Made by a program: the position numbers and the translations under genes | Shown here: positions 1 to 38,285 of the stretch, piece by piece | Numbering within the stretch: the first letter of the stretch is position 1 | How the letters are laid out: every line of letters begins with the position of its first letter | Notes under the pieces: model-generated | Told to the model about the DNA's origin: nothing | Seen by the model: the letters and a program-made list of their open reading frames with translations, nothing else | Databases searched by the model: none | NCBI GenBank assembly: GCA_014360945.1 | Contig: JACIWM010000001.1 | Coordinates: forward strand, 1 to 38,285 | Length of the DNA: 38,285 nt | Direction of reading: 5' to 3' | From: Candidatus Bipolaricaulota bacterium | GTDB taxonomy: Bacteria; Bipolaricaulota; Bipolaricaulia; Bipolaricaulales; Bipolaricaulaceae

Positions 1-9
1 CGGAGATCG

Positions 10-525
10 TCAAGATTCAGCGTCATCTTCGGCCTCCATGATTTCTTTTAGGGATTTGCCGCGGCGCTTGGCCACCATCTCCGGACTTTCCAGCTGGGAA
101 AGGGCCACGAGGGTAGCCCGGGCCAGGTTCAAGGGGTTCGTGGAGCGGAGGGCCTTGGTGAGGATGTCCTTGATCCCGGCCATGCGGCACACCGCGCCCA
201 CGGTGCGACCGGCGATGACGCCCGTGCCCGGATAGGCTGGCCGCAAAAGAACCTTGGCCGCCCCATATTCGCCCATCACCTCATGGGGGATGGTCCCGTT
301 CACAATGGGGACATCAATCATGTTCTTCAGGGCATCCCGGATGGCCTGTTGCACGGCCTGGGGGATCTCTACGGACTTCCCCATGCCCACCCCCACCGTT
401 CCCGCGCCGGTTCCCACCACCACGACCACCCCGAAGCGCATGCGCTTTCCGCCCTTGGTGACCCGTCCCACGCGACGAATTTCGATGACCTCGTTCTGCA
501 GCTGTTCAGGAACGTGGGTGATCAA
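10..525 (-). CDS. rpsE: 30S ribosomal protein S5
   Basis: 171-aa ORF with the S5 signature ([34 protein letters not shown]). It sits after L18 in spc-operon order. The TTG start overlaps the L18 stop (TTGA). Confidence 0.95.
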
Positions 526-902
526 AACTCCAGCCCTCCCTCCCGGGCCGCCTCCGCCAGGGCCCGCACCTTCCCGTGATACGGATATCCACCGCGATCG
601 AACACGACCTTCTTTATCCCCTTCTCCAGGGCACGTTTGGCGATGAGGGCACCCACCAGGCGCGCCGCCTCGATGTTGTCGGAGTTAATTTTGTCGCGAA
701 TCTCCGGGTCCAAGGTGGAGGCGGCCACCAGAGTGCGGCTACCCTCAGGTGGGGTATCGTCGATGATTTGCGCATAGATGTGTTGAAGGCTTTTGAACAC
801 GCAAAGCCTCGGCCGCTCCGGCGTACCCTGGATCCGCCGCCGGATGCGCATGTGCCGCTTTATCCTTTGTTCATTCCGTGAAAGCCTGGCCATAGCGATC
901 AC
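522..902 (-). CDS. rplR: 50S ribosomal protein L18
   Basis: 126-aa ORF with [34 protein letters not shown], typical of L18. The GTG at 902 overlaps the L6 stop. An alternative ATG lies at 893. Confidence 0.93.
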
Positions 903-1444
903 GCCTTCGCTCCAAGTTTACCGACCTTGCGCACGATCTCTTCGCCTTTGTAGCGAATGCCCGTGCCCCGATAGGGCTCAGGCGGCTTGATTTTGCGGAT
1001 GTTCGCGGCCACCTGACCCACCAGGTACTTGTCGATGCCGCGCACGATGATCCGGGTGGGCTCGGGAACCTCCACCTCCACCCCTTCAGGGATGGGGAAG
1101 CGCACGGGATGAGAGAAGCCCAACTCCATCACCAAGGTCCGGCCCTCAAGCTTGGCCCGGTATCCCAGACCATGGATCTCCAATTCCTTTTCCCATTTCT
1201 TTGTCACACCCTGGACCATGTTGGCGATGAGGGCGCGATAAAGGCCGTGCCGGGCGCGGAAAGGCGCACGTTCACCCTTGCGCTCCACCACTACGTTTCC
1301 GTCCTCAACCTTGATGGACACGTACTCCGGCTCATAGGGGCAGCGCAGGGTGCCCAACGGCCCCTGCACCACCACCTCCCGGGGAAGGACTTCTACTTTA
1401 ACTCCGGCCGGCAGAGGAATCGGCTTCTTCCCGATCTTGGACAT
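899..1444 (-). CDS. rplF: 50S ribosomal protein L6
   Basis: 181-aa ORF starting [19 protein letters not shown] and ending [14 protein letters not shown]. Position between S8 and L18. Confidence 0.95.
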
Positions 1445-1452
1445 CGTTCACC

Positions 1453-1869
1453 TCACCACACCTCGCAAATGATCTCCCCGCCGATTTGGCGCCGGCGGGC
1501 CTCCCGGTCGGTCATCACTCCTTGGGGGGTGGAAACGATGGCGATCCCCAGACCATGGTGGGGGCGGGGAAGCTCCCGGGCCCCGGCGTAGACGCGGCGG
1601 GCCGGGCGGCTCACCCGGCGAAGTCCGCGGATGGCTGGCCGCCATGTCCGGGTACCCTCCCGCAGATACTTAAGCTTGATCCGCAGAACCGGGTAACTTC
1701 GGCCCTTTTCCACCTCGTAGCCCTCGATGTACCCCTCCTCCGCGAGGACCCGGGCGATCTCCTCCTTCAAGCGGGAGGAGGGGAGCACGACCTCCGGCCG
1801 GCGGCGGGCCAGGGCGTTCCGGATACGGGTGAGCATGTCGGCAATGGGGTCATCGATGGTCATCGCCAC
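1453..1869 (-). CDS. rpsH: 30S ribosomal protein S8
   Basis: 138-aa ORF with DPIADMLTRIRNA near the start and a C-terminal GGEIICEVW. Confidence 0.95.
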   Translation of the reverse strand: MAMTIDDPIADMLTRIRNALARRRPEVVLPSSRLKEEIARVLAEEGYIEGYEVEKGRSYPVLRIKLKYLREGTRTWRPAIRGLRRVSRPARRVYAGARELPRPHHGLGIAIVSTPQGVMTDREARRRQIGGEIICEVW

Positions 1870-1872
1870 CTC

Positions 1873-2058
1873 CTACCATGAAGCCTTCTTCACGCCAGGG
1901 AGTTGTCCTTCCAGGGCGAGTTTGCGGAAGCACATGCGGCATAACCCAAAATCCCGAATATACCCGCGGGGCCGGCCGCACAAAAGGCAGCGGTTGCGGT
2001 GCCGCACCCGGAACTTCGGCGGCTTTTTCATCTTCTCGATCTTGCACTTGCGCGCCAT
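1873..2058 (-). CDS. rpsZ: 30S ribosomal protein S14, type Z (zinc-ribbon form)
   Basis: The conserved 61-aa protein starts at the internal Met (MARKCKIEK...). It has a CxxC...CxxC motif (CLLCGRP...CRMCFR) and ends in W. The ATG at 2058 lies 9 nt after the L5 stop. Confidence 0.93.
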
Positions 2059-2066
2059 CTTCCCCC

Positions 2067-2603
2067 CTAATTCTTCCGGAACGGACAACCCAAGGCCGCA
2101 AGGAGGTGATAAGCCTCCTCATCGGTCTTGGCCGTGGTCACGATTACCACGTCCATCCCCTGGGGCCGCACCACATCGTCGAAGCTCACCTCGGGGAAGG
2201 CCATCTGATCGGGGATGCCGATGGAGAGGTTGCCGCGGCCGTCGAAGGAGTTGGGATCAACGCCTTTGAAATCACGGATGCCTGGAAGAACCACGCGGAA
2301 GAGCTTGTTCAAAAACTCGTAGGCCCGCACCCCACGTAGGGTCACCATGCACCCGATGGCATCGCCCTTTTTGATCTTGAAATCGGAGATGGCCCTCTTG
2401 GCCCGGGTGATCACGGGCTTTTGCCCGGTGATCTGGGCCAGATTCTTCATAGCCCCCTCCAGGACCTTGGGGTCGTCGTGTTTTCCCACTCCCATATTGA
2501 TCACGACCTTTTCGATCTTGGGGACCTGCATGACGTTCTTGTACCCAAGCTCCTTCATGAGCTTGGGCACGATCTCCTTTTTGTAGCGCTCGTAGAGGAG
2601 CAT
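2067..2603 (-). CDS. rplE: 50S ribosomal protein L5
   Basis: The conserved N-terminus [40 protein letters not shown] begins at the internal Met (ATG 2603). The longer ORF up to 2693 would overlap L24. Confidence 0.93.
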
Positions 2604-2607
2604 GGCC

Positions 2608-2919
2608 TTATGGGAAAGTGGCTCCGCACTGTTTGCACCGCCGGAGCTTGCGGCCCTCGACCCAGGCGAACCCGATGCGCGTGGGAACACCACATTCTGG
2701 GCAGATGACCTTCACGTTGGAGATGTGGATGGGTGCTTCCTTCTTGATGATGCCCGGCTCGCGCACCGTGGCCGTGGGGCGCTGATGTTTAGTGACAATG
2801 TTCACACCTTCCACCAGCACCCGATTCTCGTCGGGAAAGACCCGCAGGACCTTCCCGATCTTCCCCCGGTCGTCGCCGGAGATGACCTTTACGCGATCGC
2901 CCTTTTTGACCTTGGCCAT
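2608..2919 (-). CDS. rplX: 50S ribosomal protein L24 (with C-terminal Cys4 motif)
   Basis: 103-aa ORF with [24 protein letters not shown] (KOW motif) and a C-terminal CPEC...CKQC. Confidence 0.93.
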
Positions 2920-2928
2920 TTCCCTCTC

Positions 2929-3294
2929 CTACACCACTTCCGGGGCGAGGGAGATGATGCGCATCATTCCTTTTTCCCGGAGCTCCCGCGCCACCGGCCC
3001 AAAAACACGAGTCCCGATGGGCTGCAAGTTTTTGTCCACCAGGACCACAGCATTGTCGTCAAAACGGATGGTGCTGCCGTCGGCGCGGCGGTAAGCCTGA
3101 CGGGTGCGCACCACCACCCCGCGCACGATATCGCCCTTGTCGAACTCTGAAGTGGGAAGCCTTTTTTTCACCGTAGCCACGATGATATCCCCGATCTCCG
3201 CCTTGCGCTTTTTGCCCAAGACGTTGATGCACTCCACCTCTCTCACTCCGGTGTTGTCGGCCACTACGAGTCTTGTGCGTAGCTGCACAGCCAT
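2929..3294 (-). CDS. rplN: 50S ribosomal protein L14
   Basis: 121-aa ORF with L14 features: VADNTG.. near the N-terminus, [10 protein letters not shown], and a C-terminal ISLAPEVV. Confidence 0.96.
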
Positions 3295-3296
3295 GG

Positions 3297-3545
3297 CTAC
3301 TCTCCGCGGCGGATGATCTCCACCAGCCGCCAGCGCTTGAGCTTCGATAGCGGCCGGGTCTCCTCAATCCGCACCAAGTCCCCAACGCGAGCCTGTTGAT
3401 TCTCGTCGTGGACATAGTACTTGGTGCGGCGCCGAACGTGTTTGTGGTAGAGGGGATGCTCCACAAGCCTGTCCTCCACCACCACGATCGTTTTCTGCAT
3501 CTTGTCGCTCACCACCACACCGATGCGTTGTTTGCGCCTACCCAT
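3297..3545 (-). CDS. rpsQ: 30S ribosomal protein S17
   Basis: 82-aa ORF with [14 protein letters not shown]...HPLYHK...KYYVHDE...GD.V.I.E.RPLSK.KRW. Confidence 0.93.
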
Positions 3546-3735
3546 AGCGCACCCCCCGCTCCCGGAGTATCGTGAGGGCGCGAGCGATGTCCCGCTTGGT
3601 CTTCTTTATTTCCGCGGTATTGGTGAGTTGTCCCGAAGCCAGCTGGAACCGGAGGTTCAGGAGCTTCCTCTTCCATTCCTGAACCCTTTGCATCAATTCC
3701 TCGTTTGTGAGTTCTCGTAGGTCCCGGGCCTTCAT
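3538..3735 (-). CDS. rpmC: 50S ribosomal protein L29
   Basis: 65-aa ORF with LRELTNEEL...[14 protein letters not shown]. It overlaps S17 by 8 nt and L16 by 4 nt. Confidence 0.9.
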
Positions 3736-4163
3736 CCGGCCACCCCCAAGTGAATCCGGCGGGCCAGCTTCGTGGCGATGGGAAGCTTTGCCGAGACCTT
3801 GCGATGGATCTCCTTGGCCTCCTCTTCGCTCACCCCGGTGAACTCAAAGAGGATCTGCCCGGGTTTCACCACCGCCACCCAGCCCGCCACATCACCCTTG
3901 CCCTTTCCCATCCGGGATTCCGCGGGTTTTTTGGTGTAGGGCTTATCGGGAAAGACCCGCACCCAAACCTTTCCCTTCGGGGTGGAGCGGGCAAGGACTG
4001 TGCGGGCGGCCTCGATCTGTTGGGCCGTGAGCCACACTGGCTCCAGGGCCTGAATCCCGTAATCTCCGAAGGCCACAGTGTTTCCCCGGCTGGCCTTGCC
4101 TTTGATGTGGCGACCTTTTTGTTGCTTTCGGTATTTCGTGCGTTTAGGAGCTAAAAGCGCCAT
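3732..4163 (-). CDS. rplP: 50S ribosomal protein L16
   Basis: 143-aa ORF with [15 protein letters not shown]...G..V.FG.YG.QALE..W.T..QIEAAR. Confidence 0.96.
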
Positions 4164-4823
4164 CTACTCCACCTCCGCCCGCTTCTCTTTAATGGTCCAA
4201 ATCTCTCCGCGGAACACCCAGGCCTTGACCCCAATCACTCCGTACTTGGTCCAGGCAATGGCGAGACCGTAGTCCACATCCGCTCGTAAGGTTTGGAGGG
4301 GGATCCTTCCCTCCTTTATCTCCACGGAACGGGCCAACTCCGCGCCGCCCAGGCGGCCAGAGACGCGAATTTTCACGCCCTGGGCCCCGGCGGCTATGAC
4401 CCGCCGCACCGCCTGCTTCATGGCCCGATAGGGGTTGACCCGGTTTTCGATCTGGAACGCTACGTCCTGAGCGACAAGGGGCGCCTCGAGTTCAGGTTTG
4501 TCCACTTCTATAACATGAACCACGATCTCCCGGCCCGTGAGTTTTTTCAGGCGCTCCTGAAGGGCCATGATCTCCGCCCCGCCACGGCCGATGATGATCC
4601 CCGGCCGGGCCGCACGGATGGTGACCTTGGCCCGGGCGTCCGTGGCCCGCTCGATGAGGACCTCCGCCACCCCCGCGCCGCGATAAGTCTTCTCAATGTG
4701 ATCGCGGATCCGCCGGTCCTCCACCACGTAAACGGGAACCTTGCCCTTCGGGGCAAACCAGGTGGACCGCCATTTGCGGAGGACTCCCAGGCGAAATCCC
4801 ACGGGATGCGTCTTCTGGCCCAT
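4164..4823 (-). CDS. rpsC: 30S ribosomal protein S3
   Basis: 219-aa ORF with [13 protein letters not shown] and KH-domain and C-terminal S3 signatures (RPGIIIGRGG, GRLGGAE.AR). Confidence 0.96.
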   Translation of the reverse strand: MGQKTHPVGFRLGVLRKWRSTWFAPKGKVPVYVVEDRRIRDHIEKTYRGAGVAEVLIERATDARAKVTIRAARPGIIIGRGGAEIMALQERLKKLTGREIVVHVIEVDKPELEAPLVAQDVAFQIENRVNPYRAMKQAVRRVIAAGAQGVKIRVSGRLGGAELARSVEIKEGRIPLQTLRADVDYGLAIAWTKYGVIGVKAWVFRGEIWTIKEKRAEVE

Positions 4824-5164
4824 TACCCCTCCTTCTCCCCTACCACAATGGTGATGTGGGAAAGTCGCCTCTGGATGATGTCCGCGCGCCCAAAGGCCCG
4901 GGGGTTCAGGCGCTTTAGGCGCGGGCCCTCATCCACATAGGCCTTCACCACCCACAATCTCGTCTCGTCCATCTCAAAGTTGTTCACGGCGTTGGCCACC
5001 GCCGAATCCAGAACCTTTTTAATAATGCGGGCCGCCTTCTTTGGGGAGAGGGCGAGGAGGCGTCGGGCCTCGGCCACCGGCTTCCCCCGAATCTCGTTGA
5101 TCACCAGCCTCGCCTTGAGGGGCGAGACCCGCACGAATCTGGCGCGCGCCACGGCCTCCCGCAT
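4823..5164 (-). CDS. rplV: 50S ribosomal protein L22
   Basis: 113-aa ORF with [24 protein letters not shown]...PKKAA. It overlaps S3 by 1 nt. Confidence 0.94.
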
Positions 5165-5174
5165 GCCCCACCCC

Positions 5175-5459
5175 CTACTTCGGCGCCGGCGGGGTCTTCT
5201 TCTTCATCCCGCCGTGGGCTCGGAACGTCCGGGTGGGCGCAAACTCCCCAAGCCGGTGCCCCACCATGGCCTCGGTGATCCGCACCGGAACATGGGTCCG
5301 GCCGTTGTGGACGTAAATGGTCAAGCCCACCATCTCCGGAGTGATGGTGGAGGCCCTGGACCAGGTTCGGATCTCGCTGATCAACCCCCGTTTGAATTTC
5401 TCGACCTTCTCGATGAGGGTTGGATCCACAAACGGCCCCTTTTTCCTGGACCTCGCCAT
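5175..5459 (-). CDS. rpsS: 30S ribosomal protein S19
   Basis: The conserved N-terminus [12 protein letters not shown] starts at the internal ATG (5459). That ATG overlaps the L2 TGA stop by 1 nt (TGATG). The protein also has [13 protein letters not shown]. Confidence 0.95.
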
Positions 5460-6289
5460 CACTTCCTCCTCTTCCTCGGTTGGATGATCAATTTGTCCGA
5501 GGGCTTCCGCTTCCGGGTGGGCACGCCGCGGGCGGGCTTGCCCCACGGGGTCTTGGGCGGCCGGCCCTCGCCGGTGCGGCCCTCGCCACCGCCGTGAGGG
5601 TGGTCATCGGCGCCCATGGCCGTGCCCCGCACCGCCGGCCTCCATCCCTTGTTGCGCCGCCGGCCAGCCTTCCCGTACTTCACGTTCTTGTGGTCCGGAT
5701 TGGAGACCTGGCCCACCGTGGCCATGCACTCGGGATGGAAGACCCGGACCTCGCCGGAAGGGAGACGAAGAATAACCCGATCCTCTTCCTTGCTCAACAC
5801 CTGGGCCGCTGTGCCCGCTGCCCGCGCGATCTTCCCGCCCGAGCCGGGATAGAACTCCACGTTGTGCACCAGGGTCCCGGACGGGATCTTTTTTAGGGGC
5901 AGGGCGTTCCCGGGTTTTGGCTCCACGTCCTCCCCAGCCACCACCGTGTCGCCTACTTTGAGCTCCACGGGGGTGATGATGTAGCGCTTATCCCCATCGG
6001 CATAGTGAAGGAGACTGATCCATGCGGAGCGGTTGGGGTCGTATTCGATGGAAACCACTTTGGCCGGGATCCCCTTCTTTTCCCGGTAGAAATCGATGAG
6101 ACGGTAGAGGCGCTTGTGGCCGCCGCCCCGGTGCCGCACGGTGACGCGGCCTTGATTGTTGCGGCCGGCGTGCCGCTTAAGCGGCACCACCAGGCTTTTC
6201 TCCGGCTCATCCGTGGTGAGTTCGGAGAAATCCGGAAGGACGGCGTGCCTTTGTCCGGGCGTGACTGGCTTCAGTTTCTTTAGTCCCAT
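5459..6289 (-). CDS. rplB: 50S ribosomal protein L2
   Basis: 276-aa ORF with [29 protein letters not shown] and [11 protein letters not shown]. Confidence 0.97.
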
Positions 6290-6295
6290 GCGGTA

Positions 6296-6589
6296 TCACC
6301 CCGTGATCTCGATCTTGTGGCCGGGCGCGAGCTTCACCACCGCCCGTTTTTCCCGCTTCGTCCGGCCGTGCCGGCGATCCAAGCGGGTCCGCCGCGGCTT
6401 CCCCGGCCGATACATCGTCCACACTTTCTCCACCTTCACCCTGAACAGCTCCTCCACGGCCTGGCGGATCTCCGGCTTTGTGGCATCCGGATGCACCTCA
6501 AACGTGTACTTCCCCAACTCCATCTCCCGCCAAGTCTTCTCCGAAAGGATCGGACGGATGATGATGTCCTCAGGCGCCAACTTGGGCAT
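6296..6589 (-). CDS. rplW: 50S ribosomal protein L23
   Basis: 97-aa ORF with IIIRPILSEKT......KYTFEV...A.K.EI..AVE.LF.VKV..V. Confidence 0.93.
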   Translation of the reverse strand: MPKLAPEDIIIRPILSEKTWREMELGKYTFEVHPDATKPEIRQAVEELFRVKVEKVWTMYRPGKPRRTRLDRRHGRTKREKRAVVKLAPGHKIEITG

Positions 6590-7223
6590 GGCTCAACCTC
6601 CTTGTGAGGGCCTCTACAGCTTTTTCTGTAAGAAGAAGGGCGTCATGTTCCAGGACTACGTAAGCATGGAGGAGGTCAGCGCGGTAGCACTCCACCCCGG
6701 GAATGTTGGAGAAGGACTTGTACACGGGGATGTGGTACTCCTCGGGAGCCACGACCACCAAGGTTTTCTCGGGCAGGCCCAGCTTGGAAATAAGGGCGAT
6801 GGCATCCTTGGTGCGCGGCCGGGAGAAGCCCAATCGATCGATGAGGAAGACCCGCTCTTCTTGGGCCCGGGCGGAAAGGGCGGAGAGGAGAGCCTTCCGT
6901 CGCATCTTCTTGGGAAGGTCCAGGTCCCAATCCCGGGGTTTAGGGCCGAATGTCACTCCGCCGTGGCGCCAAAGAGGGGAGCGGATGGAGCCATGGCGGG
7001 CGCGGCCTGTGTGCTTCTGGGGCCAGGGCTTGCGACCGCCGCCGGAGACCTCGCCCCGGTCCTTCGTGGAGGCCGTGCCCTGCCGCACGTTGGCAAGATG
7101 GGTGCGCACCGCCCGCCAAAGGAGGTCCAAAGAGACCTCCACCCCGAAAACCTCGGGCGGAAGCTCCACCTCCACCGGCGGCGCCTCAAGGTTGTCGAAC
7201 CGGAAAAGTTTAGCTTTCGGCAT
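6570..7223 (-). CDS. rplD: 50S ribosomal protein L4
   Basis: 217-aa ORF with RQGTASTKDRGEVSGGGRKPWPQKHTGRARHGSIRSP.W..GGV.FGP. It overlaps L23 by 20 nt. Confidence 0.94.
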   Translation of the reverse strand: MPKAKLFRFDNLEAPPVEVELPPEVFGVEVSLDLLWRAVRTHLANVRQGTASTKDRGEVSGGGRKPWPQKHTGRARHGSIRSPLWRHGGVTFGPKPRDWDLDLPKKMRRKALLSALSARAQEERVFLIDRLGFSRPRTKDAIALISKLGLPEKTLVVVAPEEYHIPVYKSFSNIPGVECYRADLLHAYVVLEHDALLLTEKAVEALTRRLSHAQVGA

Positions 7224-7851
7224 GGTGCTTCCTTATCTTGAGTATTCCCGAGCGCGGACCGGGAACGGAGCCTTTAAGCACGAGGAGGCTATGCTCCTTG
7301 TCCACGGCCAGGACCTGGAGATTGCGCACGGTCACGCGCTCCGCGCCGTAGTGGCCGGGGTAGTGTTTGCCCTTGACCACCTTGCGCAAGCCCATGGGGC
7401 CCGCTGTTCCCGGCCGGCGGATCCATTTGTGGCCGTGGGACCCAGGTCGACTGTGAAAACCCCAGCGCTTGATGGTTCCAGAGAAACCCCGGCCCTTCGA
7501 AATCCCGGTCACGTCCACTAGTTCCCCTTCGGAGAAAATTTCCACTCCGACTTCCTGACCCACCGCGTATTTGGTGGGATCGGGAACTTTCACCTCAAAC
7601 AAGAATCGGCGGGGGGCAACCCCGGCCTTCTGGAAATGGCCGAGGAGAGGTTTTGTGACCTTACGTTCCTCCACGGCCACGGCGCCAAGCTGGAGGGCAG
7701 AATATCCGTCCTTTTCGGGGGTCTTTATCTGCACCACCACCGCCGGCTCCACCTGCACCACCGTGGCCGCCAGGGCCCGACCCTCCCCGTCGAACCACTG
7801 GGTCATCCCCACTTTCCTTCCCAGCATCACCCATGTCATGGCGTCCCTCAC
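7210..7851 (-). CDS. rplC: 50S ribosomal protein L3
   Basis: 213-aa ORF with [21 protein letters not shown] and GS.GH... The GTG at 7851 overlaps the S10 stop (GTGA). In-frame ATGs at 7839 and 7827 ([10 protein letters not shown]) are alternative starts. Confidence 0.94.
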
Positions 7852-8156
7852 AGCTTTATCTCCACGTCAATTCCCGCGGGGAGCTCCACATCCATGAGGG
7901 CGTTGATGGTGGCGGCCGTGGGCTCCTTTATGTCCAAAAGCCGTTTGTGGATCTTGAGCTCGAAGTGTTCCATGGACTTTTTGTCCACATGGGGCGAGCG
8001 CAAAACGGTATAGAGGTGGCGCTCCGTGGGAAGCGGAATGGGCCCACTGATCTTCGCCCGCGTGGGCTTCACCGCCTCCACGATCTTGCGCACCGCCTCG
8101 TCCACAAGTTCGTGGTCGTAGCCTTTTATGCGAATCCGGATCTTTTCCCTAGCCAT
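7848..8156 (-). CDS. rpsJ: 30S ribosomal protein S10
   Basis: 102-aa ORF with [15 protein letters not shown]......IV......[10 protein letters not shown]......[15 protein letters not shown]...HKRL.DI. The ATG at 8156 overlaps the end of fusA by 8 nt. Confidence 0.96.
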
Positions 8157-10233
8157 AACCTCGGCTCCTCAGCACCTCCCGGGCCAATTCTTCCGGCACC
8201 ACCTCGTACCGGGCCACCCGAAGGGTATGAACAGCACGTCCCTGCGTTAGGGAACGTAACTGCGTAGCGTACCCGAAAGTCTCCACCACGGGGAGGGTGC
8301 ACCGGATGATGTCCACCGTTCCCCGGGTTTGGATAGCTCGGATCTCGCCCCTTCGGCGGCCCAGATCCGAAACGACCTCGCCCAGGTACTCGCTGGGCGT
8401 GATTATATCGCCTTCGGCCACGGGCTCCAGGAGAAGAACCCCGCCCTCCTCCAAGGCGCGACGCAGCGCCTGCGTTCCCGCCGCTTCAAATGCCACATCC
8501 GTGGAGGTGAGGGGGTTGAATTTCGCTTCAAGGAGGATGGCCCGCACGTCCGTGACAGGAAAACCGCCCACGGGACTCGCGGCTAAGGCCCCTTGGATTC
8601 CTCGCCGCACTGCCTCCGCAAATTCCTTTGGGAGAATTTCCTCCGGCACCTCGGAATGAAATTCAAACCCGCCGCCGCGGGAAAGGGGCTCAAACCGCAC
8701 CCGGATCCAGGCATATTGGGGTTTCCCGCCCACGGTCTTTTCGAACTCCTCCACGATCTCCACGGGCTTGGCCAAGGTCTCCTTGTACACCACAATGGGC
8801 TTTCCCACGCGATGGGGGACCTTGAATTCCTCCCGCACTCGCCGAAGAAGCACTTCCAAATGAAGTTCGCCCATCCCGCCCACCAAAAGCTGCCCGGTGG
8901 TCTCGTCGTCCTGGACTCGGAAGGTCGGGTCCTCTTGGGCGAGCTTCATGAGGGCCTCGCGCAAGGCCGGCTCCTCTTTTTCCGACCGGGGCTCCACGGC
9001 CAAAAACACCACCGGCTCCGGAAATGCAATGGGTTCGTAGAGGATGGGATGGTCCGGATCGCACAGGGTGTTTCCGGTGTAAACTGGGGCAGAAAGGATC
9101 AGGCCCACAATGTCCCCGGCATAGGCCACGTCCATCTGTTCGCGTTTGTTGGCATGCAGGCGAAAAATGCGGGTCACCCGGGCCTTGGTCCCCTGGGTGG
9201 CGTTAAGGACCACTTGGCCCTCTTTGAGGGTTCCCGAATAGATCCGGGTGTACAAAAGCCGGTCCGCATAGGGATCGGTGAACACCTTGAACACCAACGC
9301 GGAGAAAGGTTCGTCGGGGAAAGGTTTTCGTAGCTCCTCGGTTTTTCCGTCCAGGGCGGTTCCCCGGGCGGGAGGGATGTCCAGCGGGGAGGGAAGGAAA
9401 TCCACCACGGCATCCATCACCGGCTGGACTCCGATCTTCTCGTAAGCTGAGCCGCCGAAGACCGGGACCCAAAGATGGTGGAGGGTGGCCTCCCGGATGA
9501 CCTTCACCGCCAATTCCAAGGGGATTTCCTCACCCTCCAAATATCGGACGGCGATCTCGTCCGAGACCTCGCTTAAAGTTTCAAAGAGCTTCTCTCGCCA
9601 GGCCCGGGCTTCCTCCTCCACCTCTTTCGGCACGGGAAGATACTGAAAATTCCGACCTAAACTTTCCGGGTCCCAGCGGATCGCGGAAAACCGGAGAAGA
9701 TCGATTATGCCGAGAAGGTTTCCCTCCCCATCGCGCCAGGGGTAGACGAGGGGCAGAGCTACGGCGCCCAATTTCTCCTCGATATCGGAAAAAGCGCGGA
9801 CGAAGTCGGCCTCTATGCGATCGAGTTTGTTGATGAAAGCGATGCGGGGAACGCGATACCGGTCAGCCTGACGCCAGACGGTCTCGGATTGGGATTCCAC
9901 CCCTTCCACGCCGGAGAAGACCACGATGGCTCCGTCCAAAGCGCGGAGGCTGCGCTCCACCTCCACAGTGAAGTCCACATGGCCTGGGGTGTCCACGATG
10001 TTGATCTGATGCCCGCGCCAAAAGACGGTGGTGGCGGCGGCGGTGATGGTGATTCCCCGCTCCCGCTCCTGGTCCATCCAGTCCATTTCCGTCGTGCCCT
10101 CATGGACCTCCCCCATCTTGTGAATCTTTCCCGTAAAAAAAAGAATGCGCTCAGTGAGGGTGGTTTTTCCGGCGTCGATGTGGGCGATGATCCCGATGTT
10201 TCGGACTTTACATATGTCGTAGGGGTCGGCCAT
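8149..10233 (-). CDS. fusA: Elongation factor G family GTPase (divergent domain IV tip)
   Basis: 694-aa ORF with G1 [10 protein letters not shown]2 RGITI, G3 DTPGH, G4 NKLD and the C-terminal [15 protein letters not shown]. It sits in the str-operon position after rpsG. See findings for the non-canonical domain IV loops. Confidence 0.9.
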
Positions 10234-10245
10234 GGCCAGGAGGGG

Positions 10246-10719
10246 TCACCAGCGGTAGTGGGCGAAGGCGCGGTTGGCCTCGGCCATGCGGTGGGCTTCC
10301 TCTTTGCGGGCAACGGCGCGGCCCTGACCTTTAGCGGCCTCGATGATCTCCGCGGCCAGCCTTTCCACCATCGTCTTCTCCGGCCTCTCCCGGGCCGCGT
10401 CCCGGATCCACCTCAGGGCCAACATGGTCTGGCGATGGGGCGGAACCTCAAAGGGGACCTGATAGGTGGCACCCCCCACTCGGCGGGAGCGGACCTCCAT
10501 CTTGGGCATGCAGTTCTGCACCGCCTTGATAAACGTCTCCAAGGCCGGGCCCTCCCCGCGCTTCTCGATGAGGTCGAAGGCCTCGTACACGATCCGCCGG
10601 GCCAAGGACTTCTTCCCATCCCACATGATGTAGTTGATGAACTTCTCCACGAGTTTTGAGCCGTAGCGGACATCCGGGGGCACATCCCGTCCGGGGATGA
10701 CGATGTCGTAGGTGGCCAT
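10246..10719 (-). CDS. rpsG: 30S ribosomal protein S7
   Basis: 157-aa ORF with DGKKS.A..IVY.AFD.I, PK.EVRSRRVGGATYQVP.EV and a C-terminal AFAHYRW. Confidence 0.96.
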   Translation of the reverse strand: MATYDIVIPGRDVPPDVRYGSKLVEKFINYIMWDGKKSLARRIVYEAFDLIEKRGEGPALETFIKAVQNCMPKMEVRSRRVGGATYQVPFEVPPHRQTMLALRWIRDAARERPEKTMVERLAAEIIEAAKGQGRAVARKEEAHRMAEANRAFAHYRW

Positions 10720-10720
10720 T

Positions 10721-11098
10721 TCACTCCTCCTTGGGCTTGCGCACGCCGTAGCGGGAGCGGCTCTGGCGGCGGCCCTCCACTCCGGCCGCGTCCAAAGCCC
10801 CTCGCACGATGTGGTACTTCACGCCCGGTAAGTCCTTAACCCGTCCGCCCCGCACAAGCACAATGGAGTGCTCCTGGAGGTTATGCCCCTCCCCGGGGAT
10901 GTAGGCCGTGATCTCCCGCCCGTTGGAAAGCCGCACCCGCGCCACCTTCCGAAGGGCGGAGTTCGGCTTCTTAGGGGTGCGGGTGAACACACGCAGGCAC
11001 ACCCCGCGCTTTTGCGGGCAGCCCTCCAGGGCCACGGACTTGCTCTTCCACGGGTTTGGTTTCCGTCCGTACCTCACCAGTTGATTGAACGTCGGCAT
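10721..11098 (-). CDS. rpsL: 30S ribosomal protein S12
   Basis: 125-aa ORF with [72 protein letters not shown]. Confidence 0.97.
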
Positions 11099-11116
11099 AA
11101 ACGATCACCTCGAATT

Positions 11117-14100
11117 TTAATTATTTGCGGGCTTGGACTCAACGGACTCGTCGCGGGGGAAGCCCGTGCCCACCGGGATCTTCTTCCCCACCATGAGGCA
11201 GGCCTTGAGGCTCTCGAGGTAGTCCTCTTCCCCGCGCAGCGCCGCGTCGGAGAGGACCTTGGTGGTGCGTTCAAACGAGGCCGCCGCCAGCCAGGATTTG
11301 CGCACCAACGCCACCCGGGAGATCCTGAGGAGCTCCCGCTCGCCTTGCGGCAAGCGATATTCAGAGATACGTACAGTACGAGGCTCTCCATGGACCTCCA
11401 CCCGTATTTGCCGCACGCCCAAGGCCACCATGCGCTCCAAAAGGTCGCGGGTCAGGGTCTCGCCGGCCTCGGCCACCGTCACCCCGCCTCGGATCACGGG
11501 CGCAAGGAGCTTCGCTCCTACCAACTCCTCCCGGGCGGCCCGGATCCGCTCGTTCTCCTGGCTTAAGCGCTCCACCTCCCGCTGGAAGATCTCCAGGGGC
11601 ACGATGTCGTTGAGGAGGAAATCGGACTCTCCGGGGTCGATGATGCGCACATGGTTCAGGATTTGACGCAGTACGACCTCGAAGTGCTTGTCGTTGATAT
11701 CCACGCCCTGGGTCTTGTACACGCGCTGAAGCTCGGTGAGAAGGTATTCGAAGGCCTTGCGAACTCCGGCCACTTCCATGAGGTACTGGGGCGGGACGAC
11801 CCCTTTGGAGATGGGATCGCCGCGCTCCACCTTGTCGCCCTCCCGGACGATAGCGACTTCCGTGCACTCCACCCGGGCTCGGAAGCGGAAGCGCACATGA
11901 CATAGGTCCTCGTCGCCGCGGATCTCCTCCACCACCACGGTGTCGGAGAGGGCGGGAAGGCCAAGGCGCAGGACTTCTTGGCCGGCTCGGACCGGGCCGC
12001 CATGTTCCACCCGCGGCTCGATCCCCTCGGGAACGGGCACGATCAATCCCCGGCTGGACCGGTGCCGAATGGCCAAGGACCCGGGGGCAAGGAGAACCCG
12101 TCCGGAAGTTTCCGCCTGGAGGGTAAGGGGGCGGGAACGGGTGGTGAGTTTCGTCCCCTCCGGGACCTCCTCCCCGTTCTTCACCAGGATTTGCGCTCCG
12201 TACGGAACCTCGTAGGAATAGGTGCGGCCGTCCTGGCCGTGGAGGAGGATGTACCGATGCTTTTTGTCCTCCGTGATTTCTACCCGTCCGGCCACCTCCG
12301 CCACCACCGCCTCCTGGTGGAATTCCTCCGTGAGGCTTGCGCCCTCCTCCACTTCCTCACCGTGGGCCACCTTGGCCTTCACCCCTTGGGGCAGGGTGTA
12401 GAACCGGTCCAAATCATCGTCGAGGATGGCCAAGTATTTGCGCCCATCCTCGGTGAAGAAGAAGGCGCGGCCGTCCACCGGGCTTTTCAGGGAGAAGAGC
12501 TTGGAGCTATCCACCTCCTCACCCTCGGCCACCTGGAGGAGGGCGGCGGGCACGACCACCGTGCGGGGATCGGACTCGATCTCCACGATGTCTTGGCCGG
12601 TGCGGGCCGTCTCAAGTTTCACCACGCGCCCGGTCAAGGGTGCCACCGCGGCATGGGGAGCTTTCGTGGTTTTACGGGCTTCAAAAAGCTCTTCCGCTCT
12701 AGGAAGGCCCTGGGTGATGTCCACTCCGGCCACACCACCGGTGTGGAAGGTTCTCATAGTGAGCTGGGTTCCCGGCTCGCCGATGGATTGGGCAGCGATG
12801 ATTCCCACGGCCGTGCCCTTCTCCACGAGCCGGTGGAACGCGAGATCCATGCCGTAGCAAAGCTGGCAGACGCCGCCCGCTGTCTGGCAGGTCACAGGCG
12901 AGCGCACAATGAACCTCGGCCGCACCCGGATCTTCTCCACCCCCGCCGCCCGCAGCTCTTGGACAAGCTCCGGGGTGAGGGCCTCGTTTTCTCGGACAAT
13001 GACGTAGCCCTTTTCGGGGTGGTACACGTCCCGTACGGACTTGGCCAAATGCGCGCGCTCCTCCACCTTAGGCGCGGAAAGGTCCAAATCCACCTCCAGC
13101 CGGCCCACCTTCTCCGCAGTGACCCGATCGATCATCGTTCCTGCAGGGACCAGGACCTCGCCGGTGGCCGGATGGTAGATGGGCTCGGCCGTGACCCGGC
13201 CATAGAGCCGTTCGGGAATGTCCTCCATGATTTCCCCTTTGGGGGCGAAATAGAGGGGATCGATCTCCACCCCTTGCTTAGTTCCGCAATCGTATTCCTT
13301 GACAATCACGTCCACGCAGGCGTCCACCAATCGCCGGGTGAGGTACCCAGCGGTGGCCGTGCGCAGGGCCGTATCGGCCGTGCCTTTACGCGCGCCGTGG
13401 GTGGAGATGAAGTACTCGAAGATGGAAAGGCCCTCCCGGAAGTTGGAGATCACCGGCCACTCGATAACTCGCCCTTGCGGATCGGCCATGGGGCCACGCA
13501 TTCCCGCCAGTTGTTTCACTTGGCCGGATGAGCCCCGGGCACCGGAGGCCACAATCCCATACACGGGGTTGAACGGGTTGCGCGCGAGGTTCTGCATGGT
13601 GGCCTTCTCCACCCGGTTCACTGTCTCCCGCCACACCTGGGTCACGGCCTGATACCGTTGCTCCGCGGTGCACAGGCCCCGCTGGTACATGTGTTGGATG
13701 CGGTCCACCTTCTCTTGGGCTTCCTGGACGATCTCCCACTTTTCCGGCGGGATTTCGCAGTCGGGGACGGAGATGGTGAGACCGGAGAGGGTGGCGAACC
13801 TGAACCCAAGCTCCTTGAGCTGGTCCAAAACCTCCGCGGTCTTCTCCCAGCCGTGGCGAAGATAGCACTCCTCGATCTTGCGGCGAGTGCGGCGCGAGTC
13901 CCAAACAAGGTTGTAGTCCCGAAGATCAGGGGGAAGCACCTGGTTTAGAAGGGCTCGGCCAAGGGTCGTCTCCACAAGCTTCCCGTCGATCCTGATCTTC
14001 ACCGGCGCGTGAAGATCGAGGTGTCCCAGTTCCCAAGCTTTAAGGGCCTCCTCAATGGAGCGGAAGGCTTTCCCTTTGCCCTTTCCCTGGGGATTGAGGA

Positions 14101-16045
14101 TGGTGAGGTAGTAAAAGCCGTAGATCTGGTCCTGGGTGGGGGTGGCCAAGGGCCGGCCATGCGCCGGGGAGAGGATGTTCTTCGCGGAAAGCATGATCTC
14201 TTTGGCCTCCCACACGGCATCCTTGGAGAGAGGAAGGTGTACGGCCATCTGATCCCCGTCGAAGTCGGCGTTGTAGGGCGGACATACATGGGGATGGATT
14301 TGGATGGCATCCCCGTCCACGAGGACCGGCTCAAAGGCTTGGATGGAAAGGCGATGTAGGGTGGGGGCGCGGTTGAGGAGGACCGGATATTCCTTCACCA
14401 GCTTTTCCAAAGCATCCCAAACCTCGGGAAGCTCGCCGGCCAGGGCCCGGTTTTTCACCTCGTCGTAGTCGGCATAAGGAAGGCCCTCCACCTGGGCGAG
14501 GATGAAGGGTTTGAAAAGCTCCAGGGCCATCTTCTTGGGGATGCCGCACTGATGAAGCTTGAGCTTGGGGTTGACCACGATCACGGCCCGGCCGGAGTAG
14601 TCCACGCGGCGGCCCAAAAGATGCCGGCGTAGCCTCCCCTGCTTCCCTTGGATGCGCTCGGAAAGGCTCTTGAGGGGCCGACCATCTCGACCCTTGATGG
14701 GGTTGTCCTTCTTCTCGTTGTGGATGAGGGCATCCACCGCTTCCTGGAGCATGCGCCGCTCGTTGCGGAGGATGATCTCCGGCGCGCCCATTTCCATGAG
14801 CTTCTTTAGCCGGTTATTGCGGTTGATGATGCGCCGATAAAGGTCGTTGAGGTCGGTGGTGGCGAATTTCCCGCCCTCCAGTTGGATCATGGGCCGCAGA
14901 GCCGGGGGAAGGACGGGGATGACCTCGAGAACCATGTCCTGGGGCCTATTTCCGGAGCGGCGAAGCTGCTCCACCACTTCCAGCCGGTGCAGGATCCGCC
15001 GGCGGTCGGTCTGGCTCACCGTGCGGTCCAGCTCCTCCCAGAGCTCCTCGGCCAGGGCATCCAAATCCAGCGCGGCCAAAAGTTTCTTGATCCCCTCCGC
15101 GCCGGTGGCCGCCTCAAATCCGTCCGGATAGGCTCGCTGATAGGCCCGCACCTCCAGGGAGGAGAGCATCTGCCCAACTTTTAGAGGGACGTTCTCCGCC
15201 ACCCGGACCACAAGGTGGGCGAGGTTGTCCACCACCTCCACCACCGGATGGCCCTCCACCCCCTCGTAGCGGGCGCGGAGCATATCGAACATCGTTTGCG
15301 AACAAATTTCCTTGACCGGCTGCTCGCAGAGAAGCTCCCCTTCCGCCACCTCATCCCCATCCTCCACGAAAAGCTCGGCGTCCAGGGTCACGGGATATTC
15401 ATGGTGGCCGACCACCAAAACCCTGAAGGTCTCACCGTTTTGGAGCTTTCTCTCCTCGAACCGGACCCGTCCGGCCTCCTCGGCCACGATGCGCGGGCTT
15501 TCCGTGATCAAAAACGCCCGCTCCGCCTGGAAGGTGAAGACGCTCTGGAGGATGCGGAGCTCTGTGGCGTATAAGGTCTCCCCGGGTTTTATTTTTGGAG
15601 AGGCCGACTGGGTCACGATGTACAGCTCCTCCCTGGCCGTTTCCGTCTCGTAATACGCGATGCGCCTAAGATCCCGGCGTTTTATGCCCAAGAGGCGGGA
15701 AAGGGGGCTGGCCACGCCTTTCAGATACCAGAAGTGCACCACCGGGCTGGCCAGACGGATATGGCCCATGTTCACCCGGCGCACCGAGGAGTCCGTCACC
15801 AACACCCCGCACTTGTCACAGGTTATGCCCTCGTAGCGTTTCCCTCGATACTTTCCGCAGGCACACTCGTAGTCGTTCTCCGGACCAAATATCTCCTCCG
15901 CATAAAGCCCGCCCCGCTCGGGCTTATGCGTGCGGTAGTTGATGGTCTCGGAGTTCGTCACCTCCCCTTTGGACCAGGAAAGGATTTCCTCCGGGGAGGC
16001 CAAACCGATACGAATCCTAGCGATATCGTCACCAGAGATGGGCAC
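11117..16045 (-). CDS. rpoC: DNA-directed RNA polymerase subunit beta' (1642 aa, with lineage-specific insertions)
   Basis: Signatures present: the N-terminal zinc motif CACGKY...CDKCG, the catalytic [14 protein letters not shown] (nt 14252-14272), the trigger-loop region [11 protein letters not shown], and the C-terminal [18 protein letters not shown] start at 16045. Confidence 0.97.
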
Positions 16046-16051
16046 CGCTCA

Positions 16052-16270
16052 TCACCCCTTCTTCTCCGCTCCACCCTCACTTCTGCCCTTCTTTCGGCGG
16101 TAGTCGGTGGTGTAAAACCCACTTCCCTTATAGATCACTCCGAAATAGGAAAGGAGGCGCGTGACCGCATCGGCTCCGCACCCGGGGCAACGAACCCGGG
16201 GGTTCCCATAGGGAACAAGCTCACGAAATTCCGTCCCACAACGATCGCAACGGAAACGATAGATGGGCAT
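16052..16270 (-). CDS. FmdB-family zinc-ribbon protein (CxxC...CxxC)
   Basis: 72-aa protein from the internal ATG at 16270, preceded by AAGGAGGTG. MPIYRFRCDRCGTEF...VRCPGCGA is the typical FmdB/CxxC_CxxC_SSSS layout. The stop lies 6 nt before the rpoC start. Confidence 0.8.
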   Translation of the reverse strand: MPIYRFRCDRCGTEFRELVPYGNPRVRCPGCGADAVTRLLSYFGVIYKGSGFYTTDYRRKKGRSEGGAEKKG

Positions 16271-16329
16271 CGCCCACCTCCTTATGTCCTCATTCCGCGG
16301 GAAAGAAGCCTGACACGGAATCAAAATTG

Positions 16330-17310
16330 CTATTTTACCAGGGCTTCTTTAGGCTGCAAGGAGCCCGGTCGAACCGAAAGGCGAGAGGTCTCCTCTTCCT
16401 CTTCGGCCCGGAAGCAAACCGTCCAAGGCTTATCCGAGGAGAACCCGCCCACGTGCAGAAGATGGGCCGCCGCTTGGCGGATGAGGTCAGCCCGTTCCGT
16501 TGGGCTTATCTTCGGCCATGGCGCGCGCAAAAGGCCCAAAGGAGTCCCGGGAACAGGGATGTAAAGGCGTACATCCTCCGGCAAAAAGAGCTCCTGCAGC
16601 CGCACCTGTTCGGCCGGGGTCACGGCGATCACCAAAAGCCTTCCCGGACCCAGGCGCACCAGGAGGGGGAACTCCAAAAGGCGCACGAAGCTCGCGGTGA
16701 AAACCCCGTCCTGCGCAAAAGCTCGGCAGCGCCGAGCAAACTCGGGATCCCGCAAAAGGCAATATCGGCCGTTCGGAGGAGGCTGAAGGCCAAAGGTCTT
16801 GGCTAGCTCCGTAAGTTTTCCCTCCGCCTCCGTGGCGGTGAGATCAAAAAGCTTTTCCCGCTCGATCAAGCCCTCCCGTTCCGCCCAGGTTGGAGGGAGG
16901 AGTTTGGCGGAGAGGGGGCGGAGGACTCGGCCGCTTAGGCCCAGCTCCTCATCCGTGGCCACAAGCTCAGAAACGCCAAGCCCGCCTTTTCCTGCGACCT
17001 CACCGGTGATGATGAGGTCGAAACGGCGGCCGCGGAAAAGGCGCGCGGCCCGGGCGAGAAGAATACGTCGGCATGTCCCACACGGGAAAAGAGCGCCGTT
17101 CTCATAAGGAAGGCGTAAAAACGCGCGTTTCAAAGTCACAAACCGCAGGGAGATCCGTAAAGAATCAGCAAGTTCTTGAATCTCTTCTTCTCCCCGAAAA
17201 AATGGGGAACGGAAGAACACGAAGGAAAGATCTTTACAACCCGCACGTTCCGCAACTTTTGCGGCCAACAAACTTGCCGGACTTCCGGAAAAAAGGACTA
17301 CCGCGCGAAT
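16330..17310 (-). CDS. PP-loop (adenine-nucleotide alpha-hydrolase) superfamily protein, MnmA/ThiI-like; start uncertain
   Basis: The track ORF starts at TTG 17271. The open frame upstream encodes (I)RAVVLFSGSPASLL, the position of the PP-loop motif. ATT at 17310 follows AGGAGGGG. Downstream: PCGTCRR and IITGEVAG..G, resembling tRNA-thiolation enzymes. Confidence 0.6.
   Translation of the reverse strand: MRAVVLFSGSPASLLAAKVAERAGCKDLSFVFFRSPFFRGEEEIQELADSLRISLRFVTLKRAFLRLPYENGALFPCGTCRRILLARAARLFRGRRFDLIITGEVAGKGGLGVSELVATDEELGLSGRVLRPLSAKLLPPTWAEREGLIEREKLFDLTATEAEGKLTELAKTFGLQPPPNGRYCLLRDPEFARRCRAFAQDGVFTASFVRLLEFPLLVRLGPGRLLVIAVTPAEQVRLQELFLPEDVRLYIPVPGTPLGLLRAPWPKISPTERADLIRQAAAHLLHVGGFSSDKPWTVCFRAEEEEETSRLSVRPGSLQPKEALVK
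16332..16359 (-). promoter_or_regulatory. Candidate sigma70-type promoter upstream of the FmdB gene and rpoC (TTGCAG-N16-TAAAAT)
   Basis: On the minus strand, the -35 TTGCAG is at 16359..16354 and the -10 TAAAAT at 16337..16332. It lies in the 3' end of the PP-loop gene. Pattern match only. Confidence 0.25.
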
Positions 17311-17319
17311 TACCCCTCC

Positions 17320-17832
17320 TCACCTTTGCATCCGGATCAGTCCATACTTTCCGGTCTTCTTTTTATACAGCACTGCTGGTTCCTCGGTTTCGGCCTCCAG
17401 AAACACCAAAAACGGCTGTCCACTGGCTTCAAGCTCGGCCACGGCCTCCTCCAGTGGGAGGGGTTTGCGCAGGTAATCCTCGATCTCGATCTCCGGGCGT
17501 TTGGTGGAGACCGAAGCCAACGGTTCCGTCCCCCCAGATTTGCGTACAACCCGAAGCTTCTCCTTGAACTGCACAAGCTGCCTTTGCATTTTGTCCACGG
17601 CCTCGTCCAAGGAGGACAACATGTCGTTGTTTTCCGCCACAGCTTTTATCACCTTTTTGTTCACAAGATGGGCGGTGATCTGAACGCGATGGACCGCACC
17701 CTCCGTCTCCAAAACCACGTCCATGCGGGTGATGCGATTAAAATAGCGGGAAAGGACGCCAACCTTTTTCTCCACATATTCCCGCATGGCCTCAGACGGG
17801 GTCGCATAGCGCTCTACGATGTGCAGCTCCAT
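17320..17832 (-). CDS. hpf: Ribosome hibernation promoting factor, long form
   Basis: 170-aa protein from the ATG at 17832, preceded by AGGAGG. The N-terminal domain (MELHIVERY...REYVEKKV..L.RYF) is sigma54-modulation/YfiA-like. The C-terminal dimerisation domain has PFLVFLEAETEEPAVLYKKKTGKYGLI. Confidence 0.9.
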   Translation of the reverse strand: MELHIVERYATPSEAMREYVEKKVGVLSRYFNRITRMDVVLETEGAVHRVQITAHLVNKKVIKAVAENNDMLSSLDEAVDKMQRQLVQFKEKLRVVRKSGGTEPLASVSTKRPEIEIEDYLRKPLPLEEAVAELEASGQPFLVFLEAETEEPAVLYKKKTGKYGLIRMQR

Positions 17833-17851
17833 TCCTTGCCTCCTAGAAACC

Positions 17852-17879
17852 ATTATAATCTTTTTTGCCCGCAAGTCAA
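17852..17879 (-). promoter_or_regulatory. Near-consensus sigma70-type promoter for hpf (TTGACT-N16-TATAAT)
   Basis: On the minus strand, the -35 TTGACT is at 17879..17874 and overlaps the cca stop codon. The -10 TATAAT is at 17857..17852, about 20 nt upstream of the hpf ATG. Confidence 0.45.
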
Positions 17880-19318
17880 GAGGGATTCGCCTTTTTGTCT
17901 GAGCGCAAAAATTTTGCTGCTTCCTTTAGCGCTTCTTCTCGAGAGGAGATCTCCCCGGCTAGAATTCGCTCGTGTATTGCGGAGAGGATTTTTCCCAACT
18001 CCGGCCCGGGGCGGATGCCCATAACCAGAAGATCGTGGCCAGAAATGAGTTGGCGGGCGCGCTTCACTCCCTGAACCCGTCGCAGATGCACCAAAAGCCG
18101 TACCGTTTGAGCCAGCACCGGAAGCCAGGCGCGGCTGCGGTGTGCGGAGGCCTCGGCATCACAGATGAGGACCCGCAAAAGATCTGAAAACTTTGGAAAA
18201 CGCCTGACACATTGGGAAAGCGGGTGCTCTTCTTTTTCGCCGGTCTCTAAAAGAAGGACCTGTTTTCCCAGGCCCATCTCGGGAAGGCGAGCCACCCGCA
18301 TGTGCTCCGAAACAAGGAAGCTCACGTGCTCGATATCTTTGCGGGGGAAGCGCAGTCTTGTGAGGGCTTCCTCCGCGATCCGGGCCCCCAGTTGGCAATG
18401 GCCGGCCATGTGCTCCCCGCCGGAACGGGCTAGGGCTAAGGGTTTCCCGGCGTCGTGGAAGAGGATGGCAAGTTTCAAAAGTGGCTCGTCCCAAATTCCG
18501 TCAGCAACACGCAGGGCAAAAACGGTGTGGGAAAACACGTCTCCTTCGGGATGGTATTCCTCCGGCTGGGGTACTCCCCGCAGGCGGCCGATCTCGGGAA
18601 GGATATGCTCTAAAAGCCCAAGATCCGCGAGGAGTTCCAGTCCTTCCGCGGAGCGCGGGGTAGCAAGGATGCGCACCAGTTCATCTCGGATGCGTTCCCA
18701 AGAGATCCTCAAGATCTTTTCTGCGTGTCGGCGAATGGCGTCCGCGGTGTTCTTCTCCAGTTGGAATCCAAGCTGGCACACGAACCGCACGGCCCGGAGC
18801 ATGCGCAGGTAATCCTCGGAGAACCGGCGGTCCGGGTCGCCAATAGTGCGGATGAGCCTAGCTTGGAGATCTGCAATTCCACCCACAAGGTCGATGACCT
18901 CGCCGTCAGGGGTGGCGGCCAACCCGTTTACCGTGAAGTCCCGGCGTTTGAGGTCCTCAGCGAGGTCTGCCCATCGCACGTGTTCGGGGCGCCGGCCGTC
19001 CCGATAGCCTTCCTCCGTGCGGAATGTGGCCACTTCGTATTGCCGGCCATCCCTTCCCACGACCACCATCACCCCGAACGCCTCGCCCACGGGTAGGACC
19101 CGGTGTTTTGGAAAAAGGCGAGGAATCTCGTGCGGGGGCGCGGAGGTGGCGATATCCACGTCTTGGGGAGAGAAGGGAAGATCGGAAAGCTCCGCCAAAA
19201 TGGCGTCCCGTACTACCCCACCCACCAGAACCACGGTGTGCCCGGCGGCGCTCAGCCCCTCCACGATCTCCTTGGCCGTGGGATGTTCTTGCCAAATCCG
19301 CTCGATGGGGATACGCAC
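17876..19318 (-). CDS. cca: CCA-adding tRNA nucleotidyltransferase with HD domain
   Basis: 480-aa ORF with the class II nucleotidyltransferase head VGGVVRDA...DVDIAT, RRDFT.NGLA, ED.LR.LRAVRF and the HD motif LFHDAGKP. GTG start at 19318. Confidence 0.88.
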   Translation of the reverse strand: MRIPIERIWQEHPTAKEIVEGLSAAGHTVVLVGGVVRDAILAELSDLPFSPQDVDIATSAPPHEIPRLFPKHRVLPVGEAFGVMVVVGRDGRQYEVATFRTEEGYRDGRRPEHVRWADLAEDLKRRDFTVNGLAATPDGEVIDLVGGIADLQARLIRTIGDPDRRFSEDYLRMLRAVRFVCQLGFQLEKNTADAIRRHAEKILRISWERIRDELVRILATPRSAEGLELLADLGLLEHILPEIGRLRGVPQPEEYHPEGDVFSHTVFALRVADGIWDEPLLKLAILFHDAGKPLALARSGGEHMAGHCQLGARIAEEALTRLRFPRKDIEHVSFLVSEHMRVARLPEMGLGKQVLLLETGEKEEHPLSQCVRRFPKFSDLLRVLICDAEASAHRSRAWLPVLAQTVRLLVHLRRVQGVKRARQLISGHDLLVMGIRPGPELGKILSAIHERILAGEISSREEALKEAAKFLRSDKKANPS

Positions 19319-19336
19319 ATGCTATTATCGCCGAAT

Positions 19337-19365
19337 TTGCCGAAAACACCGAAGCAGGCTAGTAT
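19337..19365 (+). promoter_or_regulatory. Candidate promoter for frr and the atp operon (TTGCCG-N17-TAGTAT)
   Basis: Found in the 66-nt divergent spacer between cca and frr. The -35 is at 19337..19342 and the -10 at 19360..19365. GGAGGAGGA precedes the frr ATG. Confidence 0.3.
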
Positions 19366-19384
19366 TGTTGTGGAGGAGGATGCG

Positions 19385-19942
19385 ATGGAGCACGCGGTGG
19401 TCCGGGAGGCCCGCGAACGCATGGGAAAGACTTTGGACGTCTTTCGCCAGGAGCTGGGGAAGGTCCATACCGGGCGGGCTAACCCTGCGTTGTTGGAGGA
19501 CATCCGTGTCGATTATTACGGGGTCCCCACCCCCTTGAAACAATTGGCCAACATCGTTGCTCCCGATCCTGATCTTTTGGTGGTGCGGCCGTTCGATAAG
19601 TCCCAAATCGGAGCCATCGAGAAGGCCATTCGCGCTGCGGACCTGGGCCTCAACCCCCAAAACGACGGACAGCTCATTCGCATAAAGGTTCCCCGCCTTT
19701 CCGAGGAGCGCCGAGACGAGCTGGCTAAGCTCGTGGCCAAAAAGGCGGAGGAGGCAAAAATTGCACTCCGTAACATCCGGCGCGAACTAAAAGAAAGGCT
19801 TGAGCAAGAGAAAAAGGACGGAAAAATTTCCGAGGACGACTTTTTCCGCCTCCAAAAGGAATTGGATCAGGTGACCTCCGATTTCACCAAAAAAGTGGAG
19901 GAGTTGGCGGAAAAGAAGGCCGAGGAAATGCGCACCCTCTGA
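19385..19942 (+). CDS. frr: Ribosome recycling factor
   Basis: 185-aa protein from the internal ATG at 19385. It has L...F...L.KVHTGRANPALLE.I.VDYYG..TPL.Q.A.I..PD...L.V.P.D... and RNIRR. The ORF-track N-terminal extension overlaps cca on the opposite strand. Confidence 0.95.
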   Translation: MEHAVVREARERMGKTLDVFRQELGKVHTGRANPALLEDIRVDYYGVPTPLKQLANIVAPDPDLLVVRPFDKSQIGAIEKAIRAADLGLNPQNDGQLIRIKVPRLSEERRDELAKLVAKKAEEAKIALRNIRRELKERLEQEKKDGKISEDDFFRLQKELDQVTSDFTKKVEELAEKKAEEMRTL

Positions 19943-19946
19943 GTCC

Positions 19947-20264
19947 ATGCCCGGCATACGTGAGACTTCTATCATTGGAATCATCACCTGGGTTGTTCTT
20001 CTGTTTTGGATCCCTTCGTGGGCTTGGGCTTTCTTTTATGGTTTGGCGGTGGTGATCGGCACACGCCTACTTTTCGCCAAGCTTGCCGTGAAATTTCCCG
20101 ATTTTCTGGGCCTTTGGGCGCTGGGAAAGCACTTGATCCTTGCCGGATTGGCCATAGGCGGGGTTATTTTTGGTTTGCACCCTGTTGGGGTGGTTTTGGG
20201 CCTTGCCCTATGGCCTTTGGGACTTTGGCTTTGGGCGGCGCGGCATGTTCGCCACAGTCGGTAA
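19947..20264 (+). CDS. Small hydrophobic membrane protein in the AtpI/AtpZ position upstream of atpB
   Basis: 105-aa ORF that is almost entirely hydrophobic, with 3-4 predicted TM segments. It starts 4 nt after the frr stop and lies directly upstream of subunit a. No clear SD, and no sequence signature that I recognise. Confidence 0.4.
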   Translation: MPGIRETSIIGIITWVVLLFWIPSWAWAFFYGLAVVIGTRLLFAKLAVKFPDFLGLWALGKHLILAGLAIGGVIFGLHPVGVVLGLALWPLGLWLWAARHVRHSR

Positions 20265-21138
20265 GGACTTGGTCCTTCACCTGAAATTCGGGCCCATTAC
20301 TGTGGCCTTCAATCCCGCCACGTTGGGCGCGGTTCTTGGCATTTCTTTCCTCCTTTTGGTTTTGGCCCTTTGGCTTCGCCGGGGAATCCCGAAAGATCCT
20401 GAGGCTGTGCCGCCACGTCGGTTTGCTTTTCTTCTTGCGCTCATGGATTTCGTGGAGAACCAAGTCCTCAGCGGCGTCTCTGAGAAACTTCGCCGGTCCC
20501 TTCTTCCCTTCATCGCCACCCTTTTCCTTTACGTTTTGACGTGCAACCTCTCTTCCATCCTTCCCATCCCCGGGATGGTCGCCCCCACTCAGGACCTCAA
20601 CGTTCCCCTGGGCCTGGCCCTTCTTGTTTATGTGCTCACTCACTTTTATGGGATTCGTGCCAAAGGAGCATTCCGCCACGTGAAAGGCTATTTGGAACCG
20701 ATCCCGGTGATGTTGCCCATGAACATCGCGGGCGATATGGGAAGGACCTTGTCCCACGGATTCCGTCTTTTTGGGAACATTTTGGGTGGGGCCATCATGC
20801 TGGCCGTGGCCATCCCTGTTTTGCTGCGGTTCATGCATTCCCCATTTTTCACCGGGCTTTTTGCGGTCGTTTTGGCTCTTATGGGCCTTGTTCTTCGGCG
20901 CTGGAAAAAGACGCTGGGCATGGCCACATTCTCCTTGGGGATCGTCCTTCTTGTGCTCAATGCCTTGGAATTCGTTTTTTCGGGAGTGGGTGTGGCGCGG
21001 TTCAGTCTGAGTGCGCTCATGGTTGGTTCGGTGGCCAGCTTTTTCCTGAACGCGTTTTTCGGGATCTTTGCGGGCACAATACAGGCGTTGGTGTTCACGC
21101 TTCTTGCGGCCGCGTATATTCAGGTCGCCGCGGAATGA
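20245..21138 (+). CDS. atpB: F-type ATP synthase Fo subunit a
   Basis: Has the conserved stator Arg in HGFRLFGNI and a C-terminal helix GTIQALVFTLLAAAYI. The start is taken at ATG 20245 (MFATVGKD). A TTG at 20170 is an alternative start. Confidence 0.88.
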   Translation: MFATVGKDLVLHLKFGPITVAFNPATLGAVLGISFLLLVLALWLRRGIPKDPEAVPPRRFAFLLALMDFVENQVLSGVSEKLRRSLLPFIATLFLYVLTCNLSSILPIPGMVAPTQDLNVPLGLALLVYVLTHFYGIRAKGAFRHVKGYLEPIPVMLPMNIAGDMGRTLSHGFRLFGNILGGAIMLAVAIPVLLRFMHSPFFTGLFAVVLALMGLVLRRWKKTLGMATFSLGIVLLVLNALEFVFSGVGVARFSLSALMVGSVASFFLNAFFGIFAGTIQALVFTLLAAAYIQVAAE

Positions 21139-21151
21139 AAAGGAGGAAAGA

Positions 21152-21391
21152 ATGGGACCGGAGCTTGTTCAAGCTTTGAAATACTTGGCGGCTGGACTTT
21201 GCATGGGCATTGGCGCCATCGGCCCAGCCATTGGCGAAGGCCACATCGGCGCCTCCGCCTTGGAGGGCATGGCCCGTCAGCCGGAGATGGTCAACACCCT
21301 TCTTCGCAACATGATCATCGCCGACGCCATCGCTGAAACCACCGGCATCTATTCCCTTCTCATCGCCATCATGATTCTGTTCGTGGTGTGA
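21152..21391 (+). CDS. atpE: F-type ATP synthase Fo subunit c
   Basis: 79-aa protein from ATG 21152, preceded by AGGAGG. It has GIGAIGPAIGEG, the loop ARQPE, and the ion-binding helix ADAIAETTGIYSLLIA. Confidence 0.95.
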   Translation: MGPELVQALKYLAAGLCMGIGAIGPAIGEGHIGASALEGMARQPEMVNTLLRNMIIADAIAETTGIYSLLIAIMILFVV

Positions 21392-21398
21392 GGGGCCC

Positions 21399-21914
21399 AT
21401 GGAATTTGGCTGGGAACCAATCATAAAGAGCCTAAACTGGACCCTTATCCTTAATGTCATCGCCTTTTTGCTCCTTGTTTGGGCCCTGAAACGCCTTCTT
21501 TTCGCCCGAGCCCTAGCCTGGCTTGATGCCCGAAGGAAACTTGAAGAGGAAAGAATCTCTCGGGCCAAGGCCATGGAGGAGGAAGCTTTAAGGTTGCAGA
21601 AGCAAGCGGAGGAGGAGCTTCAGGACGCGAATCGCCGGGCCCGGGCCGTGCTGGCCCAGGCGGAGGCAGAAGCTCAAGAGATCCTGCGTCGGGCGAGGGA
21701 GGAGGCCCGGGAGGAGGCCCGGCGTATCATCCAAGAGGCGGAGGCTGCGGCCAGGCGCGTCCAAGAAGAAGCCCTTCAGGAACTACGCAAGGTTTATGCA
21801 GAACTCGTGGTTTTGGGCGCGGCCCAGGTCCTTGGCCGGGAGGTGCGCGCCGAAGACCATGAACGGATCCTGGCGGAGCTCCTCTCCCGTCTCGGCCCGG
21901 GCGTCCTCTCTTAA
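21399..21914 (+). CDS. atpF: F-type ATP synthase Fo subunit b
   Basis: 171-aa ORF with a single N-terminal TM segment followed by a long Ala/Glu/Arg-rich helix. Operon position between c and delta. Confidence 0.85.
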   Translation: MEFGWEPIIKSLNWTLILNVIAFLLLVWALKRLLFARALAWLDARRKLEEERISRAKAMEEEALRLQKQAEEELQDANRRARAVLAQAEAEAQEILRRAREEAREEARRIIQEAEAAARRVQEEALQELRKVYAELVVLGAAQVLGREVRAEDHERILAELLSRLGPGVLS

Positions 21915-21915
21915 G

Positions 21916-22452
21916 ATGCCGCACCGGGAAACGCTCGAGGAAAAATACGCGCAAGCTTTGCTGGAGGTGGCCCGTGAGGTCCAAGCGGAGCGGAGGATCG
22001 CCGAGGATCTCGCGTTCGTTGGGGAGATTTTGCGGGCTATTCCAGAGTTGCTTCTGTTCCTGGCCCATCCCCGGGTGGCCCCGGAGGGCAAGGAAGCGGT
22101 GTTGGCGGAATTGAAAGAGAGAATACATCCCTACACCCTGAACCTTTTGCGGCTTTTAGTGCGCCACGGTCGGGCCGGGCTTCTTCCCAAACTGAGTTCC
22201 GCGTACTACGCAGCGCTGGAGAAAATGGGGGGGCCGGTGTACGTATTGGTGCGCACAGCTCAACCTCTTTCCCCGGAGCTTCAGGAAAGGTTGCGGGCTC
22301 GCTTGGAAGAGGCGTTGGGCCGGGAAGTAGCACTCGAAGAGGAATTGCGGCCGGAACTTCTGGCCGGGGTGGAACTGGTGATCTCCGGCCGTCGGTTGGA
22401 CGCTTCTTTACGCGGGCGGCTGGAGCGGCTCCGCCGCGCCTTGGGAGGGTGA
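21916..22452 (+). CDS. atpH: F-type ATP synthase F1 subunit delta (OSCP)
   Basis: 178-aa protein from ATG 21916, 1 nt after the atpF TAA. It has YAQALLEVA and a C-terminal [19 protein letters not shown], typical of delta/OSCP. Confidence 0.85.
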
Positions 22453-22453
22453 A

Positions 22454-23959
<1,506 letters not shown>

Positions 23960-23961
23960 TT

Positions 23962-26204
<2,243 letters not shown>

Positions 26205-26225
26205 TTCCGCAAAAGGAACAAAAAC

Positions 26226-26242
26226 GGGGAAGGTCCTTCCCC
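26226..26242. terminator. Short GC hairpin between convergent atpD and the oxidoreductase gene (bidirectional terminator candidate)
   Basis: GGGGAA-GGTCC-TTCCCC gives a 6-bp stem and a 5-nt loop. On the minus strand it is followed by the T-rich GTTTTTGTTCCTTTTG. The plus-strand T-tract is weaker. Confidence 0.45.
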
Positions 26243-26249
26243 TTAGGAC

Positions 26250-27314
26250 TCAGTTTTGCTCGCGCAAGGCTTTGGTAGCTTCTATGGCTGTAGCAAGGCT
26301 AGCGAAAGCGTCCTCAGGGGTAATTGTGGGCTCTCGCCCTTCCCGAATTGCCCAAACCAAGTCCCTCATGACCGCCTGAACGGCGCGCTTGTATTCTTCT
26401 TGCCTATCAGGAGCGCAAACCTCAGCTTGCACCTCCACCCTTGATTTGTAGTGCCTGATGCTTTCTGGAGATTTCCCCAAAAGCCTTTGTAGAACCGGTA
26501 GTTTTTCCACCTCCACAAGGCCATGCAGAGTCAACCTTATGGGAATCCAGCCTTCAATTGTGATTTCCCCGTTCGCCAGGCCTAGATGGAGGGTTGTTCG
26601 CTCTATGCAACGCGGGCGGTTAAAGCTATGGTAAAAGATGGCAAGCATCCTCTCGCCATAGCGGACCACTGCGCCCACCTTATCCCATCTGCCATCAGGA
26701 CTACGCAGCGCGTAACCATGAACAGCGTCTGGCAATTCGCCGGCTAGCTGGTTGGCGAGGTCAAAGAAATGCACCCCGTGTTCTACGTGGATGCCCCCGC
26801 TTTTTGCCACGTCCCAAAACCAATGATTTGGATCAAGGCCTTCATTGGTAGCTAAATTTATCAGTGCAAAAAGGTGCAATTCGCCGAAAATTTTCTCGCG
26901 CACGATTCGTAGGGCAAGTTGATGCAAAGGATGATAGCGAAGGACATAGTCCACCGTTAGAAGGACTCCGCTCTCATGGGCAGCCTCCACAGCGGCCCTA
27001 GCTTCGGCAAGATCTGTGGCTAAAGGCTTTTCCACCAGCACGTGTTTCCCAGCCCGAGCAGCTTGGATAGCTATGGAGCCGTGGAGAAAAGGAGGTGTGC
27101 TGATGACCACAACTTCCACCTCTTTGTCACCGAGTAAATCCGCGAAATTTCTATATACCCGAGCACTTGGGGGAGCCAAGGCCTTTGCCCGAGCTTGTTC
27201 TGTGTCGCAGACCGCAACGAGTCGTATCTCCTCCATCTCTCTGTACGCGGAAACGAGAAATTGTCCAAACCTCCCCAATCCAACTATTCCTACACCGATT
27301 GGACGCTCATTCAT
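26250..27314 (-). CDS. Gfo/Idh/MocA family NAD(P)-dependent oxidoreductase
   Basis: Has the Rossmann N-terminus [13 protein letters not shown] and the family hallmark [11 protein letters not shown]. The ATG at 27314 (MNERPIG) overlaps the GH130 stop by 8 nt. Confidence 0.88.
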
Positions 27315-28227
27315 GGTAACGCACATAGTCCAAAAGATCCTTTAAGGGCGCGGTAGCCAGGCCAATAACATGGTCAGCTCCACCATAAAAGAGATAAACC
27401 GTGTCTCCCACCACCACATTCGCGCAGCTGAACACCACGTTTGGCACGGTGCCATAAACCTCCCAAATCGCCTCCGGCCAGAAGACAGGGTCTTTGGGAC
27501 GAGAGATCACCCGGCTTGGGTCATCCAGATCTAAAAGAGCCACGCCGAAACGGTAAACTCGATTTTTGTCGTAGGCATGGTAAAAGATGAGCCAGCCGTA
27601 GTCAGTCTCAACAGGCACGCCATTTGCGCCTACACAAACATTATCCCACCAGTTGTTTTCTCGCGGGCCGAAAAGAGGCCGGAACCTATCTTTGGGCCAG
27701 TGCACCAAGTCTTCGGAAAATGCCAGCCAAATGGCGGGCCGTGGCCGATGCAAAGCTACATAGTAGCCCCCAATTTTCCGAGGAAAGAGCACATGGTCCT
27801 TATTGTCCTGATCTTCCACCAAAGGCCCGATTCGCTCCCAAGTGATGAGGTTTTGGCTCCGGGCCAACATAGGGGTGATCGTTCCTCCGGCCAGGATTGC
27901 TCCATTCCGTGGCGGGCCGAAGGCTGTGTAGGTCATGTAAAAACATCCCTCGAGCTCCACAATCCTTGGGTCCTCCACCCCCCATGCTTCCCTTGGCTCT
28001 TCAGGCACGAATACTGGCTGACGAAGCCGGTTCCAATGGATTCCATCTTCGCTCACTGCATACCCAAGGCGGCTTACAAAATCTCCCCCTTGGGCCCGGT
28101 AAAGCATGTGAAAAAGACCGCGGTGATAAATCACCGCGGGGTTGAAAACGTTGACACACTCCCAATTCGACGTGGGATCAGGTGTCAAGATAGGTACATC
28201 CGATACCCGGTTAAAGAGCTTTTTCAT
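27307..28227 (-). CDS. GH130-family beta-mannoside phosphorylase/hydrolase-like protein
   Basis: 306-aa ORF with [19 protein letters not shown]....[15 protein letters not shown]...PV.....E..GVEDPRIV...G.FYMTYTAF, the five-bladed beta-propeller pattern of GH130/DUF377. Confidence 0.85.
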
Positions 28228-28238
28228 TTCTTCCCTCC

Positions 28239-29084
28239 TTAAGTGGAGATCACCAGTGAAACACCTTGTACAAACCTGCGGCTGAAGAGGAGGAACAACA
28301 CGATGATAGGAAAGGTAAGGAGAACACCAGCTGCATAAAGCGGGCCCTCATAACCTCCATATGGTCCGAACATGGTGGCCAAAAGGACGTTGAGGGTCTG
28401 TTTAGCTGGGTCCCGTATCACAATGAGGTCCCAAAGAAGCTCGATCCAACGCTCCATGAACAGGAACAGAAAGACAATGGCAGTTATGGGTCGGGCAATG
28501 GGAATCATGATTTGAAAAATGATGCGTAATTCGCCTGCTCCGTCCATTCGGGCGGCTTCAATAACTTCTTTGGGCACCGTTCGGAAGAAGTTGGCGTACA
28601 TGAAAATGGCCCAAGTGCTCACAAGCCCAGGCAAGATCATAGCGGCGTAAGTGTCGTAAAGGCCAAGGGCCCGAATAAGAAGGAAGGTGGGGACAAGGAG
28701 GATGATGCCCGGGTAAAACATGTGGAAAAGGATAAAGTTTTGGATCACCCCTCGGCCGCGGAAAGAAAGCACGGCTAAAGCGTAACCTACCAATGACCCC
28801 ACAAGCACCCGACTCAATGTGACCACTGTGGCTACTAGGGCGCTATTGCCCAGGGCCCTAAGCCAAGGCCGCGGCAAAGACGCCGCCCCACCGGCAAAAA
28901 GCCAGGTATAGGAGCGTACCCCTAGACTACTTGGAATAAACACCCGGTCCACCTCGTGCCATGGAGCAAGGGATTGAATCAGCATGTATAAGTACGGAAT
29001 GATCATTAACGCCAAAACCACAGTGGCCGTGGTGTATAGGGCCAAAACCTTGGCTTTTCCCCGCTTCTTGGCTTGAACCATCAT
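28239..29084 (-). CDS. Carbohydrate ABC transporter permease (CUT1, MalG-like)
   Basis: 281-aa multi-TM protein with the EAA loop [26 protein letters not shown]. Confidence 0.9.
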
Positions 29085-29090
29085 CTCCTC

Positions 29091-29969
29091 CTAGCGAAAG
29101 CCCAACCGTCTTCCCCAGGATTCCACGACACGTCGGATGATCAAAATACTCCCAAAGGTGATCACTGCATTAAGCACAGCCACTGTGGCACCATAGCCGG
29201 CGCGGAATCGTTCGAAGGCTTGGGAGTAAATCTCCAATTGCCATGTGTGGGTAGCGAAACGCGGTCCTCCTCCAGTGAGAACATAAGGCTCGGTGAAAAT
29301 GCCGAAGCATAGCCCCACCGAAAGGACAAGAACGGTGTAAAAGGCAGGGTAAAGAAGCGGGACGGTGATCTTGCGAAACTGAGTGAGCGGGCCGGCCCCG
29401 TCCAAAGCCGCGGCCTCATAAAGTTCCCGGGGAATCCCCTGGAGGCCGGCAAGAAAGATGAGGGCATAGTAACCGGAGAGTTTCCAGATAATCATGGCAC
29501 TAATTACCAGCGTGGCCCAAAAAGGATCTCGTAGCCAGCGCGGAGAACTTCCAAATACCGAGCGAAGGAACTCGTTAAACGCACTATCATAAGAAAGGAT
29601 TCCACGTACTACCAGGCTCACCGCTACACCAGAAGCCAAATAGGGCAGGAAAAAACCTACCGCGTAAAACTGTTTCCCCCGGGGGAGATGCTGCACAAGC
29701 AAAGCTAGACCGAGGGAGGCCACTATTACACCAGGCACGATAATTCCCATGAATTTATAAGTGTTAACAAAAGCTTTAAACACGCGAGTGCTAGTGAGAG
29801 CCTCACGGAAGTTTCCTAGTCCAACATAGGTGCGTACAGGCGAGATGACGTTCCAATCGAAAAACACGAGGGAAAGACTCCATCCCAATGGGATGAGGAA
29901 AAACAAGATAGCGCTCAAAAGATAGGGGCTGGCCAAAAGCCAGCCCCCCAATTCTTTTTTCGTGCTCAC
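29091..29969 (-). CDS. Carbohydrate ABC transporter permease (CUT1, MalF-like)
   Basis: 292-aa multi-TM protein with the EAA loop LYEAAALDGAGPLTQFRKITVPLLYP. Confidence 0.9.
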   Translation of the reverse strand: MSTKKELGGWLLASPYLLSAILFFLIPLGWSLSLVFFDWNVISPVRTYVGLGNFREALTSTRVFKAFVNTYKFMGIIVPGVIVASLGLALLVQHLPRGKQFYAVGFFLPYLASGVAVSLVVRGILSYDSAFNEFLRSVFGSSPRWLRDPFWATLVISAMIIWKLSGYYALIFLAGLQGIPRELYEAAALDGAGPLTQFRKITVPLLYPAFYTVLVLSVGLCFGIFTEPYVLTGGGPRFATHTWQLEIYSQAFERFRAGYGATVAVLNAVITFGSILIIRRVVESWGRRLGFR

Positions 29970-29975
29970 GGCGGT

Positions 29976-31253
29976 TTACTTCAAGATGTCCTTAACCGCA
30001 GCCTTCCAAGCCTCCCACCCTTCCTCTGGGGTGAGCTCCCCGATGAGGACAGGATAGATGCACTCCAATCCCATAAGCTCTTGGATGTCCACGTATTTGT
30101 AGTGGAATATTGGAGGGACGGCATAGGGAATGGCCGCGGCGTAGTCCAACAATGCCGGCTCCTTTTCTTTTATGTATTCGAGGAAAAGTGGGTTCTTCCC
30201 TACATCATCCCGAGCCGGAAGCATTCCTGTAGTCTGAATCCACAAGAGATCGTGTTCCGGATTGCTCAATACCCAGGCAATGAAGTCCCACATCGCCTGG
30301 CGCTGCTGAGGTGTGGCCTGGGCATAAAGCACCAAACCTTTGGCATCGGCAAAGGTATAGACAGGTTTGTCAGCCGGATAATTATCGGGCACAGGCGGCG
30401 GTGTAAGAACGTAAGTTTCGCCGTATACAAGTTCGGGATAATTCTCCTTCCACCAGGGGAATGTCCATGGACCCAGCACGGTCATGATCGTTTTTCCCTC
30501 TTCAAATCCGGTCGCTAAAGGTTCGGTGATCAAAAGTTCTTGGTCGCGCAGAGTTTTGAAAAATCCCAGCACGGCCACAGCAGCCTCATCGTCGGCAGTG
30601 ATCTCCGGTTCGGTGATAATGGGCTGGCCCCCACTGGCTGCATAGTAAAACACGAAGAAGTCAAACCATCGCTGCCACCACGTGGGCACTTCCAACTCGC
30701 TACGAAGCCATAAGAACTTATCGGGATAAACCTCTTTCAACCTCTTCCCCACAGCGAGCACTTCGCTATAGGTCCGAGGCGGTTTCTCGTATCCAAGCTC
30801 TCGGAGGATATCAATCCGCCAGGCCACAAGCATGGCGTTTACGTAAAGCGGGATGATGTAGTGGTTGCCGTCAGGAAAAACCCAAGCTTTGATGGTCTCC
30901 TCCATGGCCCGAGCTGCTACCACTTGATCCCAATTGGCGAAGGCGTTCCAGGGAACAATCGCCTGCGATCGCACAAGTTCGTCACCAAACCCTACGAATA
31001 CGTTTTCCGAAGCTGTGGGAGCCACGCCTCCGGCAATGGCCGCGAGGATGCCTGCCTCCGAGGTGGGCGCCTCCGGCATGGGGCTCACCGAGATTTTTAC
31101 TTCAGGGTGTTCGGCCATATAGGCCTCGGCCATGCGCCGCCAGAACACCTCTTGTGAGGGATTAGGTGCGGTCCAAAATACAATTTCAATTTGGGCTGCG
31201 CCCACTACCCCCACTACCACAAGACCCATTAATACCTGCCACCACTTCCGCAT
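29976..31253 (-). CDS. Extracellular solute-binding protein of a sugar ABC transporter
   Basis: 425-aa ORF with an N-terminal signal/anchor (MRKWWQVLMGLVVVGVVGAAQ). Composition is typical of family 1 SBPs (IVFWTA...). It sits directly upstream of two CUT1 permeases. Confidence 0.85.
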   Translation of the reverse strand: MRKWWQVLMGLVVVGVVGAAQIEIVFWTAPNPSQEVFWRRMAEAYMAEHPEVKISVSPMPEAPTSEAGILAAIAGGVAPTASENVFVGFGDELVRSQAIVPWNAFANWDQVVAARAMEETIKAWVFPDGNHYIIPLYVNAMLVAWRIDILRELGYEKPPRTYSEVLAVGKRLKEVYPDKFLWLRSELEVPTWWQRWFDFFVFYYAASGGQPIITEPEITADDEAAVAVLGFFKTLRDQELLITEPLATGFEEGKTIMTVLGPWTFPWWKENYPELVYGETYVLTPPPVPDNYPADKPVYTFADAKGLVLYAQATPQQRQAMWDFIAWVLSNPEHDLLWIQTTGMLPARDDVGKNPLFLEYIKEKEPALLDYAAAIPYAVPPIFHYKYVDIQELMGLECIYPVLIGELTPEEGWEAWKAAVKDILK

Positions 31254-31270
31254 GGCTCACCTCCCTTTAT

Positions 31271-32962
31271 TTACTGAGTTCGCCAGTCCACCACGATTCC
31301 TTCGACTAAAAGCTTCCCGCCCTCGTGCACCACCTCCTTTCCCGCGGGAATGAACACCACCACACGCGCGGAATCCGGCGGGATAAGGAGCTTAGCCACT
31401 CCGGACACGTCACGGGCCACAAAAGTTTTGCTCACCGTGTCATAAAGATCTTTAGCCTCCAAACCCACTTCGATCTCGATCTCTTTTTCCTCCGCATAGG
31501 GGTTATAGTAAAGATATGTAGGATAAGCAGGAAGACAGAAGTAGTCAGTGGCTAAAAGATCGATGGAAAGAATGCCCGGAACATTCGTGGGGGAGATAAG
31601 AGCGCCGAAAACCCCGGCGTGGGAGCCAGCATACAACGCGAAATCGGTCTTTGCCCATTTGTTCCGTACAGCATCGCCTGTAGCATAAGGACTGACGATA
31701 TCCCAATCGATGATTCCCCAGCGACGTAAGCCCTCGTAGGGAATGACACCTTTTGAGGTCTCAGCCCAGAAGGCAGAAGACTGGTGGTTGGCCGGATGGT
31801 AGGGAGCATAGAAGAGACGGGCATTTACGGCGGCATTAAGCAACCACTTGCCAATGGCGCGGGCGAAACGAGGGTCATACCGCACCAGCGGCACAAGGGG
31901 CTCAGCCCAAACAAAAGTGTTCATGGCGAAGGCATAGCCTTCTTGGTCGGTCAGGCTGCCGATTAACCCGTCAACTCGTTGTCCGTCCCACTCACCGCTG
32001 ATCATTCCCCAGCCCGGTCGAGCATCTGAAACGCCAAAGCACCATTTCACAAAAGTCCACACGTCATAGTTTCGTCCCAGTTCGGCGTTGATCCTGGCGG
32101 CTACCAACGCACCATACGGAAGAAGAAGCTCATAAAGAGGGTTGTAGTCTTTGGTGGCCAAATCCTGAAGATAAGCAAGCGCCCATTCAGCGGCGATGAG
32201 GAAACGGGGATCTTTGAATGTGACATAAGCCATGTACAAAAGCCAAGCCACTCCAGCGGCAGCATCAGGCTCCCTCCACCAGCGAAATACCGGCTGCATC
32301 TTTGCGAAATCAAAAGCCTGCCAAGAGAAATCGGGCAGTCCATCCTTCCCACCGAGGACATAAGTAGCTTCATACCAGCGCTCGGCCACGATGCGCATGA
32401 TCTCCATCATGCTTAAATCATCTGGGCCTCTTTTTGTCTGCGCTAGCTCGGGGTATTGATTGCAGAGGATGAAAAAAAGAATGCTTGGGTGAATCTCATA
32501 CCAAAAGCTATTACCGCTGACAGTATTTGGCTGGTTTAAAACCAAATTTTGGCCGTTAGCCCGATTAAAGAATTCCTTTTGCATGGTGACGAGATCCAGA
32601 CCATACCAATGGCTCATGTCCAAACCCACAAGGGTTCCACTGCGCACTGCTGCAATTACGTTTATTGCTTCTTGTGCTCCATCCTGACCGTATCGCCGGT
32701 CACCCACGTACGCAGGCAAGGCCAAATGATCCAAACCAAAGTTAACGCCGCGGCGGTCCCACCACGCTAGAGGAAGCAATTCTCCTTGAGCGGAGAGGTC
32801 AAACACAAAAGCGGTGTATTGACGGGCTACTTCCTTCCAATTTCGCAGTTCGAAATTCGGAGGAAGAGAGGGAACGACCTCGAGGCTCGGGATCACAAGT
32901 TGTTGAGCATAAACTCCAAAAGTCAAAGACACCAAAAATACAGCGAGCAAACGCCTTCCCAT
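31271..32962 (-). CDS. Secreted protein of unknown function (possible glycan-active enzyme)
   Basis: 563-aa protein from ATG 32962, preceded by AGGAGG. Signal peptide MGRRLLAVFLVSLTFGVYAQQ. Trp/Tyr-rich, with no family signature that I recognise. It is the second gene of the LacI-controlled glycan locus. Confidence 0.6.
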   Translation of the reverse strand: MGRRLLAVFLVSLTFGVYAQQLVIPSLEVVPSLPPNFELRNWKEVARQYTAFVFDLSAQGELLPLAWWDRRGVNFGLDHLALPAYVGDRRYGQDGAQEAINVIAAVRSGTLVGLDMSHWYGLDLVTMQKEFFNRANGQNLVLNQPNTVSGNSFWYEIHPSILFFILCNQYPELAQTKRGPDDLSMMEIMRIVAERWYEATYVLGGKDGLPDFSWQAFDFAKMQPVFRWWREPDAAAGVAWLLYMAYVTFKDPRFLIAAEWALAYLQDLATKDYNPLYELLLPYGALVAARINAELGRNYDVWTFVKWCFGVSDARPGWGMISGEWDGQRVDGLIGSLTDQEGYAFAMNTFVWAEPLVPLVRYDPRFARAIGKWLLNAAVNARLFYAPYHPANHQSSAFWAETSKGVIPYEGLRRWGIIDWDIVSPYATGDAVRNKWAKTDFALYAGSHAGVFGALISPTNVPGILSIDLLATDYFCLPAYPTYLYYNPYAEEKEIEIEVGLEAKDLYDTVSKTFVARDVSGVAKLLIPPDSARVVVFIPAGKEVVHEGGKLLVEGIVVDWRTQ

Positions 32963-33017
32963 TAGTCCTCCTGCAAAATAAGAGGGGAGGGGAATATCCC
33001 CTCCCCCTTTTCGGGCA

Positions 33018-33575
33018 TCATTCCGTACGGTAGACGATGCGGATGCCATCTACAGAGACAGGGCCGCCCACGCCCCAAAACCAAAGCCTGATAGCAATTA
33101 TCGGGGTATTAGGCAACGCCCGAATGACACCGACGGGAGCGAATTCTTTGATTCCTTCTGCAAGGTTGATCTCTACATCACCGGAGAGGTTATTGTCCCC
33201 AATGAGATAAGTACCCCAAGCCTCAACAGGCGTAAAGACATCGGGTTTAAGGCCGCGGAGATGAGCTTTGAGAGTCCACTTTTCTTTAGGTTGAACGTTT
33301 AAGAGAATAATGACCGGATTTTTAGAGACATCCAAGAGAAGCCAGGGACTTATTACACCTCCGCCCCAGGGCTCACCGAAGGTTACACCCACCACGGCCT
33401 TCCCGTCGATTAGGCTCACCGTTCCGGCGCCGAGGAACTCACCGCTTTCCGGGTCAAGATACGGCTGCCAAGCAGCGGCGATCATTTCAGGAGTAAATTC
33501 ATAGATGACTACATCAGCCCCCAACGCTAACACCGCTCCCACCGTCACCGCTACTGCTACCCACCACTTGGACAT
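33018..33575 (-). CDS. Small secreted or membrane-anchored protein of unknown function
   Basis: 185-aa ORF with an N-terminal hydrophobic anchor (MSKWWVAVAVTVGAVLALGA). GAGGAGGTG precedes the ATG. It is the first gene after the consensus promoter. Confidence 0.55.
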   Translation of the reverse strand: MSKWWVAVAVTVGAVLALGADVVIYEFTPEMIAAAWQPYLDPESGEFLGAGTVSLIDGKAVVGVTFGEPWGGGVISPWLLLDVSKNPVIILLNVQPKEKWTLKAHLRGLKPDVFTPVEAWGTYLIGDNNLSGDVEINLAEGIKEFAPVGVIRALPNTPIIAIRLWFWGVGGPVSVDGIRIVYRTE

Positions 33576-33648
33576 AATTCACCTCCTCAAAACAGTGTTG
33601 AACCACAAAGCCACTACAACTTTTACCCTTGTTTTTCACCTCCTTGCG

Positions 33649-33658
33649 CAACCGTTTG
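33649..33658. promoter_or_regulatory. Candidate LacI-family operator half-palindrome (CAAACGGTTG on the minus strand)
   Basis: The imperfect palindrome caaCCGtttg (8 of 10 positions symmetric) has the AAnCGnTT core typical of LacI/GalR operators. It lies 5-15 nt downstream of the -10 box. Confidence 0.3.
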
Positions 33659-33663
33659 TCCAC

Positions 33664-33691
33664 ATTATAGGCCAAAGGAAGAAGGTGTCAA
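33664..33691 (-). promoter_or_regulatory. Consensus sigma70-type promoter of the glycan-utilisation operon (TTGACA-N16-TATAAT)
   Basis: On the minus strand, a perfect TTGACA is at 33691..33686 and a perfect TATAAT at 33669..33664. It lies about 90 nt upstream of the ATG at 33575. Confidence 0.55.
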
Positions 33692-33725
33692 GAGGGGGCT
33701 CAGAGTGCGCCAATGAGCTACCGAC

Positions 33726-34724
33726 TTACGTGCCCTTGCAACCGCAAGATTCCCGAATGGTCAGAGGCGTGGAAAGAACGATAACTTGAGATGTCTCACT
33801 TGGTGAAGCAAGAAGTTTAATGATGCATGAGGCTGCGGTCTTTCCCATTTCTACACGAGGCACACGCACACTGGTAAGGGGCGGATGAACCAGGGTAGCC
33901 AAGGCCCCATCGTCAAACCCCACCACCGCTACATCATCGGGCACACTCAGGCCGGCCTTGGTCAGGGCCTTGATTGCTCCCGCAGCCATAAAATCGTTGG
34001 CAGCAAATATAGCCGTGGGAAGTTTTCGTTTACGGAGAAGCTTCTTCATTGCAATTTGGTCGGAATCGCTCCTCCTCCCACCCTCCACCACCAACTCTTT
34101 CTTCACTCTCAATCCGTACCACTCTAGCGCTTGGCGATAACCCTCAAAGCGGGCACGAAAGCTCGGATCCTCCAAAGTTTCCGCTACAAACGCGATCTCC
34201 CGATGTCCATGAGAAAAAAGATGTTCTGTGGCCAAATATGCTCCCCCTACGTTATCACTCACTATCGAGGTTAGTCCGGAAAGGCAATGGTCTACCAGCA
34301 CTACTGGAAGCTCCTCATTTATAGGTCGAATAAGCTCCTCATTGATATCCGTGCCCAGGAAGATCACACCATCCACGCGCCGCTCCTTGATGCATCGAGG
34401 CAGGGACTGATTGCGTAAGGTGGAAAAGACTACGTGATAACCATGCTTGCTTACCTCAGCTTCGATGGTCTCCAGGATAACCCCGTAAAATGACCTTTCG
34501 TCCAAAGGCAAATGCCGCTCATGGATCACCACTCCAATTGCGCATGTGGACCTTGTAGCAAGGCCCCGAGCAAGCATGTTGGGCTGGTAGCCCAGCTCCT
34601 CCGCCACTTTTCGAATCCGCTCTCGCGTGGTTGGACTGATTCTGCCCTTCCCGGAGAGAGCGCGGGACACAGTGGAGGGGGCTACTCCAACAATCCTAGC
34701 GATGTCATGGATCGTAACTCGCAT
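33726..34724 (-). CDS. LacI/GalR-family transcriptional regulator
   Basis: 332-aa ORF with the N-terminal HTH VTIHDIARIVGVAPSTVSRALSG, followed by a periplasmic-binding-protein-like sugar-binding core. Confidence 0.93.
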   Translation of the reverse strand: MRVTIHDIARIVGVAPSTVSRALSGKGRISPTTRERIRKVAEELGYQPNMLARGLATRSTCAIGVVIHERHLPLDERSFYGVILETIEAEVSKHGYHVVFSTLRNQSLPRCIKERRVDGVIFLGTDINEELIRPINEELPVVLVDHCLSGLTSIVSDNVGGAYLATEHLFSHGHREIAFVAETLEDPSFRARFEGYRQALEWYGLRVKKELVVEGGRRSDSDQIAMKKLLRKRKLPTAIFAANDFMAAGAIKALTKAGLSVPDDVAVVGFDDGALATLVHPPLTSVRVPRVEMGKTAASCIIKLLASPSETSQVIVLSTPLTIRESCGCKGT

Positions 34725-34732
34725 ATCTAAAA

Positions 34733-34761
34733 ATTCTAATCTCGATTGGAGTGGTAAGCAA
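34733..34761 (-). promoter_or_regulatory. Candidate promoter of the LacI gene (TTGCTT-N17-TAGAAT)
   Basis: On the minus strand, the -35 is at 34761..34756 and the -10 at 34738..34733. Only 8 nt separate the -10 from the ATG at 34724, and there is no SD. Confidence 0.3.
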
Positions 34762-34785
34762 AGGTCATCGTCAAAAGTTAGAAGC

Positions 34786-35475
34786 TTACCTAAAGATTAA
34801 AAGAGCTTCCTCAAGACCAGAAAGGTCGGGAATGGAAGCATCTGGAAAATGGAGTGAAGAGGGAGGGCGCTGATAGGAATAAGGGCCCAAAAGGACGCGC
34901 ACGGTCTTCATTCCCAAAAGCCGCGCCGGAAAAACGTCGTGATCCAAACGATCGCCCACCATCACTGCCTCCTCCGGTTCCACCCCGAGGCTATCCAGGA
35001 TAATGCGGAAAAAGAGAGGGCGGGGCTTGGCTACACCCATCCCTTCCGAAACCTCCCGCCATTGAAAATAACGAAGAAGACCAGCTTCTTCCAAAATTTC
35101 TAGGGCCGAAACCGGTTGGTTTCCGGCGAGGGCAAGGATATAGCGCTCGGCGAGTTTCGGTATCGCCTCTTTTGCCTCGCTTCGCACAAAAACCCCGGGA
35201 AGATCTTGCAAAAAGGTGCGTTGGCTTTCTCGAAAGGCCTCACGGATCCGACGAAACCAGGGTAGATCTGGGCGCACAAACTGCCAAAGCGCCGAAAGCC
35301 AAGGATTTTCCTCACAACGGGCTATTTCCTCATCAATTTTGGCCCAAAACGCCTCCTTCGTGACCCTGATTCCTTCGCGTTCCAACTCCAGCACGAGGAG
35401 TTCCGTCCAACGCCGATACTCGGCATCCTCGTTGAAAACAGGGCCGCCAAGATCAAGGAGAATCGCGCGGATCAT
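34786..35475 (-). CDS. HAD-superfamily hydrolase (motif I variant DLGG)
   Basis: 229-aa ORF with motif I AILLDLGGPV, an alpha-helical cap region, and motif IV MVGDRLDHDV. The ATG overlaps the upstream stop (ATGA). Confidence 0.8.
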   Translation of the reverse strand: MIRAILLDLGGPVFNEDAEYRRWTELLVLELEREGIRVTKEAFWAKIDEEIARCEENPWLSALWQFVRPDLPWFRRIREAFRESQRTFLQDLPGVFVRSEAKEAIPKLAERYILALAGNQPVSALEILEEAGLLRYFQWREVSEGMGVAKPRPLFFRIILDSLGVEPEEAVMVGDRLDHDVFPARLLGMKTVRVLLGPYSYQRPPSSLHFPDASIPDLSGLEEALLIFR

Positions 35476-36626
35476 TTGATCCCCATCTTCTTTGTCGCGA
35501 TTTTTTCGGGAAGCATGTAGCCGATGGATTCCTCAGCCGTCACCCCGCGGAGGGCCGCAAGAATACAAACTAAGGCATGCCCAATGGCTAAATGTGCTGT
35601 TTGAATGCGCGTGCTTGAAGGCCCTTCGGGCTTGGCATTGCTTTTGATAACAATATCCGCGTACTTCCCTAGCGGGGTGTCTTTGTTTTCGGTGATGGCC
35701 ACGGTCAAAGCGCCTTTCTCGCGGCAAAGCCGGGCCGCCTCATATACAAAGCCGGTTCCGCCGGAAGCAGATATTGCGACGAGAACGTCTTTGGGTTCCA
35801 CACAGGTGGCGATGAACCGGGCAAGACCCCCTTCCTCTTCCCCCGTTCCTTTGGCGAAGGACACAGGAAGGGCCTGGGCCATGTTGTTAGTGATGCAAAG
35901 GCAAGGGACCCCAGTCTCATAGCATTGACCGGCGATTTCCTCTGCCACCAAAGCCGAGGCTCCAGCGCCGGTGGTTACGATCTTTCCACCTTTTTTCAGC
36001 CGCTCATGAATGGCTTCGAGCGCTTTGAGAAACCCCTCCTTGGCCGTGGGGATGGAGGAGAGGATTCCTTCAGCTTCCAGGCGCAAAGCTTTTTCGAACA
36101 TTTCCGCGGGACCTGTGCAACCGGTGAAATCGTAGCCCACCATAAAAGGACGATTAACGTCGATCACTTGTCCTACCGTGTCGATTAAAACCCGGCCGTT
36201 CCACGAATGTTCCTCGAACTCCAAAGTTGTGCCGGGAAGATCCCCGATCTTCAAATTTTTACCGGTAAGTTTCGCAATAAGGCTCGTTTTCCCGGAGTTG
36301 AAGATCCCAAGGACCACGATGCGCGAGCCTTCTGGGAAGCGTTTTTCTATTCCGGCCACAACCGCAGGAACGTTTTCTCCGGTGAGAAGCGACATGACCG
36401 GAAATTTCATGCCGAGCTCGTCTTGAACGCGGCGCACTTCCTCCTGAGATACGAGGTCGAGCTTATTGCCCACCAAAAGAGCGGGGAGATTCGCGTTTTC
36501 CACGGCCTCAAGGAAAAGGCGCATCGTAGGAATTTGGGGATCATAGAGGTTCACAAGGATGACCGCCCCGGTGGCTCCACAGGTTTCAAATGGAGTAACC
36601 ATTTTCTTCGTGACCCTTTTGCTCAT
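35472..36626 (-). CDS. Circularly permuted GTPase domain fused to a SIS (phosphosugar-binding) domain
   Basis: 384-aa ORF. The motif order is G4 NKLD (aa 54-57), G1 GIFNSGKT (aa 106-113), G2 PGTT, G3 DTVG (aa 149-152). The C-terminal half has GKIVTTGAGAS, VLVAISASGGTG and GPSSTRIQTAHLAIGHAL, typical of SIS domains. Confidence 0.75.
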   Translation of the reverse strand: MSKRVTKKMVTPFETCGATGAVILVNLYDPQIPTMRLFLEAVENANLPALLVGNKLDLVSQEEVRRVQDELGMKFPVMSLLTGENVPAVVAGIEKRFPEGSRIVVLGIFNSGKTSLIAKLTGKNLKIGDLPGTTLEFEEHSWNGRVLIDTVGQVIDVNRPFMVGYDFTGCTGPAEMFEKALRLEAEGILSSIPTAKEGFLKALEAIHERLKKGGKIVTTGAGASALVAEEIAGQCYETGVPCLCITNNMAQALPVSFAKGTGEEEGGLARFIATCVEPKDVLVAISASGGTGFVYEAARLCREKGALTVAITENKDTPLGKYADIVIKSNAKPEGPSSTRIQTAHLAIGHALVCILAALRGVTAEESIGYMLPEKIATKKMGIK

Positions 36627-36709
36627 GCTAAACCCCCCTTTGGCAACATGGTCGGAATGTTAGGCGCACGGGCTTGCCATGACAAAGGAAAGACGTCCTT
36701 TAAGGCCGA

Positions 36710-37195
36710 TCACCCCAGCTTGTACCCGATGCGGCGGAGGAATTCCTTCCGCTCTGCTTGCTCCTTTTCGCCTTCCACTCCTTTGGTTTTTACCCCGTCG
36801 ATCACACCCAAAATTCCTCGCCCTTGCTCGGTTTCGGCCACGATGACCTCCACGGGATTGGCGGTGGCACAGAATATTCTGCAAACTTCCGGCACCATTT
36901 TTATTGCGTTTAGGACGTTGATGGGGTACATCCCGCGCATAAAAATGAGGAAGATATGGCCGCAACCAAGGTTGAGGGCGTTTTTCTTAGCAAGCTCGGT
37001 GAGCTCGGGATCGGTGCCGGACCACCGCACTAAAGCCGGCCCAGAAGACTCGCAGAAGGCCAGCCCAAATTTCGCCCCGGGAACGTTCGTCACCATGGCC
37101 TCATGCAGGTCCTCCACGGTTTTGATGAAATGGGCCTGCCCCAAAATCATGTTCACGTCATCCGGCTTTTCGATTTTCACCACCTTGATCTCCAT
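36710..37195 (-). CDS. COG1839/PF04008 ('adenosine-specific kinase') family protein
   Basis: 161-aa ORF. NMILGQAHFIKTVEDLHEA, PGAKFGLAFCESSGP.LVR, PINVLNAIK.VPEV and ATANPVEVIV match my recollection of this small, poorly characterised family. Not verified by search. Confidence 0.6.
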   Translation of the reverse strand: MEIKVVKIEKPDDVNMILGQAHFIKTVEDLHEAMVTNVPGAKFGLAFCESSGPALVRWSGTDPELTELAKKNALNLGCGHIFLIFMRGMYPINVLNAIKMVPEVCRIFCATANPVEVIVAETEQGRGILGVIDGVKTKGVEGEKEQAERKEFLRRIGYKLG

Positions 37196-37237
37196 TGCTT
37201 TCCTCCTTTCCTTTTGGCATTATAGAAGGCTTACCTT

Positions 37238-37266
37238 TTGCCATAAGAATCGGTGAATGGTAAACT
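37238..37266 (+). promoter_or_regulatory. Candidate promoter for the Wzz-like gene (TTGCCA-N17-TAAACT)
   Basis: Found in the 89-nt divergent spacer. The -35 is at 37238..37243 and the -10 at 37261..37266. AGGAGGGAGG precedes the ATG at 37285. Confidence 0.35.
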
Positions 37267-37284
37267 TTTTAGGAGGGAGGGCAA

Positions 37285-38285
37285 ATGGAAGAGTACGAAA
37301 TCAGTTTGGGCGATTACATCCGTGTTCTTTGGCAGGAAAAATGGGTAGTGATCTTTACGTTTATTGCAGCTGTGGCCCTTGCTTTAATCGTTTCTTTTAC
37401 CACCCCGCGGCAATATCAGGTACAGACCGCGCTTCTCATCCTTCCCCCGCTCTATCAAGATATCGGTGGCCAGCTGACTGGGACCGTGCTTTCCCCGGAA
37501 TCCTACAAGAGGCTAGCCCTGGCTGGTGACCTTTTGGAGCAAACGATTCGGCGCACCGGGCTAGACAAGAGTGGTTTTACACCTGAAATGGTGCAACGCC
37601 TTATGAAGGTAGAAGTGGAACAAACGACAGCTAAGGAATTCCCTGGCCAGTTCCCATTGCATTTGCGAGTAACTTTCACTGGTTCGGACAGGGAGAACCT
37701 AGTCCGGCTAGCGCAGGCGTGGTCACAAACGTTCGTAGAGCGTAACGCTGAACTGTTCATGACTCGCACAGCCCAATCCCTTGCATATGTGACCCAAAGT
37801 CTTGCTGAAGTTGAGGGCGAGCTCTATAAAAAGCAAGAGGAGCTTAAAGCTTACCTTCAGGACAATCCAGAAACGGTGGTTCAGGCGGAGGTGGATGCTC
37901 TCTATACCAAATACGCTGACTACCTAAAAAGCCTAGCCGATGCGGAAAAGCAATTGGCCGCCGCGGAAGCGCGCGTGAAGACACTTGAGGAAGCCTTGGC
38001 CAAGGAACCGGAGTACTTCGTGCTCACAAGGACTCCGTCTGATGAGGCCCTTTGGCAATTTTTAGGCAACCGTCCTGACGCCCATACTCTGGCTAGCTAC
38101 ACTGAAATCAAATTGACGGATCAGGTGTTAAATAGCACTTATGTCTCTTTGCGGTATGATTTGGCCCTCGCGCAAGCGGAGTTTGCCTCCCTTCAAGCTT
38201 CTGTGGCTTACTATCGGGAGGCGTTGGCGCGCATCAGTGAAGAGCTTGCCGCCAAACAGGCCAAACTTTTGGAAATAAAAACCAA
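37285..38285 (+). CDS. Polysaccharide chain-length determinant (Wzz/PCP family) protein, 3'-truncated by the window edge
   Basis: This frame is absent from the ORF track because it has no stop in the window; I read it by hand. The Wzz-type N-terminus is MEEYEISLGDYIRVLWQEKWVVIFTFIAAVALALIVSF (TM). It is followed by a long coiled-coil-like region (LAEVEGELYKKQEELKAY...AEKQLAAAEARVKTLEEAL). Strong SD. Confidence 0.8.
   Translation, partial: MEEYEISLGDYIRVLWQEKWVVIFTFIAAVALALIVSFTTPRQYQVQTALLILPPLYQDIGGQLTGTVLSPESYKRLALAGDLLEQTIRRTGLDKSGFTPEMVQRLMKVEVEQTTAKEFPGQFPLHLRVTFTGSDRENLVRLAQAWSQTFVERNAELFMTRTAQSLAYVTQSLAEVEGELYKKQEELKAYLQDNPETVVQAEVDALYTKYADYLKSLADAEKQLAAAEARVKTLEEALAKEPEYFVLTRTPSDEALWQFLGNRPDAHTLASYTEIKLTDQVLNSTYVSLRYDLALAQAEFASLQASVAYYREALARISEELAAKQAKLLEIKT

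Follow-up and report, generated by a model that had tools for sequence, protein, structure and literature searches.

Altered domain IV tip loops in the str-operon elongation factor G of Bipolaricaulaceae, a family that also carries a second EF-G with a canonical tip

Elongation factor G (EF-G) is usually treated as a single, vertically inherited and near-invariant marker, and in E. coli the tip loops of its domain IV hold the anticodon loop and the mRNA during translocation. What, then, is the status of a str-operon fusA gene in which both tip loops are altered? This question is raised by a stretch of 38,285 nucleotides (the window) from a hot-spring Bipolaricaulota bacterium. The initial annotation, made from the sequence of the window, regarded the gene as a divergent EF-G paralogue sitting in the canonical locus and suggested that a second EF-G with canonical loops might be encoded elsewhere in the genome.

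The fusA gene (8149..10233, minus strand) encodes a protein of 694 amino acids (P0001), as defined by its translation, the TIGR00484 and Pfam models and an alignment with Thermus EF-G. The Pfam domains GTP_EFTU, EF-G_D2 (EFG_II), EFG_III, EFG_IV and EFG_C make it a five-domain EF-G, and with 802.3 bits it passes the TIGR00484 cut-off for EF-G (EFG I) of 659.4. The G domain and domain V had been described as normal, which is supported by our analysis: the GTPase centre is intact, with G1, G2 (RGITI), G3 including the catalytic His, and G4 (NKLD). Directly upstream, after a gap of 12 nt, lies rpsG (S7; 10246..10719), preceded by rpsL (S12; 10721..11098), with which the str cluster begins, and the last 8 nt of fusA also belong to the start of rpsJ (S10; 7848..8156). 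All four genes are encoded on the minus strand in the order rpsL-rpsG-fusA-rpsJ, so that fusA occupies the str-operon location after rpsL-rpsG by which EFG I is recognized (Margus et al., 2011). A tuf gene is absent between fusA and rpsJ, the order S12-S7-EF-G-S10 is also found in other Bipolaricaulota, and no Shine-Dalgarno sequence was seen upstream of the fusA start. The window also contains frr, the gene for the ribosome recycling factor RRF (19385..19942, plus strand; Pfam RRF, 206 bits, residues 114-276 of a long ORF); the listed ORF begins at 19103, and translation probably starts from the Met at 19385. RRF is the partner required by EF-G in ribosome recycling.

Both tip loops of the str-operon protein deviate from the canonical sequences. 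Loop I (residues 501-510; 8704..8733, minus strand; canonical TGGRGQYGHV) reads GGKPQYAWI in place of GGRGQYGHV, encoded by GGC GGG AAA CCC CAA TAT GCC TGG ATC at 8730-8704, and loop II (residues 568-582; 8488..8532, minus strand; canonical L.DGSYHEVDSSE.AF) includes KFNPLTSTD, the whole loop being encoded by CTT GAA GCG AAA TTC AAC CCC CTC ACC TCC ACG GAT GTG GCA TTT at 8532-8488. The Q-Y-A-W codons had been placed at 8718..8707 and the loop starts at residues 501 and 568, with which the DNA agrees; the loops do lie in the span of 8497-8733 originally given for them, apart from the trivial point that its left end coincides with the final base of the D579 codon and so leaves out the three codons up to F582. 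In E. coli numbering, Gly506 is replaced by Pro505, His510 by Trp509, His583 by Asn573 and Asp586 by Thr576, which confirms the reported loss of the loop I His and of the YH.VDSS motif. Both loop I glycines (GG) are retained, the Gly that follows having become Pro, and all of the E. coli contact residues are altered save the equivalents of Gln507 (Q506) and Ser587 (Ser577).

The str copy aligned to T. thermophilus EF-G (1dar) with 727 bits in phmmer and zero gaps across domain IV, pairing GGRGQYGHV of Thermus with GGKPQYAWI and DGSYHEVDSSEMAF with the 14-residue loop II segment. Since this alignment is free of gaps, the altered loops are not the product of a misalignment, a possibility that the initial annotation had itself raised; in length they match those of solved EF-Gs. 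Compared with the canonical fusA products of T. thermophilus and E. coli, the str copy thus agrees in its five domains, in length, in the absence of domain IV indels and in the G1-G4 motifs with RGITI, but differs at 18 of the 23 tip positions, including the equivalents of Gly506, His510, His583 and Asp586. The remaining match to the tip consensus (5/23) bears out that the loops are non-canonical, given that the lowest match among 27 str-type EF-Gs of other phyla is 0.70.

GG[KR]PQYAW is present in 11/11 members of the genus and the Asp586 equivalent is missing in all 11, whereas His still stands at the His583-equivalent position in 9/11, and a DNA comparison with two genus-mates showed Asn573 to be species-specific and due to a single C-to-A change (AAC; CAT/CAC in the relatives). 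Across the str copies of the family, five residues (H, N, K, D and S) are found at the His583-equivalent position, and the first loop I glycine is either retained or, in several Bipolaricaulaceae, replaced by Ala or Thr; both positions are otherwise invariant over about 15 phyla. The tip differs genus by genus, with no derived motif common to Bipolaricaulaceae.

The predicted second EF-G was found. Copy 2 (687 aa; C130:4126-6189) has the canonical tip sequences GGRGQYAHI and GSFHSVDSSD, and a third EF-G-like gene, copy 3 (645 aa; contig C133), combines a canonical tip with a degenerate GTPase centre (GHSGAGKT, VTPGL and NMMD, the last replacing NKxD; RGITI is kept). In the same genome, copies 2 and 3 match the tip consensus at 16/23 and 17/23 positions, respectively. 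The str copy and copy 2 share 46% identity. Of the 18 Bipolaricaulaceae genomes (0.9-1.8 Mb), 17 carry all three genes, among them a closed one of 1.70 Mb, and therefore the str variant, being accompanied by other EF-Gs, is not the sole EF-G of the clade. A GGAGG-type Shine-Dalgarno sequence precedes copy 2 in 18/18 genomes. Two genomes of the sister family (G021 and G030, 90-93% complete), in which no copy 2 was seen, have str copies in which the His583 equivalent is Asn or Ser and the first loop I glycine has given way to Thr or Ala, which indicates that some tip changes are tolerated in a sole EF-G I.

The suggestion of a paralogue in the canonical locus does not hold. The str gene falls inside the clade of all Bipolaricaulia str-operon EF-Gs with a support of 99-100, and since this clade includes members with canonical tips, the gene is an orthologue inherited vertically, with a tip that diverged in situ. 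The str-operon fusA is thus the native, vertically inherited Bipolaricaulia orthologue and not an intruding paralogue; it is the canonical-tip copy that is foreign. Copy 2 forms a clade (support 99-100) with non-str genes of Planctomycetota, Verrucomicrobiota and Lentisphaerota (PVC), which do not adjoin S12/S7, and its monophyly with the Bipolaricaulia str copies was rejected by an AU test (p=0.0006, delta lnL 125; 47 rows, LG+G4) in which the group to be tested was specified with the tree already in view. Most likely, copy 2 was gained by horizontal transfer.

Several other assignments of these proteins were considered. The str copy is not a member of EFG II, a group with a poorly conserved G domain, without RGITI and with many indels (PMC3150367), since its G motifs and RGITI are intact, its alignment is free of gaps and its scores for NF009377 and NF058620 are far under the cut-offs. 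Copy 3 resembles EFG II proteins (T. thermophilus EF-G-2, M. smegmatis EF-G2 and Bacteroides EF-G2, with weak or no GTPase activity; PMC3150367) in being shorter and in its degenerate G motifs and canonical tip; however, it retains RGITI, a motif described as missing from EFG II. The str copy is also not of the spdEFG2/mtEFG2 type: it nests in Bipolaricaulia EF-G I, in trees built without a named spdEFG2 reference sequence, and scores 435 bits with EF-G2mt versus 727 with Thermus EF-G. A ribosomal protection protein of the Tet(M)/Tet(O) type was rejected with a tet_protect score of 388.6 bits against a cut-off of 775. Copy 2 differs from spdEFG1 in that the three-residue KDG-type switch I insertion was found neither in it nor in its PVC relatives, and in that its best match is Thermus EF-G (757 bits) and not EF-G1mt (522 bits). 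Thermus EF-G is likewise the best match of the str copy and of one planctomycete str copy. Scores against mitochondrial EF-G1 and EF-G2 did not serve to assign proteins to spdEFG1 or spdEFG2, only the Planctomycetota sequence L270 being clearly EF-G1mt-like; L270 carries the KDG-type insertion, has EF-G1mt as its best PDB match and was placed in the copy 2 clade with a support of 96 in one quick LG+G4 tree.

Both genes are functional, as judged from whole-gene dN/dS values of 0.10 for the str copy and 0.15 for copy 2, which denote purifying selection, but the selection is distributed differently along the two proteins. The ratio of tip identity to identity in the rest of the protein is 0.82 for the str copies of the family (0.93 within the genus), while all other EF-G groups range from 1.14 to 1.41: copy 2 and the EF-Gs of other phyla both have 1.30, Bipolaricaulia that lack copy 2 have 1.28, and copy 3 has 1.41. 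In the str copy the tip is conserved less than the rest, and in copy 2 the tip is the most constrained part. Correspondingly, pN/pS within the genus (36 pairs) is 0.25 for the tip and 0.15 for the rest of the str copy, versus 0.11 and 0.26 for copy 2. At the 162 columns conserved at >=93% in 40 reference EF-Gs (25 in domain IV and 137 elsewhere), the str copies of the genus differ at 13, namely 6/25 in domain IV versus 7/137 in the others (Fisher p=0.006), and copy 2 differs at 6, none of them in domain IV. Conserved positions of domain II (G324, A377 and G380) are changed family-wide in the str copy. The best explanation is that the tip loops of the str copy were released from strong purifying selection in Bipolaricaulaceae and, less markedly, in the sister family.

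Two further attempts to separate the copies failed. Codon usage as a proxy for expression, scored as log-odds of codon use versus 14 ribosomal protein genes, gave values in the 74th, 70th and 85th percentile for the three EF-G genes (tuf 99th, rpoC 96th), and thus did not distinguish them. The weak Shine-Dalgarno sequence of the str fusA cannot be taken as a sign of down-regulation, since it is weak or absent class-wide, with or without copy 2, and is therefore uninformative; only the uniformly strong one of copy 2 is informative.

The pattern recurs in Planctomycetota, where among the genomes examined the degenerate tip is again found in the str-context copy: in genomes with a copy-2-type gene the tip of the other (str) EF-G is altered in 10/10, strongly in 9, and in those without it the str tip is canonical in 9/12. 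The raw counts of tip decay with and without a second copy (17/21 versus 4/18, Fisher p=0.0004) overstate the association, because seven phylogenetically independent pairs, of which about four go the same way, one the opposite way and two show no difference, are not significant (median p about 0.38).

How might the two proteins share the work? Probably, each of the two EF-G jobs has its own protein, an arrangement known from mitochondria and Borrelia. We infer that copy 2 translocates and that the str copy acts independently of its tip, probably in ribosome recycling, and our confidence in this assignment of the jobs stands midway between doubt and acceptance. According to this model, the second complete EF-G, a member of the non-str clade shared with PVC bacteria, would carry out the tip-dependent, frame-keeping translocation, while the str copy would have kept ribosome binding and GTP hydrolysis and would mainly serve where exact contacts of the tip are dispensable, most plausibly in the splitting of ribosomes after termination together with RRF, perhaps with residual translocation. 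The presence of frr in the window is consistent with such a role. Gln507, His583 and Asp586 of E. coli EF-G bind the anticodon loop, and mutants show slower translocation and more -1 frameshifting (PMC7749637). Deletion of loop I or the exchange H583K crippled translocation and not recycling; on the other hand, the integrity of loop II matters for recycling (S588P), which speaks against the model (PMC4666400). Also against it count the tip changes tolerated in G021 and G030, the retention of Gln506, Tyr507 and Ser577, the residual purifying selection on the str tip (pN/pS 0.25) with loop I invariant in the genus, and the higher identity of the str copy outside the tip within the genus (88.5% versus 76.9% in copy 2), such slower evolution being expected if this factor were the more abundant or essential one.

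Two EF-Gs divide translocation and recycling in spdEFG1/spdEFG2 of spirochaetes, planctomycetes and deltaproteobacteria and in EF-G1mt/EF-G2mt (PMC3150367; PMC4342817; PMC8203779); Bipolaricaulaceae carry a third EF-G in addition. The recycling-only members of the spdEFG2/EF-G2mt type have an altered loop I at the domain IV tip, including the loop I glycines in EF-G2mt and in B. burgdorferi EF-G2 (PMC8203779); the str copy is altered at the tip as well but keeps both glycines, although several str copies of the family share the exchange of the first glycine for Ala or Thr. In P. aeruginosa, as here, both proteins are of the EF-G I type, one encoded in the str operon and one outside, and the str copy EF-G1A translocates poorly and has been suggested to act in recycling, while the non-str EF-G1B is the translocase (Palmer et al., 2013; PMC3832671). 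The two systems differ in that the P. aeruginosa proteins are 84% identical and those of Bipolaricaulota 46%, that in the latter the outside copy is a xenologue, and that no tip-loop changes have been reported for EF-G1A (PMC3832671). A wider formulation would be that the PVC-type xenologue became the translocase and the native, more conserved, operon-coupled EF-G a recycling or other tip-independent factor, and that, with Planctomycetota on the same course, loss of the str tip in the presence of a second tip-competent EF-G would be a general and repeatable rule; this we put forward tentatively, leaning somewhat against it.

Alternatively, the str copy might still be the main bifunctional EF-G, its tip having drifted to a competent alternative, possibly compensated elsewhere, and copy 2 an accessory factor for stress, higher fidelity or particular mRNAs. 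The str copy is indeed the slower-evolving gene, has kept its operon position and its translational coupling to rpsG and rpsJ, retains Gln506 and has the same loop I in 11/11 genus members; G021 and G030 lack copy 2 and have their His583 equivalent changed to Asn or Ser, and in E. coli H583R slows translocation only about twofold (PMC7749637). We nevertheless regard this as unlikely, although deserving serious attention: in this family the tip varies freely where about 15 phyla are invariant, the inverted constraint of tip and rest is confined to the str copy, copy 2 is retained by the small genomes, its tip perfectly canonical and its Shine-Dalgarno sequence strong, and Planctomycetota show the same pattern. 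An improbable further explanation is neofunctionalisation, in which a tip with Pro505, Trp509, Asn573 and Thr576 would make a new, specific contact and the str copy would have gained a new task at the ribosome (rescue, protection or hibernation exit, for example) instead of just losing one. The fixation of GG[KR]PQYAW in the genus, the remaining constraint on the tip and the family-wide changes at G324, A377 and G380 would fit this idea, but each genus has a different tip, without a shared derived motif, which looks like relaxation and not like a new selected state, and the tet_protect score is far too low. Finally, an artefact (misalignment, pseudogene, assembly error or a second EF-G from a contaminant of the bin) is very improbable and was rejected, for although the bin consists of 187 contigs with 3.4% estimated contamination and a GC of some contigs down to 0.34, the Thermus alignment is gap-free, the ORF is intact with a dN/dS of 0.10, contigs C1, C130 and C133 fit the GC and tetranucleotide profile of the genome, and the same three genes occur in a closed single-contig relative and 16 other genomes of the family.

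The part of "the" translocase has been assigned by assumption to the copy in the str operon (Margus et al., 2011), but in this family the str-operon orthologue is the copy with a decayed tRNA-contacting tip, and the laterally acquired copy is the one that keeps the tip. If the split of functions is real, the family would offer a series of domain IV tip variants made by natural mutagenesis (five residues at His583, namely H, N, K, D and S, and three at the first glycine, namely G, A and T), which could separate the requirements of recycling from those of translocation. The choice of "fusA" by synteny in annotation and marker phylogenies would then pick the wrong functional homologue in these lineages. 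Moreover, a thermophilic phylum with small genomes would join the few cases of split-duty EF-Gs, and would have arrived there by a different route, the horizontal transfer of a second gene and the decay of the resident one.

The EF-G gene fusA (8149-10233), encoding 694 amino acids, lies together with rpsL (10721-11098), rpsG (10246-10719) and rpsJ (7848-8156) on the minus strand. It overlaps rpsJ by 8 nt (8149-8156), with tuf absent between them, and is preceded by a pyrimidine-rich rpsG-fusA spacer of 12 nt (10234-10245, CCCCTCCTGGCC), in which no Shine-Dalgarno sequence was found; this spacer and the rpsJ overlap suggest that fusA may be translationally coupled. The Shine-Dalgarno sequence of str fusA is weak or absent throughout the whole class. 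An rpoC-like ORF of 1642 aa occupies 11117-16045 on the minus strand. The fusA product (str copy) scored 802 bits against the curated EF-G model TIGR00484 (cut-off 659), all five EF-G domains were found with Pfam, and its GTPase motifs are intact, including NKLD. By score, architecture, GTPase motifs, synteny and orthology it is a member of EF-G/EFG I, and it fails the conserved tip of that group, formed by loops I and II of domain IV. Alignment scores and trees spoke against a spdEFG2/mtEFG2 identity; EFG II and ribosomal protection protein identities were ruled out as well.

In the phmmer alignment with Thermus thermophilus EF-G (727 bits) domain IV is gap-free. The loop I sequence GGRGQYGHV is aligned with GGKPQYAWI (residues 502-510), and the loop II sequence DGSYHEVDSSEMAF with residues 569-582. 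By motif correspondence with the E. coli numbering (PMC7749637), Gln507 (Q506 in the str copy) and Ser587 are retained, while Gly506 is replaced by Pro, His510 by Trp, His583 by Asn, Asp586 by Thr, Ser588 by Thr and Glu589 by Asp. Of 23 tip positions, 5 agree with the consensus derived from other phyla's str-type EF-Gs, which themselves all reach at least 70%. The non-canonical loops reported in the initial annotation, whose codons match the DNA, are therefore confirmed and lie far beyond normal variation.

The genome (G000; bin size 1.28 Mb, 187 contigs, completeness 81%) bears two further EF-G genes. Copy 2, on contig C130, encodes 687 aa with 46% identity to the str copy, has the tip GGRGQYAHI and GSFHSVDSSD, and scored 852 bits with TIGR00484, above the str copy. 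Its Shine-Dalgarno sequence is strong in 18/18 genomes. In G000 ftsZ is located 70 nt upstream of copy 2 (locus L002, 72-1421) but was not found there in four genus-mates (L113-L116), so that the upstream neighbourhood is unstable; the divergent ribD downstream is conserved. Copy 3 (C133:17069-19006, minus strand; locus L003, 1474-3408) encodes 645 aa with 32% identity to the str copy. It combines a canonical tip (GGHGQFGEV and YHEVDSSE) with a degenerate GTPase centre, in which GHSGAGKT, VTPGL and NMMD stand in place of G1, G3 and G4, and VTPGL is missing both the catalytic His and Asp. Copy 3 was found in every Bipolaricaulia genome searched and might contribute to translocation where copy 2 is absent. 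The tuf gene (C133:14565-15788), with a codon bias in the 99th percentile, sits 1.3 kb downstream on the same strand, placing EF-Tu near a pseudo-GTPase EF-G and not in the str operon; two small genes (for a CBS-domain protein and a YjbQ-like protein) lie between them and a NusG-like gene follows (C133:12987-19006).

Contigs of G000 above 3 kb range in GC from 0.34 to 0.63, and the lowest 5% are essentially without tetranucleotide correlation to the rest. The bin thus includes some contigs of foreign origin, to which the three EF-G contigs, matching G000 in composition, do not belong. All three genes are present in 17 of the 18 genomes of the family Bipolaricaulaceae, one of them closed in a single contig (1.70 Mb), and the exception is 58% complete; this rules out contamination as the source of the extra copies. 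Other Bipolaricaulia families have the str copy and copy 3 only, except for part of a sister family (f4), which has copy 2 too.

In the main tree (89 rows, IQ-TREE, PMSF), with which smaller trees were consistent, the Bipolaricaulia str-operon EF-Gs all fall in one clade (support 99), with the str copies of the family as a subclade inside it (support 100). The initial annotation had suggested that the str gene is a specialised or divergent paralogue, with a canonical EF-G perhaps encoded elsewhere. The second part holds, as copy 2 on C130 carries a canonical tip; the first is not borne out, since nesting within the Bipolaricaulia str clade makes the str gene a vertical orthologue. The copy 2 sequences group apart, in a clade of their own (support 100) that joins Planctomycetota and then Verrucomicrobiota and Lentisphaerota (PVC) sequences. 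Constraining copy 2 together with the Bipolaricaulia str copies cost 125 lnL units (AU p=0.0006, under LG+G4, the constrained group having been named only after tree inspection). Adjacency to S12/S7, the rule for nearly every other reference EF-G, is missing in the PVC relatives of copy 2. Within the copy 2 clade of Bipolaricaulota (support 100) nest two Planctomycetota sequences (L242, L243) and one from an unclassified bacterium (L130). Judged from these sequences, inter-phylum transfer of the copy 2-type EF-G is clear, and the nesting points to more than one such event; its direction is only probable. With regard to spdEFG1, copy 2 is without the insertion in switch I, and in one quick tree it falls together with an insertion-bearing Planctomycetota sequence (L270, insertion KGGGDG), whose best match is mitochondrial EF-G1.

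In EF-G the tip normally exceeds the remaining protein in conservation. Across about 15 phyla it follows [KR]Q[ST]GG.GQ[YF][GA]H and DGS.H.VDS[SN][ED] with almost no exceptions, and copy 2 shows this pattern in every Bipolaricaulota genome. The str copies of the family vary precisely at these positions (first glycine G/A/T; His583 equivalent H/N/K/D/S), and in the window's genus Gly506 has become Pro, His510 Trp and Asp586 E/T/S/A. Conservation reaches at least 93% at 162 columns of 40 reference EF-Gs; the genus str copy deviates at 13 of these. Domain IV contributes 25 of the columns and six of the 13 deviations (Fisher p=0.006), but none of the 6 deviations seen in copy 2. Changed family-wide in the str copy, at positions with the same conservation, are residues 224, 324, 377 and 380 of its protein P0001 (window about 9562-9564 and 9094-9262), namely D224S in the G' region and, in domain II, G324D/E, A377G and G380L/A/S/T. 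The tip/rest identity ratio is 1.14-1.41 in seven EF-G groups and 0.82 in the family str copy. Within the genus, pN/pS is 0.25 for the tip vs 0.15 for the rest in the str copy, and 0.11 vs 0.26 in copy 2; for the whole genes, dN/dS is 0.10 (str copy) and 0.15 (copy 2). Both are clearly functional genes. The str copy is the more constrained overall, its tip having lost its special status, yet not being neutral.

A parallel was observed in genomes with a copy-2-type gene, five of PVC type and a further nine from Planctomycetota. The tip of their other EF-G is altered (variants include GDLVRYAQ with RFKAPGTDE, GGHPQFAR, GEKPHFGH and AGREHYAA), and this gene always lies in S12-S7 context where its flanks could be checked. 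Among Planctomycetota (str-type loci L226, L227, L233-L240; non-str L219, L220, L242-L250), the str tip is altered in 10/10 carriers, strongly in 9, and canonical in 9/12 genomes without the gene. With Bipolaricaulia included, raw counts of 17/21 vs 4/18 result (p=0.0004), but a sign test on phylogenetically independent contrasts, of which only 7 exist, was not significant; the association is suggestive. A simple picture of a second copy permitting decay does not fit two sister-family genomes, G021 and G030 (90-93% complete; loci L031 and L029). Copy 2 was not found in them, yet in their sole EF-G I the His583 position is occupied by Ser or Asn and the first glycine of loop I by Ala or Thr.

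In E. coli, Gln507, His583 and Asp586 hydrogen-bond the anticodon loop of the translocating tRNA, and their mutation slows translocation and increases -1 frameshifting (PMC7749637). Loop I deletion or H583K abolishes translocation with RRF-dependent recycling intact, whereas S588P impairs both (PMC4666400). Loop I glycines are altered in the recycling-only EF-G2mt and Borrelia burgdorferi EF-G2 (PMC8203779), and translocation by the str-operon EF-G1A of P. aeruginosa is 75-fold poorer than that by the non-str EF-G1B (PMC3832671). No publication addressing EF-G paralogues of Bipolaricaulota was found by full-text literature search.

The best-supported explanation, to which we give an even chance, is a division of labour in which copy 2 would perform tip-dependent translocation and the str copy a tip-independent role, most plausibly recycling. 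It draws on the reversed constraint, the strong Shine-Dalgarno sequence of copy 2, three EF-Gs kept by genomes that are very small, the presence of an RRF gene and the published tip and paralogue evidence. Distinctly less probable, though the main rival, is that the str copy is still the principal bifunctional factor and tolerates an alternative tip; its slower overall evolution, the constraint left on its tip, the retained Gln506 and the Asn/Ser at the His583 position in the two sister-family genomes would agree with this. Neofunctionalisation of the str tip is improbable: the invariance of loop I within the genus would fit it, but the diversity of tips across the family does not. An artefact is excluded as an explanation. 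With respect to the division of labour between copy 2 and the str copy, we classify the system in this family as a new variant within the known split-duty EF-G theme, in which horizontal gain of a second EF-G would be combined with tip decay of the resident gene.

Follow-up and report, generated by a model that had tools for sequence, protein, structure and literature searches.

Circularly permuted GTPases (cpGTPases) of the YlqF/YawG-RsgA group (RbgA/YlqF, YqeH, RsgA/YjeQ, Nog2/Nug2, Lsg1, and MTG1) have a common fold in which the motifs run in the order G4-G5-G1-G2-G3. They carry the P-loop Asn of cation-dependent GTPases and bear a second domain that directly follows switch II via a conserved linker and moves with the nucleotide state (PMC3597669). 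This second domain binds RNA or the ribosome (ANTAR-like or OB/Zn-finger), and the proteins are HAS-GTPases, defined by hydrophobic substitution of the catalytic Gln after DxxG (PMC3597669). To our knowledge, no characterized cpGTPase acts anywhere but on ribosomes.

Among SIS proteins, GmhA, the sedoheptulose-7-phosphate isomerase, has a helix carrying Q172/H175/H180 (E. coli numbering) that is catalytic and Zn-binding, and N-acetyl-hexosamine 6-phosphates are the substrates or ligands of MurQ, the MurNAc-6-phosphate etherase, and of the MurR/RpiR SIS sensor domains. GlmS, the glutamine-fructose-6-phosphate aminotransferase, makes glucosamine-6-phosphate (GlcN6P); this reaction, a drug target, is regarded as the universal and essential first step towards peptidoglycan, LPS, S-layer glycan, and other sugars of the envelope. 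GTP is not known to have any role in hexosamine chemistry. The pairing of a P-loop NTPase with a sugar-phosphate module is found in GlcN6P homeostasis. RapZ of E. coli, with a kinase-fold N-domain and a PFK-like C-domain, senses GlcN6P (PMC7073468, PMC5737377) and acts through small RNAs and RNase E, while in Bacillus the NTPase YvcJ partners GlmR, a separate protein which acts on GlmS (PMC7525490).

The window analyzed here is a stretch of 38,285 nucleotides from a Candidatus Bipolaricaulota bacterium. A first-pass annotation had proposed that positions 35472-36626 encode a permuted GTPase fused to a SIS domain (hereafter cpGTPase-SIS), and knew of no characterized protein with this combination. 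The fusion was confirmed and its coordinates were exact: a complete ORF of 384 aa plus stop (35472..36626, minus strand) was supported by the ORF list, Pfam, and full-length homologues. The strand was corrected to minus, and the plus-strand translation of the same interval is full of stops. All motifs quoted in that annotation were found at the residues given below. The absence of precedent also held: no characterized protein with this architecture was found in the literature reached by full-text search, no PDB entry spans both domains, and no NCBIfam model reaches its cut-off for the protein. The sources name the family only "SIS domain-containing protein".

Architecture of the fusion protein

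The permuted GTPase domain occupies aa 1-152 (36171..36626, minus strand, as are all features of the gene) and shares with the YlqF/YawG-RsgA group the G4-G5-G1-G2-G3 order, the fold, the P-loop Asn, and the placement of the second domain behind switch II. It begins with a conserved segment (aa 1-19; 36570..36626) predicted to form a helix ahead of the G domain (aa 3-15 in the N-domain model), in which R4, K7, K8, and F13 are at least 98% conserved across 116 sequences. A role of this segment in GTP hydrolysis, as for the CR1 region of RbgA (PMC3597669), is possible by analogy, although this is inference only. The G4 motif NKLD (aa 54-57; 36456..36467), which confers guanine specificity, has N54, K55, and D57 invariant, and S79 (G5) is listed between G4 and G1. 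The G1/P-loop GIFNSGKT (aa 107-114; 36285..36308) contains invariant Asn110, the signature of cation-dependent GTPases, and is followed by G2/switch I PGTT (aa 131-134; 36225..36236), assigned by motif and conservation, and by G3/switch II DTVGQ (aa 149-153; 36168..36182). Because Gln153 is invariant in the 116 sequences, the cpGTPase-SIS protein is not a HAS-GTPase, unlike RbgA and YqeH. This Ras-like Gln in a DxxGQ motif, unlike known cpGTPases, is a correction added to the first-pass annotation. The post-switch II linker (aa 153-172; 36111..36170) joins the G domain to the SIS domain and is rich in invariant residues (Q153, I155, D156, P160, M162, and D166), with low model confidence.

The permuted order of the YlqF/RbgA/RsgA/YqeH type, as first annotated, held in profile and fold searches. 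Pfam MMR_HSR1 scored 41.5 bits (cut-off 21.9), whereas RsgA_GTPase matched collinearly over residues 21-130 below its cut-off (26.0 versus 30 bits) and the NCBIfam YqeH model TIGR03597 was not reached (29 versus 297). Collinear profile matches to YlqF (3cnl), YqeH (3ec1/3h2y), Nug2, and RbgA (1puj) confirmed the order. With an AF2 model of the N-domain (pLDDT 80, pTM 0.77), the best 24 Foldseek matches in the PDB were all cpGTPases (TMq 0.50-0.69); the topology therefore rests on a predicted rather than a solved structure.

The domain appended to this GTPase is not RNA- or ribosome-binding but a metabolite-binding SIS fold, GmhA/MurQ-like (aa 173-370; 35517..36110), identified by Pfam, NCBIfam, PDB matches, and fold search. 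Both Pfam SIS_2 (52.4 bits, cut-off 27) and SIS (51.5 bits, cut-off 25) exceeded their curated cut-offs, so that the first call of a C-terminal SIS domain held, with GmhA and MurQ as nearest relatives. The first SIS loop TGAGAS (aa 219-224; 35955..35972), within GKIVTTGAGAS (aa 214-224), corresponds to GNGGS in GmhA and GAGTS in MurQ. The phosphate-binding loop ISASGGTG (aa 285-292; 35751..35774), within VLVAISASGGTG (aa 281-292), corresponds to STSGNS in GmhA and SQSGET in GlmS. TGAGAS and SASGGT (aa 286-291) are intact and invariant. The helix AEEIAGQCYET (aa 228-238; 35913..35945) has invariant E230, Q234, and E237. In HMMER alignments Q234 falls on E83 of MurQ and E68 of B. pseudomallei GmhA, in each case the catalytic Glu, with E230 one helical turn earlier at the GmhA His64 position, whereas the V. 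cholerae GmhA alignment puts E230 on the catalytic Glu instead. The register is thus ambiguous by one turn, and the pairing is a template-dependent sequence alignment without structural superposition. In KGTGEEE (aa 259-265; 35832..35852), E263 is invariant and, in alignments to 4lzj and 1nri, falls on E114 of the MurQ GAED motif, the second catalytic Glu.

Further downstream, conservation marks the invariant loop AKPEGPSS (aa 331-338; 35613..35636) and the helix IQTAHLAIGH (aa 341-350; 35577..35606), which overlap GPSSTRIQTAHLAIGHAL (aa 335-352). The invariant Q342, H345, and H350 align with GmhA Q172/H175/H180 (E. coli numbering). Compared with the GmhA catalytic and metal residues (H61/E65/Q172/H180 in E. 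coli, H64/E68/Q175/H183 in B. pseudomallei), Q342 and H350 match, as does H345. The C-terminal tail MLPEKIATKKMGIK (aa 371-384; 35475..35516) contains an essentially invariant KKMGIK and is disordered in the models. Homology of this tail to the K603 tail of GlmS was tested and was not supported.

GmhA gave the best PDB profile matches (about 53 bits). It likewise has one SIS domain, comparable in size, with matching GxGxS and SxSGxT loops and the C-terminal IQxxHxxxxH motif, but it lacks the N-terminal GTPase and the KKMGIK tail, and the context of cpGTPase-SIS is hexosamine, not heptose. MurQ gave the best NCBIfam match (64 bits) and the top fold matches (4s12, 4lzj, and 1nri, along with MurR 7en7) and shares an N-terminal helical lead-in to the SIS fold. 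However, the cpGTPase-SIS protein lacks the MurQ C-terminal domain and also occurs in archaea, which have no murein. Equivalog models for GmhA, MurQ, and KpsF all stayed far below their cut-offs (gmhA TIGR00441, 41 versus 209 bits; gmhA PRK models, 32-40 versus 265-320; MurQ models, 48-64 versus 168-302), as did glmS TIGR01135 (27 versus 418). The first SIS subdomain of GlmS, including its SQSGET-type phosphate loop, is homologous; hhalign (probability 93%) covered only GlmS residues ~195-438, which are that subdomain. Unlike GlmS, the protein has no second SIS subdomain, no glutaminase (GATase) domain was found by Pfam, and the GTPase stands where the amidotransferase would. No counterparts of GlmS E488, H504, and K603 were found in the SIS domain by hhalign (PMC9272926).

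Distribution and genomic contexts of the family

In sequence space the family is a tight island, with one full-length cluster among 1.84 billion 50%-identity representatives, and only 50 of about 185,000 reference species carry it. Its members come from Bipolaricaulota, Chloroflexota, CPR, a few Proteobacteria, and DPANN archaea, and include lineages that are hard to study (CPR, DPANN, Chloroflexota, and Bipolaricaulota). Hundreds of full-length homologues with 48-99% identity have the same architecture, and the fusion is therefore not an assembly artefact. In the family, 25% of residues are at least 98% identical. An intein interrupts the P-loop of one relative (P0123, insertion at N110|S111), and another interrupts the SIS loop AKPEGP|SS of a second relative (P0122, insertion at P336|S337). 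These positions would mark both sites as functionally critical, an inference from sequence alone. That inteins interrupt both places, and that 25% of residues are nearly invariant from bacteria to archaea, speaks for both activities being indispensable.

Immediately upstream of the cpGTPase-SIS gene there is a glmS ribozyme at 23 of the 50 genome loci and at 22 of the 80 metagenome loci. For 21 genome loci, RF00234 scored above the Rfam gathering threshold on the same strand, 91-175 nt before the start codon and with its core intact; an nhmmer profile added the other two genome loci and the 22 among the 80 independent metagenome loci. No ribozyme was found elsewhere in the DNA scanned. Some loci appear in more than one collection, which inflates the raw counts, and the taxonomy of the MAGs is uncertain. 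In the protein tree, the link is spread over several deep branches. At 12 genome and 6 metagenome loci, a canonical glmS comes next, 23-51 nt downstream. Among Chloroflexota, a complete GlmS coexists in the same operon, and thus cpGTPase-SIS is not simply a GlmS replacement there. Conversely, at least 17 ribozyme loci have no glmS within 2-10 kb, in varied contexts in which the next gene is usually on the opposite strand. The ribozyme therefore controls the cpGTPase-SIS gene alone at these loci. The open-access literature that we searched presents the glmS ribozyme as regulating glmS alone; a target that is recurrent, monocistronic, and not glmS broadens its regulon. The gene thus resembles glmS in its GlcN6P-responsive leader, is often found in the same operon, and like glmS sits in the first-step slot of glmM/glmU operons.

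Other contexts also link the gene to amino-sugar genes. In L053, from an Aenigmatarchaeota MAG, and in L124 it stands after a glmU-like and before a glmM-like gene, with stops that overlap, and it precedes a glmM-like gene by 17-20 nt in four loci (L059, L103, L130, and L134). Another locus (L055) has the order NeuB, cpGTPase-SIS, GT2, glmM-like, acetyltransferase, and NTP-transferase. Bona fide glmM adjoins the gene in methanotrophs, a TviB-like UDP-GlcNAc dehydrogenase adjoins it in three loci (L015, L016, and L019), and PMT_2 and GT2 glycosyltransferases occur near it in CPR loci. The adjoining mutases score best as GlmM-type. One CPR lineage has the gene between lepA/divIC and rplJ-rplL; no conserved linkage to ribosomal genes was found across the cpGTPase-SIS loci.

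No glmS ribozyme was detected upstream of the copy in the window (nothing at E<=1), and its Bipolaricaulota clade has neither the ribozyme nor a hexosamine gene nearby. An SD-like AAGGGGGG precedes the ATG. The same-strand upstream neighbour is an Adenosine_kin gene (PF04008, 259 bits; 36710..37195, minus strand), which is kept across the clade of this copy (L007-9, L012, L013, L065-74, and L085) and, with a gap of 83 nt, may be co-transcribed with it. Directly downstream is a HAD-family hydrolase gene (34786..35475, minus strand; Pfam and NCBIfam), kept only in the closest relatives (4 loci). The TGA of the cpGTPase-SIS gene overlaps the ATG of this hydrolase gene (ATGA), which hints at translational coupling, a possibility inferred from the overlap only. 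A LacI / ABC transporter / GH130 mannoside-phosphorylase locus lies near the gene, with synteny confined to a few close relatives, and ribosomal-protein, EF-G, and rpoC genes are present in the window more than 25 kb away.

Proposed function and rival explanations

The ribozyme link provides a functional hypothesis for this orphan protein. It likely belongs to the GlcN6P / UDP-GlcNAc supply pathway, a placement supported by no experiment of any kind. Many organisms would make the protein only when GlcN6P is scarce, via the GlcN6P-activated glmS ribozyme in its 5' leader. Given such control, its output is expected to raise GlcN6P supply or the flux into nucleotide amino-sugars. The genomic context agrees with the first-pass suggestion that the GTPase switch is tied to a phosphosugar, and narrows it to the hexosamine-6-phosphate node, with the gating itself inferred; the SIS domain, then seen as a ligand gate, may be catalytic instead of a pure sensor. 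That the same GlcN6P feedback RNA governs a further protein, sometimes in the place of glmS, points to an unknown enzyme or control layer at this node.

Taken in full, our best explanation is a GTP-gated SIS protein that raises GlcN6P supply. We consider it slightly more apt to be wrong than right, and whether the protein is an enzyme or a regulator is unresolved. The mechanism that we favor, with doubts that slightly outweigh our confidence, is that the SIS domain itself is catalytic and the GTPase is a built-in switch. The GmhA/MurQ-like SIS domain would bind a hexose- or hexosamine-6-phosphate (Fru6P or GlcN6P) and perform catalysis, supplying GlmM with GlcN6P as an auxiliary or alternative entry step. 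The simplest such reaction would be glutamine-independent amination and isomerization of Fru6P. Both the ligand and the catalysis are inferred. The phosphate-binding loops are invariant, and so are six residues at catalytic positions of GmhA or MurQ (E230, Q234, E263, Q342, H345, and H350), which is enzyme-like, but the invariant Gln (Q234) at the catalytic-Glu position fits a binding-only domain no worse than altered catalysis. The permuted GTPase would remain outside the chemistry. As the permutation leads switch II (DTVGQ) straight into the invariant linker and the first SIS helix, the GTP/GDP state, possibly with (p)ppGpp or K+, may open or close the SIS site or an oligomer interface; the direction of gating and the oligomeric state are likewise inferred.

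A bolder reading, in which we place rather less trust than distrust, is the joint claim that a GTP-gated SIS protein, unrecognized in amino-sugar biosynthesis, can replace glmS behind the GlcN6P ribozyme and either makes GlcN6P independently of glutamine or is strictly required to activate that step. If true, a circularly permuted GTPase would for the first time be seen to drive a metabolic domain with its switch, rather than a ribosome-binding one. Why some GTPases are circularly permuted is an open question, and the small-molecule-binding, enzyme-like fold on switch II could make nucleotide-driven domain coupling assayable without ribosomes.

The rival that survives best, and which remains possible, is a regulatory switch rather than an enzyme. 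According to this explanation, the SIS domain only senses Fru6P, GlcN6P, or UDP-GlcNAc-pathway intermediates, and the GTPase signals to a partner (GlmS or GlmM), activating GlcN6P production when the pool is low, as a protein-level analogue of RapZ or GlmR/YvcJ. Neither RapZ nor YvcJ-GlmR is homologous to cpGTPase-SIS, and the likeness is one of analogy only. On the one hand, Q234 stands in place of the MurQ/GmhA catalytic Glu, the gene shares a transcript and a single ribozyme with a complete glmS, glmM adjoins it, and the paired NTPase and sugar-phosphate-binding domains of GlcN6P homeostasis are a precedent; GTPases are, moreover, switches, and the appended domain of cpGTPases moves with the nucleotide state (PMC3597669). 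On the other hand, the gene occupies the slot of a precursor-supplying enzyme in polysaccharide/nucleotide-sugar operons of reduced CPR and DPANN genomes, many charged SIS-site residues are invariant, including the GmhA Q/H/H helix, and an activator of GlmS would more often be expected beside glmS than glmM.

Less likely than either the catalytic reading or the regulatory one is that the protein works on another substrate, as a sugar-phosphate isomerase or etherase to which the GTPase adds regulation. Candidates would be a GmhA-like heptose-7-P isomerase, a mannose-6-P isomerase, or a MurQ-like etherase feeding surface-glycan synthesis, and the glmS-ribozyme link would reflect salvage into GlcN6P or shared operon control. 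This explanation is favored by the best sequence and fold matches (GmhA and MurQ), by neighbours that include sugar epimerases, NeuB, GT2, GT4, and PMT_2 glycosyltransferases, and NDP-sugar dehydrogenases, and by the LacI / ABC transporter / GH130 locus and HAD phosphatase near the window gene. However, the GmhA, MurQ, and KpsF equivalog scores are far under their cut-offs, the neighbouring mutases are GlmM-type, and the LacI/GH130 synteny is restricted to a few close relatives. Monocistronic control by a GlcN6P-specific ribozyme in at least 17 loci also argues for a direct connection to GlcN6P.

We regard as very unlikely a ribosome-biogenesis or translation cpGTPase in which the SIS domain is an RNA or phosphate anchor or, as a variant, a metabolic checkpoint coupling ribosome assembly to envelope-precursor supply. 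In its support, the structural neighbours of the G domain all serve in ribosome assembly (Nog2, Lsg1, RsgA, RbgA, and MTG1), the single CPR lineage has the gene beside rplJ-rplL, and the window carries translation genes, though distant ones. Against it, cpGTPase-SIS loci lack the conserved ribosomal gene linkage, the fold behind the G domain is of a metabolite-binding rather than an RNA-binding type and keeps its phosphosugar loops intact, and the distribution is very narrow, unlike that of core assembly factors. The ribozyme and hexosamine context would also be left unexplained.

A mobile, phage- or defence-associated element or an assembly/fusion artefact without a dedicated metabolic role is all but excluded: the patchy occurrence across bacteria and archaea at no less than 48% identity suggests horizontal transfer, one IMG/VR contig (L062) carries the gene, as does a contig (L061) rich in unknown ORFs with methylase and GmrSD/HNH genes, and the Methylobacter sp. 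YRD-M1 copy is truncated beside a transposase, but PADLOC gave only a 50-residue local P-loop match to LeoA, PHROGs showed no structural or viral hallmark in L061 and matched only SIS-only families of unknown function, the gene was found in 1 of 2.9 million viral contigs and in no phage record, and the fusion is constant over hundreds of independent assemblies.

Architecture, distribution and conservation of the fusion

The first-pass annotation had proposed, at 35472-36626, a circularly permuted GTPase (cpGTPase) fused to a SIS domain. These coordinates held as an open reading frame (384 aa in the ORF list), but on the minus strand; the plus-strand reading contains no ORF, its translation being interrupted by stops. 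In this target gene, AAGGGGGG stands before the ATG and the TGA overlaps the start ATG of the next gene; the G+C content of the window is 58%. Every motif named by the annotation was found (G4 at residues 54-57, G1 at 107-114, G2 at 131-134 and G3 at 149-153), with G5 (S79) lying between G4 and G1. Pfam models for both domains scored above their curated cut-offs (SIS_2, 52.4 bits; SIS, 51.5; MMR_HSR1, 41.5), and RsgA_GTPase gave a collinear match over residues 21-130 slightly below its cut-off. No NCBIfam model came near its cut-off, the best being MurQ, HxlB and GmhA for the C-terminal half and EngB, small_GTP and YqeH for the N-terminal half. The N-domain profile was collinear, from G4 through G3, with YlqF (3cnl), YqeH (3ec1/3h2y), Nug2 and RbgA (1puj). 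The top 24 PDB matches of the AlphaFold N-domain model (pLDDT 80, pTM 0.77), a predicted structure, were all circularly permuted GTPases (TMq 0.50-0.69), namely Nog2/GNL2, RsgA/YjeQ, Lsg1, MTG1 and unidentified chains of assembly intermediates; RbgA ranked 28. In a fold search, the C-terminal half of the full-length model (pLDDT 76) resembled MurQ, MurR, GmhA, KdsD and other SIS structures. Together, the Pfam, NCBIfam, motif, profile and model checks confirm the fusion.

When 5.8 billion proteins were searched, 496 matched; the best 120 of these were full-length or nearly so, shared 54-99% identity and were labelled only "SIS domain-containing protein" or as concatenated GutQ/EngB. Among 1.84 billion representatives at 50% identity, a profile search retrieved one full-length representative (653 bits); the next matches were all fragments or fusions, after which scores dropped steeply to approximately 78 bits. 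The gene was present in only 50 of approximately 185,000 reference species, and its carriers include Bipolaricaulota, Chloroflexota/Anaerolineae, Patescibacteria, Methylobacter, Methylomicrobium, Gallionella, other Pseudomonadota and DPANN archaea. Carriers from DPANN and CPR include the MAGs JAGGVU01, JAUWZX01 and JAHIFH01. The closest relatives derive from Bipolaricaulota (Acetothermia) MAGs, including one (locus L005) at 93% identity. The protein tree disagrees with taxonomy, which indicates horizontal transfer. Across 116 distinct full-length sequences, identity to the window protein was at least 48% and 96 positions were at least 98% identical; mean column identity was highest in the C-terminal tail (0.87), followed by the SIS domain (0.74), the linker (0.73) and the G domain (0.64).

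Half-length relatives, both GTPase-only and SIS-only (proteins P0126-P0131, P0136 and P0137), were also found. They lie on contigs of only about 1 kb, so the existence of a split-gene form remains unsettled. P0128 (238 aa; locus L063, 37-1097) is a genuine, divergent SIS-only relative that begins at the linker and ends in KAMGDK plus an extension; its translation is coupled to that of a PTPS/QueD-like gene, with no GTPase there. In Methylobacter sp. YRD-M1 (CP091424; L001, 6502-8924) the copy is cut to 307 aa; roughly 77 N-terminal residues, G4 among them, are missing. It lies immediately behind a DDE transposase, with glmM about 2 kb upstream, and is likely an IS-disrupted pseudogene.

Two long relatives are independently interrupted by inteins, as shown by their sequences, verified junctions and Pfam Intein_splicing matches. 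One, in P0123 (L061, 6001-8319), falls inside the P-loop at the N110/S111 junction (window equivalent 36294-36299) and bears a Phage_endo_I-like endonuclease. The other, in P0122 (L055, 1267-3477), falls in the invariant loop AKPEGPSS at the P336/S337 junction (window equivalent 35616-35621). Inteins typically sit in catalytic motifs of important proteins, and their positions here mark both the P-loop and the SIS loop as functionally critical.

Association with the glmS ribozyme and with amino sugar genes

The glmS ribozyme (RF00234) was detected above the Rfam gathering score in 21 genome loci, always on the strand of the target, with 91-175 nt between the ribozyme end and the start codon of the target, and nowhere else in the approximately 840 kb scanned. 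Searching with an nhmmer profile of these instances retrieved every one of them as well as two additional genome loci (L032 and L039), bringing the ribozyme to 23 of the 50 genome loci. Among 80 metagenome loci fetched independently, the same profile located a ribozyme in 22, at 102-175 nt upstream of the target. The association covers several deep branches of the protein tree. In 12 genome and 6 metagenome loci glmS follows right behind the target, and at least 17 ribozyme loci have no glmS within the 2-10 kb of downstream sequence (L023, L026, L027, L030, L034, L039, L043, L094, L106, L108, L113, L115, L122, L123, L129, L140 and L141; a few may duplicate one another). The ribozyme of L023, with no glmS nearby, matches the full model and has the conserved core. 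In these glmS-free loci the next gene is mostly on the opposite strand and differs from locus to locus, which argues that the ribozyme there controls the target gene alone. MAGs with such a ribozyme-only arrangement include JAUVYF01, JAUWPW01, JAPLGE01, CAZKPU01, CAYHBG01, CAYHEK01 and DAOULQ01.

Gene neighborhoods were compared by clustering the ORFs around 54 loci and annotating representatives. In Chloroflexota, the target is followed at a distance of 23-51 nt by the start of a canonical glmS (791-811 bits), which has CGIVGY at the N-terminus and NLAKSVTVE at the C-terminus. An Aenigmatarchaeota MAG (L053) encodes an archaeal glmU (above cut-off), the target and a GlmM-like mutase, in that order and with overlapping stops, and the intein-bearing copy of L055 lies in the order NeuB, target, GT2, GlmM-like, GNAT and NTP-transferase. 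A GlmM-like mutase follows at 17-20 nt in four further loci (L059, L103, L130 and L134), a bona fide glmM (570 bits) adjoins the target in methanotrophs, a TviB-like UDP-GlcNAc dehydrogenase does so in L015, L016 and L019, and in a CPR genome (L048) the order is three PMT_2 genes, target, GT2 and GT4. Recurrent neighbors in unrelated lineages therefore include all three enzymes of UDP-GlcNAc synthesis (GlmS, GlmM and GlmU). Within proteobacterial loci there was no conserved partner besides glmM or an NDP-sugar dehydrogenase. Two metagenome contigs (L120, Ga0208047_1000113; L121, Ga0208828_1000925) show the reverse order: glmS, on the same strand, ends 421 nt ahead of the target, and no ribozyme was detected in either locus.

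Sequence features of the SIS and GTPase halves

In profile searches the SIS domain lies between GmhA (approximately 53 bits) and MurQ (approximately 51 bits), and both phosphate-binding loops, TGAGAS and SASGGT, are invariant. The helix IQTAHLAIGH aligns with the GmhA helix IQExHxxxxH, so that Q342, H345 and H350 correspond to E. coli GmhA Q172, H175 and H180, which are catalytic residues and Zn ligands. E263 falls opposite MurQ E114, the second catalytic Glu of that enzyme. The invariant Gln234 aligns with the first catalytic Glu (MurQ E83, B. pseudomallei GmhA E68), and the invariant Glu230 lies one helical turn before it; an alignment with V. cholerae GmhA instead sets E230 on the catalytic Glu. 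The SIS site is thus clearly preserved and specialized; whether it is catalytic does not follow from sequence alone. According to hhalign, the domain matches GlmS solely in the first SIS subdomain, and the part of GlmS carrying E488, H504 and K603 (PMC9272926) is outside this match. Homology between the target's C-terminal tail, KKMGIK, and the catalytic C-tail of GlmS is therefore unsupported; the spacing from Lys to the C-terminus is equal in the KKMGIK and K603 tails.

The P-loop of the target contains an Asn (N110), a residue typical of cation-dependent TRAFAC GTPases such as MnmE, FeoB and Era. Its G3 motif reads DxxGQ with an invariant Gln153, whereas in the HAS-GTPases RbgA, YqeH, Era, FeoB and MnmE a hydrophobic residue replaces this Gln (PMC3597669); the target thus differs from the permuted RbgA and YqeH. 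As in other cpGTPases, switch II leads straight into a conserved linker (residues 153-172, six of them near-invariant) and then into the second domain, a layout proposed to let that domain move with the nucleotide state (PMC3597669). The N-domain profile (A2) also spans the tandem junction of Der/EngA (5dn8) as one stretch (32.8 bits), comprising the second half of GD1 and the first half of GD2; this alignment shows how duplication and truncation might yield the permutation. This score does not favor a separate Der-type origin, since the single-stretch scores with YlqF and YqeH (approximately 40 bits) are as good. Such an origin and common descent with YlqF and YqeH both remain possible, as the scores do not discriminate between them.

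Proposed function and the copy in the window

The glmS ribozyme represses glmS when glucosamine-6-phosphate (GlcN6P) is abundant (PMC5473149, PMC2258182). Since GlcN6P triggers this ribozyme to switch expression off, the target would be made when GlcN6P is low. This control and the linkage to glmS, glmM and glmU place the target, very likely, in the supply of GlcN6P and UDP-GlcNAc. Within this role, we favor a reading in which the SIS domain would act in an enzyme-like manner at the entry of the pathway and the GTPase would be its built-in gate. The preference is tentative, with doubt outweighing confidence; both catalysis and gating are inferred. It rests on the gene filling the slot of the first step in reduced-genome biosynthetic operons and polysaccharide clusters, and on the many invariant acid, base and metal-type residues retained in the site.

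Possible too, by analogy with RapZ and GlmR-YvcJ (PMC7073468, PMC5737377, PMC7525490), and nearly as likely as an enzyme, is a purely sensing or activating role toward GlmS or GlmM; the Glu-to-Gln change in the SIS site and the coexistence of the target with a complete GlmS speak for it. A different sugar-phosphate substrate for the SIS domain is unlikely. A ribosome-linked role is more doubtful still; in contrast to known cpGTPases, the second domain of the target is a SIS fold and not an RNA-binding module. A mobile or defense gene is all but excluded: PADLOC was negative, PHROGs revealed no viral hallmarks in L061, phage records gave KdsD-like SIS matches only, and the viral collection IMG/VR held a single contig with a relative.

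That contig (L062; UViG 3300028920_001945, 115.8 kb), whose viral nature is unconfirmed, encodes a relative at 47% identity (8001-9188) flanked by NTP-transferase and sugar epimerase genes. In L061 (JGI Ga0366840_1000681), the intein-bearing copy lies behind eleven same-strand ORFs without Pfam or PHROG match and is followed by GT2, GT1, EcoRI-type methylase, GmrSD_N/HNH, HTH, methyltransferase and B12-radical-SAM genes; the locus may stem from a new virus, a new mobile element or a DPANN genome.

The cpGTPase domain, the SIS domain and the pathway are each already known singly. In the accessible literature that we searched (McCown 2011 and 2012 were outside its scope), neither the cpGTPase-SIS fusion nor its gene behind the ribozyme was reported. 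The domain combination, a Ras-like Gln in a cpGTPase, a metabolic effector domain and ribozyme control of a non-glmS gene thus appear to be undescribed there. Because the genomic context makes the function of the target directly testable, it is of high interest.

The window copy and its Bipolaricaulota clade lack both a glmS ribozyme and a hexosamine neighbor, and therefore the function of the window protein rests on orthology: it shares 48-67% identity and identical motifs with ribozyme- and glmM-linked members. No riboswitch or other Rfam element was found near the window copy at E<=1, and promoter and terminator scans performed no better than on shuffles. Throughout this clade, which is the one without the ribozyme, an Adenosine_kin gene (PF04008; 36710-37195, minus strand, in the window) always precedes the target by 26-300 nt on its strand, as seen in L007-9, L012, L013, L065-74 and L085 besides the window. 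Among the closest relatives, the target stop is overlapped by a HAD hydrolase gene, behind which lies a sugar locus (LacI / ABC transporter / GH130).

Elsewhere in the window, two ORFs without Pfam match (592 and 185 aa; 31271-33575, minus strand), conserved in L005 and L009, lie between the LacI regulator and the sugar ABC transporter / GH130 / GFO-IDH-MocA cluster and are possibly uncharacterized glycan-utilization proteins. At 1642 aa, the rpoC product (11117-16045, minus strand) is of unusual length, and a large gap separates its Rpb1 domain-5 segments, which suggests a lineage-specific insertion.
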